From assembly GCA_020696385.1 (NCBI GenBank), contig JAEHCQ010000005.1, positions 8,311-72,310 on the forward strand: a DNA stretch of 64,000 nucleotides, in the 5' to 3' direction. The position numbers and the translations under genes are program-made. This stretch comes from Methanobacteriota archaeon (lineage in GTDB: Archaea; Thermoplasmatota; Thermoplasmata; SG8-5; JAGLSY01). The notes beneath the pieces were generated by a model, which was not told where the DNA came from, did no database searches, and was given only the letters and a program-made list of their open reading frames with translations. Shown in pieces: positions 1-64,000 of this stretch. Position 1 is the first letter of the stretch; every line of letters starts with the position of its first letter.

Positions 1-94
1 GTGATCGAGGGAGATCATTTACCAAGCAGGATACTTGCAAGTGATCGAGGGAGATCATTTACCAAGCAGGATGCTTGCAAATGATCTCGGTATA
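1..94 (-). repeat. 40-bp tandem duplication of the radical SAM gene 3' end (units 55-94, 15-54, partial 1-14)
   Basis: gtgatcgagggagatcatttaccaagcaggat(a/g)cttgcaa repeated with period 40; includes the stop codon. Confidence 0.9.
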
Positions 95-1788
95 CTCCAG
101 TAAAATGATTTACTGCTCCAATCCAGTTCTCTTTTATCCATGGTGGATGACTCGCTTATCGAGACAAGGTCCATCTCATCCTTTATCCTGGCCCTGGCCT
201 CATCCACAGTATTCGTCCTTATGGCCTCGTCCATGGTCTGGATGATATGTTTTGCCATCTTCGTACGCTCTTTCACGGCTTCAAGCGAGTCTGGTGATAT
301 CAGGCCAGCTTTTAATTTTGCCTCGCTCATCCTTATTCCGGATTCATAAGTGACATCCACTATGCCATCCCTATCCAGCCATTTTGTTTCGTAGTTGAGC
401 ACGTGCTTCCATGTCGGCTGCAGAAGCTGTTCCCTGTGTTCCTTCAGGGTGCGGGTGAATATTTTGTACCCCACCTTTTCGGGGTGATTGAAGGCGATGC
501 TTCCTGGATCGATAAAGGGAGCCAGAGGTGCGATAAATGGTGAGACCTTTCCAGTCTTGGCATGATCTTTGAGAAGTTTTTCCGAGTATTTGACGGTATC
601 CAGTACAGACTGACGGTCTTGTTTGGGAAGCCCGATCATGTAGAACACGTCCACACGATTCGCGCCTGCTTCCACCAGACCGTGTATGGACTTTTCAAGG
701 GACTGGTTGGTGTAATACCGCCCCTGTGCCTTCCTCACTTCTTCATCATGAGTGTCTGGAGATATTTGGGTGTCGAAGCTGTCAAAGGTCCTACCGATCT
801 GGCTCACAAGATCGCCAGATGGCGGTGAGAAGAACTCGATGGCGATATCATTCCTTGGTGGGTTATCCTTAAGCAACTTTAGCAACTGGCTATAATATTT
901 TTTGCCGGGCTGTTGTATGTCTCCTAACAGGAATATCGTGCCCCGTAGATAGCTGTCAACCTGATGAATGTCCTCAAGTATTTTTTCGGGTGATCGATAT
1001 GCTGGCTTCTCCCTACCGAAGTTCTTGATAAATGAATCGCATGCGCCCATGCAGGTGATGCACTGGAATACGCAACCACGCACGGTGCTGACCAGTGCCA
1101 TTGGCCTTCTCTTCCAATCCAGATAAGGGAGGTGACCGTCCAGGTCCATGCTCTTTATCACGCTCTTGACCATCCAGCCATAGTCAAACTCGATATCATC
1201 CAGAGTGTCCGGCACATGGGTTATTCCATTATTGATGATGCGACCATCAGAATTGCGATGTACAAGGTTAGGCACCTTGCCCAATTCCGGTGTTTTTCCC
1301 GCATCACTGGCTCGATCCAGTGCCTGAAAATAATCAAGCAAGGGCTTTTCAGTGGAATCTCCCAGGAAGACCGCATCTATGAAACTGTGGTCCTCCATCA
1401 TGTCCTTCCAGAAGAAAGATGAGCTGAAACCACCAAATATCAATTGAGAATTCGGGTGTTTTTCCTTTATGATCCTGCCGATCTCGATGGATCCATGTGC
1501 ATGTGGCATCCAGTGTAGATCTACCCCGAAGACACGCGAATCGATACCAGCCAGCAGCTTTTCCACATCCAGCTTTTTATTCTTCAGCATAAGGGCTGCG
1601 AGATTGAGAACTCGCACCTTGTAGCCTTGCTTGGATAGCATGCTGGCCATTGTTAAAAAACCAATTGGATACATCTCAAAAACAGGAGTTGAAGGGATAA
1701 CATCCGAGACTGGACCGTATAGTATACCATCCTTGCGGAAATCGTATATGCTGGGTGCATGTACCAACACCAGATCGTATCTCGCCAT
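55..1788 (-). CDS. B12-binding domain radical SAM protein (resembles Ta0216/TIGR04190 family)
   Basis: N-terminal cobalamin-binding-like region (YPIGFLTMASML, DLHWMPH) and CxxxCxxC motif RGCVFQCITC. Confidence 0.85.
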   Translation of the reverse strand: MARYDLVLVHAPSIYDFRKDGILYGPVSDVIPSTPVFEMYPIGFLTMASMLSKQGYKVRVLNLAALMLKNKKLDVEKLLAGIDSRVFGVDLHWMPHAHGSIEIGRIIKEKHPNSQLIFGGFSSSFFWKDMMEDHSFIDAVFLGDSTEKPLLDYFQALDRASDAGKTPELGKVPNLVHRNSDGRIINNGITHVPDTLDDIEFDYGWMVKSVIKSMDLDGHLPYLDWKRRPMALVSTVRGCVFQCITCMGACDSFIKNFGREKPAYRSPEKILEDIHQVDSYLRGTIFLLGDIQQPGKKYYSQLLKLLKDNPPRNDIAIEFFSPPSGDLVSQIGRTFDSFDTQISPDTHDEEVRKAQGRYYTNQSLEKSIHGLVEAGANRVDVFYMIGLPKQDRQSVLDTVKYSEKLLKDHAKTGKVSPFIAPLAPFIDPGSIAFNHPEKVGYKIFTRTLKEHREQLLQPTWKHVLNYETKWLDRDGIVDVTYESGIRMSEAKLKAGLISPDSLEAVKERTKMAKHIIQTMDEAIRTNTVDEARARIKDEMDLVSISESSTMDKRELDWSSKSFYWSIPRSFASILLGK

Positions 1789-1878
1789 TCCATCGCTCCT
1801 TTATATGCAGTATCTTATTCTTCATCCAAGAGGTCACATGCCAGTTTCTATCACTGGCATGTTTTCCTGGTTTTGGGT

Positions 1879-2223
1879 TTAATAGGAAGTATTGGGAACC
1901 AGGCACAGGAATTTCATCGTGCCTGTTGGTCCATTTTTGAACTGATGCATGTCATTGGGCGGCACCAGCAGAACATCGCCTGCCTTCAGTGGTTCCTCAC
2001 CCTTCTCGGTGACGAACTTACCCTCGCCTTCCACAACGAATACCTCATGTTCCCAGTCATGCTTGTGGTAGGGTGTGTGACCACCTGGCCCCATTGTGAA
2101 CATTCTCATGGCGAAATTGGGCGAATTATCGTCCTTGCTTATCAGCCAGCGTATCGTGGTGTCCTTCACGCCTTCCATGTGCACTTCCTTCTCGTCAATG
2201 TCCGTGTAATGAACGTGTTTCAT
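1879..2223 (-). CDS. cupin domain protein
   Basis: Cupin motifs PGGHTPYHKHDWEHEVFVVEGEG and GDVLLVPPNDMHQF. Confidence 0.9.
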   Translation of the reverse strand: MKHVHYTDIDEKEVHMEGVKDTTIRWLISKDDNSPNFAMRMFTMGPGGHTPYHKHDWEHEVFVVEGEGKFVTEKGEEPLKAGDVLLVPPNDMHQFKNGPTGTMKFLCLVPNTSY

Positions 2224-2293
2224 CTTTGTATCCTCCTTTCAATTACTTCATGATCTTTATTTTATATATATGTTATGTGCAGTATATTATTGT

Positions 2294-3220
2294 TTATATA
2301 TTAAATCGCATATTATTCTTTTCTGCGCGAGCCAGTACATCATCCCATATTGGAATATTTTCCTGCGGCCCCTTGTTCTCCAGAGCAAAACTGGCAGTGA
2401 CTGCGGCCAAGTTCGCACTCTCCTCCAGACCATATCCTCTTGATAGGCCAGCATAGAATCCGGCGCGGTAGGAATCACCCGCGCCAGTTGGATCGACCAC
2501 TGCACCGGGCTTAACAACCGGAATGTCCAGTATCTGATTGCGAGTCAATATCTGGCTGCCCTCTTTTCCCTTTGTCAGGATGAGCATATCGACATGATCC
2601 AGTAGTTCCTCCTTGGAGCCTAACTCCATGTACTTCAGAGCGGTCTTCATCTCATTCTGATTGGCAAAGAACACATCCGCCATATCCAAAAGTCTGCGGA
2701 AGCTGGCAGGGGTGTAAACATAATGTATTTCCTGTGCGGGATCGAAGTATATTCGCCGGCCTTTCTCTCGTGAGGCCAGCATTATCTTTTCATAATATTC
2801 CGGACGCCCAGTTCCGATGTGGATGTTCTCACACGAGTCCACGGTATGACTGGCCACTGGAAAATCACCCATAACCTTCATGGGTCCCTGGTCCATGAAG
2901 GCCACTTGGTTCTGCTCTGTGTCTGTCATGATCCAACATGTCGGTGTTGTGTAGTTCTCCATCTCCATCAGGTCAGTTAGGTCAAGGCCCTCATCAGCCA
3001 GTGCTTTGCGGAAATGCTCCGGGAAGTCCCTGCCCACAAAGGAAGCCAATGATGTTCCAACACCAAACTTGGCTGCCCATCTGGCTATATTGGCACCTGT
3101 GCCTCCATAGTACATGCGCTTTGTATCCACTTCGATACTGGTATTCGGTTCCGGCAGTTTGGGAAGCTCCAGTATGAAATCCAGGTTCACATGGCCGAAT
3201 ACTCCAATGAAATTATTCAT
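2294..3220 (-). CDS. PfkB/ribokinase family kinase (probable nucleoside kinase)
   Basis: GGTGANIA and DPTGAGDSYRAG PfkB signatures. Confidence 0.9.
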   Translation of the reverse strand: MNNFIGVFGHVNLDFILELPKLPEPNTSIEVDTKRMYYGGTGANIARWAAKFGVGTSLASFVGRDFPEHFRKALADEGLDLTDLMEMENYTTPTCWIMTDTEQNQVAFMDQGPMKVMGDFPVASHTVDSCENIHIGTGRPEYYEKIMLASREKGRRIYFDPAQEIHYVYTPASFRRLLDMADVFFANQNEMKTALKYMELGSKEELLDHVDMLILTKGKEGSQILTRNQILDIPVVKPGAVVDPTGAGDSYRAGFYAGLSRGYGLEESANLAAVTASFALENKGPQENIPIWDDVLARAEKNNMRFNI

Positions 3221-3867
3221 AATAATTCCTCCATCATCGCCACAATATCACTGAATGTGTTAAAAGGATTGTGCTCTATATTTTCAGAGCGCAAGTGATT
3301 TGCCAGTCTCTTTTTCGCATATACGATATCAGCCTTTTTTGCCGGGCAGAAATCAGATCTTCCATCACCAATGTAGATGATGGTCTTTCCTTTCTTCTTC
3401 TGCTCTTCCAGAAAACTGGTCTTGCAGTTCCCGCATTTACCGCATTTGCCATCCTCCACCTCGCTGAAGAAGTTTATCTGGATGCCATCATCATCAGAGA
3501 ATACGCTTTCATTCACACGGGTAGGAATATCCAACCCCCTGCCAAACAGCATATGATCGATATAGAAATTCAGACCCTCACTAACTATCGTGATAGGAAT
3601 ATCATTTATCCTGCAAAAGTCTACAAAATATGTGAAGGTGGGGTCTATTCGCATATTATTATCTATAAAATCAAATAATATGTCCTCGGATACATCCACA
3701 TTGGAGAATTGGGCCTCTAGTTCCTCACGAGATGAGATTGTTCCAGCAATATATTGATCTTCGATATTCTTCCAATCGATCGTGCTAAACTCCTTGATAA
3801 TGGAGGCAGCAACATCCCTATCGGTGATGGTCCCATCAAAATCACACAATACCGTGTATGGCCCCAT
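3217..3867 (-). CDS. HAD-IB phosphatase, MtnX-like
   Basis: CDFDGTIT motif I, CGNCK, YIGDGRSDFCPA motif IV. Confidence 0.85.
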   Translation of the reverse strand: MGPYTVLCDFDGTITDRDVAASIIKEFSTIDWKNIEDQYIAGTISSREELEAQFSNVDVSEDILFDFIDNNMRIDPTFTYFVDFCRINDIPITIVSEGLNFYIDHMLFGRGLDIPTRVNESVFSDDDGIQINFFSEVEDGKCGKCGNCKTSFLEEQKKKGKTIIYIGDGRSDFCPAKKADIVYAKKRLANHLRSENIEHNPFNTFSDIVAMMEELL

Positions 3868-3887
3868 CAGACACCCCTGGGTAAGGC

Positions 3888-5129
3888 TTACGTGCCCTCA
3901 TTCCATGATGCAAGGTATTTCACCTGCTCTGTCGTGGATGTGTCGATGGATATGTTCATGGCCTTCAGCTTGAGCCTGGCAACCATGTCATCCATTTCAG
4001 GAGGCACATCATAAACCTTTGGCTCCAGTTCCTTGTAGTGAGTTGCCACTCTCTCTGCGCATAATGCCTGCGTGGCGAAGCTCATGTCCATGATCTCGAC
4101 TGGATGACCCTGACCAACAGCCAAGTTCACAAGGCGACCTTCGCCGAGTAAGTAGACCTTATTTCCATTTTTCAATTCGTATTCATCCACCAGGCCCCTT
4201 ACCTGTTTCTTGCTCACGGAATACGCATCCAGCGCATCCTTGGATATCTCATTGTCAAAGTGACCGGAATTAGCCAGCACGCATTTGTCCTTCATGGCCT
4301 CCAGGTGGCTCTGATCGATTATGTCCTTGCACCCCGTAACTGAAACCACCATATCCGCGGTCTTCACAGCCTCGATCATTGGCATGACATCGAAGCCATC
4401 CATCCTGGCCTCCACGGCCTTGACTGGGTCTATCTCGGTGATACAAACATTACCGCCCATTCCCTGCATCCTCATGGCGATACCGCGACCACACCAGCCG
4501 TAACCAGCAACCACGATCCTCTTACCTGCGAGCGTGAGATTTGTCGCTGTCAGTATACCATCCACAGTGGACTGGCCAGTACCATATCGATTGTCAAAAA
4601 GATACTTCATCTTTGCATTATTTACTGCAAAGACCGGGAACTTCAGCATCCCTTCAGCTTCCATTGCCTTCAATCTTATGATGCCAGTTGTTGTTTCCTC
4701 ATTGCCGCCCATTATGTTCGGCAGCATATCCTTGTACTTCGTGTGTAGAAGGAGGATCAGATCACCGCCATCGTCGATAGTGATGTCGGGATTCAGACCC
4801 AGCACCGAATACAGGTTCTCATAATATTCATCATTGGACTCTCCCTTCTTTGCAAAGGTCTCCAATCCGAATTCCTCATTGAGAGCCAGTGACACGGAAT
4901 CATCCGTGGACAATGGATTACAACTGGCCAAACGGACTTTGGCTCCAGCATTCTGAAGTGTCATTGCAAGAATTCCAGTCTTGGCCTCAACATGAAGTGC
5001 CATACCGATTTTCAATCCTTCCAATGCGCCATTATCTATCAATCTTTTTTCGATCTCGTCAAGAACATGCATATGTGTCTTGGCCCAATTCAATCTCTCA
5101 ATACCTTTCTGAAGTAACTGGCTAGTCAT
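3888..5129 (-). CDS. ahcY: adenosylhomocysteinase
   Basis: SCNPLST, EETTTG, KYLFDNRYGTGQS, GYGWCGRG, GEGRLVNL..GHP. Confidence 0.97.
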   Translation of the reverse strand: MTSQLLQKGIERLNWAKTHMHVLDEIEKRLIDNGALEGLKIGMALHVEAKTGILAMTLQNAGAKVRLASCNPLSTDDSVSLALNEEFGLETFAKKGESNDEYYENLYSVLGLNPDITIDDGGDLILLLHTKYKDMLPNIMGGNEETTTGIIRLKAMEAEGMLKFPVFAVNNAKMKYLFDNRYGTGQSTVDGILTATNLTLAGKRIVVAGYGWCGRGIAMRMQGMGGNVCITEIDPVKAVEARMDGFDVMPMIEAVKTADMVVSVTGCKDIIDQSHLEAMKDKCVLANSGHFDNEISKDALDAYSVSKKQVRGLVDEYELKNGNKVYLLGEGRLVNLAVGQGHPVEIMDMSFATQALCAERVATHYKELEPKVYDVPPEMDDMVARLKLKAMNISIDTSTTEQVKYLASWNEGT

Positions 5130-5202
5130 TCTGAAATCACCTGATATATTTCATTATACCACGAGGTATTGGATAATGGTTCATAATGGTTTAGTTATGA
5201 GA

Positions 5203-6105
5203 TCATTCTTTTGCCAGGTCTATCTTGGCCTTCCATTCATCCCTCTTGGAGACCAGCTGTTCGGCATTCTCATTTACCTCGCCAGCAGCCTCAATGAGAT
5301 AGTCCACCAGTTCAATAATAGATTCCTTGGTCGGATTATTGTGATCCATTCCAGCTCTGGCCACTTCCTCACGTAATATACGTCCAGCCTTGACCGAGTT
5401 CCCATAAAGCTCGGAGAACTCGTAAATTATCAGATCCACAACACCCACCAGTGTGTCACGCTCGCCCTGGTCACCGATCCTCTTGATGGTGAGATCCCTT
5501 ATTCTATCAAAGAAGGGGTCCTTGGCCCTGTTGGTGTAATATGTAAGATGTACCATGGTCTTGAAGGCGTCTTCAACCTTTTCCCCGGTCTTCGCACTGG
5601 AAAGGAACCATGTGTTCAGGTCATCTGGCAGGTTCTCTTTCATACCATGATTGTAATTCTTCTCATACCTGGAGAAGATATCGACAGCATCCATGACCTT
5701 GTCCTCACTGGCAATATCTGATTTATTGGCAATGAAAACTATCGGCAGGTTGATACTACCCAGTGTTCGAAGTAAGAGTGGTATCCAGTATTTTTCCATG
5801 TTCTTTATGGTATCCGTACGTGTGAGATCTCCGACAATTATTATACCCTGGGCACCCACCATCTGTCTGGCCTGGGCGGACATATAACCTTCACGACCCA
5901 GCATATCCCAGATCATGAGGTTCATCATTACCTCTTCACCCTCAAGATTGAGCTTCATCTCCTTCTTGCTCACCTTGGTTCCTATCGTGGAGATGTAGGT
6001 ATCATCGAATTCCTCATGAACGAATTTTCTTATCAAACTTGTCTTCCCTACTGCTGAATCCCCCAAAAGGACTATTTTCTTGGCAAATTTCTTCATACGA
6101 ACCAC
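5203..6105 (-). CDS. Rab-like small GTPase with C-terminal helical extension
   Basis: G1 GDSAVGKTS, G2 STIG, G3 IWDMLG, G4 NKSD, G5 SAKTG; about 110 extra C-terminal residues. Confidence 0.9.
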   Translation of the reverse strand: MVRMKKFAKKIVLLGDSAVGKTSLIRKFVHEEFDDTYISTIGTKVSKKEMKLNLEGEEVMMNLMIWDMLGREGYMSAQARQMVGAQGIIIVGDLTRTDTIKNMEKYWIPLLLRTLGSINLPIVFIANKSDIASEDKVMDAVDIFSRYEKNYNHGMKENLPDDLNTWFLSSAKTGEKVEDAFKTMVHLTYYTNRAKDPFFDRIRDLTIKRIGDQGERDTLVGVVDLIIYEFSELYGNSVKAGRILREEVARAGMDHNNPTKESIIELVDYLIEAAGEVNENAEQLVSKRDEWKAKIDLAKE

Positions 6106-6155
6106 CTGAATAATTAACTAAGTGAGCATTGCTAAGAACGTATTTATAATTAATG

Positions 6156-6905
6156 TCAAACCAGAGCAGATAAATTCTCGGATATCTCCCTCTCTGTTTC
6201 CTTCAAATTGGCCAGGTTGTCGAAGTCTGCCAGTATTTTCTGGAGGTCTGATCCGCCCATGCCCTTGAGCTTCTCCATATTCTGCATGAGCAGGGGAATT
6301 GCTCTTGTAAGCTCATCCGCAAGAGTGATAGTAGCTGTCTTTGAGCTCCTGGACATCGGATTTATATCGATCACAATTGTCTTCTTACCCATGTCGACCA
6401 GTGCCTTTGCCCGATCTCCATCTTCAAGTGGCACAAGTATGACATCCGCCGAAAATATCCCTTCGTCACAGCATAATGACCTGGCATGATCTATACCGGG
6501 TATCTGCTTCCCGGGATCTGCTCCCAACACATTTTTCGCCCCTCTTTCCTCAAGATATTTTGTCAGGCCAGCTATTCTTTCTTCAGTTCTGTAAAAAAGA
6601 TTTATCTCCAAGGGAGCTTCCGCGAGCTTGGACAGCTTGACAAGATCCTCGGCAGCCAGTACCGCCGTGTTTCCATTTACGGAGATCACAGGATGCTTTG
6701 CAGAAAGCAGTAATGCAGCAGCGGCCAATGAAGCCTTCTGAGCAGATGGTAAGGTCTTTTCCCCCATGAGATAATCAAAGGCCTCACCCCGGCCATGAGC
6801 GATGAGGCCAGCTTCAGCCACCAATCCATCTCTGACACCCTCAATTATCAACTCTCTTTTCTTCAGAGATTCGTATCTTGGATGTGATTTGGGAACTGCC
6901 ATCAT
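6156..6905 (-). CDS. 4-phosphopantoate--beta-alanine ligase (archaeal phosphopantothenate synthetase)
   Basis: PKSHPRYESL, GLIAHGRGEAFDYL, SVNGN, VPLEDGDR; start set at MMAVPK, shorter than the ORF track. Confidence 0.92.
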   Translation of the reverse strand: MMAVPKSHPRYESLKKRELIIEGVRDGLVAEAGLIAHGRGEAFDYLMGEKTLPSAQKASLAAAALLLSAKHPVISVNGNTAVLAAEDLVKLSKLAEAPLEINLFYRTEERIAGLTKYLEERGAKNVLGADPGKQIPGIDHARSLCCDEGIFSADVILVPLEDGDRAKALVDMGKKTIVIDINPMSRSSKTATITLADELTRAIPLLMQNMEKLKGMGGSDLQKILADFDNLANLKETEREISENLSALV

Positions 6906-7366
6906 AGGATAATTGGATATAAGAGTTATAATACTATTGAATGGTCCCCAAGCTTTAATACCTAAGGTATTGGCTTGGGATATATTCAATGAAGGGGCCA
7001 ATGGTCTGTCCATTGAGGCCCCTCCAGGATTAGATTTAAATACGAGAAGCACTAATAGGTATTCAGCAAATTCACAAAAGAAGGAACGGCATTTGCTCAT
7101 TTCACAGATATCACAGATCACGATCATTGAATTGAGATGGGAATCAATTCCAGAATAGCCAGGGGCGAAATATGGACCTCATGCTAAACTGCGAGTGCGA
7201 TAGCTAGCCAGAATCTTTTGTTAGAGAAGGAACTTTGAAAAATTCAAAGCAGAATAAAAATCAAAATTGAATAAAAATCAATAAAAAAGGAATTTGAAAA
7301 CGAGAGCAAGGCGATTGTTTTCAAGATTTCGAAATAAATAAAAAACATAAGGAGAAATCGAAAAAT

Positions 7367-8680
7367 ATGATGTTAGATCCAAGTACTACAAAATATCAGA
7401 TAAAGATCAAGATACATGCCGAGGGCGTTGTGGACAAACCAGACGTTGTAGGCGCTATATTCGGACAGACCGAGGGACTCCTCGGAGAGGAACTCGACCT
7501 AAGAGATCTGCAAAAGAGCGGAAGAATAGGCCGAATTGAAGTTGACATAAACTCCAACAGGGGCAAGGCAGATGGCGAGGTATTAATCCCATCCAGCCTG
7601 GATCAGGTGGAGACAGCCATCATGGCTTCGGCATTGGAAACAATAGACCGAATCGGCCCATGTAAGGCTAAGATGACCGTTGTAGCTATAGAAGATGTTA
7701 GAGTTACAAAGAGGAGCAAGATCGTCGATCGTGCAAAGGAACTTCTCGCAGATATCATAGAGGACTCAAAGGAAACAAGCACCAACCTCGCAGATTCTGT
7801 AAGGGAGAGCGTGCAGATCCATGAGATACTCACCTATGGGCCAGATAGATGCCCGGCCGGACCAAATGTAGGAAGTTCGGATGCCATACTTGTTGTCGAA
7901 GGAAGAAATGATGTTACCAATCTTTTGAAAGCCGGTATCAAGCATGCGATCGCTGTTGAGGGAACAAATGTCCCGGATACCATAAAGGAACTGTCCACCG
8001 AGAGGGTTGTAACAGCCTTTGTGGATGGAGATCGTGGCGGAGAGCTTGTCCTCAGAGAATTGCTGCAGGTCGCAGAGGTTGATTTCATAGCCAGAGCACC
8101 AAAGGGAAAAGAGGTCGAGGAATTGACCAGCAAGCAGATCATGAAGTCACTCAGGAACAAGGTTCCAGCCGAGCAGTTCATGGAAATGTCTGGAATGGAC
8201 AGCACTGGCATGAAGAAGAGTGGCAGCAATGGGAATGGCAGTGTCCCAGAGCAGAAAAAGCAGCCAGATAAAGGAGGAGCGAAGAAGAAAGATATGCCTC
8301 CTTCAAAGGACAGAAAGGCAAAGGCCCCAGTGGCCAGTAAGCCAAAGCCAAAGGAAGCTCCAAAGAAACCAGCCAATAATTTGTCAGATGCACAGAATGA
8401 TTACAAGAAGTCATTCGAAGAGATATCTGGAAAGTCCAAGGCAAGGATCATTGGAAGCAAGAAAAATCTCATTGCCGAGATCCCTATAAAGGATCTCGCA
8501 GAGACACTGAAGGCACAGGGAAAGGACATTGAAACTGTGATATTTGACGGCATAATCACACAGCGCATACTGGATATTGCCAGCGAGCAGAAGATTGGTG
8601 TAATAGTAGCTACAAAGATCGGAAATGTCTCCAAACAGCCGACAGGTTTAACTATACTTACAAAGAATGATCTATCGTGA
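7367..8680 (+). CDS. dnaG: archaeal DnaG (TOPRIM; primase-like/exosome-associated)
   Basis: DVVGAIFGQTEGLLG, VVEGRNDV, DGDRGG; AGGAGA RBS upstream. Confidence 0.95.
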   Translation: MMLDPSTTKYQIKIKIHAEGVVDKPDVVGAIFGQTEGLLGEELDLRDLQKSGRIGRIEVDINSNRGKADGEVLIPSSLDQVETAIMASALETIDRIGPCKAKMTVVAIEDVRVTKRSKIVDRAKELLADIIEDSKETSTNLADSVRESVQIHEILTYGPDRCPAGPNVGSSDAILVVEGRNDVTNLLKAGIKHAIAVEGTNVPDTIKELSTERVVTAFVDGDRGGELVLRELLQVAEVDFIARAPKGKEVEELTSKQIMKSLRNKVPAEQFMEMSGMDSTGMKKSGSNGNGSVPEQKKQPDKGGAKKKDMPPSKDRKAKAPVASKPKPKEAPKKPANNLSDAQNDYKKSFEEISGKSKARIIGSKKNLIAEIPIKDLAETLKAQGKDIETVIFDGIITQRILDIASEQKIGVIVATKIGNVSKQPTGLTILTKNDLS

Positions 8681-8736
8681 TCATTGTCTACTAGTATGGT
8701 AGATACCATCTCAAATATAGAAAAAGAGATAATAAC

Positions 8737-10260
8737 ATGGAATCGGACCAGGATATGAGTTCGGATGTGGAAACATCCAGCATAGAGACCTCGGCAGATA
8801 TTAAGATCCCGAGGGATCCTCTCAAGAGGGTCATTGGCCAGCCAGAGGCAGTTGAACTTGCGTCAATTGCAGCGAGGCAGAGAAGACATCTTCTTCTGGT
8901 TGGCCCTCCTGGAACCGGTAAGTCCATGGTGGCTCAGGCTTTGGCTTTACATCTTAAGAAGCCAGAGGAGGAGATACGTGTTGTTCACAATCCGGAAAAT
9001 CCAGAGCGGCCTCTCATTCAGGTAAGGACAAGAGAAACCATCATTGACGAGGTAGAAGAAGAAGATATCTCGGAGGGAGAGATCATTGATCCAAAGGCCG
9101 CGCCAGTTCATGTAGCGGAAAAACTGGGATACAAGTGCTCCAATTGTGGTACATATTCCCCACCAAAGGATTTTTTCTGTCCCAAATGCTCAGAATCAAA
9201 GGTTTCCGGAATGTCCCATGTCGACAAGAGATTTGGAGATATAGTGGGGCTTGTGGGTGCAGCTGCTTTCAAGGGTTTTGAGGGTAATGAAAGAATTACC
9301 ATGACCCGAAAGCGATATGGCAAGGAAGAGATCGTGATATATGAGAGATCAGGGGACATGATCAAGATCCTCGACCAGAAGGTTCTCGAGAAGCGAAGAG
9401 AAATGGAAAAGGTGAGCCCCAGCAAGAGGCTAGTCGGTATCAACAGGAACCCATTTGTTCTGGCAACAGGAGCCAGCGAGACCGAACTTCTGGGTGATGT
9501 CAGGCATGACCCATATGGTTCACACCCGCAATTGGGAACTCCGCCCTATGAAAGAGTGGTTGCTGGTTCCATACACGAGGCGCATGAAGGCGTTCTTTTC
9601 ATTGATGAATTGCCACACCTCGGGCATATGCAAAGATACATATTGACTGCGATGCAGGAGAAAAGATTTCCAATAAATGGAAGGAACCCTCAAAGCGCGG
9701 GAGCAAGTGTCAAGGTGAACAGCGTTCCTTGTAATTTCATTTTCATCGGAGCATGCAATATTCAGGATCTGGAATACATACTATCACCCTTGAGATCCAG
9801 AATAATCGGTTCAGGATACGAGGTATTGATGGAATCCACAATGGACGACAATGAGCATAATCGCGGCCTATTGATGCAGTTCATCGCCCAGGAGATATAC
9901 GTGGATGACAGGATCCCTCATGCGACCAGAGGAGCTATTGAGGAGATCATAGAGGATGCAGTCAGAAGGGCCAAGAGATACGATAACAAGGAAGATTCAT
10001 TAACTCTGAGGTTGAGAGAGCTGGGCGGTCTTATACGCACAGCGGGTGACATAGCGATCACCAATAAGGACGAGCTCATTAAAACAGAGGACATAAGGCT
10101 TGCTCTCAAAAGAAGCAAGACGGTCGAAGAGCAGATCAGGGAGAAGTATGGCTCATACGAGAAGGGAGTTGCCAGTGACATGAGCACGGCACAGAGGAGC
10201 AAATCCCCGTACCATTATTGGAATGAGCATCAGTATGACGATAAGATAGGATATGGATAA
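8737..10260 (+). CDS. LonB-type AAA+ ATPase lacking the protease domain, with zinc-ribbon insert
   Basis: VIGQPEAV, Walker A GPPGTGKS, LLGDVRHDPY, Walker B VLFIDE, LRLRELGGLIR; CSNC..CPKC insert; ends without an S16 domain. Confidence 0.85.
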   Translation: MESDQDMSSDVETSSIETSADIKIPRDPLKRVIGQPEAVELASIAARQRRHLLLVGPPGTGKSMVAQALALHLKKPEEEIRVVHNPENPERPLIQVRTRETIIDEVEEEDISEGEIIDPKAAPVHVAEKLGYKCSNCGTYSPPKDFFCPKCSESKVSGMSHVDKRFGDIVGLVGAAAFKGFEGNERITMTRKRYGKEEIVIYERSGDMIKILDQKVLEKRREMEKVSPSKRLVGINRNPFVLATGASETELLGDVRHDPYGSHPQLGTPPYERVVAGSIHEAHEGVLFIDELPHLGHMQRYILTAMQEKRFPINGRNPQSAGASVKVNSVPCNFIFIGACNIQDLEYILSPLRSRIIGSGYEVLMESTMDDNEHNRGLLMQFIAQEIYVDDRIPHATRGAIEEIIEDAVRRAKRYDNKEDSLTLRLRELGGLIRTAGDIAITNKDELIKTEDIRLALKRSKTVEEQIREKYGSYEKGVASDMSTAQRSKSPYHYWNEHQYDDKIGYG

Positions 10261-10297
10261 ATTCATTTATCATTCATATTCTCTACAGATTATCAGC

Positions 10298-10450
10298 AAC
10301 ATGCCCCGCCTGAAGAAATTCGTCCAATATTCAATGACACTATCCAGAATTTCAAAGGTTGCGAAGTCGTTCATTAATATGCACTAGACGAAGCAATCAC
10401 GATAAAAGCAGGGGCGGGGTACTTTATTCAAAAAATATTTGAGTGACAGT
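10298..10450 (+). repeat. ~150-bp structured dispersed repeat, copy A (MITE/REP-like or ncRNA)
   Basis: Aligns end to end with the reverse complement of 27890-28041; terminal inverted repeat TGCCCCGCC/GGCGGGGTA. Confidence 0.85.
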
Positions 10451-10579
10451 CACAGAGTGCTCTGATATTCGACACCCTGTCTAAAGGGCAGGGAGGTCCA
10501 TCTTTCTAAAATCCTTAAACATCCCGAATACATAAAAACCCAAACACCCTAAGACACTAAACTCCCAAACTCCACAATT

Positions 10580-11017
10580 TTATATTTTCATTTCCATGGT
10601 ATATGCATTTTCAGAATCCTGATAAAATTCCTTCAGGATACCGGTCGCCAAAAACCCAAGGGATGCATAAAACTCCTGGGCTTTCGTGTTCGAAACACGG
10701 ACCTCGAGCATTATTTTTTTGATATTCATCGATCTGGCTCTCTTAGAAAATTCTGTTAAAAGAACTTTGCCGAATCCCTTGCCTTGCGCACCTCTTACAA
10801 TGCCCATGATCAATATGCGGACATTGTCCGCACTTAGAAGGTTCGCGATAATGAAACCGCGAACCTTTCCCTCGTCCTCCAGCACGATAAAACCTTCTGG
10901 CCAGTGCTCGTATATCATGGTATAGAATTCAGGTGGATTCACCTGGTCGAACAGATCAGCGACATGATACATCATCTGATCAAGATCTGAATATTTGAAC
11001 TCCCGAACTACAAGCAT
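10580..11017 (-). CDS. RimI/Ard1-like GNAT N-acetyltransferase
   Basis: QGKGFGKVLL acetyl-CoA motif, LEVRVSNTKAQEFY, FYQDSENAYTM. Confidence 0.9.
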   Translation of the reverse strand: MLVVREFKYSDLDQMMYHVADLFDQVNPPEFYTMIYEHWPEGFIVLEDEGKVRGFIIANLLSADNVRILIMGIVRGAQGKGFGKVLLTEFSKRARSMNIKKIMLEVRVSNTKAQEFYASLGFLATGILKEFYQDSENAYTMEMKI

Positions 11018-11063
11018 CGTGCTAGAGATGGGGACTTAGATAAAATAATTTTAGCTAGATATC

Positions 11064-11282
11064 TCATTTCTTTGTGGATCTACCCTTTGCTTTCCCGGTG
11101 TCCCTTGTTTGTTTTCCAGCAGGGTAATATTCCATCTTATCCCAGACTATGACAGTGCATTTGCAGCCCTTATATTCACTGAGATATAGCCTACCATCCT
11201 TGGTCACCACCTTGTTGAGGACATCGAATTCACCATCTGCCTCGTACTTCTGTTTCATATCATCAGGACTAGTATTAACCAT
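11064..11282 (-). CDS. small hypothetical protein (possibly AbrB/DUF2080-like)
   Basis: 72-aa ORF, NKVVTKDGRLYLSEYKGCKCTVIV pattern; AT-rich promoter-like DNA upstream. Confidence 0.5.
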   Translation of the reverse strand: MVNTSPDDMKQKYEADGEFDVLNKVVTKDGRLYLSEYKGCKCTVIVWDKMEYYPAGKQTRDTGKAKGRSTKK

Positions 11283-11967
11283 ATATAAGGTTTTTTATAC
11301 CCAATAATAGGCATAATATAGGTAAATATATAAGAATTTAGCCAGTATATATGTATATATACGCACATCTTTTATTTTGCAGTAAATAATTCAAACCTCA
11401 AATAAGGTGTGATAAACCTCATTTCAGGTATTCTGTATTATTACATATAATATATTAGCCAACAGTAAATACGTAAATACATACTGGTATATATTATAAG
11501 TAAATATTATATTAATAAAGCGATTGAAAAATTTACTTTCGCTCAAAATATGCATATTGTTTAGAGTACTTTCACCCACCCCCCCAATTTACCCTTATAT
11601 ACCGAATCGATGATAGGGGTATTGAGGCTAAAACAATGACGAAATACAAAGATATAGAAGATTGCAGCTGGCAAGAAGTATATCATCTCAATGGGTGTTC
11701 AGATCAATTAGACTACTGATCGGATCGGATCCCGCGATCAGATCATCCGCACCGACATACGACTCAAAAATTCCATCCCATATATAGATGGCCGGATTAT
11801 CCCGTCCGGCCATTTAGATTTTTTTAGGTATAAATCCCAGTATATCATGTACTGTAGATGATTCGATAGGTTTTTATCTATTATTGGTTTCACCGTAGAA
11901 TATTGGTTGTAAGATCGACCATCAAAATCCAAGTTTGACATTCAGAATGTCGAACTTGGGTCTGAAT

Positions 11968-12041
11968 GCAGGTGTGATCTAGCCTGGCTATGATCTTGGC
12001 CTTCCAAGCCAATCACTCGGGTTCGAATCCCGACACCTGCA
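11968..12041 (+). tRNA. tRNA-Gly(TCC)
   Basis: Acceptor GCAGGTG/CACCTGC-A, anticodon arm TTGGC-CTTCCAA-GCCAA, T-arm TCGGGTTCGAATCCCGA. Confidence 0.96.
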
Positions 12042-12042
12042 T

Positions 12043-12170
12043 ATGTTTTTTATCAAGGGATTCGAACGGAGTTCGACGAGATTTTTCTGAAAGTAGTGAA
12101 GAAAAAGCGAGCATTATTTATTGTCTCGGGCAACCATGCTCACTCGCAGTTTCCATAGAGACACCTGCAT
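12043..12170 (+). repeat. tRNA-anchored structured element ending in an 11-bp duplicate of the tRNA-Gly 3' end
   Basis: GACACCTGCAT at 12032-12042 and 12160-12170; 12064-12113 matches 50624-50673 at 47/50 nt. Confidence 0.85.
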
Positions 12171-12328
12171 TCCCAATTTCTTCTTGATATCATTCATTAA
12201 ATTCCATTATAGACCATATATTATCTATTAACCTAACCTCGCGATAATATTATATATACTCAGTGCTATGTAGGTACAGAAACTATATAAACAACACCCG
12301 ACGAATTGTCGGTTATTGGTGATATTAT

Positions 12329-12724
12329 ATGGCAATGGAAAGGATAGATATCAGGGTCGAGACGGAGATACTGGATGAACTTGAAGGCATAGCCAGTATG
12401 AACAATATCACCAATAGGAGCGAAGCAGTTCGCGAAGCAATTTACAGTTACATCGATGACAGGAAAGAGATGTGGAATTCCAATGTGGTTCGAGTCGCCA
12501 TACCAAAAAGACTGATGGAAAAGGCAGAGTTGTTCATCAGAAATGGAGATGCTAAGGACCTGGATCAAGCAATATCCCTCGCCCTCAATAACTGGTGCGA
12601 TGGCCTGTCCGAATACTATACAGACGGACGCGAGAAACTTGAAAAGGTCGTGGCAGAGAATATAGAGAATGACATGGTGATCGCAGAAAATAGCCGGAAG
12701 AGCAAAAAAGTTGCGAGGAGATGA
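12329..12724 (+). CDS. ribbon-helix-helix (CopG family) transcription regulator
   Basis: RIDIRVETEILDELE..NRSEAVREAI, with a second RHH-like segment VRVAIPKRL. Confidence 0.85.
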   Translation: MAMERIDIRVETEILDELEGIASMNNITNRSEAVREAIYSYIDDRKEMWNSNVVRVAIPKRLMEKAELFIRNGDAKDLDQAISLALNNWCDGLSEYYTDGREKLEKVVAENIENDMVIAENSRKSKKVARR

Positions 12725-12728
12725 TCAG

Positions 12729-12971
12729 ATGGTAGTTGGTGTTTCAGCAATTGGACTTTATGATGAGAACTTCGGGATAGATCAGAACACGAACATGAAG
12801 ATATCCATGAGCTACTCGGATCTAGAACACCTCATGTTGAATGCGATCATCATGGAATGCCGAAGTTGCATATCATCCGAAGGACATGATTGTTATCCGC
12901 ATGGTTTGACCGCTTGCCCCTTCTCCGAGGTCAGAAAGACCATCGGCCTCCACGATATTGATGGATTTTGA
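12729..12971 (+). CDS. hypothetical Cys-rich protein
   Basis: ORF follows the RHH gene with a GAGGAG RBS; CRSC..C..CP. Confidence 0.6.
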   Translation: MVVGVSAIGLYDENFGIDQNTNMKISMSYSDLEHLMLNAIIMECRSCISSEGHDCYPHGLTACPFSEVRKTIGLHDIDGF

Positions 12972-12976
12972 TCGTC

Positions 12977-13015
12977 GTATGACAATGTATGACATTTAGC
13001 AAAGATTATATATAC
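12977..13015 (+). promoter_or_regulatory. tandem GTATGACA boxes upstream of a TATA box (candidate RHH operator)
   Basis: GTATGACA at 12977-12984 and 12987-12994 (10-bp spacing) followed by TTATATA near 13006. Confidence 0.45.
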
Positions 13016-13100
13016 TTATAGCTCCATTAGGGTATTGCTTGTCCTACATGAATAAGATGGCAAAACAAATAAATGTAGTACAAAATGGAGACAAATAAAG

Positions 13101-13475
13101 ATGGAAATCGATGAAAAGATCTCTGTGAGATTCCAGAAAAAGGAGCTGAGCGAGCTCGATGGGTTGGTGGAAGACCTAGGTTATTCAAGCAGATCGGAAT
13201 TCATAAGAATGGCCGTGGTCAATCAAAAAGAGAATCTGAAGAATCTCACATCAATACAGGTAGAGATCCCACCCCTCATACTGGATTATATCGATGCCCT
13301 GGTAGAGAAAGGTTACTACCGTTCCAGAGAAAACGCACTCCATATGGCGATAGACCACTATTTCGACCATGAAAGAATAGATTCCGCAATGAAGGCAGCA
13401 AAAGGAATGGAACAAATGACCGGACGAAGCATTGATGTCGTAAAGAGTTCAGGGAAGAAGATCATTGAAAAATGA
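13101..13475 (+). CDS. tandem ribbon-helix-helix regulator (CdrS-like context)
   Basis: KISVRF..LGYSSRSEFIRMAV and IQVEIPP..LVEKGYYRSRENALHMAI; lies upstream of the ftsZ-like gene. Confidence 0.85.
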   Translation: MEIDEKISVRFQKKELSELDGLVEDLGYSSRSEFIRMAVVNQKENLKNLTSIQVEIPPLILDYIDALVEKGYYRSRENALHMAIDHYFDHERIDSAMKAAKGMEQMTGRSIDVVKSSGKKIIEK

Positions 13476-13725
13476 TGGGATGAGCAACAATAGGCAAGGG
13501 TTCCGCTAAATGAGCGGAATTTGAAGAAGAAAAAGCTGGTTCAAGCTGGCCGAAGAAAAAAGCAAAAAGTGTTGGGATGCACTCTAACAACTAGATTCAT
13601 GATCTCCAGGACTTTTGGCGGAACTCTGTCTGAATACCATGTTTGGCATTCGCCATAAACCGAGCCCTGAGTTTGGTCGACAGACTCAGAAATGCCAAAT
13701 TTGGTCAATATATGGAGATGAAAAA

Positions 13726-14499
13726 ATGAGCCAGACATCAGCGGGAAATAATTATACACACGAGATCATTAATTTGATCAGTGGCGGAACTATTGAGCCC
13801 AGGATAGCTGTTGTCGGTTGTGGTGGTGCTGGTTGCGCAATTATTGATAGACTCGGGGGAAACCTGAGGGATGTTAGCACCATAGCCATTAACACCGACC
13901 AGAGATCATTGGAGAACATTTCAGCAGACAGGAAGATCCACATTGGAAGGTCCATCACCTTCGGGGAAGATTCCAGAGGATTCGTGGAAGTTGCAGAGTA
14001 TGCGGCAGAACTGTCAGTTGATGAGATCAAACAATCATTGAAGAATACCGATATCATCTTCATTGTCGCCGGATTGGGCGGCGGGACCGGAACAGGCATT
14101 GCCCATGTTGTCGGAAGCGTTGCTAAGAAGAGTGGCATTGTGGATTTTGGCATTGTGGTAATGCCCTTCAGTGCAGAGGTCGGAAGGCGTGCCATCGCCG
14201 AGAACAGCCTTATGCAATTACAGAAAGTTACAGAGAACACGATAGTTCTTGACAATGATTCATTGCTCAGATTGAGCCCGGATATTCAAATGTCCTCCGC
14301 TCTGTCTGTCATTGACAGAACCATTGCAGGAGTTATTGATGATATAAGGGATCGCATGAACAGATCCTTCATCGCGACGATCGCCGATGATGTCATGAGC
14401 CTCAACAGTGAGTTCCAGGAAGAATCAGTGTACATGGAGAGTATAATCGACCAGCCATTGGATGCGCAGGCCGATATAGAATCTCCAATGTTCGCGTGA
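13726..14499 (+). CDS. short FtsZ/tubulin-family GTPase (N-terminal GTP-binding domain only)
   Basis: VVGCGGAG, AINTD, AGLGGGTGTG signature, MPFSAE, LDND; 257 aa from the ATG after GGAGATG. Confidence 0.88.
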   Translation: MSQTSAGNNYTHEIINLISGGTIEPRIAVVGCGGAGCAIIDRLGGNLRDVSTIAINTDQRSLENISADRKIHIGRSITFGEDSRGFVEVAEYAAELSVDEIKQSLKNTDIIFIVAGLGGGTGTGIAHVVGSVAKKSGIVDFGIVVMPFSAEVGRRAIAENSLMQLQKVTENTIVLDNDSLLRLSPDIQMSSALSVIDRTIAGVIDDIRDRMNRSFIATIADDVMSLNSEFQEESVYMESIIDQPLDAQADIESPMFA

Positions 14500-14532
14500 T
14501 CTCTGGATAATACATATCAACCTCTCCTCACT

Positions 14533-14565
14533 CGGGGCGGCCTCACCGCCCCGCCTTTTCTTTTT
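14533..14565 (+). terminator. hairpin plus T-tract after the ftsZ-like gene
   Basis: CGGGGCGG-cctca-CCGCCCCG followed by ccttttcttttt. Confidence 0.65.
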
Positions 14566-14725
14566 AATGCATAGTGAAAACTATGAATTTACCATATACC
14601 TTATCCATGCACATGTTTTATATATATAATATACTTAGATATGATATACAATGATTGAGACATTGGAAATTATCCAATGAGAATCAAAAGGAGGTAACAG
14701 ACTGCATCCATTTCTCAGGATAGCG

Positions 14726-15814
14726 ATGAAATCCAATAAGAGGATATTCACTACGACCATAGGTATCGCCTTCTGTCTTGCTTACCTCACGGGAACCATT
14801 GCAATTGCAGGCGGGCTCCATGACAGTACGGAAAAAGTCTCTGCAACCTTTGACCAGGGTCCCTCGATGATATACTCCAATGAAGATCTATCCAAGAGCA
14901 TCATTGATAGTGAGATACTATTGGAATTGGATAATTATATCGCCGTGAAATTCATCAATATAAGTATAACAAATGCAGACCAGAACATGTACATGGAAGG
15001 CCTTTACGCGGCTTCCATCTTTGATCCCATGGGCAATATCGCTTTCGATTTTCCCAATGAAAGTGCTGGCAACAATGCATTCCTGGGTAACATATCCATA
15101 AATCGGCTAAAAGCCAATGGTTTTGACACCTCACTGGACAGTAGATTAATATTAGAAAGTAAATATAATTCAAACCATATAAATCTTAATGCATCGTATC
15201 CCCCAAATCTCATATTCCCAAACGATTGGATAATGGTCTCGGAGGAGAAGATGATAGAACTTTCACCAGGCCTGGATAATAATTATTCATTCCTGATCAT
15301 CTATGATTGGGATGAAGAGGCGAATGGAGATCTTCAAGGCATCGTGGATAGTCATGGACTCAAGATCAGATCAACTACCAGCGTGGTAGCCTTCTTCGAA
15401 TCGGGAATATACCAGGTGGAGGATAATCTATGGGCGATAGTTTTGACCACTGGCATGATCGTGATACTGCTTGTGTATTCTATAATGTCCATCGAGATCC
15501 AATTCCACAAGGCCACTATTGACAATCTGAAGGGATTGGGAGCGAAGAGAAGAGTGATAATTGGAATTTTCACCCTCAAGGCCCTATTCATCACAATGGC
15601 TGGCGGAATATTGGGCATAGCATTGGGTATATGTGTCGCAAACGGAGTTGTCTCGATATCCTCCCTATTTGGAATAAATACCATCATCATACCATTAATC
15701 AAGATGGATACATTGCTCCTGCCCCTTGCATTGTCATTGATGGCTGGCTTGATCGGTGGACTGTTACCATCGCTCAAAGCATCAGGTATTGTGGATAGGA
15801 GGGATGCGCGATGA
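14726..15814 (+). CDS. FtsX/MacB-type ABC permease
   Basis: N-terminal TM, extracytoplasmic loop, LKGLGAKRRVI motif, three C-terminal TMs, LLPSLKAS. Confidence 0.8.
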   Translation: MKSNKRIFTTTIGIAFCLAYLTGTIAIAGGLHDSTEKVSATFDQGPSMIYSNEDLSKSIIDSEILLELDNYIAVKFINISITNADQNMYMEGLYAASIFDPMGNIAFDFPNESAGNNAFLGNISINRLKANGFDTSLDSRLILESKYNSNHINLNASYPPNLIFPNDWIMVSEEKMIELSPGLDNNYSFLIIYDWDEEANGDLQGIVDSHGLKIRSTTSVVAFFESGIYQVEDNLWAIVLTTGMIVILLVYSIMSIEIQFHKATIDNLKGLGAKRRVIIGIFTLKALFITMAGGILGIALGICVANGVVSISSLFGINTIIIPLIKMDTLLLPLALSLMAGLIGGLLPSLKASGIVDRRDAR

Positions 15815-17037
15815 TGATCCTGAAGAAGAAGACCATCATCGGTCTCTTTCTATGCACCCTGGTATTCAGTTCATCAATACCATTACTCATGGGCATCCAG
15901 TCATCCCCTGACAAAATGTTCGGCGAGGATGTACTGACCCTTTCACAGGTCAATTCAACAGCATCCCTTAGCACATCCCTGGCATTGGAACTGAACGAAG
16001 ATGGAGGTATCATAGCCAGTCCCGAGATATACGCTTTCTGTATGATCAAAGATCACCCCGTCATAACGAGAGGTGTTGTCCTTGACAAGTACCTGGAGAT
16101 AGAAAATGGGGAGATAATTGAAGGAGAGGTTCCCCCAACAGATGAATTTGTCATCATCGGTGAAAAACTGGCCATAAGATCTGGATTGGATGTCGGAGAT
16201 CTTGTCGTCTTCACAGGCTCTACAAGACCAGCCATGTATCAATTCAAGATAGACGCCATCTACCGAAGCAAAACATCCTCGGATGATGTTCTATTATCTC
16301 TTGGTGTAGCACGAGAACTTGCAGGATTGTCCCAGGACCATGTATCCAGTATAAGGGTCATGGCTACCAATAGAACTGCCCTGATAGCCGAGCTGGAAGA
16401 GAAAGATGAAGCCCTGATCATCAGTGATCAGAGTGGAGAGGATACCACTCTGAATACCAATCTCACGGAGGAGGAACAGGCACAACTGACCCTGGCCTTC
16501 AAGTATGAACCAGAACAATTCAAGGATTCTGGCGGAAGCTTTGTCAGTGTTTTCATACAGGAAGGTGGGGACAGCATCAAGATAGTTATACTGACATTCA
16601 TCATACTGGATATCGCTCTCACCTTCATAGGCGCGACTGCGATTATCGCGCGGGCCATAATCGAAAGAAGACCAGATATTGGAACTCTGAGTGCTATTGG
16701 AGCGAATAAGAATTATCTCAGGAAATTGATCGCCAAGGACGTGATGCTGATATCCATACCCGCCTCGATCACCGGAACATTTGCAGGTTATGTGATCGTC
16801 AATCTTATCGAATCCAATTCACTATTGCTGATGTTCGGTCAGACGATAAGGCCATTGACAAGCTCCACCATGATCGCCCAAATATGCATTTCCACCATGC
16901 TGATCTTCATTATTTCCGGAATATTGGTCAATGAGGCTCTTTTGAAAGAGAAGCCACAGGTCATGATGAGCGATGCAGATAGTGCCTATGACGAATCCAT
17001 TCCAGAATTCATTTCATTGATGGGGGCTGACCAATGA
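15811..17037 (+). CDS. FtsX/MacB-type ABC permease
   Basis: IIGEKLA..GLDVGD, ERRPDIGTLSAIGA; ATGA overlap with the upstream gene. Confidence 0.85.
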   Translation: MMILKKKTIIGLFLCTLVFSSSIPLLMGIQSSPDKMFGEDVLTLSQVNSTASLSTSLALELNEDGGIIASPEIYAFCMIKDHPVITRGVVLDKYLEIENGEIIEGEVPPTDEFVIIGEKLAIRSGLDVGDLVVFTGSTRPAMYQFKIDAIYRSKTSSDDVLLSLGVARELAGLSQDHVSSIRVMATNRTALIAELEEKDEALIISDQSGEDTTLNTNLTEEEQAQLTLAFKYEPEQFKDSGGSFVSVFIQEGGDSIKIVILTFIILDIALTFIGATAIIARAIIERRPDIGTLSAIGANKNYLRKLIAKDVMLISIPASITGTFAGYVIVNLIESNSLLLMFGQTIRPLTSSTMIAQICISTMLIFIISGILVNEALLKEKPQVMMSDADSAYDESIPEFISLMGADQ

Positions 17038-18725
17038 AGAAGAATTCCAATATCCTGATCATCAGTCTTTTGTTCATATTGGCATTCATTATTCGATTGA
17101 TACCCACATTATCATCACCACTACCATTCAATATAGATGGCTTTCCACTTGTGAGAATATCAGAGATCATGATATCCACCAGCCACATCCCGGATCATAC
17201 AGCTTATTCCGGTCTATTAGGCTATAATATGAAATTACCCATATTCCCACTTCTATTATCGCAATTCTCATTGATCACAGGTATCGAACCATTGACTTTG
17301 ATCCCATATTTCTGTGCCTTCATCGGCTCATTCTCGGTAATCATCATATACACTTTCGTGCTGAGAATTGTAGGGAATCAGATGGCTGCCTTCATGGCCG
17401 GATTCTTCCTTGCATTCACGGGGCTTTTTGTTTATGTCACCACAGCCGCTATGAAAGAATTGCTGGGCATTGTCATTCTATGTCTTCTCATCTACACATA
17501 CAGTCTTCGAGAAGATCCCAGATTCAGATTCATATCCGCAATCCTGTTATTGATCCTGCCTTTCATCCACCATCTTTCCAGCCTTATTGCGTATATAATC
17601 ATAACCACCCAGGCATTATACACGATCATGATCGCCAATAAGCATGAGGAAAGATACTTCAGGCATGTGATGACAGAGATAATGCTTGGACCTGCCCTTG
17701 GTCTAGTTGTGATATACTACTACAAGGCCACCAACATGGAATTCTTTTCAGATGTGAATAATCTCAATGATTCTGCTCTTATGATATCCGTATGCGTGAT
17801 CGCTCTGCTTGCCCATATGCTGATATCAAAACCAGTCTCTTCAAAACCGTGGTTTATATTACCAGTAAGGTCCAAAAAAGGAGACCTTTCCTTATTCGCT
17901 CTTTTTGATGAAAAGGTTCTGGTGGTCATCATAGGAATATTGATCCTATATGTGAACAGCAGAGTAAGTCTGTTCACAAGTGCTCCAAAGACAACTGGCC
18001 TTCTTCTGGAACTAATGCTTCCATATTTCATCCTCGCCATCATCGGTATGGCTGGGTTCAATATTCTGAGATATTCCAATTTCAAGCATAAGCCAATGAT
18101 AATTGCCATGTTCTTCGCTCCGCTATCTCTTATGATATTTTCAGCCCTTAGGGGACTGGATGTATTCAATTTCACGCTGACCTTCAGGGCATATAATTTC
18201 ATTGACATCCCACTGGCGATAGTAAGTGGGATTGGTATTGCCTACCTGATAAAGATAACATACGAAAGAGCCAAGACCAGCAAACCGATGATCATCGTGC
18301 CCGTGGCATTATTCCTGGGATTCGCCCTTCTATGTGTGATGGCAGTTCCCCTGGCCTATGAGAGAGTGGAAGCCTTTGGCATCCAGGAGTCCACATATGA
18401 TTATGAGTTCGAGGCAATGGGCTGGATTTCGTATGCAGGCATCCAAGACATATCATCAGATCAAAGGAACAAGGATATAATCAATCCATACTATGATGTC
18501 AGGTGTGATTGGCAACTACCATGGGATCTGGAAAAATGCATGATGACAGGAAATGATACACTCCTGGTATCGGATGAATGGACGACCATAGGAGCACAGA
18601 TATCCATACTTGAGAGAGTGGTCATTCCGGAAGACAATTTCAACTATCTGGTGCAAAGATCGAATCAGATCTATTCGGGAGGAGCGGATTCCAATAATGT
18701 GTATGTTCTGATAATGAGAGAATGA
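17034..18725 (+). CDS. polytopic membrane protein (possibly GT-C glycosyltransferase-like)
   Basis: Many hydrophobic helices, first-loop NIDGF, IHHLSS, soluble C-terminal tail. Confidence 0.6.
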   Translation: MKKNSNILIISLLFILAFIIRLIPTLSSPLPFNIDGFPLVRISEIMISTSHIPDHTAYSGLLGYNMKLPIFPLLLSQFSLITGIEPLTLIPYFCAFIGSFSVIIIYTFVLRIVGNQMAAFMAGFFLAFTGLFVYVTTAAMKELLGIVILCLLIYTYSLREDPRFRFISAILLLILPFIHHLSSLIAYIIITTQALYTIMIANKHEERYFRHVMTEIMLGPALGLVVIYYYKATNMEFFSDVNNLNDSALMISVCVIALLAHMLISKPVSSKPWFILPVRSKKGDLSLFALFDEKVLVVIIGILILYVNSRVSLFTSAPKTTGLLLELMLPYFILAIIGMAGFNILRYSNFKHKPMIIAMFFAPLSLMIFSALRGLDVFNFTLTFRAYNFIDIPLAIVSGIGIAYLIKITYERAKTSKPMIIVPVALFLGFALLCVMAVPLAYERVEAFGIQESTYDYEFEAMGWISYAGIQDISSDQRNKDIINPYYDVRCDWQLPWDLEKCMMTGNDTLLVSDEWTTIGAQISILERVVIPEDNFNYLVQRSNQIYSGGADSNNVYVLIMRE

Positions 18726-18797
18726 ATGTCTGAAGATCATTGAAAAATATTAAGGGATATCTGAAAAGATAAATTATCATTAAGCAGCAGAGGAGGA

Positions 18798-19811
18798 ATG
18801 GAAATGGATATTGATGGTTCTTTGGGTGAAGGTGGTGGCCAGATACTCAGAACATCCTTTGCCCTGTCCGCGATAACCGGACAGGATCTGAAAGTGAGAA
18901 GGATAAGAGCCAATCGCCCGAAAAAAGGATTGGCTGCCCAGCATGTCACATCCATACGAGCTGTTTCCGAGATATGCAATGGAGAGCTTCATGGTGATCA
19001 AAAAGGCTCGGAGAATGTAAGCTTCATACCCGACAAGATATCGCATGGCAATTATGAATTCGATATAGGGACCGCGGGAAGTGTCACCCTGGCATTGCAG
19101 GCGATAATGCCAGTTCTATTTTCAGTGCCTGGAACTTCAGATATTGTACTGAAGGGTGGCACGGATGTGAAATGGGCCCCTCCAGTTGATTATGTCAAGG
19201 ATGTATTATTTCCATTCTTCAGATGCTATGGCATCGAGTGTGAGATGGATATCATCCAGCGAGGATATTATCCGAAAGGCGGTGGCGAGATACATGTTCA
19301 CCTCACAACACCATCAGAACTCTCATGGGATACTGGCAGGATAAATATGAATGGGGCAAAGGGCATCATAAACATATCCGGATTAAGCAATAAGATCGCC
19401 CAGAGAATGAAAAACTCTGTGCAGGAGATCATAGACCAGACAGATATGGATATACAAATAGATGAAAGGGAGACAAATAGAAGCCCAGGTATTGGAATTG
19501 TCCTGAGCTATATCGGCCAGGGCAAATTCCTGGGAAAGGACATGCTGGGTGAGAAAGGAGTTCCGGCACAGATCATTGGCAAAAAGGTGGCCATTGAGAT
19601 GAATGACATGATGAATTCCAAAATCATGATAGATGACCTGGGATGCGACCAGGTCATGCTATTGATCGCATTGGCAAGAAATGACCCACAGATAACTTTT
19701 CAGATCAAAACAAAGCATATTGAGACCAATCTTATGATCATAGATACATTCATGCCAGGCATTCTTGAGATTAATAAATCCAATGATTATTATATATTAA
19801 ATAAGAATTAA
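18798..19811 (+). CDS. rtcA: RNA 3'-terminal phosphate cyclase
   Basis: DGSLGEGGGQILRT, IRANRPKKGLAAQH, GGTDV, RGYYPKGGG, DQ..HIETN. Confidence 0.95.
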   Translation: MEMDIDGSLGEGGGQILRTSFALSAITGQDLKVRRIRANRPKKGLAAQHVTSIRAVSEICNGELHGDQKGSENVSFIPDKISHGNYEFDIGTAGSVTLALQAIMPVLFSVPGTSDIVLKGGTDVKWAPPVDYVKDVLFPFFRCYGIECEMDIIQRGYYPKGGGEIHVHLTTPSELSWDTGRINMNGAKGIINISGLSNKIAQRMKNSVQEIIDQTDMDIQIDERETNRSPGIGIVLSYIGQGKFLGKDMLGEKGVPAQIIGKKVAIEMNDMMNSKIMIDDLGCDQVMLLIALARNDPQITFQIKTKHIETNLMIIDTFMPGILEINKSNDYYILNKN

Positions 19812-19891
19812 TTGAAATTTATATTATGTGATATATAATATCCATTACATAATATAAACAACATATTTATTGCAAGTGTACCGATATGAGT

Positions 19892-20698
19892 CTAACTGTA
19901 CATCGATGGTCTTGCTGGTGTTGCTGACTGCTTGGTCTTGGTCTGCTTGTGGATGAGCTTCAATTGCGATTCAATTCTTTCAGCCTCATCATACAGTGGT
20001 TTTGCATCCAGATCAATATGTAAAAGCATCTTATTGATGGTCTCTATTATCCTGGCAGCTGCTCTGGCATCAGGATAATCAGGATGTGCCTCTGCAAGTA
20101 TCGTGGCGACACTGAAATCCCTTCGCCTTCCCTCATTGAGCAGAACACCCGCAACCCCGGTTATGACGCCTTCAGTGAACTCGGAGACTCCGCTTTCTTT
20201 GAGAATATCATTTGCCACTTTGGTACTGCCAACACCGTATATCTCAAGGCCAGTGTCATCATCATCCTTCTTATCGGCCTCCACGGTCTTGCCCTCTTCA
20301 TCTTCCCTGTCAATGACAAGTCCCTCTGGAGAAACGACCATCTTGCATCTCTGGTCCTCTGCCCAGTCAAGAAGTGCGCTGGCAATTGGTTTTACAAGAT
20401 TTGGCGGTGGCTGGAATTCGGATATGAAGACCACGATCTGATCTTTATTGTCATCAGAATCCCCCACTTTCTCACTGGCATATATCCGGACAGGGTTCTG
20501 TGGTTTCCCTTCACGGATCAATGATACCGTAGGAAAATAGACGGAATCCATTATGCCGATCTGTGTCAATTTCATTGTATTGATCAGATAGTTAGCGGCG
20601 ATAGAGCTGACAAGACCAACACTGGGAAAGCCATCTATTACAGTGGCTCCTCTAACATCCGCACGCTTCAGCTCATAGATCTTAACATCTTCTGGCAT
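19892..20698 (-). CDS. PAC2-family proteasome assembly chaperone-like protein
   Basis: IDGFPSVGLVSSIA, PVRIY, ITGVAGVLL, YPDARAAA. Confidence 0.9.
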   Translation of the reverse strand: MPEDVKIYELKRADVRGATVIDGFPSVGLVSSIAANYLINTMKLTQIGIMDSVYFPTVSLIREGKPQNPVRIYASEKVGDSDDNKDQIVVFISEFQPPPNLVKPIASALLDWAEDQRCKMVVSPEGLVIDREDEEGKTVEADKKDDDDTGLEIYGVGSTKVANDILKESGVSEFTEGVITGVAGVLLNEGRRRDFSVATILAEAHPDYPDARAAARIIETINKMLLHIDLDAKPLYDEAERIESQLKLIHKQTKTKQSATPARPSMYS

Positions 20699-20779
20699 CC
20701 ATCGACCTCAACCCATTATTTATTACAGCATACTTAATAACTATCACTGAAACAAATACTCTGAAATGTGATGAATATA

Positions 20780-20915
20780 AACGTATTAGTTTTTCTAATC
20801 GCTAGTAAGATGTAGAATATTGGCGATATTGGAACAAACGCTCAGGTCATAGATAACTGTGAACGCGTTAGTTCTTCTAATCGCTAGTAATATACAAAAT
20901 ATAGGCGATTAGAAA
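20780..20915. repeat. two diverged ~50-bp direct repeats (period 82) with an internal inverted repeat, between divergent genes
   Basis: TTCTAATCGCTAGTAA at 20793 and 20875; second copy forms TTCTAATCGC..GCGATTAGAA. Confidence 0.75.
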
Positions 20916-21009
20916 AATTCTGAGCAACATTGGATCAAACACTTTGTTGATAAGTTAAATATAATCATCAAGATGCACAAATATAATATCAAATAGGAGC
21001 TATGACAGG

Positions 21010-21657
21010 ATGATGAGACCAGAGATCATTGTGAACTGCGCGATGTCGGCTGATGGCAAGATCGCAGGCAGGGAACGAAAACAGGTCAAGATATCCGACC
21101 AGGCAGACTTCAAAAGAGTGCATGAATTGAGAAATGAATGCGATGCCATTCTCATTGGCATCGGTACAGTCATTGCGGATGATCCATCGCTCATTGTCAA
21201 GGAAAAATATGTAGATGATCCAAGCCAGCCCATTAGGATTGTCCTAGATCCTAATGGCAAATGCTCGGAAGGATCACTTGTACTGGATAATACGATCGTC
21301 ACCCTCATCATCACCAATGAGCAATGCCAGCGCGAGTTCCAGGGAACCAATACCAGAAAATTATCATTCGGCAAAGATAAGGGGATCGACTTGACCCGCA
21401 TGCTGGAGCATCTCTACGGTATGGGCATCAAGAAGATACTTGTGGAAGGAGGCGGGGAGACCATCTGGCATTTCTTCAAGGCCAAATGTGTTGATAGACT
21501 AAGCATCTTCGTAGGAGATATCATAATCGGGGGCAGAACATCACCGACGCCGGTGGACGGTGATGGATTTGGTCTCGAAGAGCATGTACAACTTGTTTTC
21601 AAGAATATGAAGAGAATGGAAACTGGTATTGTTGTTGAGTATGAAATAAACTACTAG
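21010..21657 (+). CDS. 2,5-diamino-6-ribosylamino-4(3H)-pyrimidinone 5'-phosphate reductase (RibD C-terminal family)
   Basis: AMSADGKI, VHELR, GIGTVIADDPSL, LVEGGG. Confidence 0.92.
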   Translation: MMRPEIIVNCAMSADGKIAGRERKQVKISDQADFKRVHELRNECDAILIGIGTVIADDPSLIVKEKYVDDPSQPIRIVLDPNGKCSEGSLVLDNTIVTLIITNEQCQREFQGTNTRKLSFGKDKGIDLTRMLEHLYGMGIKKILVEGGGETIWHFFKAKCVDRLSIFVGDIIIGGRTSPTPVDGDGFGLEEHVQLVFKNMKRMETGIVVEYEINY

Positions 21658-21698
21658 ACAAAGATATCCAGATCATCTATATTTCTAAATATTATAAC

Positions 21699-22664
21699 TT
21701 AAAAAGCATCCTTGCTGGAATAATATTCCTCGCTGACAACCTTGCCAGTTGCCGCATTTATTATCATCACGCCATTGGTTCCTTCCACACACCAGACCGG
21801 CACGCTGATCACACCCTTGAGAGATAGTGTGACATCTTCCTCCTTTGGCTTGAACTCGGTTCTTTCAGTCACGATTGTGTGTTCCTTTTCTATTATGACG
21901 TCATCGAATTCCGTGTTCAACTCGATGACCTTGGACATGGCCATCGCGGACGCCTCGTGCTCATCGATCTTGGGCTCGATGCGAATATGCGGGATATCAA
22001 GACTATCGATGATATCCGGGACATCATCGCACTTTGTCGCGATGCCAGTATAAGCATTGATAAGAAGTAGACCAGTGTATTTTCTCTCTGCATTTTCTTT
22101 ACCTCTGAAAATGCAGAGATATTCGAAAATGAAATGAGGAATTAATTCCAATTCATACTTGAAGCCCTTCACGGTCTTCTGGGATATCTCTTTCACATCA
22201 TCCAGTTGAATTATCGGTGACTGGATGGCCTCTGTATCCCCGGCGCCGATGCTTTCGATGGTGATCGAGATCTTATCATCGAAGTCCTTGCCTTCAATGA
22301 TCTCCGCCCTCACCATCTCCGTGAACTGCAGGATCGTGGATCCTCCGTGATCATTCACATGGTCGAAGATGATCCCGCCAATCTCCCTCTCGATATCCTC
22401 GGAATCCCACAGTGTGATGCCATTCTCCTCGGCATATTCATATATACTGGGGAGTGGCTTTTTCATTGACGCGATTATCTTGGATGAGGTCGTGCCTCCC
22501 AGCTTTGACTTGAAGTCCTCGATGTAACCAATACTGCACTCATTGACAAAACCCAATGATATCAGCTGATCGCCCTTTTCTCCAGAGAGAACATCATCTT
22601 TCTCGGAGACTTCGAAACCATAGTTCTGTAATAGATGGATTAGGATTCCTTTTAGACTTACCAA
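21699..22664 (-). CDS. hypothetical protein
   Basis: 321-aa acidic ORF; N-terminus loosely resembles Mrr-like folds (LLQNYGFEV..AEENGITLWD). Confidence 0.7.
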   Translation of the reverse strand: MVSLKGILIHLLQNYGFEVSEKDDVLSGEKGDQLISLGFVNECSIGYIEDFKSKLGGTTSSKIIASMKKPLPSIYEYAEENGITLWDSEDIEREIGGIIFDHVNDHGGSTILQFTEMVRAEIIEGKDFDDKISITIESIGAGDTEAIQSPIIQLDDVKEISQKTVKGFKYELELIPHFIFEYLCIFRGKENAERKYTGLLLINAYTGIATKCDDVPDIIDSLDIPHIRIEPKIDEHEASAMAMSKVIELNTEFDDVIIEKEHTIVTERTEFKPKEEDVTLSLKGVISVPVWCVEGTNGVMIINAATGKVVSEEYYSSKDAF

Positions 22665-22843
22665 GCTGATCCCTCAGTGCCAAGCTAGAGTCAAGCACTT
22701 AATTTTGATACCATTGAAATCGCACTTGACTTTATAGTTGCACACCAGAATGATGAACATATTGTTAATCATAAGTACAAATTCTTAAGTGCGCAACTAC
22801 AATCGAACAAATGTATTTTAAGTTTTGTAGTGTATCCGAGGTT

Positions 22844-23803
22844 GTGAAGATCAGATTATCCATTGGAACAGCCATAACCCTGGGCCTTATACGAGGAAAG
22901 CAAAATGTCGACCCCACCACTACGTACATCATGTTGGGTGATGGTTGCACTAACAATTGCTCTTTCTGCACCCAGGCTACCGAGAATGATTCGTCAAAGG
23001 ATCATCTGTCGCGGGTGATGTGGCCGGAGTTCGAATGGGAAGATGTCATCGGCAAGCTGGCAGTATCAGATTCAATGAAACGAGCATGCTTTCAAACACT
23101 AACATATGATGGGATGGTGGATGATCTACTGCAATTGGTGAAGGAATTGAAGAAGATCAATATCCCGACATCTGCGGCGGTAAAACCAATGGATGATGAT
23201 GACCTTGCCAGACTCAATGATGCGGGATTGGGCAGGATCGGAATATCCATTGATGGCGCCAGCCATTCCGTGTTCGAGAATGTGAAAGGATCTTTAGTTG
23301 GTAATCCATATTCATGGGAAGAACATCTGCGATCCCTCGAAAAGGCAAGCCAGGTATTCAAGGGGAGGACCAGCACGCATATCATTGTCGGGCTGGGAGA
23401 GACCGATGAGGACATCATGAATATTCTTGACTGGTGCAATAACCGGAATATCACTGTGGGGCTTTTTGCCTACACATCATTTCCTGGCGTGAGATGTGAC
23501 GGAGAACCACCAAACCTGGATAGATACAGGACTATCCAGGGTCTTAGATATCTCATGCAGAATGGACATATTCAACCATCTGATACAACAATATCCGATG
23601 GTCGACTGATAAAACTGGGTAATAGCTCGAGCATACGATACAAAATAGAACCAGAGGCTTTTGAGACCTCTGGTTGTAAGGACTGCAACAGACCCTATTA
23701 CAATGAAAGGGTCAGGGGGCCAGCCTATAATTATCCAAGGTCTTTGACAGATGACGAGCATACAGAATCTATAAATCTTATCAAGAGATATTTGAGAGAG
23801 TGA
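22844..23803 (+). CDS. radical SAM protein, LipS2-type lipoyl synthase subunit
   Basis: CTNNCSFC plus C-terminal TSGCKDCNRP; directly upstream of lipoate ligase genes; GTG start after GAGGT. Confidence 0.8.
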   Translation: MKIRLSIGTAITLGLIRGKQNVDPTTTYIMLGDGCTNNCSFCTQATENDSSKDHLSRVMWPEFEWEDVIGKLAVSDSMKRACFQTLTYDGMVDDLLQLVKELKKINIPTSAAVKPMDDDDLARLNDAGLGRIGISIDGASHSVFENVKGSLVGNPYSWEEHLRSLEKASQVFKGRTSTHIIVGLGETDEDIMNILDWCNNRNITVGLFAYTSFPGVRCDGEPPNLDRYRTIQGLRYLMQNGHIQPSDTTISDGRLIKLGNSSSIRYKIEPEAFETSGCKDCNRPYYNERVRGPAYNYPRSLTDDEHTESINLIKRYLRE

Positions 23804-23818
23804 AACTGGAGCGATAAT

Positions 23819-24586
23819 ATGGCTGAGAAGTGGAGATTATTATTGACTGGCGATATGGACGCGGCCTCGAACATGGCACTTGATGAGGCCGTGCTCCGGC
23901 TGAACAAGGATAAGCATGAGGGGACGGTACGCTTCTATTCCTGGAAGCCAAAGGCGATATCCATAGGATATTTCCAGGGAATTCAGGAAGAAACAGATAT
24001 CGAAAAGTGCAATGCCAGTGGAGTGGATGTTGTGCGAAGGATAACTGGCGGCGGAGCCGTATACCACGATGATGAGCTCACCTATAGCATCATCGTGAAT
24101 GAGAAGCATCCCAAGATATCCAACAATATCCTGGAATCCTATGGCCACATCTGCAATGGCATAGTTCTCGGCCTGGAAAAACTGGGCATAAGCTCAGAGT
24201 TCAAGCCCATCAACGACATAATCACGAATGGCAGGAAGATATCCGGAAATGCCCAGACCCGCCGTCTTGGAAATGTACTCCAGCATGGCACAATATTGCG
24301 AACAGTGGATGTCAGGACGATGTTCGACCTGCTCCTTGTCCCGGATGAGAAAATAAGGGACAAGATGATCTCCGCTGTCGAGGAAAGAGTAACATCTATA
24401 TCAGACATATTAGGTGAACGACTAGAAAATGATGTAATCCAAAATGCCATGATCGAAGGGTTCTCCGAGGCTCTTGGTGTAGAATTTGATAAGAATTCTT
24501 GGTTACCCACATCGGATGAATATGTTCTTATGGATAAGATTAGGAGAGAAAAATATGGAAATCGTAAATGGAACTTCAAAAGATAA
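23819..24586 (+). CDS. lplA: lipoate-protein ligase catalytic subunit
   Basis: NMALDEA, SIGYFQ, VRRITGGGAVYHD, NDI..GRKISGNAQ, LQHGT. Confidence 0.93.
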   Translation: MAEKWRLLLTGDMDAASNMALDEAVLRLNKDKHEGTVRFYSWKPKAISIGYFQGIQEETDIEKCNASGVDVVRRITGGGAVYHDDELTYSIIVNEKHPKISNNILESYGHICNGIVLGLEKLGISSEFKPINDIITNGRKISGNAQTRRLGNVLQHGTILRTVDVRTMFDLLLVPDEKIRDKMISAVEERVTSISDILGERLENDVIQNAMIEGFSEALGVEFDKNSWLPTSDEYVLMDKIRREKYGNRKWNFKR

Positions 24587-24884
24587 TTCGCCAGTCATCT
24601 CAAAAGGCAGTTCGATCCACAAGGTTCCGGAGGGAAAGATGATCAAGATATCATTGACCATGACGGATGATATCATAGAAGATGTTCGGATCACAGGTGA
24701 TTTCTTCGCACACCCTGAAGATTCCATCGAGCAAATAGAAAAGAATCTCAAAGGATCAAGATACCCGGACATCCCTAAAAAAATCTATGATCTCATCACT
24801 AGCCAGAAGATACAGTTAGTAGGAATGGATAAGGATGATATCACACACGCAATAAAATTGGCCATCGAAAATATGAAAAGATGA
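24555..24884 (+). CDS. lipoate-protein ligase C-terminal accessory subunit (LplB-like)
   Basis: KVPEGKMIKI, ITGDFFAHPEDSIEQIE; AGGAG RBS. Confidence 0.85.
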   Translation: MEIVNGTSKDNSPVISKGSSIHKVPEGKMIKISLTMTDDIIEDVRITGDFFAHPEDSIEQIEKNLKGSRYPDIPKKIYDLITSQKIQLVGMDKDDITHAIKLAIENMKR

Positions 24885-25035
24885 TTTAGACGTGCCTCAT
24901 GTTAACTACTATATAATTCTAACTAACGTAAAGTATATATATATACAGAATATTCCAACTCTCAATATTACAGAATAGAGGTATCCAGTAAGTGATAAAT
25001 ATCTGTTTTGTGAAATCAGTTAGGAGGAGAAAGTC

Positions 25036-27645
25036 ATGTTTGGAGAGAAGTTAGCCTCACGTGCAATGAAAGTTGGAATGGTCACCATGTTATTCGTGGC
25101 CCTGATGTTCTCAGGAATGTCAGCCATGTTCTCAACCAATCTGGATGCAGAAGCCCAGATACTCGGTGGAGAATACGGTGGAGACCTTCGCGTTGCATTG
25201 AAGGGAGAACCTAATACGTTCAATCCGCTTAGTGATTCAGCGAATGAGCCTGCAATGCAGGTAATTGATATAATGTACGATTCACTGGGACGAATCAACC
25301 CATACACATATGCGCTTGAACCATGGATAGCAGCAGGATGGGAGATAGACCCTGATGATGACAGTATAGTGACCGTAACCTTGAGATCTGATGTCAAATG
25401 GCACGATGGCTCAATGGTCACAATTGAAGATGTAGAGTACACATTCGGGCCAAGCGGTTACAATATCGCTTACATCGATACAATGACCCTGAACACACTC
25501 AACAATTCGATAACATTTGATCTGGATGCACCAGATTCAAGGTTCTTCAGCGAGGTCATAGGCCTCAAGCTCGTTCAGGATGGATATTCAAAGACATCCA
25601 CAGAAGAAATGGGCTGTGGACCTTTCTATCTTGATGCAAGTGATTCAGACAGAGTTCTTGCCTTTGATGATTATTTCAAGGGTAGAGTATATCTGGATTC
25701 CATCACATACACATACTATGATGAGAACCTGGATGCAATATATGACATAATAACAAGCAAGATCGATTTCATAGCCTGGGACCTTACTTCCAATGACACA
25801 ACTTTGATGGTGGAAGTCCCAATAGGTACTGGCGACTACACTAACCTTGTGCAGGATGCAAATGTATCTGTCGAGAGAAGCAGTGGAATGGACTACTGGT
25901 ATCTTGGAATGAACTGCGATGAGGACCATGTTCTATATGAGCCTGCATTGAGAAAGGCAATAGCACATGTCATTGACAAAGCAGCACTCACCGTCTTTGA
26001 TATCGGTGGTGGATTAGAGGTATCGGATTCCATTGTTAGCAAGTACAATGTTCCATGGTACAACTCAACTATCACAACCTACCCCTTCGACACAACCGAA
26101 GCAAGCAAGATCCTCAATGATGCGGATTATTTCGATTACAATGGTGATGGATGGAGAGATATGCCAAATGGTACATCCTTCTCTTTCAAACTTCTTGGAC
26201 CACATGAGCAGGACCTGACACCAAATGTGATGGCAGGCATAGTCGCAGAATGGTTGCAGGACATAGGCATAAACACCGAGCTCGTGGCAGACACAGATGA
26301 GAACCATCTTGTCAACATAGAAGCAAATGACTTTGACATGTTCTTATTCACAGAAGAAAGAGCAAGCATTGATCCACAGTACATCGAAACAATGTACAGC
26401 CTGGATGGAATTGCTACAAGCGATAACCTTCTTAATTTCAAACCAGTTATCGATATAGTGGATGAGTCCATCGCAGACAAGATCGACAATACCACTTATT
26501 CATGCTATCTGAACAATACCAATGTGATAGGAGATGTTGTTCTGGAGAGCAATGGAACCATCATACCAACAGGATATACAGTGGATGACGAAACTGGCAT
26601 GATCACCATAGAGGCAGCTACCTTTGATGCATTGAAACTTGAACAGGGATTGAATGTTTCATATTCATATCTCCCATTCGACCATTTAATGAGTCTCGCC
26701 AATGCACAGATGGATCCAGCAATGAGGTCAAAATACATTATGGAAACACAGGCATTGATCGCAGACTTCATGCCTTCAATACCATTATTCTCATTCCGTG
26801 TGAACCATGCTTACAACAGCTCTGGTTTCATAGGATGGACCAAAACCCTTGGTGGCGTCAATAACTTCTGGTCATTCATCAATCTCAGGAACCACATGAA
26901 TGAAGGAGGCATGGGCGTGTCTATCAGCCTTCCACTTGCAGTATCAGATGATGGTATGCTTGGTGGAGAGGAGATCAATCTCCAGATCAAGGTCGAGGAT
27001 ATTGATGGAAACCCATTGAACATGGCAGACATTGTTCTGAGCGGAGAGGGAACCTTTGGTACCCCAGCTTATGATGTAGGTACAGGCAGTTACACTGTCT
27101 CGTACATGGCTCCAGATATCGAGAGCACACGCACTATCACCATAGTCGCAAGTGCATCAAAGGTATCATACGGCGGAGGCCAGGGTGAGATCGATGTAAC
27201 CATCAGATCATTGACAAATGATTTCACAATAGAGGTCAGTAAAGAAGAGAGCTCCATACCATCGAACAATGCCACAACGATAAGCTATCTGGTTCTGGAC
27301 AGGACAACAAAGGCAGCCGTAGCAGATGCGGATGTCACATTGACCATAACACCAACAGGACTTGGCGGATATCTGTCAGAGTACAGTGGTGTAACAGACA
27401 GTAGTGGAGAGTTCATCGTCACCTTTGGCGCAGACAATGTGACCATCGATACCACCTTCAGTATCTCAATAGAGGTAACGAAGGATTCCTACAATGCAGC
27501 AACAAAATCAACAAGCATCAATGTAGTGAAGATGGATACAGAAGCACCGGACGATGGATTACTGGGTCTCCCAGCACCATCACTGATCCTGGTACTGATC
27601 GCATTTGCTGGTCTTGCCCTTATCGTAAGGGGCAGGAAACAGTAG
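25036..27645 (+). CDS. ABC oligopeptide-binding protein (family 5) with Ig-like domains and C-terminal membrane anchor
   Basis: Signal peptide, EPNTFNP, LRSDVKWHDG, LRKAIAHVID, C-terminal GLPAPS+TM+RGRKQ. Confidence 0.9.
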   Translation: MFGEKLASRAMKVGMVTMLFVALMFSGMSAMFSTNLDAEAQILGGEYGGDLRVALKGEPNTFNPLSDSANEPAMQVIDIMYDSLGRINPYTYALEPWIAAGWEIDPDDDSIVTVTLRSDVKWHDGSMVTIEDVEYTFGPSGYNIAYIDTMTLNTLNNSITFDLDAPDSRFFSEVIGLKLVQDGYSKTSTEEMGCGPFYLDASDSDRVLAFDDYFKGRVYLDSITYTYYDENLDAIYDIITSKIDFIAWDLTSNDTTLMVEVPIGTGDYTNLVQDANVSVERSSGMDYWYLGMNCDEDHVLYEPALRKAIAHVIDKAALTVFDIGGGLEVSDSIVSKYNVPWYNSTITTYPFDTTEASKILNDADYFDYNGDGWRDMPNGTSFSFKLLGPHEQDLTPNVMAGIVAEWLQDIGINTELVADTDENHLVNIEANDFDMFLFTEERASIDPQYIETMYSLDGIATSDNLLNFKPVIDIVDESIADKIDNTTYSCYLNNTNVIGDVVLESNGTIIPTGYTVDDETGMITIEAATFDALKLEQGLNVSYSYLPFDHLMSLANAQMDPAMRSKYIMETQALIADFMPSIPLFSFRVNHAYNSSGFIGWTKTLGGVNNFWSFINLRNHMNEGGMGVSISLPLAVSDDGMLGGEEINLQIKVEDIDGNPLNMADIVLSGEGTFGTPAYDVGTGSYTVSYMAPDIESTRTITIVASASKVSYGGGQGEIDVTIRSLTNDFTIEVSKEESSIPSNNATTISYLVLDRTTKAAVADADVTLTITPTGLGGYLSEYSGVTDSSGEFIVTFGADNVTIDTTFSISIEVTKDSYNAATKSTSINVVKMDTEAPDDGLLGLPAPSLILVLIAFAGLALIVRGRKQ

Positions 27646-27671
27646 ACCGTGGAAAGGATATCAAAAATAAT

Positions 27672-27701
27672 GGGGCAGCTCGAAAGGCTGCCCCAACTTT
27701 T
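27672..27701 (+). terminator. hairpin terminator-like sequence
   Basis: GGGGCAGC..GCTGCCCC then aactttt. Confidence 0.65.
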
Positions 27702-27794
27702 GCTTTTATGTTTTATCTGATGGAGCTTGCTCATTCAATTTGTTAGGTTGGGTGTGGAGGTGTGTCGTTTCCATTTGTTAAGACGGGTGTGGAT

Positions 27795-27830
27795 AAAGAC
27801 ACCCCGCCCCTGCTTTGATCGAGGCGGGGC
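27795..27830 (-). repeat. internally deleted mini-copy of the ~150-bp dispersed repeat
   Basis: Reverse complement GCCCCGCCT-CGATCAAAGCAGGGGCGGGGTGTCTTT joins the two ends of copy A. Confidence 0.7.
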
Positions 27831-27889
27831 TTTATTTGACTCCTCGCATTGAGAGAGCGAGGTGTTTATCTTTTTGCAAGGTCATCGCT

Positions 27890-28041
27890 ACTGTCACTCA
27901 CTGAGAAAATAAAGAGAATACCCCGCCCTTGCGTCCCTCAGGATTGCTCCGTCTGGCAAATATAATAGAATGACTTCGCAACCTTCGAAATTCTGGATAC
28001 TCTATCGAATATAGAACGAATTTCTTCAGGCGGGGCATGTT
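27890..28041 (-). repeat. ~150-bp structured dispersed repeat, copy B
   Basis: Reverse complement begins AACATGCCCCGCCTGAAGAAATTCGT as in 10298 and ends GAGTGACAGT. Confidence 0.85.
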
Positions 28042-28109
28042 CGTACAGTTCTACTGATGAAATGATAATATCATACCATGTTAAAATTATCCAATTGATG
28101 AAAAATTGA

Positions 28110-28140
28110 AAAGGTCTGTCGGGCTTTGAAGGCCCGACAG
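28110..28140 (-). terminator. hairpin terminator after saccharopine dehydrogenase
   Basis: CTGTCGGGC..GCCCGACAG, followed on the minus strand by acctttt. Confidence 0.6.
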
Positions 28141-28172
28141 TATTCTTCTACTTGAGATATGAATTGATAGTT

Positions 28173-29489
28173 CTACTCATATCTCTCGATGAACTTGATA
28201 CCTATGGTCTCGAGTTCATCCATGCACGGCTCGTAGATGTTCTTCGTAACAGGAACATGAACACCAGGTTCTGTTATCTTTCCCTTTAAGATCATCTTCA
28301 CACCAATCGCTGCAGGCAGTCCAACAGTCCTCGCAATGGATGTGTCGCCATCAGGAATACCAAAGTCAAGGAAAGTGGAGGTTATCCTCTGCTTCTCGCC
28401 ATCTGCCTTCACGGTGAGGAACTCGTGGAACATTACGATCATGTCTCTCTCTCCATCTCCAAGCTCCATCCTATCGAGTGATATGACATTGAGATGGTCG
28501 ATCGGTGTATTTGCTCCATTTGGCAATGGCCTGTCACTGAAAAGACCAAGCCATTTCATCCTCTTAATAGCGGTCGCATATGGTGTCAATCCAAGGAATT
28601 TAGCAGTTGCAGCCTCTGCGTCTGCATCTGTTGAACCGATCAGATGGCGGGTGACATCAGCGTATGTTGAGCCATTGAGGCCAGTCAGCTCATCCTCTCC
28701 AAGCCAACCAAGGGCCATGACATTGCGCATTGTCTCGCACCATCCAGTCATACGGAATGTACCTCTGTAAACGGTCTCCGCGTCCCTGAGACCGTATATC
28801 TCCTTGTATGGTACGGAATCTCTGTTAGGGTAGTTCTCGAAAGCCCCCACGCCAGGGACATCGATGATATCATAATTCTCGAACAATTGCTCACCAGGAT
28901 ACTTCCGGACTTGGCCATTCTCCAGCCACTGGGAGGCATTCTTCGATGCGAGCAGAACTCCTCTGGGCGCCCATGAGAACTTGTAGCCAAATGGATTATT
29001 ATTGGCCTCAAATGCCTGAAGCGCGCCTGTTGTGGATCTGAAGGATAATATCTTTCCGCCATTTTCCTGCACTTCATTGATTATCTTCATTGCGGACATG
29101 TGATCGATACCGGGGTCCAGTCCGATCTCATTGAGAATTACAACGCCAGCTGCTTTTGCTTCTGCATCCAGTGCCTTCATCTCCGCGCTAACGTAGGATG
29201 TGGTGACCATGTGCTTCTTGTGTTTGATGCACAATTTGGCGACCTTGACATGGAAGACATATGGAAGAAGGCTGACAGAGACATCGTGCTTCGCAACCTG
29301 CTCTTCCAGGAGCTCGTCCTGGTCAGCAGTAAGAGCCATAGGGGTTCCATCTGGATGACCCGCGATTATCCTCTCGGCCTTGCTCACGGTCCTGCTTGCA
29401 ACAGTTACCGTAACATTCTCTTGATCCAATAAATACCTTACAAGGGGCGGGGCCACGGAGCCTGCTCCCAATACCAATACAGATGCCAT
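28173..29489 (-). CDS. saccharopine dehydrogenase (glutamate-forming; Lys9/AASS SDH domain type)
   Basis: VLGAGSV, VTTSYVS, NEIGLDPGIDHMSA, NNPFGYKFSWAPRGV, YPNRDS, ARTVGLPAAI. Confidence 0.93.
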   Translation of the reverse strand: MASVLVLGAGSVAPPLVRYLLDQENVTVTVASRTVSKAERIIAGHPDGTPMALTADQDELLEEQVAKHDVSVSLLPYVFHVKVAKLCIKHKKHMVTTSYVSAEMKALDAEAKAAGVVILNEIGLDPGIDHMSAMKIINEVQENGGKILSFRSTTGALQAFEANNNPFGYKFSWAPRGVLLASKNASQWLENGQVRKYPGEQLFENYDIIDVPGVGAFENYPNRDSVPYKEIYGLRDAETVYRGTFRMTGWCETMRNVMALGWLGEDELTGLNGSTYADVTRHLIGSTDADAEAATAKFLGLTPYATAIKRMKWLGLFSDRPLPNGANTPIDHLNVISLDRMELGDGERDMIVMFHEFLTVKADGEKQRITSTFLDFGIPDGDTSIARTVGLPAAIGVKMILKGKITEPGVHVPVTKNIYEPCMDELETIGIKFIERYE

Positions 29490-29613
29490 TTATTCACCTC
29501 ATTCGCGGCTCTCATCAAGGAGAACCGTATTGAGAAGGGATGATAGATTCAGGCTACAAATATGTATCTATATAGTAGTGACATATAAGGAAAAAAAGTG
29601 CCATTAATAGATA

Positions 29614-30060
29614 TCATAAAGATACAATATTGTCATAGAATTCATTGTATGAGGACATGGTCAATTTGGCAAAAGGATCACAGGACCTGTAATTGTTCAG
29701 GAAGTCATTTACAATGTCCTCGGCAGTGGTCTCGGAGACCGTCAGGATCTGGTCTCCGTTCTTAAGCTCCTGCTTCTTCGTTACCATATCACCATTTCTA
29801 AGATACTGGCTTATTGAATACAGGATGGTTTTATTGTCATCCATAACAAGCTCGTATTTCAGTTCGAGCTTGTTCTCATTGGATGATATGGTAATGGATG
29901 CCTGGCTCTCCGTTATATTTGTGATGATCAATTTATCATGCCTCTCTAGCTCTTCCTTTAGGTCATTGAAGGCGAGGCTGGCTATCTCCAGGAAATAACT
30001 TTGCTCAATTTCCAGGGACTGCTTGGCGGAATAACTCATCAAAGCATTATTGATTTTCAA
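29614..30060 (-). CDS. hypothetical protein
   Basis: 148-aa ORF co-oriented between the LKR and SDH genes; start uncertain (TTG, or ATG near 30039). Confidence 0.55.
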   Translation of the reverse strand: MKINNALMSYSAKQSLEIEQSYFLEIASLAFNDLKEELERHDKLIITNITESQASITISSNENKLELKYELVMDDNKTILYSISQYLRNGDMVTKKQELKNGDQILTVSETTAEDIVNDFLNNYRSCDPFAKLTMSSYNEFYDNIVSL

Positions 30061-30192
30061 TTTAATTAATGTTTCGAGTTAAGAGGCAATATCATATGGA
30101 TATCCTCAGGCTCCAGCTCGAAGAGATCTCGCTCCAGTCTATCTGTCTCGGGAGCGATATCTCGCCTCTTGCCAGTTTGCGAAATTCTATGC

Positions 30193-31494
30193 TCAAAGAA
30201 ATTCCTGGATATATTCGAAGTCCGGTGTCAACTTGCCCTGGTGGGTGATGGTCGCCCTTTTAAGCTCAGGTGGCAAGTTCAGTGAATTGAAATCCTTCTT
30301 GAAATCCGTAGCAACGATGGCTTTCATGAATGGCATCATCTGGCCTCCGAAAAATGTGGATGATTCTCGCGGTAGTTCTGATGGTAAGGTATCGACAGAC
30401 ATGACCACTGGCCCTTCGCCTTCACAGCCGTAGACCATCTCATCTGTTTCCGGGAGATAGACATAGCATGGAGTTCCTGGCTCGGTTGCTTCCAATGTGC
30501 ACTCGACAGATCCCTCGACATCACATGTGATATCGCCAAATACCTTCATCTTGGAATCCATTGTCCAGTTATCCTTTATCCATTCCTTTGTGACAAGAAT
30601 TGGATAATCCGGGGTCCAGTAGATGCAGTTGACCAGCATACTAAGATTGTCCATATATTGATTGAACATTCCCTTGTACTTTCCAGGGTTATTGAAATAA
30701 TCATGAAGCTCGAATTGATGATCCAGGTCTATGGGCTCGAACATATCCTTCTCGTAAAATACTACTTTATAAACTATCTTATTTGAGTATTCTCCAGATT
30801 CAATGAAAGCTGCCAGTTCTCCTGGCTGTATCTCTTTTGTTGGCAGGATGTCCAATATTTCCTGCGCTCCCCTGGAAACATTTCCATAGCCCGCAAAACC
30901 AACGACCAATGGGCCAACAGCATCTGGCAAGCCCTCTGTCTCGATCCATTTACCAACAACTTCCAGGGCAGTCGTTGCCTCATCCAGGCTATTGTATTCC
31001 AATGGTCTCTTGAGACCCAGCATGGGTGTGGTCACACCTTCCCATTTCAGTCTCCTTCCATATGTGTAAAGGGTCTCGATCATGCCAGCCAATCCGGCAT
31101 AATTGCCGAAGAATACCAGTCTCTGATTCTTATCATTGGTCACCCTCTCATAGTCAAGAAGAGTGCCATTGGAATCCAGTATCTTCTGGAGCATGGCCAT
31201 ATTGTAGCTCTGCCCCTTGATCGTGTGAGAGAAGAAGATGTAAGCCTGATCGTCCACCAGAGCCGGAATGGGGAATTCCTTCACACCCAGCACGAAATCA
31301 CATCCAGAAAGATCTTCCTGAACAGTCGCTCCTGCTTCTGTGTATTCCTCATTCTTGAATATTCTTATATCTGATGGCTGGACAATTATCTCCACGCCTT
31401 GCTGAACAAGTTCCTTCACATGCCCCGGTATTAGTGGAACTCTGCGCTCCCATTCGTTCTTGTCCTCTCTTCTTATTCCTATCACGTTAGTCAT
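30193..31494 (-). CDS. lysine-ketoglutarate reductase (AASS LKR domain type)
   Basis: GIRREDKNEWERRVPL, FFSHTIKGQSYNM, DYE, FFGNYAGLAG, GNVSRGAQE, NCIYW, DITCD, LPSELPRESS. Confidence 0.9.
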   Translation of the reverse strand: MTNVIGIRREDKNEWERRVPLIPGHVKELVQQGVEIIVQPSDIRIFKNEEYTEAGATVQEDLSGCDFVLGVKEFPIPALVDDQAYIFFSHTIKGQSYNMAMLQKILDSNGTLLDYERVTNDKNQRLVFFGNYAGLAGMIETLYTYGRRLKWEGVTTPMLGLKRPLEYNSLDEATTALEVVGKWIETEGLPDAVGPLVVGFAGYGNVSRGAQEILDILPTKEIQPGELAAFIESGEYSNKIVYKVVFYEKDMFEPIDLDHQFELHDYFNNPGKYKGMFNQYMDNLSMLVNCIYWTPDYPILVTKEWIKDNWTMDSKMKVFGDITCDVEGSVECTLEATEPGTPCYVYLPETDEMVYGCEGEGPVVMSVDTLPSELPRESSTFFGGQMMPFMKAIVATDFKKDFNSLNLPPELKRATITHQGKLTPDFEYIQEFL

Positions 31495-31709
31495 GGCAAA
31501 ACCTCGATGGAGAGGGGATGACCGTTATAGATAAAAACTTAATGCCAATATTTTTTTATTTATATTATCGGGATTCATTATCGTTAATACACTGGCTCAT
31601 AAAAAACGATGGCATAATGTAATTATTGTCATGTAAAATCTAACACAATCGCATTTCGCGTAATAACCTATATCTATCTGGATAATGAATATAGTATAGA
31701 GGATAATTC

Positions 31710-32228
31710 ATGGAATGTCGTGGATCTGTTATTTTGGGCTATTTCAAATACATAAAAAAGACATGGGGTCAGCTTGGCGAAGATGAATGTGCTAAAGCTG
31801 TTGGCCTGGGTCCTGGCAAGGTCAAAGAAGCCATATGGTATGATATACGATACAGTGAGAACATACTGGAATGGATATACAAGAACAAAGGTGAAGAAGC
31901 GGTTGTCAACTGCGGCACATACACCGTGAAGGATCTAGGGTTCCTATCATACATTGTCAGATTTGCCAATGTGAAAAAGATAATAGGGCGCGCATCGGAA
32001 AGCCATAAGGATGCTTTCAAAGGTGATGGCTCCCTCAAGGTGGACATTAAGGACAATAGCGCACTGATAACAATGAAGAACACTGCGATAAGCAAATATT
32101 CCTGCCTGGCCTGGAGAGGATGTTTTATCGGCGCACTGGAGATGACGAACACAACCGGCACTGTAATAGAAAAGCAGTGCCAGCTAAAAGATGCGGACCA
32201 TTGCGAATTTATTATGGAATGGTCCTAG
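31710..32228 (+). CDS. V4R-like domain protein
   Basis: C..WRG..GALE and C-terminal EKQCQLKDADHCEFIMEW pattern. Confidence 0.7.
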   Translation: MECRGSVILGYFKYIKKTWGQLGEDECAKAVGLGPGKVKEAIWYDIRYSENILEWIYKNKGEEAVVNCGTYTVKDLGFLSYIVRFANVKKIIGRASESHKDAFKGDGSLKVDIKDNSALITMKNTAISKYSCLAWRGCFIGALEMTNTTGTVIEKQCQLKDADHCEFIMEWS

Positions 32229-32414
32229 CCACTGCAAATTTGTCATAGAGTGGGTCTGACCATTGCGAATTTATTATGGAATGGTCCTAGCCACTGCAAA
32301 TTTGTCATAGAGTGGGTCTGACCATTGCGAATTTATTATGGAATGGTCCTAGCCACTGCAAATTTGTCATAGAGTGGGTCTGACCATTGCGAATTTATTA
32401 TGGAATGGTCCTAA
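32198..32414 (+). repeat. tandem array of alternating 31-bp units A-B-A-B-A-B-A (62-bp period) derived from the gene 3' end
   Basis: A=ccattgcgaatttattatggaatggtcctag, B=ccactgcaaatttgtcatagagtgggtctga. Confidence 0.93.
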
Positions 32415-32420
32415 AAAGCC

Positions 32421-32502
32421 AAACAAATTAATTTTATACACTACCACCATCCCGTCCCATGAATGTAATTGACCTTGTAGCCGAGCTTGTTTCTATACCC
32501 AG
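32421..32502 (+). repeat. upstream duplicate of the M20 gene promoter and first ~14 codons
   Basis: 47 bp identical at 32456-32502 and 32798-32844; upstream ~35 nt similar but diverged. Confidence 0.88.
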
Positions 32503-32800
32503 AGCACACCCACTTTTTTCTTTTAAACCTCGCTGTGCTGGATCGGGCTCCTAAATCAAGCCCATTTCATGTGCTTGATAAAATAGATGCGTGGACTTTG
32601 TCCACATCTAAAAAAGAAAAAAGACGGACAAATTAAATCAAGCCAGCTGACTTGATCAAAATAAATGCGTGGGTTCAGTAGGTGAAGTCGCATTTAAAAA
32701 GAAAGTCGCCCGACCCTGCTCACTCGGTATTGATTGAACCGTAGATTAGTAAATGAGTAAATAAGCAAAATAATTCTATATCCTAGTGCTATTCAACCCC

Positions 32801-33877
32801 ATGAATGTAATTGACCTTGTAGCCGAGCTTGTTTCTATACCCAGTACACTTGGAAAGACCACGGATATCGAGAACTTCGTGGCTGGCCAGTTATCCGCAA
32901 TTATCGATACAGAGTTCATCGAGGTCCCGGGCAAGGGCAGGTGCGTGCTTGCCCGTTCTATCGCGGATGATAAAAAGCCGACCATAATCTTCAATGGGCA
33001 TCTGGATACTGTCGAGGTGTGCAATGGGTGGACAAAGGATCCCTTCAAGCCAGTGATCGAAGGCGATAAGATGTTCGGCCTAGGAACCGCTGACATGAAA
33101 GGCGGAGTGGCAGTTGCCATGCTGGCATTTCAAGAAGCTGTAAGAAGAGGCATCAATGCGATATTTGTCGGGACCATTGATGAGGAAGGAGATTCGGCGG
33201 GTGGCTTTGCTATCAAGGATCTGGGACTAAAAGCAGATCTGTGCCTGATAACAGAACCCAGCAATGAGAAGATAATGCAGGGCTGTCGCGGCAGGTACGT
33301 GGTGGATGTGAACGTGAGCGGAAAGAGCGCTCACGGAGCTGTGCCCGAGAAAGGGGTCAATGCGATCACAGAGGCTGGCCGCCTGCTCTCCAGATTGGAT
33401 GAGTTACCCCTAATTCATCATGATGTTCTGGGAAAGGGTTCCGTATGCCCACTCAGCGTGGGTGGAGGAACCACCACATTATCGGTTCCGGAAGAATGCC
33501 GCATTGTCATCGACAGGCATGTTGTCCCAGGCGAGACAAAGGAAAGTGTGATGCAGGACATACGCAACCTGGCTGGGAAGATAGACAGCCAGGCGACATT
33601 CGATGTGGCACTGAACCAGGAAAGACCCACACCTTTCCTGGAGCCATATATCACGCAGGATGATGAATTGACGCGCCGATTCATCAGCACAGTCAAAGGC
33701 GATATCGCCTACGGGAAGTCAGTAGGCGATTACAATATATTTGCCACCATGTGCCCCACGATAGTCCATGGGCCAGTAGGGGAGAATTGGCATTCACCAG
33801 ATGAGTGGGTGTCTATTTCTTCAATAGAAAGATGTCTGGAGAACTACATGAGATTCCTTGATGCTTTCAAGGTCTAA
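32801..33877 (+). CDS. M20 family metallopeptidase/deacylase (ArgE/DapE-like)
   Basis: FNGHLDTV, GLGTADMKGG, DEEG, ITEP, GKSAHGA, HSPDEWV. Confidence 0.93.
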   Translation: MNVIDLVAELVSIPSTLGKTTDIENFVAGQLSAIIDTEFIEVPGKGRCVLARSIADDKKPTIIFNGHLDTVEVCNGWTKDPFKPVIEGDKMFGLGTADMKGGVAVAMLAFQEAVRRGINAIFVGTIDEEGDSAGGFAIKDLGLKADLCLITEPSNEKIMQGCRGRYVVDVNVSGKSAHGAVPEKGVNAITEAGRLLSRLDELPLIHHDVLGKGSVCPLSVGGGTTTLSVPEECRIVIDRHVVPGETKESVMQDIRNLAGKIDSQATFDVALNQERPTPFLEPYITQDDELTRRFISTVKGDIAYGKSVGDYNIFATMCPTIVHGPVGENWHSPDEWVSISSIERCLENYMRFLDAFKV

Positions 33878-34029
33878 TATCTCACATTAATCGTATATCA
33901 CCATAGACTAACATATGGCTAACATATGATAGAATTTACCTATATATCATATATATGAAGATATATTCAATATATTAAGTAGATACATTTATCTATTAAT
34001 TGTCATTCAACCACCAGATAGGTGCTAAT

Positions 34030-34263
34030 ATGAAAGCGTTCAAAGCAACCGGAACCTTCCTTATGGGCAGAGACACTCAACCATTCAGTAAAGAGGTCGC
34101 TGCCAAAGACAAGGAAGATGCAGAGGAACAGGTATACTCGATCATGGGAAGCAAGCATGGTGTCAAGAGGTTCAGGATCGATATAGATAAGATCGTACCC
34201 CTGAAGCAAGAGGACATCACGGATTCCGTGATAGCTTACAAGACAAGCAAGGGTGAACAATGA
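34030..34263 (+). CDS. rplX: 50S ribosomal protein LX/L18Ae (eL20)
   Basis: PFSKEV..AEEQVYSIMGSKHGVKRFRI; conserved rplX-pfdA-ftsY order. Confidence 0.92.
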   Translation: MKAFKATGTFLMGRDTQPFSKEVAAKDKEDAEEQVYSIMGSKHGVKRFRIDIDKIVPLKQEDITDSVIAYKTSKGEQ

Positions 34264-34679
34264 ATGAAGAAGAGATCCAGCAGGCCAGTGCTCAATTAGA
34301 GAGCTACAGGGGCCAAATGGAACAAATGAAGCAGCAGAACGAGCTTCTCAAGAACCTCAATGATGAGTACATGAGAGCACGTGACACCCTTCTGGACCTC
34401 AGCAAGAGATCGCCTGATGACGAGATACTGGTACCCATTGGCGGCAATTATTTTATCTTCGCCAAGGTGGATAAACCCGATAAGGCCATTGGAAGCCTGG
34501 GAATGAACCTGGCCGCAGAAGAGAGCACGGAAAAAGCAGTCGAGAGACTGGACAAGAGGATAGCCGAGCTCAGTGATGCGGGAACCAAGATGGCCCAGTC
34601 AATGCAGGATATGGATGCCAGGTCCACGGAGCTTACCAATAAGCTCCAGGAAGAATACGCCAAGGGCAATGTACAGTAA
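34260..34679 (+). CDS. pfdA: prefoldin alpha subunit
   Basis: Coiled coils flanking EILVPIGGNYFI; genomic context. Confidence 0.92.
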   Translation: MNEEEIQQASAQLESYRGQMEQMKQQNELLKNLNDEYMRARDTLLDLSKRSPDDEILVPIGGNYFIFAKVDKPDKAIGSLGMNLAAEESTEKAVERLDKRIAELSDAGTKMAQSMQDMDARSTELTNKLQEEYAKGNVQ

Positions 34680-34693
34680 GCTTGGTATTTGCC

Positions 34694-35623
34694 ATGTTCA
34701 AATTCCTTAAGGATAAGCTGGAAGGGTTCAAAAAACAGACAAAGGAAGAATTCTCAGCAGAGGCTATATCGGAAGATGACGGCAAGCGCATAAAAGAAAG
34801 CAAGCTGGACGATATACTCTGGGATCTGGAAGTGGGGCTTCTTGAATCTGATGTGGCTATCGAGGTCATTGAGGAGCTCAAGGAGAACCTGAAGGTGGAT
34901 CTCATCAATAAGCGAGTGAAAAGAGGTTCTGATTTTGAAAAGTCTATCAATGAAAGTCTGAAAGCCTCGCTCACCAAGATACTGGACACCGAGACAATTG
35001 ATTTTGATGAGTTCATCAACACCCATGAAAAACCAGTTACATTGATGTTCGTCGGAGTGAACGGAACTGGTAAGACCACTTCCATTGCAAGGATCGCCCA
35101 CAGACTGAAGAAACAGGGGAAATCCTGTGTACTGGCAGCGGCCGACACATTCAGAGCTGGGGCCATAGAGCAATTGACAATTCATTCGGAAAATCTGGGA
35201 TTCAAGATAATAAAACATCAATCGGGTGGAGACCCGGCTGCGGTTGCCTATGATGCAGTTGCGCATGCCAAGGCCAGGTTCCGGGATGTCGTTCTCATAG
35301 ACACGGCCGGCAGGATGCAGACGAACTCCAACCTGATGGATGAGATGAAAAAGATCAATAGGGTTGTCGAGCCAGACATGGTGATATTCGTTGGTGACTC
35401 ACTAGCAGGAAATGACGCAGTGGAGCAGGCCAGGAAGTTCGAAGAGGCTATCGGATTGGATGCGGCCATACTTACGAAAATAGATGCGGACGCGAAGGGC
35501 GGAGCTGCATTATCGATCGCACATGCGGTTGGCAAGCCAATAATATTCGTGGGAACTGGCCAGGAATATGAGGACCTGGAAAAGTTCGATGCTCAATGGA
35601 TGATCGATAAGATCTTTGGATAG
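34694..35623 (+). CDS. ftsY: signal recognition particle receptor FtsY
   Basis: GVNGTGKTT, DTFRAGA, DTAGR, TKIDADAKGG. Confidence 0.97.
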   Translation: MFKFLKDKLEGFKKQTKEEFSAEAISEDDGKRIKESKLDDILWDLEVGLLESDVAIEVIEELKENLKVDLINKRVKRGSDFEKSINESLKASLTKILDTETIDFDEFINTHEKPVTLMFVGVNGTGKTTSIARIAHRLKKQGKSCVLAAADTFRAGAIEQLTIHSENLGFKIIKHQSGGDPAAVAYDAVAHAKARFRDVVLIDTAGRMQTNSNLMDEMKKINRVVEPDMVIFVGDSLAGNDAVEQARKFEEAIGLDAAILTKIDADAKGGAALSIAHAVGKPIIFVGTGQEYEDLEKFDAQWMIDKIFG

Positions 35624-35626
35624 ATC

Positions 35627-38600
35627 TTAATTTTTAAATTTCTTAATGTTTATAAGATACATTTCCTCAGTCAAATTACCATCTTTGTAAGCCATCTCTA
35701 TTTTATCTATGATCTCTTGATTAGGATGAGGTGGCTCAGGCTCAATTGCCAGATCATCAGCACAGATCGGGCATTGTAGGCCTGGATCGATCAGGAAACC
35801 ACAAACTGGGCAGATATTTTCGACCTCAGTTGCTTGTTCTTCGTATAGATCATCTTCAGATGATACATCTTCATCAAATGAGGCGTCATCTTCGACAGGT
35901 CCATCATCTTTATTTTTACGAACAAATAGGAATGCCAGGAACAATAATATAATGAGCCAGATCAACATCCCGATGTATATCATCGGGTCTTGGTCCTTTG
36001 ACACATATTCCTCTACCCCATCTTCTGTTTCATCCAGGGGAGCAGGGTCAAATTCATCGAGTACTCCGTCATTGTCATCATCAGTGTCTTCATTGTTACC
36101 AATGCCATCCCCATCAGTATCTATTGATTCATCAGCATCAAATGGGAAAACATCATCAATATCTGGAACTCCATCATTGTCATCATCAGGGTCATCCACA
36201 TCAAGTATACCATCTCGATCATTATCTCCATGAACAACAATGATCTCAATTGTCGAGTTTATATTACCGGAATAATCTTCGACCGTGAAAGTGATACGAT
36301 AAGTTCCAGGGTCTTCAAAGATATATGATATATCATTTTGATAATTATCCAGATGACCTGGATAATCAATTGACCAATAACTATTTGCAATTCCAATATT
36401 GTCTGTTGAATTTGATCCCCAGAGATATGTTGTTTCTCCTTCGATCGTCTCTCTAGGAACATTAATGTCAATATTTGGCTTGGTTGTATCAACTACAAAA
36501 AATAGATCTGCATTCATCGGAGGGGATTCTTGATTGCCAGATATATCCTCTGCGATAGAATAGAATTGATACCAACCATCATTTGGTGCATTGGCCTCAA
36601 CATCATAATAATATGAAGGCGTATAGTTCCATTTTGCATATGTGAAATTATTATGCTCATATTTCCAGTCAGACCAGGTTATATTATCCGCACTGTACCT
36701 TGACCATAGGCTTATGCTCTCATAATAATAATGTACGGCATAAGAATAATTGATATTGACCATTGTGTTCTGCAAACCACTTGTTGAATCAGTAGCACTC
36801 CAAGAAAAATATAGATCCCCAAGATCATGCCAGAAATCTTCTTGAAAGGATAGCTTAGACACAGGATCTGAAGTATCAATACAAAGAGATATGGGTGGTT
36901 CAGAAGGGGATTCTTCATAATTCCCTACTACATCACGTGCTACAGAATATAATTGATAGAAGCCATCATTACTTGGCATTTTAAAAGACCAACTACCATT
37001 ATTTTCCTCCGCATACCTATGTGAAAAATAATCAGTCCATGTTAGATTGTCAGAGCTACGCCTATAATAAATATTAATTTGATCCAATCCAGTCAAATTA
37101 TCATGAGCATCGATTGATAGATTAAATGAACCATTGTTATGATAATATGGTACAGGAATTATCTCTGAGCTTGGATTCAGGGTATCACGAATAGTCTTTG
37201 TCTCTGAACTATTTTTACATATCTCAAAATTCCCATAATTGTCCTCAGATAAAGAATAGAACTCATAATATCCATCACCTTCAGGGAAGTCAAAAAGCCA
37301 ATTCCATTGTGAGATAGAATCCTCATTATATTGTTTCCAGGGAGTCCATGTAATATTAAATGAGCTATGGCGATACCATAATGTAACATTCTTAAGGCCA
37401 AATCCATCCAGATCCTCTGCGGTAGAATTTATAAGTTCAGACTGAGAGTTAATATATCTGGGAATCGATCGTAAAGATGATGTTGGTTTGATATGATCGT
37501 GAACTGGGTTCATCAGTGAATAATTATCACTACTAAATGCGGGATAAGAATCGATATCATATCCCGAATCACCGAATCCATCTGAACCGGATATATTCTG
37601 ACCCGGACCAGACATCAGATCTAAGCCATCATAGTCCGACCAGTAATTTCCCCCGATCGGGTATATGTTATTCCAATAATTTGTTGAATAATAATCATAG
37701 GCACCATAATTATTATCTAAAAATGAATTATGATAGACCATGTTCCAATCTGAATGAGAGAACATTAAGCCTCGAAAGTTATTCCATATTGTATTGTTGA
37801 TTATAAAATTATTAAAACAATCATATAAATATATCCCATAATATCCATAATTATATGGATACCCATTCCCATGTATCAAATTATTAGATATGGATGAATT
37901 TCTCGTACTTTCCATGCATATCCCATAATATTCATTTTCTATCGTATTGTTTTGTATTGTAATATTATTCGAATAACCAGCTAATATCCCACAGGATCCA
38001 TCCATTAATGTGAAGTTCTGAATGATCGAATCTGAACAATTCGCTAAAATGATCTGACCTGCATCAGATGGTATATTAACATCAGTTTGGTTTTTAAGAT
38101 AATATATTGGCAACCCATTGATAGTATTATTGATGAATGAATGAGTATTCCAATCCAATATAATATCATTATACCAGTATCTAATCATGATTCCAGTATT
38201 TATCAGAACATTGTCTTGGATCAGTATATATTTATTGCCGCGGATACCTATACCGACATCATAGTTATCTATTGAATTATTTATTATACTATTATTATTC
38301 CCCGGTTTCATAGTGATTCCAGTATCCCTTGTTCCAGAAAAGATATTGTTCTGTATTATGTTTCTATCACCCTGGCCTTCGATGGAGGTTTCCATAAAAA
38401 GGTTATTTTCAATTACATTATCATTACCAGTGAATGAGACACCTCGATAACTATTATGAGCGATCTGGTTATTTACCACAGTATTATTATTCCCAGTAAT
38501 AATCACTGCGTCCTCTTGATCATAGAGCTTATTATCAAATATCATAAAATTATCTGAGTTGAAAAGTTGAATTCCATTGGAACAATTCTCAATTACAATA

Positions 38601-39484
38601 TCATTGATCTGACCATTTGTACAGAATCCTAGAATGATGCTGCCGTATGTCTCTGTAAAAGTATAATTGGAGAGCACGACATTCTTGCAATCTGCATATA
38701 TTATCTGGCCTGGACCAGTTACATAAGGAGGGGTGTTAGTGTTCTTGAAATAATATATCGGCAACCCTTGAACTAAATTTGTGGTGTAAATATAATGAGT
38801 ATCCCATTCTTCGACTAAGGTTCCATAGATATGAATTCCATTGCTAAGGATATTACCTGAAAATGTATTGTGTTGGGATCGCAACATACGGATATCATCC
38901 CAATTGTTGATACTCCACCAATAGGGAGAAATATGAGTCTCAATCTGATTATTGATGATCAAATTGTAATTGCTTCCATCTAGGAACAATCCATAATATA
39001 CCGAACTAATTTGATTGTTTTCAATAAGGTTATGATCTGAATGAACAGATAGATATATCCCTCTGCTGCAATTATGGATAATATTATTGATAATATCACC
39101 ATAATCAGTATTCCATAGTTGAATCCCAGCAGCTTCCCAATATAATCCACTCCAATTAGAATAAGGAAACATCAATGTACAATTTCGGATAATGAAGTTA
39201 TCTGTCACGTTCCCCAAGTAAATGCAGGGTCCAAAAATGGTTCCATTGATCTCCCAGTTCTCGATCACCCAGGGATTGCCAGCACTCCCATTCCCACTAG
39301 ATACTCCATTAGCAAGGGTAAAATCAGCATTTGAATTTATTCGGATCTCACCGCGAGGTGTAGTTGTAATCACATATGTAGACACATCCTTGGCTTCCGT
39401 ATTATTAGCATTTGGTTCGGTAAATAATATGATGGAACTAAATATCAATAGTACCGATAGCCAAACAGTAAATGCCTTTCTCAT
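35627..39484 (-). CDS. large secreted membrane-anchored protein: NosD/right-handed beta-helix repeats, Ig/PKD domains, TSP3-like Ca-binding repeats, TM, zinc ribbon
   Basis: Signal peptide, NNxI repeats, GGNYWSDY, DDDNDGVPD repeats, TM helix, CPVC..CPIC. Confidence 0.85.
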   Translation of the reverse strand: MRKAFTVWLSVLLIFSSIILFTEPNANNTEAKDVSTYVITTTPRGEIRINSNADFTLANGVSSGNGSAGNPWVIENWEINGTIFGPCIYLGNVTDNFIIRNCTLMFPYSNWSGLYWEAAGIQLWNTDYGDIINNIIHNCSRGIYLSVHSDHNLIENNQISSVYYGLFLDGSNYNLIINNQIETHISPYWWSINNWDDIRMLRSQHNTFSGNILSNGIHIYGTLVEEWDTHYIYTTNLVQGLPIYYFKNTNTPPYVTGPGQIIYADCKNVVLSNYTFTETYGSIILGFCTNGQINDIVIENCSNGIQLFNSDNFMIFDNKLYDQEDAVIITGNNNTVVNNQIAHNSYRGVSFTGNDNVIENNLFMETSIEGQGDRNIIQNNIFSGTRDTGITMKPGNNNSIINNSIDNYDVGIGIRGNKYILIQDNVLINTGIMIRYWYNDIILDWNTHSFINNTINGLPIYYLKNQTDVNIPSDAGQIILANCSDSIIQNFTLMDGSCGILAGYSNNITIQNNTIENEYYGICMESTRNSSISNNLIHGNGYPYNYGYYGIYLYDCFNNFIINNTIWNNFRGLMFSHSDWNMVYHNSFLDNNYGAYDYYSTNYWNNIYPIGGNYWSDYDGLDLMSGPGQNISGSDGFGDSGYDIDSYPAFSSDNYSLMNPVHDHIKPTSSLRSIPRYINSQSELINSTAEDLDGFGLKNVTLWYRHSSFNITWTPWKQYNEDSISQWNWLFDFPEGDGYYEFYSLSEDNYGNFEICKNSSETKTIRDTLNPSSEIIPVPYYHNNGSFNLSIDAHDNLTGLDQINIYYRRSSDNLTWTDYFSHRYAEENNGSWSFKMPSNDGFYQLYSVARDVVGNYEESPSEPPISLCIDTSDPVSKLSFQEDFWHDLGDLYFSWSATDSTSGLQNTMVNINYSYAVHYYYESISLWSRYSADNITWSDWKYEHNNFTYAKWNYTPSYYYDVEANAPNDGWYQFYSIAEDISGNQESPPMNADLFFVVDTTKPNIDINVPRETIEGETTYLWGSNSTDNIGIANSYWSIDYPGHLDNYQNDISYIFEDPGTYRITFTVEDYSGNINSTIEIIVVHGDNDRDGILDVDDPDDDNDGVPDIDDVFPFDADESIDTDGDGIGNNEDTDDDNDGVLDEFDPAPLDETEDGVEEYVSKDQDPMIYIGMLIWLIILLFLAFLFVRKNKDDGPVEDDASFDEDVSSEDDLYEEQATEVENICPVCGFLIDPGLQCPICADDLAIEPEPPHPNQEIIDKIEMAYKDGNLTEEMYLINIKKFKN

Positions 39485-39555
39485 CTTCCTCTTCCTCAGC
39501 CTAGTTTAAGAGTTTAGAGTATTTTAGGGTTGTGGAATATAAGAAAAGAAATAAG

Positions 39556-39813
39556 ATGCGGGGAACCGTGTGAACGATATGCCCTTGGCATGATGTTCAC
39601 ATCGTAGGCCATAAACCCAATTCTCGAAGCTTACGTCTTGCTTCGAGTCCAGATGAAACATAATGGTGGGTTTACGGCAACCGTTTACTACTTTCGAATC
39701 CTATAATGAAAAATGCGGGGAACCGGATTTCGCACCTACACTTCATTGCGGTGCTCTCTCGAATTTACAAGTAAATTCTCGATCGAACTTCGTTCGAATC
39801 CTATAATGAAAAA
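39556..39813 (-). repeat. two tandem tRNA-anchored structured units, each ending in a copy of the tRNA-Leu 3' end
   Basis: 37 bp identical at 39693-39729 and 39793-39829; third ATGCGGGGAACCG at 39556-39568. Confidence 0.9.
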
Positions 39814-39897
39814 TGCGGGGAACCGGATTCGAACCGGCGAATCACTAAGAACTAGACCCTGAATCTAGCGCCGTTGACCAGGCTTGGCTATCCCCGC
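39814..39897 (-). tRNA. tRNA-Leu(CAG)
   Basis: Reverse complement GCGGGGATAGCCAAGCCTGG..CTAGA-TTCAGGG-TCTAG..long variable arm..CCGGTTCGAATCCGGTTCCCCGCA. Confidence 0.96.
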
Positions 39898-39995
39898 ATG
39901 GTGTTATGGATAAGCCCTGTAAATTCAAGAGGTTTATAAAATCTTTGATTGGATTGTATAATTTTCCGCCGATATCCTTATATCATGAAATTATC

Positions 39996-41039
39996 ATGCC
40001 GAATACAATGGCCTCACTTGGCGCACTCAAAAGGAGCATGGCTCTCACCCTGATCATGATATTCGGACTTCTGTTCGTGTTCATCATGCTGATATTCGAA
40101 TTCATGATGTGGTACTACAATGGAACTATCAATATTATCGGCCAGCTTATTTTGATATTCTTCTTTGTCGGCATCTTCATGCTCATACAATGGGCGGTCT
40201 CCCCCGGTATAATAAGATGGGGGTCCAAACTTCAGTATCTAAAGCCCGGAGAATACCAGTGGCTGGAGCAGGAAGTTAGTCAATTGTCAAAACAGGCGGA
40301 TATCCCCATGCCGCGATTGGCCATCTCCCGAGACCCAACACCCAATGCCTTCGTGTTCGGAAGATCAAGAAAGAGTTCCACACTGACTGTCCACACCGGG
40401 CTATTGGAGAAGCTCAATCAGAACGAGATAAGAGGCGTTCTGGCGCATGAGATAGGACATCTGCGTCACAATGATGTCGTTGTCATGACGGTTGTAAGCG
40501 CAATACCCATGCTGGCCTGGATGCTGGCCCGAAGCTTCCTCTGGGGAGGAAGGCGCAACAGGGATGCTGGTGCGATCATCATAGTTGCCATTATCAGTTA
40601 TGTGGTCTACTTCATATCCCAATTACTTATATTGAAGCTGTCAAGACAGAGAGAGTTCTATGCTGATTCTTACTCGGCTGTCGCTACTGGTGATCCGCAC
40701 AGCCTCAGCTCGGCACTTGCCAAGATAACATTCGGACTATCACTATCAAATGAAAAGCCAGGGGCTGCCAGGGCCTTTTATATCGGGGATCCAGTTAGCG
40801 CGAAGAGGGAGATCGCCAGCATCATGCAGAATAAGAACAAGTACGATCTGGATGGAGATGGGGTTCTGGACGAAGGAGAGCTACAGAAGGCCATGGAGGA
40901 GCAGGCGAAGAGTGGGCGCGCCAGGATGGAGTTCATGTCCACCCATCCGTCCACATTCAAGAGGATACTGCTTCTCAAACAGATAGAAACTGACATTGGC
41001 CATGGTGGGGCCAATGCGAATATCTATGATCATATTTGA
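39996..41039 (+). CDS. htpX: M48 zinc metalloprotease HtpX
   Basis: PNAFVFG, LAHEIGH, LSRQREFYAD, STHP; EF-hand-like DLDGDGVLDEGE. Confidence 0.93.
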   Translation: MPNTMASLGALKRSMALTLIMIFGLLFVFIMLIFEFMMWYYNGTINIIGQLILIFFFVGIFMLIQWAVSPGIIRWGSKLQYLKPGEYQWLEQEVSQLSKQADIPMPRLAISRDPTPNAFVFGRSRKSSTLTVHTGLLEKLNQNEIRGVLAHEIGHLRHNDVVVMTVVSAIPMLAWMLARSFLWGGRRNRDAGAIIIVAIISYVVYFISQLLILKLSRQREFYADSYSAVATGDPHSLSSALAKITFGLSLSNEKPGAARAFYIGDPVSAKREIASIMQNKNKYDLDGDGVLDEGELQKAMEEQAKSGRARMEFMSTHPSTFKRILLLKQIETDIGHGGANANIYDHI

Positions 41040-41130
41040 TCTTTTATTGTTATACAAAACTCTGTACCAATTTCCTTATATAATTGAATTTACAATATAT
41101 TCATTTAATAACATTGTGGGAGATGAGTTC

Positions 41131-41496
41131 ATGTTGATCAAGATATATGCAAGAAGGATAAAGGTCTATACAGGCAGGAAGATGGAGCGCAGGGGAAAGT
41201 GGGAAAGATATGCCTGCCATGGTGGAATGTGGGCCGCAGAGGATGGATTCTTATTATACACAAATGATTTTGACATGATAAGCAGGAAGGCTATCTTGCT
41301 TATCAAAGAGCTGGCGGAAGAAAATGCACATATTGAGGATATTGAAATAAGAATAATGGACATAATGCAGAACAAGCCAGCTATCAACGCCCTGCTTGAT
41401 AATATCAAAACGATCCCCACGGTGAAGATCGGGAAGCACAAGCTGGAGGGTGTCCCCAAGAAAGAAGACCTCAGGAAGGCTTTTGGGAATAGCTGA
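41131..41496 (+). CDS. hypothetical protein, thioredoxin-like fold possible
   Basis: IKTIPTVKIG..LEGVP pattern; GGAGATGA RBS. Confidence 0.6.
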   Translation: MLIKIYARRIKVYTGRKMERRGKWERYACHGGMWAAEDGFLLYTNDFDMISRKAILLIKELAEENAHIEDIEIRIMDIMQNKPAINALLDNIKTIPTVKIGKHKLEGVPKKEDLRKAFGNS

Positions 41497-41560
41497 ACTA
41501 CCTACAAAATAAATTGTACATACAAATAGTTTAATATACACTTGTGTCTGGTCACTATCA

Positions 41561-42267
41561 ATGACATCGATCAAAGATAATGATATAGTATTGGCGATAG
41601 AGGATCTGAAGAAGGGTAAGCCAGTCTTCATCTATGATGCCGATGGGCGAGAGGAAGAGACTGACATCGTCATGGTATCTGAATTTATGAAACCAGATGA
41701 TATCATGCTGCTCAGAAAGGACGGTGGAGGGCTTATATGCTCCACCGTGACTGATGAGATAGCAGACAAGATGGGGCTTCCATTCATGGTGGATGTTCTC
41801 AGAGGAGCGAAGGCCGAGATGCCACTTCTGGAAAGAATGATACCAGACCATCTTCCTTATGATACAAAATCCGCTTTTTCACTGACCATAAATCACAAGG
41901 ATAATTATACTGGCATCACCGACAAGGACAGGTCTATGACCGCGTCCGAATTTGGAAAACTAGTAAAGCTTATAGGCGATGATGGTTTAGTTACAGGAAG
42001 CGGTGTGGATGAGTTCACCAGCAGGTTCAGAACTCCCGGACACTTGCATTTGCTGAGGGCGGCCAAAGGTCTTTTGGACAATAGAAAAGGCCACACGGAA
42101 TTGGCAACAGCTCTTTGTCTGATGGGAAAAATATCACCATCTGCCACCATCTGTGAGATGATGGGGAATGATGGAAATGCCCTTCAGCGACCAGATGCGA
42201 TGAAATATGCCCAGGACAGGGGCTTCATCTATCTGGATGGTAAACAGATAATAGAGGAATGGAAAAT

Positions 42268-42280
<13 letters not shown>
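41561..42280 (+). CDS. ribB: 3,4-dihydroxy-2-butanone-4-phosphate synthase
   Basis: DADGREEETD, RKDGGGLIC, TGITDKDR, FRTPGH, RKGHTE, ICEMM. Confidence 0.95.
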
Positions 42281-43223
<943 letters not shown>

Positions 43224-43317
43224 TGCAGCCAATATATGATAGTATAAATATAATTCACAATATTAAAATAATAATATTAAATTCAAAGAATAATAAAAAG
43301 TAAAGGAGGAGTAAAAA

Positions 43318-43719
43318 ATGAAAATAGGAATTGTGGTATCGGAATTCAATTACGACATAACCATGAGTATGCTGGAAAGGGCCAAGGCCCATGCGGATTT
43401 CCTTGGCGCGAAGGTCGGAGAGATCATCCACGTCCCAGGGGTCTATGATATGCCCCTGGCGGTCAAGAAATTGCTTGCAAAGAAGGATATCGATGGTGTA
43501 GCCGCTCTTGGAGCAGTCATCGAGGGCGAGACAGATCATGATGATGTCGTGATCAATCAGGCCAGCAGAAAGTTGACAGATTTGTCATTGGAATTTGACA
43601 AGCCTGTTGGCCTTGGAATAACTGGACCTGGCATGTCGAGGCTTCAAGCAGAGGCAAGGATAGAGAGAGCGAAGTCTGCTGTCGAATCCATTGTCAAGAT
43701 GCACAAAGCATTGAAATAA
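43318..43719 (+). CDS. ribH: 6,7-dimethyl-8-ribityllumazine synthase
   Basis: IVVSEFN, VPGVYDMP, LGAVIEGETDH, KPVGLG. Confidence 0.96.
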   Translation: MKIGIVVSEFNYDITMSMLERAKAHADFLGAKVGEIIHVPGVYDMPLAVKKLLAKKDIDGVAALGAVIEGETDHDDVVINQASRKLTDLSLEFDKPVGLGITGPGMSRLQAEARIERAKSAVESIVKMHKALK

Positions 43720-43730
43720 ACAATAGGAAA

Positions 43731-43762
43731 AAGCCAGCCATTTGAAAGGCTGGCTTGTTTTT
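43731..43762 (+). terminator. hairpin plus T-tract after ribH
   Basis: AAGCCAGCC..GGCTGGCTT-gttttt. Confidence 0.65.
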
Positions 43763-43897
43763 ATATTTGCTTAATTTATATTATTGTCTATATAATATTG
43801 GATATATTATATTGATTAAATATATCTGAATATATATTTAATTCAAATTAATATTAAGATAGCGATGTGGTCGAAAGCCAAATGCCCGATCCCTTAT

Positions 43898-44584
43898 CTA
43901 TTCCTGAATGACTTCGAATCCATCTTGATCGAATATCAGTGGGAAGTATCCCCTGGCATGGTTGGATTTTCTCATCTTCGCAACACCCAGGAACAGATTG
44001 ACATTATTATCATCCCTCTTGAGATCAAGGTGAATTATTCCATCACTAAGGAAGTCCTCATCCCGGTTCAGATCACCCTGTCTGCTATCTTCTGAAATAA
44101 TAAATACAGTAACACCCAGCTCTCTAAGCCAGCCGAAGAATCTGAATAATTCCGCACGCTTGTTCTTAACATCTGCCATGACCTCGATAGCAGGCAATGA
44201 ATCTGCAACCAAGATCTCATATTCCATGCTGGCCTGGATATTCTCCGCATACATCTTGAATATCCTCATCCAGCTCTGCCCTTCCTCGGATGTGTCCACA
44301 TTGGATTTCAAATATCCCATGTCCACTATATTGACCATGTTCTCCACAGCAATATGATCCATTCCAAGCTCGGCCATATGCTCAAGCAGTGAATCTCGTC
44401 CTTGCTCGAGGGACATGTATATCCCTTTCTTACCTTCCTTTAAAGCGTTTTGATAAAGTATATTGTAGCCTATGGATGATTTCATTGTTCCTGGCTTTCC
44501 AGCCAGTAAGACCACGTGGCCCTTTGGTATTCCACCATTCAATTGCTCGTCAAGTCCCTTTATATAAGTTTTCAAACGTTCCAT
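43898..44584 (-). CDS. KaiC/RAD55-like RecA-superfamily ATPase
   Basis: GLDEQLNGGIP, GKPGTMKS, YMSLEQ, LVADS, DGIIHL, KMR. Confidence 0.9.
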   Translation of the reverse strand: MERLKTYIKGLDEQLNGGIPKGHVVLLAGKPGTMKSSIGYNILYQNALKEGKKGIYMSLEQGRDSLLEHMAELGMDHIAVENMVNIVDMGYLKSNVDTSEEGQSWMRIFKMYAENIQASMEYEILVADSLPAIEVMADVKNKRAELFRFFGWLRELGVTVFIISEDSRQGDLNRDEDFLSDGIIHLDLKRDDNNVNLFLGVAKMRKSNHARGYFPLIFDQDGFEVIQE

Positions 44585-44763
44585 GGTATTATCCCCTACT
44601 GACGTGGTAAATATCTGTTTGTGTATAAATATTATCACCATCATTGACGATCTATTAGCGATATTGATGGATTTCAAAAACCATATTACTCAATAGATGA
44701 TCTTCATCGCACTCTACCGATTGCATAAATACTCCTTTTATATTCCCATTATGAGGTCGTGTA

Positions 44764-45876
44764 TTGGTTCCAGGCTCCAAAAAAAGGCTAATCACCATGT
44801 TATTGTTGATGGTGATCGTTTTCAGCATAGGTAATCTTATCTTCAATGTTGAGAGACTGGACATGGGCGACGAGATAATTCTAGATAACCCAGAAGCAGA
44901 GGGAGGGGGATCGTACATAGCCTCCAGCAGCACGATGGCCGAAACTGTCAGATACATGATGATAGGATTCATGGCCATCGGGATCATCATAACCATAGGC
45001 GGTATCGTCTATGGCACAGCCACCAAAGACAAGGAATTCATGAAATCCATCATGTATCCTCTGATAGGTGGTGGGTTGGCAATCCTGCTCATTGTTGGAA
45101 CATTCGCCTATCTGGAGATCGAGAAGAGTGAATACACCCAGAATGAGCTTCTGGAAGAAGGCTATACATCATCCAATAGCACAGGAGGCTCTGGAAATTA
45201 CACAGAGCCATCAAATGTGAAGCCAGACGGCATGGACATGGCAGTATCTGTTATGTTGGCCATAGGGGCTGTTGCGGGGATAGCTATTGCCATATTCGCC
45301 ATCAGCCAGATAACCCAACTCAGAACTGAATCTTTATCTGGAATAGATATGGAAGCAATGACCGAAGAAGTGGGGCAAACCATCCAGAAAGCGATGGACG
45401 ATATGACGAGTGGGACTGATGTCAGATCGTCCATAATGAGATGTTACAGTGATATGTGCAAGCTGGCGTCCAAGCATGGCATTTCCGATGAAGAGCATCT
45501 GACACCCCGTGAATTTGAATCAATGGTCGGCTCCAGGCTTCCCATAGAAGATGAGAAATTACATGATCTTATACTGATATTCGAGGAAGCCAGATACAGC
45601 GACCATGATCTGTCAGAAGAAATGCGTAATAAGGCCATTATCGCCCTTGGCAGCATAAAGGACGATCTTGTGATCGAGGAAGAAATAGATATAGAGACAG
45701 TAGATGAGATTGAGAAAGTGGATGACAAAAAGGTAGAGAAGGATAAGAACAAGAAAATAGAAACGGAGAAGAACAAGAGGATAGAGGGGGAGAAAGACAA
45801 GGAGAAAGAGAATGACGATGATCACGACACGCCCTCGGTCGTGATGATCCAGGTAGGTGATGATAATGGCAAATAA
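44764..45876 (+). CDS. DUF4129-domain membrane protein
   Basis: TMs then IMRCY..LTPREF..LILIFEEARYS. Confidence 0.85.
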   Translation: MVPGSKKRLITMLLLMVIVFSIGNLIFNVERLDMGDEIILDNPEAEGGGSYIASSSTMAETVRYMMIGFMAIGIIITIGGIVYGTATKDKEFMKSIMYPLIGGGLAILLIVGTFAYLEIEKSEYTQNELLEEGYTSSNSTGGSGNYTEPSNVKPDGMDMAVSVMLAIGAVAGIAIAIFAISQITQLRTESLSGIDMEAMTEEVGQTIQKAMDDMTSGTDVRSSIMRCYSDMCKLASKHGISDEEHLTPREFESMVGSRLPIEDEKLHDLILIFEEARYSDHDLSEEMRNKAIIALGSIKDDLVIEEEIDIETVDEIEKVDDKKVEKDKNKKIETEKNKRIEGEKDKEKENDDDHDTPSVVMIQVGDDNGK

Positions 45877-46561
45877 TAATGAAGCCGCTCTTGACAGATC
45901 ATCATATGTTTCCACACACGTGGAGATCACACCATCCGATACCTTGAAACTTGTTGAGGGAAAGCTGATAGGCGAGAGTTTGCTTGGGCCTACTGGCATT
46001 AGGGAATTGTTCATCAATGCCCTGGTTCTCGTGTTCTATCTGGTCCTGCTTTCTATTCCATTTGTTTCATTTGCCTTTGTCAGTGGGGGGATGAGGTGGA
46101 TAATTGTTGTCATGGTGGTGACAACAATCGCCCTCTACACTGTCTATGTTATGAACATGGGCATCCAGAAGAAGGCATGGAAAAAGACGATCATGGAAAA
46201 GAAATACTTCTCGGGTGATCTTTCACGAGCGAATGACATAATCACAAGGGGAGCTGGCGGATATAGCTACAGCCAGCAGTTGATGAGAGAGATGATGGCG
46301 GAAGCCATGATAGAGAAGATCAGACTGGGAAGAGGAATGACCACCAGAGAGATCGAGATGGCCATTGATGAGCCTGAAAGATTCAGGGATATCGTTGATG
46401 ATGAGATTATAGCGACCTTCATACTGGCCAATCAGAAAAAGGCAGAGGGATGGAGCGATAGGATCTCCCGAAAGAAGAGTGATCGGGAGAAGACCGAGAG
46501 CGGTCGTAAATTCATGTTAGAGATCAAAGATATATTAGAAAGAGTGGAGGACTGGGAGTGA
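45866..46561 (+). CDS. hypothetical membrane protein (MoxR cluster)
   Basis: Two TMs; overlaps both neighbours. Confidence 0.75.
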   Translation: MANNNEAALDRSSYVSTHVEITPSDTLKLVEGKLIGESLLGPTGIRELFINALVLVFYLVLLSIPFVSFAFVSGGMRWIIVVMVVTTIALYTVYVMNMGIQKKAWKKTIMEKKYFSGDLSRANDIITRGAGGYSYSQQLMREMMAEAMIEKIRLGRGMTTREIEMAIDEPERFRDIVDDEIIATFILANQKKAEGWSDRISRKKSDREKTESGRKFMLEIKDILERVEDWE

Positions 46562-47508
46562 ATATTAATGAACTGGCAGAAAAGTGCAATGGAATAAAGA
46601 CGGAGGTGGCCAAGGCCATCGTTGGAAAGGATGATGTCATCGATAAGGTGATACTGGCCACCCTGGCAAATGGCCACATACTATTCGAGGATTTTCCTGG
46701 ATTGGCAAAGACCCTATTGGCCAATACATTCTCAAGGGCATTGGGCTGTGGCTTCAGAAGAGTGCAGTTCACCCCGGATCTACTTCCTGCGGATATTACT
46801 GGATCATATATCCTGAACAGGCAGACCAATGAGTTCGAGCTGAGAAAAGGGCCGGTGTTCACGAACATACTGCTGGCGGATGAGATCAACAGAGCCCCAC
46901 CAAAGACTCAATCCGCTCTGTTAGAGGCAATGCAGGAGCGCCAGACGACTCTGGAAGGAGATACACACAAACTACCAGCTCCTTTCATCGTTATAGCCAC
47001 GCAGAACCCCATCGAGTACGAGGGAACATACCCGCTCCCTGAAGCTCAGATAGATCGATTCATAATGCGACTGGATATTGGCTATCCAACTCTCAAAGGG
47101 GAAGCCGAGATACTTAGAAGAAGGCGAACCAGGAAGAAAGAGGAAGTTGACATATTAGCTGTCAGCTCACCTCAGGAGATCATCTCGATGCAGGCGGCCA
47201 TCGAGGAAGTGCATGTTGAATCAGATATAGAGGAATACATAGCACAGATCGTGCAGAACACAAGAAAACACGGTCAGGTGGAGGTCGGAGCCAGTCCAAG
47301 AGGTTCACTGGCCCTTATGCAGTTGGCAATGGCACGTGCGGCCATGAATGGAAGAGACTATGTTCTTCCGGATGACATTAAGGGGATGTGTGTGCCGGCT
47401 TTGGCCCATAGAATAATCCTCAAGCCAGATCCATGGATAAAGGGCATCAAGACAGAGGTCATTGTTGACAAGGTCGTCTCTGATATTCCTGTCCCGAAGG
47501 TGAAATAA
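46558..47508 (+). CDS. moxR: MoxR family AAA+ ATPase
   Basis: GHILFEDFPGLAKT, RVQFTPDLLPADITG, LADEINRA, ATQNPIE, GASPRG. Confidence 0.95.
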   Translation: MNINELAEKCNGIKTEVAKAIVGKDDVIDKVILATLANGHILFEDFPGLAKTLLANTFSRALGCGFRRVQFTPDLLPADITGSYILNRQTNEFELRKGPVFTNILLADEINRAPPKTQSALLEAMQERQTTLEGDTHKLPAPFIVIATQNPIEYEGTYPLPEAQIDRFIMRLDIGYPTLKGEAEILRRRRTRKKEEVDILAVSSPQEIISMQAAIEEVHVESDIEEYIAQIVQNTRKHGQVEVGASPRGSLALMQLAMARAAMNGRDYVLPDDIKGMCVPALAHRIILKPDPWIKGIKTEVIVDKVVSDIPVPKVK

Positions 47509-47527
47509 CTGAGATGAGTGAATCTAA

Positions 47528-48799
47528 ATGAGATCGAGAAAAGGATTCTGGATAGTGGCTTCCGCCATAGCCTGTATAGTCATGGGTGTATGGCTTCGCA
47601 GTGGTAGCCTTATTGCCATATCCTTGCCCCTGATAATTTATCTGGTGGTATCGATCACGATGTTCAAGGACCCCAATTACTCGCTGAATATCAGCCGCTC
47701 GATAGATGAGAGCAGGGTGATGACGGGTGACAATATCCAAGTCACGCTTCATTTGAAGAACACCGGAGCAGCTATCCAGTGTTTGGAGATCGAGGATCTC
47801 ATCCCGCCTTATGTAAAGGTGTCCGAGGGAAGCAATAAGGCCATTCTGACACTGAAGGAACTCGAGGAATATGATCTCGAGTATCAGATAGTCTGCCCAT
47901 ACAGAGGAAGGTTTGAGTTCAAGGGTGTGTGGATCAGAGCAAAGGATTTCATGGACTTCTACACACAACAGATGGAGATCAAGCTTCTGACAACGATCTC
48001 TGTCACATCCGAGATAGAATCCTCCAAGGGACTGAAGATCGCACCCAGAAAGACCAGGAACTGGATCGGCATGATCAAGGCTCGCAGAGTGGGTGTGGGT
48101 ACCGAGTTCTATGGAATTCGGGAATACATTGCTGGAGACGAGCTCAGAAAGATCAATTGGAAAGCATCTGCCAAACGCGACGTGTTAATGACAAATGAAT
48201 TCGAGAGCGAGTGCAGTGGTGATGTCACCATCATGCTCGATGCCAGAACAGAAACGAATGTTGGCAATACAGACAAGAACACGGTGGAACATGGAGTGAG
48301 AGCCGCCTCCACGATAGCCTCTCACATACTCATGGACAAGAACCGTGTTGGACTTATTGTATTGAGGGACATAATCGACGAGGTATATCCTGCCTTTGGG
48401 AAGAGGCAGTATTATCGCATCTCTGAAAAGCTGATGGATGTCCAGCCAGGAGGGAGCATGCCCTTTGATGATGCTCGCTGGATGGTGACCCGGCATTTCC
48501 CACTTGAATCACAGATAATCGTCATAAGCCCGCTTGTGGATTACAAGATCGTGCAGAGCATCGCGGATCTCTGTGCCAGAGGGTATGACGTAGTAGTTGT
48601 CTCGCCATCTCCGATCAAGGTCGAGGGGCAGATAATCGAGGCCTCGAATGAGTTGGAAATGGCCAAGAACCTGAAGAGATTGGAAAGAGACAATCTCATT
48701 TCAGAACTATATCGATATGCCAGGGTGGTGGATTGGGATCCATCAGAGCCACTGGCAAAAGCATTGAAGGGGGTGGAAAGATTAAGAGCGAGGTTCTAG
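47528..48799 (+). CDS. DUF58 (vWA-like) protein
   Basis: EFYGIREYIAGDELRKINWKASA; follows moxR. Confidence 0.92.
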   Translation: MRSRKGFWIVASAIACIVMGVWLRSGSLIAISLPLIIYLVVSITMFKDPNYSLNISRSIDESRVMTGDNIQVTLHLKNTGAAIQCLEIEDLIPPYVKVSEGSNKAILTLKELEEYDLEYQIVCPYRGRFEFKGVWIRAKDFMDFYTQQMEIKLLTTISVTSEIESSKGLKIAPRKTRNWIGMIKARRVGVGTEFYGIREYIAGDELRKINWKASAKRDVLMTNEFESECSGDVTIMLDARTETNVGNTDKNTVEHGVRAASTIASHILMDKNRVGLIVLRDIIDEVYPAFGKRQYYRISEKLMDVQPGGSMPFDDARWMVTRHFPLESQIIVISPLVDYKIVQSIADLCARGYDVVVVSPSPIKVEGQIIEASNELEMAKNLKRLERDNLISELYRYARVVDWDPSEPLAKALKGVERLRARF

Positions 48800-49461
48800 A
48801 GGAACAGACAGACTATGAAACTGAAATATCTGTTGATGGATATTCCACCCTCGGAACAAATGGACATGCCAAGCCAGGTATCAATCCCATGGCCATCATT
48901 TCCCTTTCCATACTTATTTGCCTGTCAATGTGGCATCTTCTGCAAACATATGAAGCAGGAGCGGATATGAATGATCATATTACCGCAATAGCATTGAGCA
49001 TTATCATTGGTGTGACTGGCCTTTTCATAAATGTTCCAGGAAAAGGAGAGTTGAGAGATTACCTGACAAACAAGCTGGAGCGCAATCGCCATCTATTGTT
49101 GGGCATCTCCTGTGTCATAATGGGAGGCATTCATTTCATGACATTCGCAAAGGCGACTGACATCGTGCCCATGTTCGGCTTCATGGTCATGCTGATCGCC
49201 TATTATGACCTGGGATCATTGGCCATCCGTACCGCGCCTTATTTGATCCTGAATGATACGAATGATAGCACCAGGCGGTTCATAAGATACTCGGGAGGCA
49301 AGATACTTGTAGCCCTCGGGATCACCTTCCTCATGTCCACATTCATGCTGTTCATATCCCTCATGGGCATAATTGGATTTACAGGGGTCTGGACTGTTCT
49401 TATTCTGGCAGCCATGCTAATGGGATCACTTGGCATGATAGTCCGGTCTGGCAATGTGTGA
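48733..49461 (+). CDS. hypothetical membrane protein
   Basis: About six TMs; start uncertain. Confidence 0.7.
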   Translation: MGSIRATGKSIEGGGKIKSEVLEEQTDYETEISVDGYSTLGTNGHAKPGINPMAIISLSILICLSMWHLLQTYEAGADMNDHITAIALSIIIGVTGLFINVPGKGELRDYLTNKLERNRHLLLGISCVIMGGIHFMTFAKATDIVPMFGFMVMLIAYYDLGSLAIRTAPYLILNDTNDSTRRFIRYSGGKILVALGITFLMSTFMLFISLMGIIGFTGVWTVLILAAMLMGSLGMIVRSGNV

Positions 49462-49540
49462 ATTCGGTAAACACAATAGTTTTCGGTAAGCCGAAATTTA
49501 TATATACACAATTATCATTAGGTAAATTGCAGGTGAGAAT

Positions 49541-50329
49541 TTGGAAAGCGTGACATTCGCATTATTACTGACCACCATAGCGGGTCTATCCACTGGATTG
49601 GGCGGAGCAGTCGTACTGCTACAGAAAAAGCCCAATAAAACCCTCCTCACCTTTTCCCTGGGGCTTTCAGCCGGGGTCATGGTATATGTTTCTTTCATGG
49701 AGCTTTTACCCGATGCGATCGAGGGCATTGGAGAGGTTGCTGGCATACTGGCCTTCTTCGTCGGAGTTATGTTCATAGCTCTGATCGATGCCCTTCTACC
49801 GAAACAGCTGAATCCTCATCATTTCAGCAGGATCACTGGCAGAAAATGTGAAAAGAAAAAGAAGAGAAGTGAAGCAGAATGCCGCCTAATGAGGGTGGGC
49901 ACCTTCACAGCAATTGCCATAACGATCCATAATTTCCCAGAGGGAATAGCGACCTTTAGCGCGAGCCTGACGGACATCAGACTTGGGATGGTCATTGCCA
50001 TCGCGATAGCCTTACATAATATTCCAGAGGGCATCTCGGTAGCCGCCCCCATATTCGCAGCCACAGGTGATAAGATCAAGGCCTTCAAGTACGCCTTTCT
50101 ATCTGGAATAGCAGAGCCCATTGGTGGTATATTCAGTTTTATCGTGCTCTACAATTTCATGTCTGATTCCCTTTTGGCAGGATTACTGGCCTTTGTGGCT
50201 GGAATAATGATCTACATATCTCTTGATGAGATATTACCCACAGCCCATAGCTATGGCAAGAGCCATGTTGTGCTGGCAGGTGTTATGCTGGGTATGTTCA
50301 TAATGGCAATGAGCTTACTTATGTTGTGA
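49541..50329 (+). CDS. zupT: ZIP family metal transporter
   Basis: SAGVMVYVSF, IHNFPEG, ALHNIPEG, SGIAEP. Confidence 0.93.
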   Translation: MESVTFALLLTTIAGLSTGLGGAVVLLQKKPNKTLLTFSLGLSAGVMVYVSFMELLPDAIEGIGEVAGILAFFVGVMFIALIDALLPKQLNPHHFSRITGRKCEKKKKRSEAECRLMRVGTFTAIAITIHNFPEGIATFSASLTDIRLGMVIAIAIALHNIPEGISVAAPIFAATGDKIKAFKYAFLSGIAEPIGGIFSFIVLYNFMSDSLLAGLLAFVAGIMIYISLDEILPTAHSYGKSHVVLAGVMLGMFIMAMSLLML

Positions 50330-50423
50330 ACTGCCAGATATCCTGAAAATTTCCATAGATATTATGCACAAATCTAAACCAAGCTTTTATTATGGGTATT
50401 GCATTCTCGATAAAATTACCAAA

Positions 50424-50498
50424 GGGCGCGTAGCCTAGCCAGGATATGGCGCTAGCCTTCTAAGCTAGAAGCCAGGGGTTCGAATCCCCTCGCGTCCG
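50424..50498 (+). tRNA. tRNA-Arg(TCT)
   Basis: Acceptor GGGCGCG/CGCGTCC-G, anticodon arm CTAGC-CTTCTAA-GCTAG, T-arm AGGGGTTCGAATCCCCT. Confidence 0.96.
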
Positions 50499-50503
50499 CT
50501 CTT

Positions 50504-50725
50504 TTATTTTTTTAAGATGCGACTTTATCATTTGATCCCACGCATCTTTTTTATCAAACAAATTTGTAAAAGATTCAGGTAATGAGTTTGATTCGATATG
50601 TTTAGAGGACGCGAGGTGGATGAGAACGGAGTTCGACGAGATTTTTCTGAATATAATGAAGAAAAAGCGAGCAAGACCTGGATGCTGAAAGCAGACAGGT
50701 TGCTGATCCCCTCGCGTCCGCTCTT
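50504..50725 (+). repeat. tRNA-anchored structured element ending in a 20-bp duplicate of the tRNA-Arg 3' end
   Basis: ATCCCCTCGCGTCCGCTCTT at 50484-50503 and 50706-50725; inverted copy GGACGCGAGGTGGAT at 50607-50621. Confidence 0.88.
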
Positions 50726-50821
50726 ATTTTATTATCTTAATAAATGCGAAGTGTTGTAAACAAAACACTTATCTATTCTCTTTTGATTACTATACTATAG
50801 TTAATCCAGGGATGGACCTTA

Positions 50822-53800
50822 ATGACCAAAATACTGAACAACCTTATCGTGCTAGTTATTTCAATTGTATTATTATCATCATCATTGACATTTGTTGGAG
50901 GGTTACAGCCTGCTGAAGATATCACACCAGCAGCAGAGCCAGAATCTCCTGGACTTGATTTGTTTGACCCATGGCCGACCTTCACAGGAACGACCGTCTA
51001 CCATTCATGGGATGAGGCAGAGGCCGAGATGCTACAGATCGCTCTGGACCATCCAGACATCGTACAGCTTACCAGCCTTACCAAGACCTGGGAGAACAGG
51101 GATGTCTGGGCCTTCAAGATATCCGACAATCCTACAGTGGAAGAGTCGGATGAGCCAGAGGTATTCTTCAATTCCCTACACCATGCCAGAGAGTGGATGA
51201 CCATCGAGATCGCGCTCTATGCGATCCATTTCCTGACTGACAATTATGGTATAAATGCCACAGTTACCGATATCGTGGACAATCGACAGATCTGGATAAT
51301 ACCTGTCGTCAATCCAGATGGAAGAGTGATCGACAGCCCAGGGGATGATCCAGCAGACCATACAGCTCAACCGTATGGTTGGAGGAAGAATGCCAGGGAC
51401 AATAATGGTGACATGGTCTTCAATGAGGCGGATGATGGTGTGGATCTCAATAGAAATTATGACTGGCTATGGGGATCTTCAGGCCAGCAATCGGATCCAA
51501 CGAACTACCTATATGGTGGGCCAACAGCCTTCTCTGAACCAGAGAGCATCGCGATACGGGACCTTTGCATAGAGCATGATTTTGTCTTTGCAGTTAACTA
51601 TCACACTTACAGCCAGCTCATTCTTTACCCATGGGGCTGGACATTTGAAGATACAGAGGATCATGATCTACTGGTCACTGTCGCATGGGATCTCGAAAGC
51701 AGGATCACCAATCTAGCGGGAAGCGCGCATGATGGTTATGTTCCCGAGCAGGGTGCGGATCTTTACCCCACTTCTGGTGGAACTGATGACTGGATGTACG
51801 GCAATCAGGGTATTCTTTCCTACACCATCGAGGCCTATCCATATTATGACTGGGGTGGCGGCGGACCTGAGAGCAGCGCGGCCATTCAGGAGCCATACGA
51901 CCTTTTCCATCCAAGAGAGGATAAGGTTCTGCCAGTCTGCCAGGATAATCTGCCAGCGATCATTCGATTATGCGAGATCGCTGATAATCCCTTCCAGGTG
52001 ATGGATCATATAGAGATATCCACAGTTGATGAAGAACTGGTCATCGAGAAGGGAACTGGGGATTCAACGACAATTGATCTTCTAAACAATGGCCAGGGAG
52101 ATGGTGACTACACGATAACAACCAGCTCGATAGCTGGCTGGTCGATAACTCCTTCCCCGGCAGCCAACAATATACTGAAAGATCAGACTGTACAGTCAAC
52201 ACTGAGCATCACGGTGCCAGGAGCAGCAACACCCGGTGAATATACCATCTGGGTGAATGTGTCGATGGATACGAATTCCAGCTGCACGGACTCATGCGAG
52301 GTCACCGTCATCGTGCCTTATTCCGATGACGTTGGCGTGGATTCCATATATCCCTTCGAGGAAATGGGGATCTACCCGATGGGCGAGTACCTGATCGATG
52401 GAACTGTCAAGAATTATGGCGAGTTCCAGGTTCCATCCTTTGACACCACCTGCACGATAACCCGATTTGGTGGTGGAACTAATTACAATCTATTCTCGGA
52501 TGACATGGAGAGCGGCATGACCCAGTGGGTGACTGAGGACTGGGATGGCACTCTTACTAATGACTACTGGCATACTGTATCATCCCGCAGCAATTCTCCA
52601 TCCAACAGTATGTTCTGTGGCCCGGCTACCAGCGGCTACACGATATATTCAAATCAATTCCTTACCATTGCTGACCCAATTGACTTAAGGGATGCGGAGA
52701 CCGCGACTCTCACCTACTGGACATGGCATGAGCTTGTGAACGATGGTTACGATGCGGACTTCTGTGTGGTAGAAGGCTCTGTGGACGGTGGCCATACGTG
52801 GAGCTTTATCGACCGCTACACAGGCGATGATATGACATGGAGGGAGCGAACTAATGACCTCACCAATTTCACTGGCTACCCCGAATTCCTGCTTCGATAC
52901 AGGTTCACATCAGACAATATGGATTATGGGGATACAGGTTTCTATTTCGATGACATAAGTATAGACGCGTTCATACCCGGCGAGACCGTGGTATTCGGCC
53001 CCACCATCCAGACCACAAGCGCACCACTGGACACGCAACTTACCGAGGATCTGCAATGGCAATATAACTTCGATCAGAGTGGCACATACAGAGTGTCCAT
53101 GGAGACCCAGTATGGTGCAGATGGCAATACAGCGAATGACCTGTTGGATGTCATATTCGATATAGGCAGCACACACCTGCCAGATTTCACAGGTGTGGAT
53201 GATGTCATCAATATCGGAACTGGGGATCAGCTTGACATTTACTGGAGCGCGGCAAATGATCCGAATTTGCCGATAACCTACAGCCTTTACAGATTTGACA
53301 ATTTACCAAACGAAGCGGAGGTTAACGCTTCGTCCGCCATATGGACTGGCACAGCTCTTTCCTACAGTGATAACAGTGTGACTGCCGGGGAGACCTATTT
53401 CTACATCGTGAGGGCGAGCGACGCCCTCGGCCAGGAGGAATGGAACATGCTGGCAATAGATGGGACACCATCCATTCAGTTATTGTTCCAGGTACAATCG
53501 CCAATGGCTGGCTTCCGCGATCTCAATCAAGATACCTTTGAATCATCCATACAGATTGCGACCAGCCCGGACATAACAGGCCCGGGACAGTATCAGGTCG
53601 GAGGGGCTGATGACCATTGGCTTTCCGAAGTTTATACCAATGCCCAGCAAATGGACGGCACATGGAAATTCAATATCTGGGGACAGATGAGCAATGACAT
53701 GGCCAACTCGAACCTTTATGCAAGGGTTTACAGATACAGCGATGATGGCCTTCTTTTCCAGACCGTACTGGATGATGAAGATACCAGTGCCTTCGCAGGT

Positions 53801-55048
53801 GCCTATCACGAATTCTCATGGGAGCATACGGTGGCAGGCGTCACATTGCCCGCCAGTGACAGGTTCTATGTGGAGATATGGCTGGATGCCTCAAGTGGCG
53901 CGGCAGGTCAGTCCGGGGAGACATTGAACCCGGACTTTACCGGAAGTGCCAGCAGCTGGACATATTATGATTGGGAAGATACAGGAGGAGGAGATTCTAC
54001 AGGAGCCTGGGCTGGCTCATATATCAATGTCAGACTGGATGATGCAAATACAGGAGGTTCATCCGAGCAGACATACTCAGGATACTGGGAGCAATCCTTC
54101 GACACTGGCACAGTTCCCAATTCAGCTTATATCGAGCTTGATTGGAGCTGTACGGAATTCGATGGTGGAACTGCGAACCTTATCGCATATGCCTTCATAG
54201 ATACCGCATCAGGCTTACCATCTGTCGGAACACAGGTCTGGAGCAGCGGCCAGATAACTGGAACTACTACATGGGCCTCAACTGCTCAGATCGATGTGAG
54301 CAGTGTGATGGGAACCGGCACCACTTATTATCTCAAGGTGGGTCTCAGAGATACAAATCTTGCAAAGAATGAGGGGCAGAGAGAGGTTGGCTTTGACAAT
54401 GTGAAAGTCGTTTACGGCACACCAGCGCCTGTCTTCACATTTGCTTTCGACCATCAAGCAACACCGTCCGGCATAGAGGCCGCCCTCACTTCCATAGGCG
54501 GCGGCATAACCTATGACATTGACCTTACTGGCATAGCCGCAGATACCTGGGTGATGGCATCCTTCCCGATATTTGCGACTGGAAACCCGACCACGATCAT
54601 CGATGATGCACTTCACGGGGACGCGAACACCACATGGGATATCATCATGTGGTATGATGCCAATGATACAGACCACTGGAAGTCATATGATAAGACGCAG
54701 GCAGCTGCCGGAATTCCACAGGATCTACTAACCATTGACAATCAATATGGATTCTGGATACACATCACGTCCAATTCAGGTGATGAGCTACTGTCCATCG
54801 GAACGGGCAATCAACCCGCAACATCCAGCATAATTCTGGAAGCTGGATGGAACCTTGTTGGATATCCATCCGCCACCCCAAGGCAGGCAGATGCAACACT
54901 GCCTGGCGAGGTAACTATGATCGCCTTCTACAACGATGCACAGGCATATTCTATACAGGAATTGCCACTTGCCTCGGTGACAATGGAAAGTGGAAATGCA
55001 TACTGGGTGTATTCGACAGTGATGGTGCAGTGGGATGTGGACTGGTAA
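50822..55048 (+). CDS. secreted M14 zinc carboxypeptidase (carboxypeptidase T-like) with multiple beta-sandwich/FN3 domains
   Basis: Signal peptide, HHAREW, NPDG, WRKN, GVDLNRNY, NYHTYSQ, TIE. Confidence 0.92.
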   Translation: MTKILNNLIVLVISIVLLSSSLTFVGGLQPAEDITPAAEPESPGLDLFDPWPTFTGTTVYHSWDEAEAEMLQIALDHPDIVQLTSLTKTWENRDVWAFKISDNPTVEESDEPEVFFNSLHHAREWMTIEIALYAIHFLTDNYGINATVTDIVDNRQIWIIPVVNPDGRVIDSPGDDPADHTAQPYGWRKNARDNNGDMVFNEADDGVDLNRNYDWLWGSSGQQSDPTNYLYGGPTAFSEPESIAIRDLCIEHDFVFAVNYHTYSQLILYPWGWTFEDTEDHDLLVTVAWDLESRITNLAGSAHDGYVPEQGADLYPTSGGTDDWMYGNQGILSYTIEAYPYYDWGGGGPESSAAIQEPYDLFHPREDKVLPVCQDNLPAIIRLCEIADNPFQVMDHIEISTVDEELVIEKGTGDSTTIDLLNNGQGDGDYTITTSSIAGWSITPSPAANNILKDQTVQSTLSITVPGAATPGEYTIWVNVSMDTNSSCTDSCEVTVIVPYSDDVGVDSIYPFEEMGIYPMGEYLIDGTVKNYGEFQVPSFDTTCTITRFGGGTNYNLFSDDMESGMTQWVTEDWDGTLTNDYWHTVSSRSNSPSNSMFCGPATSGYTIYSNQFLTIADPIDLRDAETATLTYWTWHELVNDGYDADFCVVEGSVDGGHTWSFIDRYTGDDMTWRERTNDLTNFTGYPEFLLRYRFTSDNMDYGDTGFYFDDISIDAFIPGETVVFGPTIQTTSAPLDTQLTEDLQWQYNFDQSGTYRVSMETQYGADGNTANDLLDVIFDIGSTHLPDFTGVDDVINIGTGDQLDIYWSAANDPNLPITYSLYRFDNLPNEAEVNASSAIWTGTALSYSDNSVTAGETYFYIVRASDALGQEEWNMLAIDGTPSIQLLFQVQSPMAGFRDLNQDTFESSIQIATSPDITGPGQYQVGGADDHWLSEVYTNAQQMDGTWKFNIWGQMSNDMANSNLYARVYRYSDDGLLFQTVLDDEDTSAFAGAYHEFSWEHTVAGVTLPASDRFYVEIWLDASSGAAGQSGETLNPDFTGSASSWTYYDWEDTGGGDSTGAWAGSYINVRLDDANTGGSSEQTYSGYWEQSFDTGTVPNSAYIELDWSCTEFDGGTANLIAYAFIDTASGLPSVGTQVWSSGQITGTTTWASTAQIDVSSVMGTGTTYYLKVGLRDTNLAKNEGQREVGFDNVKVVYGTPAPVFTFAFDHQATPSGIEAALTSIGGGITYDIDLTGIAADTWVMASFPIFATGNPTTIIDDALHGDANTTWDIIMWYDANDTDHWKSYDKTQAAAGIPQDLLTIDNQYGFWIHITSNSGDELLSIGTGNQPATSSIILEAGWNLVGYPSATPRQADATLPGEVTMIAFYNDAQAYSIQELPLASVTMESGNAYWVYSTVMVQWDVDW

Positions 55049-55069
55049 TGCTAGCGATGAAGATATAGC

Positions 55070-55819
55070 TCAAACATTAATATGCTGACAATCGCCTGCT
55101 AAAACAATTTCAGTAGAACCATCTTCCAGCTCCAGAATAAGCGCGCCTTTATCATCAATGTCCTTCGCAGTACCAGCAAGCTCATCCATCTGCCTCAGTA
55201 TTAGGACCTTCTTGCCGAGGGTGTCGGCCATATCCCTCCACTCATTCAGTATCTCTTTGTCTTTACCTTCAAGAGCCATATTGTAAAAACGCTCCAGCTC
55301 GCAAATAAGCTGGATCTCCAATTGCTTGATCTCGGTCTGGCTGCCTTTTTCCTCGATGATAGAGGTGGATACCGGGCTGAACTCATAACCTTCTTGAACA
55401 TTATTATTGACATTGATGCCCATTCCGATGATGACCCAGCGATTATCCTCGTGTAATATCGACTCTGCCAGTATCCCGGACATCTTTTTCCCGTTTATCA
55501 TAACATCATTGGGCCATTTTAATCTGGCATCAAGGCCGGACACTGCATTCACTGCCCTTGCGACTGCACAGCCAGCCATCAATGGGAGAATACCGAGCTT
55601 ATCGCCTACAAGGCCGCCTTTCGGCTTGAGAGCCACCGACACCCAGAGTCCACCCTTGGGAGACTCCCAGACGCGCTCCAGACGTCCTTTACCACCCGTC
55701 TGGATTTCGGATATGACCAGGGTGCCTTCCTCCGCACCCTGGCCTATCAGCTCTTTGGCGTATTCATTGGTCGAACCAACCTCCTCGAGGCGCACAACTA
55801 TCTTGCCGATCTCGGTCAT
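55070..55819 (-). CDS. birA: biotin--protein ligase (no HTH)
   Basis: STN, QTGGKGR, WESPKGG, LKWPND, KKMSGIL. Confidence 0.95.
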   Translation of the reverse strand: MTEIGKIVVRLEEVGSTNEYAKELIGQGAEEGTLVISEIQTGGKGRLERVWESPKGGLWVSVALKPKGGLVGDKLGILPLMAGCAVARAVNAVSGLDARLKWPNDVMINGKKMSGILAESILHEDNRWVIIGMGINVNNNVQEGYEFSPVSTSIIEEKGSQTEIKQLEIQLICELERFYNMALEGKDKEILNEWRDMADTLGKKVLILRQMDELAGTAKDIDDKGALILELEDGSTEIVLAGDCQHINV

Positions 55820-55843
55820 GGAAAACCACCTTTCATTCAGATA

Positions 55844-56206
55844 CTATTTCTTTTTCTTCTCTTCTTTATTGAAGATACTGAATGTTCCTGGTGTGGAGAC
55901 AGTTATGAATATTGCTTCACTGGTTCCCTTGTTCTTAGCCCAATGTGTGTCATCCGAATGGTGGAAGAGCGTGTCCCCTTCCTGGAAGATGAACTTCTCA
56001 TCTCCAACATGGTATTCTAATTCTCCTTTTACCATAAATTTTATCTCTTTACCTTTGTGGGAAAAACCCTGGGTCTTGCATTGAGGTAGAATATGAGTGA
56101 CAGTGGCTTCCATCTTTTCCTTCATCACGATATTCCTGTAAAGCACACCTGTTCTCTTCTCATCCTTCAATGACTCCCCTTTCTTCATAAGTACTGTATT
56201 TGCCAT
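55844..56206 (-). CDS. cupin domain protein
   Basis: HKGKEIKFMVKGELEY..EGDTLFH..HWAKN. Confidence 0.85.
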   Translation of the reverse strand: MANTVLMKKGESLKDEKRTGVLYRNIVMKEKMEATVTHILPQCKTQGFSHKGKEIKFMVKGELEYHVGDEKFIFQEGDTLFHHSDDTHWAKNKGTSEAIFITVSTPGTFSIFNKEEKKKK

Positions 56207-56341
56207 AAAATCTTCACCTTGTATGTATATGGATGCCGAATTATTTAAATGTTAAGCATGCACGCCCTAATTTAGTGAGTGGTAAATATATTAAAATAAA
56301 TATAATGTTAAATAAATATTTATTAGATTATTATTTTAATC

Positions 56342-56452
56342 TCAGTAACGAGCCAGCGCCCTGGATCCACATTCGGGACATTTGCCCATGCCACTGATGT
56401 ATTCCTTCCAATTATTGCGCATCCATGTATGTTTACATTTTAGACATTTCAT
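56342..56452 (-). CDS. 36-aa zinc-ribbon microprotein (not in ORF track)
   Basis: MKCLKCKHTWMRNNWKEYISGMGKCPECGSRALARY*; two CxxC pairs; TATA-like box upstream. Confidence 0.75.
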   Translation of the reverse strand: MKCLKCKHTWMRNNWKEYISGMGKCPECGSRALARY

Positions 56453-56596
56453 AGTATCATATTCAAAGTTATGTATATTCTTATATATAAGGATGGCTTG
56501 GGAATTCCCAGATGTACCCACTGATGTATTCCTTCCAATTATTGCGCATCCATGTGTGTTTACATTTTAGACATTTCATAGTATCATATTCAAAGT
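56391..56596 (-). repeat. 79-bp direct repeat (period 127) duplicating the 5' part of the microprotein gene
   Basis: 56391-56469 vs 56518-56596, one synonymous mismatch. Confidence 0.9.
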
Positions 56597-56603
56597 AAAA
56601 TTT

Positions 56604-56631
56604 ATGAAAGGCCAGTTATCTGGCCTTTCAT
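56604..56631 (-). terminator. hairpin after pycA
   Basis: ATGAAAGGCCAG-ttat-CTGGCCTTTCAT perfect 12-bp stem. Confidence 0.6.
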
Positions 56632-56648
56632 ATTATTCATGGTATAGA

Positions 56649-58094
56649 TCATCCCTGGCTTGCAGCTATCACAGTCTGAACAGCGGCCATTGCGGCGGCA
56701 GTTTTCTTATTGCCACCCTGTGCCCGCTTTTCTTCCATGTACTTGGCCACCTTAGCCATGATGTCATTGTTCTCGATATAGCTGGTATTATAGATACCGG
56801 CTTTGAACACTGGGTCATTCATGACGACCTCGTGGAATGGTATATTCGTTTTCATTCCACCTATCTGGTATTCCCAAAGTGCGCGCTTCATCCTCTCGAT
56901 AGCACGTGGGCGATCTTCTGCCCAAACAATTAGCTTGGCTGCCATTGAATCGTAGTATGGTGGGAAATCCAATCCCTGATAGACACCGGAGTCCACCCTA
57001 ACACCTGGCCCTGATGGCTCGGCGTATTTGACGATCTTGCCAGGTGATGGCATGAAGCCATTCGCTGGATCTTCAGCATTTATACGGCATTCTATGGAAT
57101 GACCCCTGCATATGATATCAGATTGCTCGTATTCCAGCTCCAGACCTGAAGCAACTCTCAGTTGTTCCCTGGCCAGGTCCACACCTGTTATCATCTCGGT
57201 TATAGGATGCTCGACCTGAAGCCTTGTGTTCATTTCCAGGAAGTAGAATTGTCCATCCTTGTACATGAACTCACAAGTTCCTGCATTCCAATATCCTGCG
57301 GTCTTGGCGGCCAGAACTGCCTGCTTCCCCATTTCCTCGCGTATTTCCTCAGATATCGCCTGGCTGGGGGTTTCCTCAATGAGCTTCTGGTTCCTTCTCT
57401 GGACACTGCATTCTCTGTCAAGGACATGGATGATATTACCTTGTTTGTCTCCGATCACCTGGAATTCAACGTGATGAGGCTCGTGAATGTATTTCTCGAT
57501 AAATACAGAATCATCCCCGAAAGAGCTTTTTGCCAGTCTTCTGACCTTTGCCAGCTCTTCTTCAATGTCCTCTGCTCGATCCACTCTGACTATACCGATC
57601 CCTCCGCCGCCAGCACTTGCCTTGAGCATCAATGGGAATCCGATCTCATGGGCTATATCCAATGCCTTTTGATGGTCGGTTATAGCCTCGGTGACACCTG
57701 CCACCACGCTAACACCTGCCTTGATCATACTCTTTTTTGAATCTATCTTCGAGCACATGAGTTCCATGGATGGCACTGGAGGTCCAATGAATTCGATATT
57801 GTTCTTCGCACACATGGTGGCGAATTCAAAATCCTCGGCCATGAAACCATAGCCAGGGTGAATACCATCGGCCCCTGTGTCGAGTGCGGCCTGGATTATC
57901 TTATCCTTGACAAGGTAGCTCTGAGCTGCTGGTGCAGGCCCTATGTGAACCTTCTCATCAGCGTATCTTGTAAAAAGAGCTGACTTGTCTGCATCGGAGT
58001 AAACTGCAACTGTTGGTATACCCAATTCCTTGCAGGCCCTCATTATCCTTATCGCTATTTCTCCTCGGTTCGCGATGAGTACTTTGCTGAGCAT
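56649..58094 (-). CDS. pycA: biotin carboxylase (pyruvate carboxylase subunit A)
   Basis: LIANRGEIA, HPGYGF, KASAGGGG, RECSVQRR, EMNTRLQVEH, RINAED, YYDSM. Confidence 0.9.
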   Translation of the reverse strand: MLSKVLIANRGEIAIRIMRACKELGIPTVAVYSDADKSALFTRYADEKVHIGPAPAAQSYLVKDKIIQAALDTGADGIHPGYGFMAEDFEFATMCAKNNIEFIGPPVPSMELMCSKIDSKKSMIKAGVSVVAGVTEAITDHQKALDIAHEIGFPLMLKASAGGGGIGIVRVDRAEDIEEELAKVRRLAKSSFGDDSVFIEKYIHEPHHVEFQVIGDKQGNIIHVLDRECSVQRRNQKLIEETPSQAISEEIREEMGKQAVLAAKTAGYWNAGTCEFMYKDGQFYFLEMNTRLQVEHPITEMITGVDLAREQLRVASGLELEYEQSDIICRGHSIECRINAEDPANGFMPSPGKIVKYAEPSGPGVRVDSGVYQGLDFPPYYDSMAAKLIVWAEDRPRAIERMKRALWEYQIGGMKTNIPFHEVVMNDPVFKAGIYNTSYIENNDIMAKVAKYMEEKRAQGGNKKTAAAMAAVQTVIAASQG

Positions 58095-58103
58095 GTGGCT
58101 CCC

Positions 58104-59945
58104 TCACTCGATTCTCATCATGACATCGCCAGTTTTGACCATGTCACCTTCATTGGCGTAGATCTCTTTGACCTCACCATCGAAGTCCGATTCGATATTA
58201 GATTCCATTTTCATGACCTCGAGGATAGCGACAACATCGCCCTTCTTGACCTTGTCACCGACCTTGACGGTCAGCTTCCAGAGATTTCCCTGGCATCCAG
58301 TCTTCTGCATTCCGATTGCATTTGGATCAGGTCCGCCTGTTGCACATGGTGCTCCAGCGGCTCCACCAGCAGATGTGACGTAACCGCCTGTTGGCTCAAC
58401 CTTTACCTCAAAGAAGTCTCCGTCAACCTCGACATTGAACTCGGTTGGGATAGGTGCTGGTCCTGCGACAGTTCTTGCCTCTGGTGGTTCGGTCTCAAGG
58501 TAAACAGCTGGCAATTCGGGGAAGAAGGACTTCACCATGGCTCTGGTAGCATCATGATCCTTGTTGAGTGGAAGCTGGTCTGATGTGAATTCTGGTATAG
58601 CCTCACCCTTCAGGAATTTGAGCCCAACTTCAGGGAACAAAGTGTATGTCATTATGTTCTCGTCGGTCATATCGATACTTGGAGCAAGCTCTGCCAGTTC
58701 TTTCTTTCTGATATCCCACATGTCCTTTGCCACAAGGTCTGCCGGCCTGCAATCGATTACCTGATCTTTCCAATCAGGTCCGAGAACCAATTCCATGATC
58801 TCTGGTTTTATTGGTGCTGGTGATTTGCCATACATACCCTTACAGTAATCGATTGTCTCCTTGGGTATTTTCTTATATCTTCCGAAAAGAACGTTCATAA
58901 CAGACTGGACTCCAACAACCTGACTCGTTGGTGTAACAAGTGGTGGGTATCCCATTTCCTCACGTACGCGGGCTGTTTCATCAAGAACATCATAATATTT
59001 GTCAGTCGCACCCTGCATTTCCAGCTGGCTGACCAGATTGGAAAGCATTCCACCTGGTATCTGATGTACCATAACGGATGGATCGACCTTCATAGCTTCC
59101 TGGCGTATCAGATGTCTGTATTTGTGCCAGATCTCCATGAAATATTTTCTGATCTCGATAAGCTGGTGCATATCGTATCCGGTGTCATATTTTGTGCCTT
59201 TAAGTGCAGCCACAACACTCTCTGTTGGAACTCCACCTGTCCCGCCAGATATAGGTGACATGGACGTGTCGAGCACATCGACGCCTGCCTCACAGGCTGC
59301 CCAATATGCCATACCAGTCATTCCACTGGTGTAATGGCTGTGCAGATCGATAGGAGCTTTTGCTCCAGAATCCTTGTAACCCTTGATTATATCATATGCA
59401 ACCTGTGGAGCTATCATTCCAGCCATGTCCTTTATACAAACACTCTGGCAACCCCATTTGTCAAGCTGAATAAGATCTTGAACATACCTCTCCACAGTGT
59501 GAACCGGAGAGATCGTGTAGCTGACACATCCCTGTGCGTGACCTCCGACCTCCAATGTGGCCTCTATCGGGGTCTTCATGTTCCTAAGATCGTTCAGAGC
59601 ATCGAATATACGGAAATAATCACATCCATTCTTCTTTGCCAATCCGATGAACTTATGAACTACCTCATCAGGGAAATTCCAATATGCCACGATATTCATG
59701 GCTCTCTCAAGCATCTGTAGTTTTGTATTTGGCATGGCCTCTCGGAGAGCTCTCAAGCGCTCCCAGGGATCCTCATTAAGGAACCTTATCGGAACATCAT
59801 ATGTTGCTCCGCCCCATACTTCCATGGACCAGAATCCTATCTCATCCATTTTCTGTGCTATTGGAAGCATGTCTTCCGTTCTCATTCTCGTTGCCAAAAT
59901 AGATTGGTGCGCATCCCTCAGTGTCTGATCGTGTAGTTGTACCAT
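58104..59945 (-). CDS. pycB: pyruvate carboxylase subunit B / oxaloacetate decarboxylase alpha with biotinyl domain
   Basis: LRDAHQS, WGGATYD, EDPWERL, IKDMAG, HSH, HQIPGGM, VTPTSQ, EVMKM. Confidence 0.9.
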   Translation of the reverse strand: MVQLHDQTLRDAHQSILATRMRTEDMLPIAQKMDEIGFWSMEVWGGATYDVPIRFLNEDPWERLRALREAMPNTKLQMLERAMNIVAYWNFPDEVVHKFIGLAKKNGCDYFRIFDALNDLRNMKTPIEATLEVGGHAQGCVSYTISPVHTVERYVQDLIQLDKWGCQSVCIKDMAGMIAPQVAYDIIKGYKDSGAKAPIDLHSHYTSGMTGMAYWAACEAGVDVLDTSMSPISGGTGGVPTESVVAALKGTKYDTGYDMHQLIEIRKYFMEIWHKYRHLIRQEAMKVDPSVMVHQIPGGMLSNLVSQLEMQGATDKYYDVLDETARVREEMGYPPLVTPTSQVVGVQSVMNVLFGRYKKIPKETIDYCKGMYGKSPAPIKPEIMELVLGPDWKDQVIDCRPADLVAKDMWDIRKKELAELAPSIDMTDENIMTYTLFPEVGLKFLKGEAIPEFTSDQLPLNKDHDATRAMVKSFFPELPAVYLETEPPEARTVAGPAPIPTEFNVEVDGDFFEVKVEPTGGYVTSAGGAAGAPCATGGPDPNAIGMQKTGCQGNLWKLTVKVGDKVKKGDVVAILEVMKMESNIESDFDGEVKEIYANEGDMVKTGDVMMRIE

Positions 59946-60126
59946 ATTACATACCTTCAGGTCTATTGTAAGTCCCCTATGGGGACCTTTCTGAACAGGG
60001 GCGTATCCATCATTGTATGTTTAAGCTTTTCTGTAATTATAATTATATATATGTGTGTAAAAATTATATGCATTTATTTATCGCACCTATGAAAAAGAAT
60101 ATAATACATTAACTTATTACAGAGGA

Positions 60127-60585
60127 TTGGTGGTAAGTATCTCATCAGAGGAGGAGAATGCAATTTTATCGGAGAAGATAGAGGCAGATGACGATCAGTC
60201 ATTATGCCCCATGTGCGGAGCAGATCTATCGATAGATGCGATAGAATGTCCGGAATGTGGTGAACCATTTTCCCCAGAGGCTTTCCATAAAGACCCAGAA
60301 GCGGAAAAGAAAAAGAAGACCAATAAGAAAATGTTCATAACGGGCGTTATCTTGGTCCTGATAGGCGGCCCAGGGGTATCTTTTGGTTCATGGTTGCATG
60401 ATCTATTGCAGATCCCATTCCCATCAGGATACGATGCCTGGACTACCTTTGGATGGGTCAATAAAACAGTTGCCACTGTCGGAATTGTTATATTAGTGAT
60501 TGGTATTATACTGCTGATATTATCCATATCCAGGGAGAGGCCTGAGGATTTCGTAGAGGATCAAGAGCTCTACGGAGGAAACTAG
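60127..60585 (+). CDS. zinc-ribbon membrane protein
   Basis: CPMCG..CPECG followed by a TM hairpin. Confidence 0.8.
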   Translation: MVVSISSEEENAILSEKIEADDDQSLCPMCGADLSIDAIECPECGEPFSPEAFHKDPEAEKKKKTNKKMFITGVILVLIGGPGVSFGSWLHDLLQIPFPSGYDAWTTFGWVNKTVATVGIVILVIGIILLILSISRERPEDFVEDQELYGGN

Positions 60586-60621
60586 GGAGAGGTTATTATT
60601 CCAGAAGACGAGACGAGTGAA

Positions 60622-62046
60622 ATGGAATATGCATGTCCAGTGTGCGGTGCAGGTGTTAGCGGAGACGCTACAGAATGTGCTAGCTGTGGTGAGAGTTTTG
60701 CCACAAATGGTTACACAGACGAGATTGTCGCAAATGGCAATATCGGTGACGATACCACAGATGGCATTGACACGGACAGCATTGAGGGAGCAAGCGAGGA
60801 AGACTCTATGGCAGAGATATCTGCCATAGATGATGAGTTGGCTGAGCTTGAAGATGATTCTGAATTTTCAGAAGAGGTCACTGTAGAGGAGACCTCCGAG
60901 TTAGAGATCCTTCCTGCAGATGATATTGATGACCCAGATGAACTCTCCGTGGGCGACCAGGATGATCTTGAGATCCCGGAAGATGATGAGATAGCCCCTG
61001 ACGACCTGGGTGAGTTACCTGTAGACTATCTAGATAAGAATACCTGCGAGGGATGTGGAGCATCATTGGGTTCGGATGATGTCGCCTGTGAGAAATGTGG
61101 AGATGCAGTTGGTGAAGTTGCAGAAGGTGATGTATGTCCCAGCTGTGGCAGCAAGGACTACACACTCCAGAAGGGTGATCTAGTATCCTGCGATAATTGT
61201 GGTAATGTTTATATTCATGAGAACAAAATAGATGGCCCAGACAATAGCTGGAAATGGAAGTTCTGGGGAGGACTTATTCTCATTCTGGTCGGGGACTTTG
61301 GATTTGCCCTGGCATCATATTTGCATAATGCTCTCAGATGGTCACCATTGGGTGACATGTATCTGGGATACGGATGGATGGACTCCATGCTCGGAGGATT
61401 AGGTGTGGTCATATTCATAGTAGGACTTGTATTATTTGCCTGGTCCTTCAAAAGGGACAGAGAGGTCGATTGCCCAAGTTGTGGCGTCCACATAAAAGAG
61501 AGTGATCTTCTCCCAATACCAGACGAGGATGAGATCGAGCCAGAGGACGAGATTAAACTATCAGATGTGATGGGCGAGATAGAGGATGTCGCGGAATGCC
61601 CACAGTGTGGAGCACCTTCCACGATATTTGATATCGAATGCAGTGATTGTGGAGCTTTATTCGACACTGAAGAATTCGATGAGGATATAATCGAAGATGA
61701 ATTCATGGAAGATGAGTTCACAGATGACGTAATTTCTGAAACTATAATAGAAGAAGAAGTTGTAGAAGAAGAAATTGCAGAGATCGAGGAATTAACAGAA
61801 GAGCAGATGATAATTGACAGCCTGGAGCTCAAAGATGATTCCGCTCTGGAACCGGAAACGGAAATTCCACTCAATGGGAAAAGCCAAGAGGTCCTTGAGG
61901 AAATGGAATCCGAGCTTGAATTAGATGAAGATGGACTTGACCTTGGCGAGGACTCAGGATATGAATGTCCTGAATGCAGTTCCGTAATTGACAAAGGCGC
62001 GAAAGAGTGTCCAGTATGTGGTAATTCAATGGCAGGAGGTGAATGA
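60622..62046 (+). CDS. acidic multi-zinc-ribbon membrane protein
   Basis: Repeated CxxC-x~10-CxxC modules, D/E-rich linkers, central TM hairpin. Confidence 0.85.
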   Translation: MEYACPVCGAGVSGDATECASCGESFATNGYTDEIVANGNIGDDTTDGIDTDSIEGASEEDSMAEISAIDDELAELEDDSEFSEEVTVEETSELEILPADDIDDPDELSVGDQDDLEIPEDDEIAPDDLGELPVDYLDKNTCEGCGASLGSDDVACEKCGDAVGEVAEGDVCPSCGSKDYTLQKGDLVSCDNCGNVYIHENKIDGPDNSWKWKFWGGLILILVGDFGFALASYLHNALRWSPLGDMYLGYGWMDSMLGGLGVVIFIVGLVLFAWSFKRDREVDCPSCGVHIKESDLLPIPDEDEIEPEDEIKLSDVMGEIEDVAECPQCGAPSTIFDIECSDCGALFDTEEFDEDIIEDEFMEDEFTDDVISETIIEEEVVEEEIAEIEELTEEQMIIDSLELKDDSALEPETEIPLNGKSQEVLEEMESELELDEDGLDLGEDSGYECPECSSVIDKGAKECPVCGNSMAGGE

Positions 62047-62048
62047 TC

Positions 62049-64000
62049 ATGGCTGGAGAAATGGAATCAAAGACATGCCCAGCATGTGGAGCCTTTGTTG
62101 ACCAACACGACTCATCATGTTCAATTTGTGGTGCTGCAATAGAGGAAGTATTTGATGCACCAGATGCTATTATAGAGCCAATACAGGATGAGATAGAATG
62201 CCCATCTTGCGGTGCTCATATAGCTGCTGGTTCAGAGAACTGTCCCATATGCGGAGATGACATTGACATAGTGATAGAAGAGGTCAAGGTAGAGGATGAG
62301 CCAGAGGAAGTTCATAATGAATGTCCTGAGTGTGGGGCATTGCAGGAAAATGGCTCGGACGAGTGTTTCCTATGCGGCGCAGAGATCCCAACAGTTCCTG
62401 TCGAGATCGATGAACCTATAGAGGAAGAAACTCCAGATACGGAAGCTCCTGGAGAGTCTCCGGAACTGGATGTACCAGAAGAAGCAGAGCCTGCCGAGGC
62501 GGAGATACTGGAAGACGTGCCGGAAGAAGCACCACAGGAAGAACACAATGAGTGTCCAGAGTGTGGAGCATTGCAGGAAAATGGTTCCGATGAATGCTTC
62601 CTGTGTGGTGCAGCCATTATCAAAACAGTTTCAATTTCAACAGAAGAAACAATAGAAGTTACTACAGAAGCAGAAATAGCTCCTGAAGAAGAGCTATTGG
62701 AAGAGGGTATCCCAGAGGAAGAGCCAGAAATAGAAATCGAAGAGGAAGCTCCTGTGGATATCGAGGAAACTGTAGAACCTGAGCCAGTAGAGGCAAAGAT
62801 GGAAGAACCAGTTGAGGAAGAAGTTATGGAAACCGAGACCATAACAGAACCCACAGAGGAAGTTCATATTGAATGCCACGACTGCGGAGCTTCACTTGAT
62901 ACAGATGCGAAAGATTGTTTCCTATGCGGCACAGTGGTTATCGCGGACGGAGGAGACGCTCTGGTTGAAGAAGCAGAGCCAGACATCATTGAGGAAGAGA
63001 CCTTGGAAGAAGTTGAGACCATAGAGGAAGTCATTACAATTGAAGAGGAAACAATTGAAGAGGTCTTCATAGAATCAAATGACGACCTTCCACCGCTCGA
63101 GGCAGCCCCACCAGAGGATATCAGCGAGGAGGTCGAAGAGGTTGTGGACGATATCATCGAAGAAGAGGTTTCACAGCTTGCAGAGGATGAGATGCACTGT
63201 CCATCATGTTCAAGTATTATCAAAAAGGACAATGAGAAATGTACAGAATGTTGGACCGATCTCTCATTGTATATCAATTGCGGATCATGTGATTGCCCAC
63301 TGCCAGTGGATTCCGAAACATGTCCAAATTGTTTCGCAGTGATCGAGCTTATCATCGAAGAGGAAGTTGTGGATGAATATACCCTGGAGCCCATGGAAGA
63401 AGTGGATGCTCTCATGGACATTGACCTGGATGAGACCGAGGTCACAGCCGAACTGGAACAAGAGATGTCTATTCTGGACCAGGAAGATGAGGATGACAAA
63501 GAATGTCTTGTCTGTGGAGCTCATTTCGGCCCGGATGATGATGAGTATTGCCCGATATGTGGTGTCGAGTATGGTATTGAGATAGCCGAGGAGATAGAAC
63601 CCGAGAAGGAATGGGATGGACTCGAAGCACTTGTGCAGCCAACAGCATATATCTGCCCAAGTTGTGGCGAGAAGGTCATTGGTCTTGATCGAACACCAAG
63701 AAAGGTAGAGGAAGAGACCTGGTTCTACAGAGGGATCATTACCATATTCATTGGAATATTCGCTACTTCATTTTCAGTATGGCTAAGAGGAATTGCCATG
63801 GAAAGCCAGGCGACTGGCGTAAGAGCGCCGCCTTTTGATATTGTCGCAGGCCTTGCGGGATGGGTATTGGTGCTTATCGGATTCACCTTCTGGTTCATAT
63901 CATACAGGATCGGCCAGGAGCTCATAGAATGCCCACAATGCAGTATCGAGGTCACACAGGATATGACCAACTGTATAAACTGCAACCTCACTCTGATCGA
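62049..64000 (+). CDS. acidic multi-zinc-ribbon membrane protein (runs off the window; not in ORF track)
   Basis: AGGAGGTGA RBS, MAGEMESKTCPACG..., many CxxC pairs, TM hairpin near 63720-63900, no stop seen. Confidence 0.85.
   Translation, partial: MAGEMESKTCPACGAFVDQHDSSCSICGAAIEEVFDAPDAIIEPIQDEIECPSCGAHIAAGSENCPICGDDIDIVIEEVKVEDEPEEVHNECPECGALQENGSDECFLCGAEIPTVPVEIDEPIEEETPDTEAPGESPELDVPEEAEPAEAEILEDVPEEAPQEEHNECPECGALQENGSDECFLCGAAIIKTVSISTEETIEVTTEAEIAPEEELLEEGIPEEEPEIEIEEEAPVDIEETVEPEPVEAKMEEPVEEEVMETETITEPTEEVHIECHDCGASLDTDAKDCFLCGTVVIADGGDALVEEAEPDIIEEETLEEVETIEEVITIEEETIEEVFIESNDDLPPLEAAPPEDISEEVEEVVDDIIEEEVSQLAEDEMHCPSCSSIIKKDNEKCTECWTDLSLYINCGSCDCPLPVDSETCPNCFAVIELIIEEEVVDEYTLEPMEEVDALMDIDLDETEVTAELEQEMSILDQEDEDDKECLVCGAHFGPDDDEYCPICGVEYGIEIAEEIEPEKEWDGLEALVQPTAYICPSCGEKVIGLDRTPRKVEEETWFYRGIITIFIGIFATSFSVWLRGIAMESQATGVRAPPFDIVAGLAGWVLVLIGFTFWFISYRIGQELIECPQCSIEVTQDMTNCINCNLTLI

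What the first reader, a model, noticed from the sequence alone, without database searches (positions are those of the whole stretch)
39556..39897. tRNA-Leu followed by a mini-array of structured cassettes, each re-creating the tRNA 3' end
Seen, in tRNA orientation: the gene is followed by unit 1 (100 bp) and unit 2 (157 bp). Each starts TTTTTCATTATA-GGATTCGAA, which is antisense to the tRNA T-arm, and each ends in a copy of the tRNA 3' end (CGGTTCCCCGCA). The interiors differ but both are fully structured. Unit 1 has TCGAAC/GTTCGA, GAATTTAC/GTAAATTC and GCACC/GGTGC stems closed by GGATT/AATCC, i.e. a cloverleaf. Unit 2 has GCCGTAAACCCA/TGGGTTTATGGC, CTCGAAGC/GCTTCGAG and TGTGAAC/GTTCACA. Unit 1 shares its opening (GGATTCGAACG.AGTTCGA.CGAGA) with the elements after tRNA-Gly and tRNA-Arg. 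Established: tRNA 3'-end duplications mark integration sites, but integrated elements are normally kilobases long and encode an integrase. Inference: this is a family of tiny non-coding cassettes that insert at any tRNA T-arm and can stack in tandem. They could be selfish mini-elements mobilised in trans, or co-transcribed small RNAs cut out by tRNA-processing enzymes. This is my best candidate for an undescribed system.
Basis: partly seen in the sequence, partly recalled or inferred. Interest (0 to 1): 0.85.

Follow-up and report, generated by a model that had tools for sequence, protein, structure and literature searches.

The report
Hairpin cassettes anchored on tRNA gene ends
The two small units behind this archaeal tRNA-Leu gene belong to a large, apparently undescribed class of gene-less, hairpin-rich DNA cassettes that sit on the 3' ends of tRNA genes in some archaea and bacteria, each carrying an inverted and a direct copy of that tRNA's own end.

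Summary
tRNA-Leu(CAG) (window 39814-39897, minus strand) is followed by a 100-nt and a 157-nt unit, and each ends in a copy of the tRNA 3' end.

The pattern is genome-wide. 16 of 46 predicted tRNAs carry such a copy within 400 nt downstream, against 1 of 46 upstream. One of the 16 is only a neighbouring tRNA-Ser.

The general anatomy is: T-rich spacer, then an inverted copy of the tRNA's own T-loop-to-3'-end (a'), then hairpins, then a direct copy (a). A congeneric genome has the same u1+u2 tandem plus a third unit. The unit-1 family is absent from tRNA-Arg(TCG) in three of four congeners, so units are gained or lost.

The 22-nt core also lies behind tRNA genes in Verrucomicrobiota and one Alistipes. 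Neither Rfam 15 nor nine literature searches turned it up.

Hairpin loops are dominated by C-GNA-G triloops on the tRNA-sense strand, which is a DNA-type signature. T-rich spacers of 11-29 nt in 10 of 13 copies leave little room for a promoter.

My best reading (0.45) is non-autonomous DNA cassettes acting as folded single strands, enzyme unknown. A tRNA-linked small RNA remains possible (0.25). No expression data could be obtained.

The parts
39814..39897 (-). tRNA-Leu(CAG), intact, no encoded CCA. Its last 16 nt (39814-39829, AATCCGGTTCCCCGCA, from T-loop to discriminator) are the repeated 'a' sequence.
   Evidence: ARAGORN; Rfam RF00005, 49.6 bits; sequence.
39802..39813 (-). Spacer 1, TTTTTCATTATA. 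It is T-rich and terminator-like, and lies between the tRNA and unit 1.
   Evidence: Sequence. Spacers to a' are 11-107 nt with T-runs of 4-7 in the 13 genome copies where a' could be placed.
39714..39801 (-). Unit 1 core (88 nt), a member of family A.
- a' (GGATT): 39797-39801.
- P2 (TCGAAC-GAA-GTTCGA): 39783-39797.
- P3 with flanking CGAG/CGAG: 39757-39782.
- P4: 39732-39754.
- Direct repeat a (AATCCGGTTCCCCGCA): 39714-39729.
   Evidence: Fold; alignment A1 and consensus structure; covariance model R1 scores 49.7 bits. The G002 orthologue is identical at 96 of 100 positions, with a compensatory C-G to U-A change in P3.
39702..39713 (-). Spacer 2, identical to spacer 1.
   Evidence: Sequence.
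39557..39701 (-). Unit 2 core (145 nt), family B, found only at tRNA-Leu genes.
- Long stem GCCGTAAACCCA/TGGGTTTATGGC enclosing CTCGAAGC/GCTTCGAG: 39608-39678.
- GTGAAC/GTTCAC enclosing ATGCC/GGCAT: 39569-39601.
- Direct repeat CGGTTCCCCGCA: 39557-39568.
   Evidence: Folds. Four homologues are aligned in A3, with compensatory changes and a conserved G.T wobble.
11968..12169 (+). tRNA-Gly(TCC) (11968-12041) plus a family-A unit (12042-12169) ending in GACACCTGCA.
   Evidence: R1 scores 75.7 bits. An orthologue is present in G002.
50424..50720 (+). tRNA-Arg(TCT) (50424-50498), then a MITE-like insertion in the spacer (about 50499-50601), then a family-A unit (50607-50720). In this unit a' (GGACGCGAGGTGGAT) pairs with the whole copied tail ATCCCCTCGCGTCC.
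   Evidence: R1 scores 116.1 bits. MITE copies are listed. The G002 orthologue lacks the MITE.

Best explanation
Units 1 and 2 are two members of a large class of gene-less palindromic cassettes anchored on the 3' ends of tRNA genes.

A cassette consists of:
(i) a terminator-like spacer;
(ii) a', a contiguous inverted copy of the upstream tRNA's own T-loop / T-stem 3' strand / acceptor 3' strand;
(iii) one to three hairpins. In family A these are P2, made of the two halves of the T-loop sequence, then P3 and P4 joined by CGAG...CGAGC...GATG;
(iv) a, a direct copy of the tRNA from T-loop position about 58/59 to the discriminator (or to CCA in bacteria).

I read them as DNA elements, not RNA genes. 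On this view they are non-autonomous cassettes acquired next to the tRNA by a break-and-join event at the T-loop-to-3'-end segment. That event leaves an intact tRNA and a displaced copy of its end. The active form would be the folded tRNA-sense single strand, in which a' pairs with a (or with the tRNA end itself) to rebuild a double-stranded image of the attachment segment. Arrays such as u1+u2 would then grow and shrink by recombination between the direct repeats.

Shown: the anatomy, the tRNA-specific arms, covariation, cross-species inheritance, unit gain and loss, the patchy and cross-domain distribution, the strand-specific DNA-type hairpin loops, and the absence of ORFs and of linked recombinases.

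Inferred: the single-stranded DNA form, the joining chemistry, and the enzyme, which is unknown. Candidates are a host tyrosine recombinase or the single-copy IS200-type Y1 transposase.
For: 1. Regenerated tRNA plus displaced 3' fragment starting in the T-loop.
This is the signature of site-specific insertion into tRNA genes. Here it occurs at 15 real cases among 46 tRNAs, against 1 of 46 upstream. It also occurs in 5 of 15 and 7 of 14 tRNAs examined in two other families of the order.

2. Gain, loss and exchange.
- tRNA-Arg(TCG) has the family-A unit in G000 but not in G001, G002 or G003.
- G002 has 3 units at tRNA-Leu(CAG) against 2 here.
- G000 Lys and Arg(CCT) units share a P4 that their G002 orthologues lack.
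- A second, identical but truncated unit follows tRNA-Gly in G096.

3. Patchy distribution.
- R1 hits 6 of 22 genomes of the order and 6 of 151 of the class.
- Yet the 22-nt core lies behind a tRNA in 23 of 31 hits of a scan of 185,579 species genomes. Most of these are Verrucomicrobiota.
- Five bacterial genomes checked have 1-2 copies each.

4. DNA-type loops.
- In 18 bacterial units, 63 of 83 hairpins are triloops. 44 are C-GNA-G, although 18 of those were imposed by the search pattern. There is 1 GNRA and 0 UNCG. Shuffles give a mean of 0.23.
- There are 33 such loops in 5.3 kb of tRNA-plus-cassette sequence, against 11 in 106 kb of the same loci.
- All lie on the tRNA-sense strand.
- In 19 archaeal units, 11 of 54 hairpins are of this kind, against 0.13 expected.
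- d(GNA) loops closed by C-G are exceptionally stable in DNA, and the RNA versions are much less so (PMC3201870, abstract; PMC13037366, passages).

5. Strand of folding.
G.U pairs outnumber A.C pairs 44 to 16 in the modelled stems, so the tRNA-sense strand is the one that folds.

6. Spacer and promoter.
In 10 of the 13 G000 copies where a' could be placed, the spacer to a' is only 11-29 nt. All 13 spacers contain a T-run of 4-7, up to T8 in G123. In archaea such a run is a terminator (recalled), and the short spacers leave no room for a promoter at -26.

7. No large islands.
No 13-nt tail copy lies 450 nt to 40 kb downstream of any of the 46 tRNAs, so these are not the small end of a range of ordinary islands.

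8. ORF-bearing cassettes.
In one verrucomicrobial genome, cassettes of the same arrays carry a small GIY-YIG nuclease ORF. So ORF-bearing cassettes exist.
Against: - No recombinase is linked to any cassette. The 4 integrase-family hits of G000 lie on other contigs. None of 7 bacterial downstream neighbours is a recombinase, and one more is a histidine kinase. G000 has no Cas1 and no GIY-YIG.
- The pattern is absent from 2.9 million viral contigs. A bacterial unit has no blastn match in the plasmid or phage collections. So no free or autonomous form has been seen.
- Orthologous units are better conserved than their surroundings: u1 is 96% identical against 86% for the region, and the changes are compensatory. 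That is what a functional RNA would show. Gene conversion or palindrome-correcting template switching could also produce it.
- Some copies have an a' that rebuilds the full acceptor helix, as a tRNA-like RNA would (Arg-TCT, Ser-CGA).
- The G.U excess comes from an alignment fitted to an RNA model, so it is biased.
- Folding z-scores do not separate DNA from RNA or the two strands. The sense strand is lower in 22 of 37 units under both parameter sets.
- How a cassette acquires an a' that matches a new tRNA is unexplained.
Confidence: 0.45

Rival explanations
1. tRNA-linked small structured RNAs. On this view the cassette is read through from the tRNA promoter. a'/a forms an acceptor/T-stem-like helix, so RNase P and RNase Z cut the RNA out and CCA is added. 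The conserved four-way junction would be the working part, as a decoy, sponge or protein-binding RNA.
For: - Covariation in all helices and an excess of G.U over A.C.
- Orthologues are more conserved than the flanking sequence, with compensatory changes.
- Every unit ends exactly at the discriminator and is followed by a T-run, like a tRNA gene.
- Several a' arms reproduce the 5' acceptor strand (Arg-TCT GGACGCG, Ser-CGA, Thr, Glu).
- The length from GGAT to the discriminator is 103 nt in 6 of the 10 family-A units measured.
- P3 apices in Arg/Gly copies read CUGA...UGAUGA/UGAAGA, which resembles a K-loop. This reading is by eye and from recalled motifs.
Against: - T-runs of 4-8 separate the tRNA and a', and the spacer is too short for its own promoter.
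- In many copies the acceptor part of the tail has no partner (Gly, Leu u1 and most bacterial copies), so there is no minihelix.
- In some copies a' also pairs with the discriminator, which is unlike a tRNA.
- The loops are DNA-type GNA triloops, with almost no GNRA or UNCG.
- The distribution is patchy and units come and go.
- There is no Rfam match.
- The K-loop-like apex is not conserved across the family.
Confidence: 0.25
2. Mutational by-products. Replication stalls at highly transcribed tRNA genes and template switching creates sense-inverted-sense triplications of the gene end. Unequal recombination then spreads and trims them. On this view there is no dedicated machinery or function.
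For: - The order S1 (tRNA end), then a' (inverted), then a (direct) is the order expected from two template switches. This is a recalled analogy with duplication / inverted-triplication / duplication events.
- The arms are always those of the local tRNA.
- In some G007 copies a' matches the tRNA end better than it matches its own a.
- Arrays with identical spacers look like unequal crossing-over.
Against: - This does not explain interiors that are homologous between different tRNAs, genomes and domains (GGATGAGAAC..GTTCGACGAG, CGAG/CGAGC junction).
- It does not explain the strand-specific GNA loops.
- It does not explain the higher conservation of units than of their flanks.
Confidence: 0.1
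3. Decayed scars of ordinary integrase-borne islands or proviruses, that is, attL and attR with almost everything between them deleted.
For: - The direct repeat runs from the T-loop to the 3' end, as for integrases that use the T-loop sublocation (passages of 10.1101/2020.11.02.365908; Islander abstract).
- One tRNA-Glu in G000 has a tyrosine-recombinase ORF directly downstream.
Against: - None of the 46 tRNAs has a tail copy 450 nt to 40 kb away, so there is no size continuum.
- Independent deletions would not leave the same structured, covarying interior at many tRNAs and in two domains.
- This gives no reason for the inverted arm.
- There are no integrase fragments inside or beside the units.
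Confidence: 0.08
4. Relics of T-loop-interrupted tRNA genes. On this view the right half of a family-A unit (sense 52-58, then P3-P4, then sense 59-73) is the 3' part of a tRNA gene carrying a T-loop intron, retained after the gene was repaired or duplicated.
For: - In family A the sense copy of the T-arm is interrupted exactly at 58/59.
- G003's tRNA-Arg(TCG) carries a 36-nt insertion at the same T-loop position.
Against: - I could draw no bulge-helix-bulge motif at the junctions. This was by eye, and the minimum-energy fold shows none.
- Other families have an uninterrupted sense copy (G005 Thr).
- Bacteria, which lack this kind of splicing, have the same core.
Confidence: 0.07

Closest known systems
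Genomic islands and proviruses integrated in tRNA genes by tyrosine integrases (T-loop sublocation)
   Same: The tRNA is regenerated, and a displaced copy of its 3' end, starting in the T-loop, marks the far end. Tandem occupancy of one tRNA occurs. Sources: Islander abstract and passages of 10.1101/2020.11.02.365908.
   Different: These units are 70-310 nt, with no integrase and no cargo. They carry an extra inverted copy of the attachment segment and a conserved hairpin core. No large islands with the same repeats occur in this genome.
Integron cassettes (attC) and CTX-phi-type folded single-stranded attachment sites
   Same: Cassettes lie in head-to-tail arrays at one platform. The site is defined by an imperfect palindrome whose structure, not sequence, is conserved. 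One strand is the active one. ORF-less cassettes exist. All of this is recalled knowledge.
   Different: The platform here is a tRNA gene end, not attI or dif. No IntI-type gene is adjacent. The palindrome arms copy the platform itself. The repeat is 12-20 nt rather than a 7-nt core. Single-strand activity is only inferred here.
Casposons (Cas1-solo transposons)
   Same: They target the 3' end of a tRNA gene next to the T-psi-C palindrome, make a duplication of about 15 bp, and form tandem arrays with new units next to the tRNA (PMC5137440 passages). Relatives occur in Thermoplasmatota.
   Different: Casposons are kilobases long with terminal inverted repeats, Cas1 and PolB. In A. boonei the duplication overlaps the tRNA by only 5 bp. 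G000 has no Cas1, and the units have no terminal inverted repeats in the casposon sense.
IS200/IS605 miniature derivatives and REP/REPIN elements mobilised by Y1 (HUH) transposases
   Same: They are short, gene-less and hairpin-rich, and act as single-stranded DNA on one strand. The helper gene can be single-copy (recalled; REPIN paper seen only in the search listing). A single IS200-type tnpA is present in G000 and in 16 of 22 genomes of the order.
   Different: Those elements make no target duplication and have family-wide conserved ends. Here the ends are tRNA-specific and are flanked by direct repeats. No link between the tnpA gene and the cassettes was shown.
tRNA-linked small RNAs released by tRNA-processing enzymes (e.g. 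dicistronic tRNA / C-D box sRNA transcripts; recalled)
   Same: They lie immediately 3' of a tRNA gene in the same orientation, and are structured.
   Different: A terminator-like T-run lies between the tRNA and the unit. There are no C/D boxes at the required spacing (by eye) and no Rfam family. The loops are DNA-type.

Membership tests
tRNA-integrating island (tyrosine integrase) | Intact tRNA plus a displaced 3' fragment as a direct repeat | tested here: met
   16-nt and 12-nt copies occur at tRNA-Leu. 15 real cases occur genome-wide.
tRNA-integrating island (tyrosine integrase) | Integrase gene within the element | tested here: not met
   The units have no ORF of 60 aa or more of their own. 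PF00589 hits lie only on contigs C47 and C1. None of 7 bacterial neighbours is a recombinase.
Integron cassette / attC | Array next to an intI gene and an attI site | tested here: not met
   The arrays start at tRNA genes. No integrase-family hit lies on the window's contig.
Integron cassette / attC | Recombination as a folded single strand with conserved structure | tested here: inconclusive
   The structure covaries and the loops are strand-specific and DNA-type. No recombination product was observed.
Casposon | Cas1-solo and PolB genes, terminal inverted repeats | tested here: not met
   PF01867 is absent from G000. The units are ORF-less, and their ends are not inverted repeats of each other.
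IS200/IS605 miniature element or REP | No target duplication, and conserved subterminal hairpins shared with a tnpA-bearing copy | tested here: not met
   The units are bounded by direct repeats. The flanks of the tnpA locus on C50 show no shared ends with units 1 or 2, by eye.
IS200/IS605 miniature element or REP | Y1 transposase present in the genome | tested here: met
   There is one PF01797 hit of 100 bits on C50, and hits in 16 of 22 genomes of the order. Co-occurrence alone is weak evidence.
Rfam RNA families (any) | Score at or above the gathering threshold | tested here: not met
   Only tRNA passes. The best other hit is sX4 at 42.9 bits against a cut-off of 70, and it lies over a bacterial tRNA-Ser plus the start of the unit.
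Archaeal C/D box sRNA | C, D', C' and D boxes with about 12-nt guides | tested here: not met
   By eye, box-like words occur in some Arg copies, but the spacing is about 21-23 nt and the TC variant lacks them. The motif definitions are recalled.
tRNA-like minihelix RNA | 7-bp acceptor helix with a free discriminator, and transcription | tested here: inconclusive
   A full helix is present in some copies (Arg-TCT, Ser-CGA) and absent in others (Gly, Leu u1). Transcription was not testable because no runs were listed.

The most novel reading that the evidence does not exclude
tRNA gene ends serve as platforms for a cross-domain cassette system. Tiny elements would carry a folded, single-stranded image of the tRNA gene's own T-loop-to-3'-end segment as their attachment site. 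They would be captured head-to-tail next to the tRNA, and would include both ORF-less members and ORF-bearing members (small GIY-YIG nucleases in Verrucomicrobiota). That would be an integron-like or CTX-like logic with no known recombinase and with arms that re-template themselves on each new tRNA.
Probability: 0.3. Interest if true: 0.9.

Novelty: new variant of a known kind. Interest (0 to 1): 0.78.

Why it matters
tRNA genes are the classic landing sites for mobile DNA, yet only kilobase-sized, integrase-bearing elements have been catalogued there.

If these 70-310-nt cassettes are mobile, they are a new and very small class of tRNA-targeting element, present in both archaea and bacteria. 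They occupy roughly a third of tRNA genes in a whole order of Thermoplasmata: 15 of 46, 5 of 15 and 7 of 14 tRNAs in three genomes.

They would matter in several ways:
- They would mislead island-finding software that relies on displaced tRNA fragments.
- They would bear on how attachment sites and tRNA T-loop introns arise.
- They would offer a compact natural system for site-specific insertion at a universal sequence.

If instead they are RNAs, they would be a new cross-domain RNA class tied to tRNA maturation.

Either way, the family can now be tested directly in cultured relatives of the bacterial carriers, such as Alistipes, Coraliomargarita and Lentimonas.

Tried and rejected
- Rfam. A gathering-threshold scan of the window, an E<=10 scan of 39400-40000 and an E<=1 scan of 8 bacterial loci found only tRNA and sub-threshold noise.
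- Known ribozyme and sRNA likenesses (hammerhead-like GAUGAG..CGA, C/D boxes, K-loop, bulge-helix-bulge intron). I considered these by eye from recalled consensus and rejected them. The TC variant of the core replaces the G.A pairs by Watson-Crick pairs, the spacings do not fit, and the apices are not conserved.
- TnpB/omega-RNA-like guide. Rejected: there is no TnpB zinc-ribbon hit in G000, and the scaffolds differ between families.
- Casposase. No Cas1 in G000.
- GIY-YIG helper. None in G000.
- Sequencing runs. None was listed for window:35500-45000, and no RNA holder was listed.
- Viral contigs. 0 hits for the core pattern.
- Plasmid and phage collections. No blastn match of a bacterial unit.
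- Metagenome scan with a looser loop (NNN). 80 loci were listed, only 11 of them next to a tRNA. The rest look like chance or coding matches, and I did not examine them further.
- First loose pattern GTTCGAYGAGN{10,40}GAGC. Mostly coding noise, useful only within the genus.
- Thermodynamic z-scores under RNA and DNA parameters on both strands of 37 units. Not discriminating.
- Literature. Nine searches found no description of such elements. The library lacks most subscription journals, and I did not try supplementary files, which were closed. A description could exist there, for example in supplementary motif lists of large RNA-motif surveys such as PMC5737381, where I saw only passages.
Full report
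**Observation**

On the minus strand, tRNA-Leu(CAG) occupies 39897-39814 (ARAGORN; Rfam 49.6 bits). It is followed by:
- the spacer TTTTTCATTATA;
- an 88-nt core ending in AATCCGGTTCCCCGCA;
- the same 12-nt spacer;
- a 145-nt core ending in CGGTTCCCCGCA.

The minimum-energy fold of unit 1 is the cloverleaf. Unit 2 folds far better than shuffles, with z = -4.0 as RNA and -5.5 as DNA. Unit 1 does so only weakly, with z = -1.7 and -2.4. The elements after tRNA-Gly(TCC) and tRNA-Arg(TCT) in the window share unit 1's opening.

**It is a genome-wide phenomenon**

The window lies in a 2.28-Mb, 50-contig archaeal assembly. Record titles of its near relatives call them Thermoplasmata, or 'Methanobacteriota archaeon'.

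- Of 46 ARAGORN tRNA calls, 16 have a sense copy of their own last 22 nt (local score >=11) within 400 nt downstream, against 1 of 46 upstream.
- 14 of 46 have an antisense copy (score >=9) downstream, against 5 of 46 upstream.
- One of the 16 is merely the next tRNA-Ser gene, so there are 15 real cases, with units of 78-310 nt.
- No tRNA has a 13-nt tail copy between 450 nt and 40 kb downstream.
- In two other families of the same order, 5 of 15 (G005) and 7 of 14 (G007) tRNAs examined show the same thing with other interiors.

**Anatomy**

The arms of 10 units were aligned (A1), and further copies were read directly. A unit has four parts:
- a T-rich spacer;
- a', a contiguous inverted copy of the upstream tRNA's T-loop / T-stem 3' strand, often extended into the acceptor 3' strand;
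- hairpins;
- a, a direct copy from about position 58/59 to the discriminator.

Both arms are specific to the tRNA in front. Units behind TTCGAAT tRNAs have TCGAAC-NNN-GTTCGA. Units behind TTCAAAT tRNAs have TTGAACC-GAA-GGTTCA (G013 Ser, G021 Gly, G013 Leu).

In family A (unit 1, and the Gly, Lys, three Arg, Ala-CGC and Glu-CTC units of this genome), the sense copy is interrupted at 58/59 by P3 and P4, joined by CGAG...CGAGC...GATG. The distance from GGAT to the discriminator is 103 nt in 6 of the 10 family-A units measured.

Unit 2 belongs to a second family, found only at tRNA-Leu genes. There are four copies, with compensatory changes and a G.T wobble kept in all four.

**Structure is conserved**

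- RNAalifold on A1 gives P1-P4, with 15 of 27 pairs changed on both sides.
- A covariance model (R1) collected 37 units into alignment A2.
- On A2, 88.6% of cells pair against 73.1% in shuffles (0 of 500 shuffles reach the observed value).
- 23 of 27 pairs have double changes.
- Slid structures pair in at most 52.1% of cells.
- The alignment was fitted to the model, so these figures lean towards the structure.
- G.U pairs outnumber A.C pairs 44 to 16, so the tRNA-sense strand is the folding strand. The same caveat applies.

**Inheritance and turnover**

- The congeneric genome G002 has orthologous family-A units at tRNA-Lys, Arg(CCT), Arg(TCT) and Gly(TCC).
- G002 also has the same u1+u2 tandem at tRNA-Leu(CAG). 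Unit 1 is identical at 96 of 100 positions, while the 1.8-kb region is 86% identical. Three of the four changes lie in P3, and two of them form a compensatory pair.
- G002 has a third unit there, giving four copies of GGTTCCCCGCA.
- At tRNA-Arg(TCG), the family-A unit is present in G000 only. G001 and G002 have only a short second unit. G003 has neither, and carries a 36-nt insertion in the T-loop at the very position where the repeat begins.
- G000's Lys and Arg(CCT) units share a P4 that their G002 orthologues lack.
- So units are inherited, but they are also gained, lost and partly exchanged.

**Distribution**

- R1 finds matches in 6 of 22 genomes of the order at E<=0.01.
- It finds matches in 6 of 151 sampled genomes of the class at E<=0.001, under stricter filters. 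These are two of the own genus, one more of the order, and 3 of 17 of another family.
- Those distant copies again sit behind tRNAs, in tandems.
- A scan of one genome per 185,579 species for GGATKMGAAYRRRGTTCGAYGA gave 31 loci.
- 22 of them have a tRNA ending within 400 nt upstream on the same strand, and one more has it 454 nt upstream.
- 5 are Thermoplasmata, one is Alistipes onderdonkii, and the rest are Verrucomicrobiota (Opitutales, Puniceicoccaceae, Coraliomargarita, Lentimonas).
- 8 loci have no tRNA nearby. 6 of them look like chance hits in coding sequence, and 2 (L038, L044) carry element-like context without an intact tRNA.
- 10 of the 22 have an exact 11-nt copy of the tRNA tail about 100 nt after the core, running through the encoded CCA. 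Others have degenerate copies.
- Five bacterial genomes checked have 1-2 copies each.
- R1 aligns bacterial units end to end (E from 1e-5 to 0.09). Their interiors do not align convincingly with P3/P4. Homology beyond a', P2 and a is therefore open.

**DNA or RNA?**

For RNA:
- covariation;
- conservation above the local background;
- ends placed like those of a tRNA gene;
- a full acceptor-like helix in some copies.

Against RNA:
- The spacer between the tRNA and a' is 11-29 nt in 10 of the 13 G000 copies where a' could be placed, and 52-107 nt in the other three. All 13 spacers carry T-runs of 4-7, and T8 occurs in G123. By recalled knowledge of archaeal transcription, that is a terminator, and the short spacers leave no room for a TATA box at -26.
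- Many copies leave the acceptor part of the tail unpaired.

For DNA:
- In 18 bacterial units, 63 of 83 hairpins with at least 4 Watson-Crick pairs are triloops. 44 are C-GNA-G, of which 18 were imposed by my search pattern. There is one GNRA and no UNCG. Shuffles give 0.23.
- The same loci contain 33 such loops in 5.3 kb of tRNA plus cassettes, against 11 in 106 kb elsewhere.
- All of them are GNA on the tRNA-sense strand.
- 19 archaeal units have 11 against 0.13 expected.
- d(GNA) loops closed by C-G are unusually stable in DNA (PMC3201870, abstract in the listing).
- Their RNA versions are much less stable, and the DNA forms occur at single-strand initiation sites of phages and plasmids (PMC13037366, passages).

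Folding z-scores do not discriminate. No sequencing run was listed, so expression is untested.

**Enzymes**

- Nothing is linked to the cassettes.
- G000 has four integrase-family hits, all on other contigs. One lies next to tRNA-Glu at a contig end.
- G000 has one IS200-type Y1 transposase on C50, no TnpB zinc-ribbon, no Cas1 and no GIY-YIG.
- The Y1 gene is present, mostly as a single copy, in 16 of 22 genomes of the order and in 4 of 5 bacterial carriers. Such genes are common, and no physical or sequence link to the cassettes was shown.
- None of 7 genes downstream of bacterial units is a recombinase.
- In one verrucomicrobial genome, cassettes of the same arrays contain a small GIY-YIG ORF of 65 bits.

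**Reading**

The repeat from T-loop to 3' end matches the 'T-loop sublocation' of integrase attachment sites (passages). It also recalls the 15-bp duplication and the tandem arrays of casposons at tRNA ends (passages). But every defining protein of those systems is missing, and the inverted arm is new.

The combination of palindromic arms that rebuild the attachment segment, strand-specific DNA-type loops, head-to-tail arrays and ORF-less units most resembles attachment sites that act as folded single strands, such as integron attC and CTX-phi (recalled).

I therefore favour non-autonomous DNA cassettes, at 0.45. A tRNA-linked RNA stands at 0.25, and three lesser rivals follow. How a' comes to match each tRNA, and which enzyme acts, remain unexplained.

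**Novelty**

The family is not in Rfam 15, and none of my nine literature searches found it.

I file it as a new variant of a known kind, namely tRNA-targeting insertion elements in miniature, ORF-less, palindromic form. I keep open the bolder reading that it is a cassette system of its own.

Noticed in passing
window 50499-50601 (also G000 C11:13690-13745, C11:14003-14055, C33, C47): A MITE-like repeat of about 85-100 nt sits in the T-rich spacer between tRNA-Arg(TCT) and its cassette. It has two nested inverted repeats: AGATGCG..CGCATCT, then ATCAAAC..GTTTGATTCGAT. There are 9 blastn HSPs in the genome, some of them in other tRNA spacers and inside the Ser(GGA) cassette. The G002 orthologous spacer lacks it.
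   Followed up: partly
G000 C50:1231-2357 (L078); G001 L206; G002 L207: The genome's only IS200-type Y1 transposase gene is followed by two 87-88-nt tRNA-like genes. They have a long variable arm, a Ser-like acceptor stem and a GAA (Phe) anticodon, and a duplicated piece of the tnpA 3' end lies between them. A similar tRNA-like neighbour occurs beside tnpA in two congeners.
   Followed up: partly
L253:1510-1621 (G003 tRNA-Arg(TCG)); L257 (G002): G003's tRNA-Arg(TCG) has a 36-nt insertion in the T-loop at about 58/59. It could be a non-canonical intron or an insertion. G002's copy has a 45-nt interruption elsewhere in the gene, and G000's copy is uninterrupted.
   Followed up: partly
L031:6267-7500, L219, L221, L214 (verrucomicrobial genomes G160, G023): Small GIY-YIG nuclease ORFs (about 90-150 aa) lie directly downstream of tRNA genes. 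G160 has 15 hits, some in tandem. At tRNA-Ser they are built into the same cassette arrays. At tRNA-Ala and tRNA-Cys they lie downstream without a tRNA-end copy, and the tRNA-Ala ORF is flanked by a repeat of about 40 nt.
   Followed up: partly
G000 C47:171707-172454: tRNA-Glu(TTC) at the end of contig C47 has a tyrosine-recombinase ORF immediately downstream on the opposite strand, as in an ordinary integrated element cut off by the contig end. A second tRNA-Glu(TTC) on the 573-nt contig C29 carries a small cassette instead.
   Followed up: no
L028:6815-6962, L026, L032: Rfam sX4 (a Xanthomonas sRNA family) gives sub-threshold matches (up to 42.9 bits against a cut-off of 70). They cover a verrucomicrobial tRNA-Ser plus the first bases of the cassette. 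The model may itself contain a tRNA-Ser-like part.
   Followed up: no
window 35627-39484 (minus strand): The gene immediately downstream of the array is a 1285-aa ORF with a signal-peptide-like start. The gene downstream of the G002 array is different, so synteny breaks at the array.
   Followed up: no
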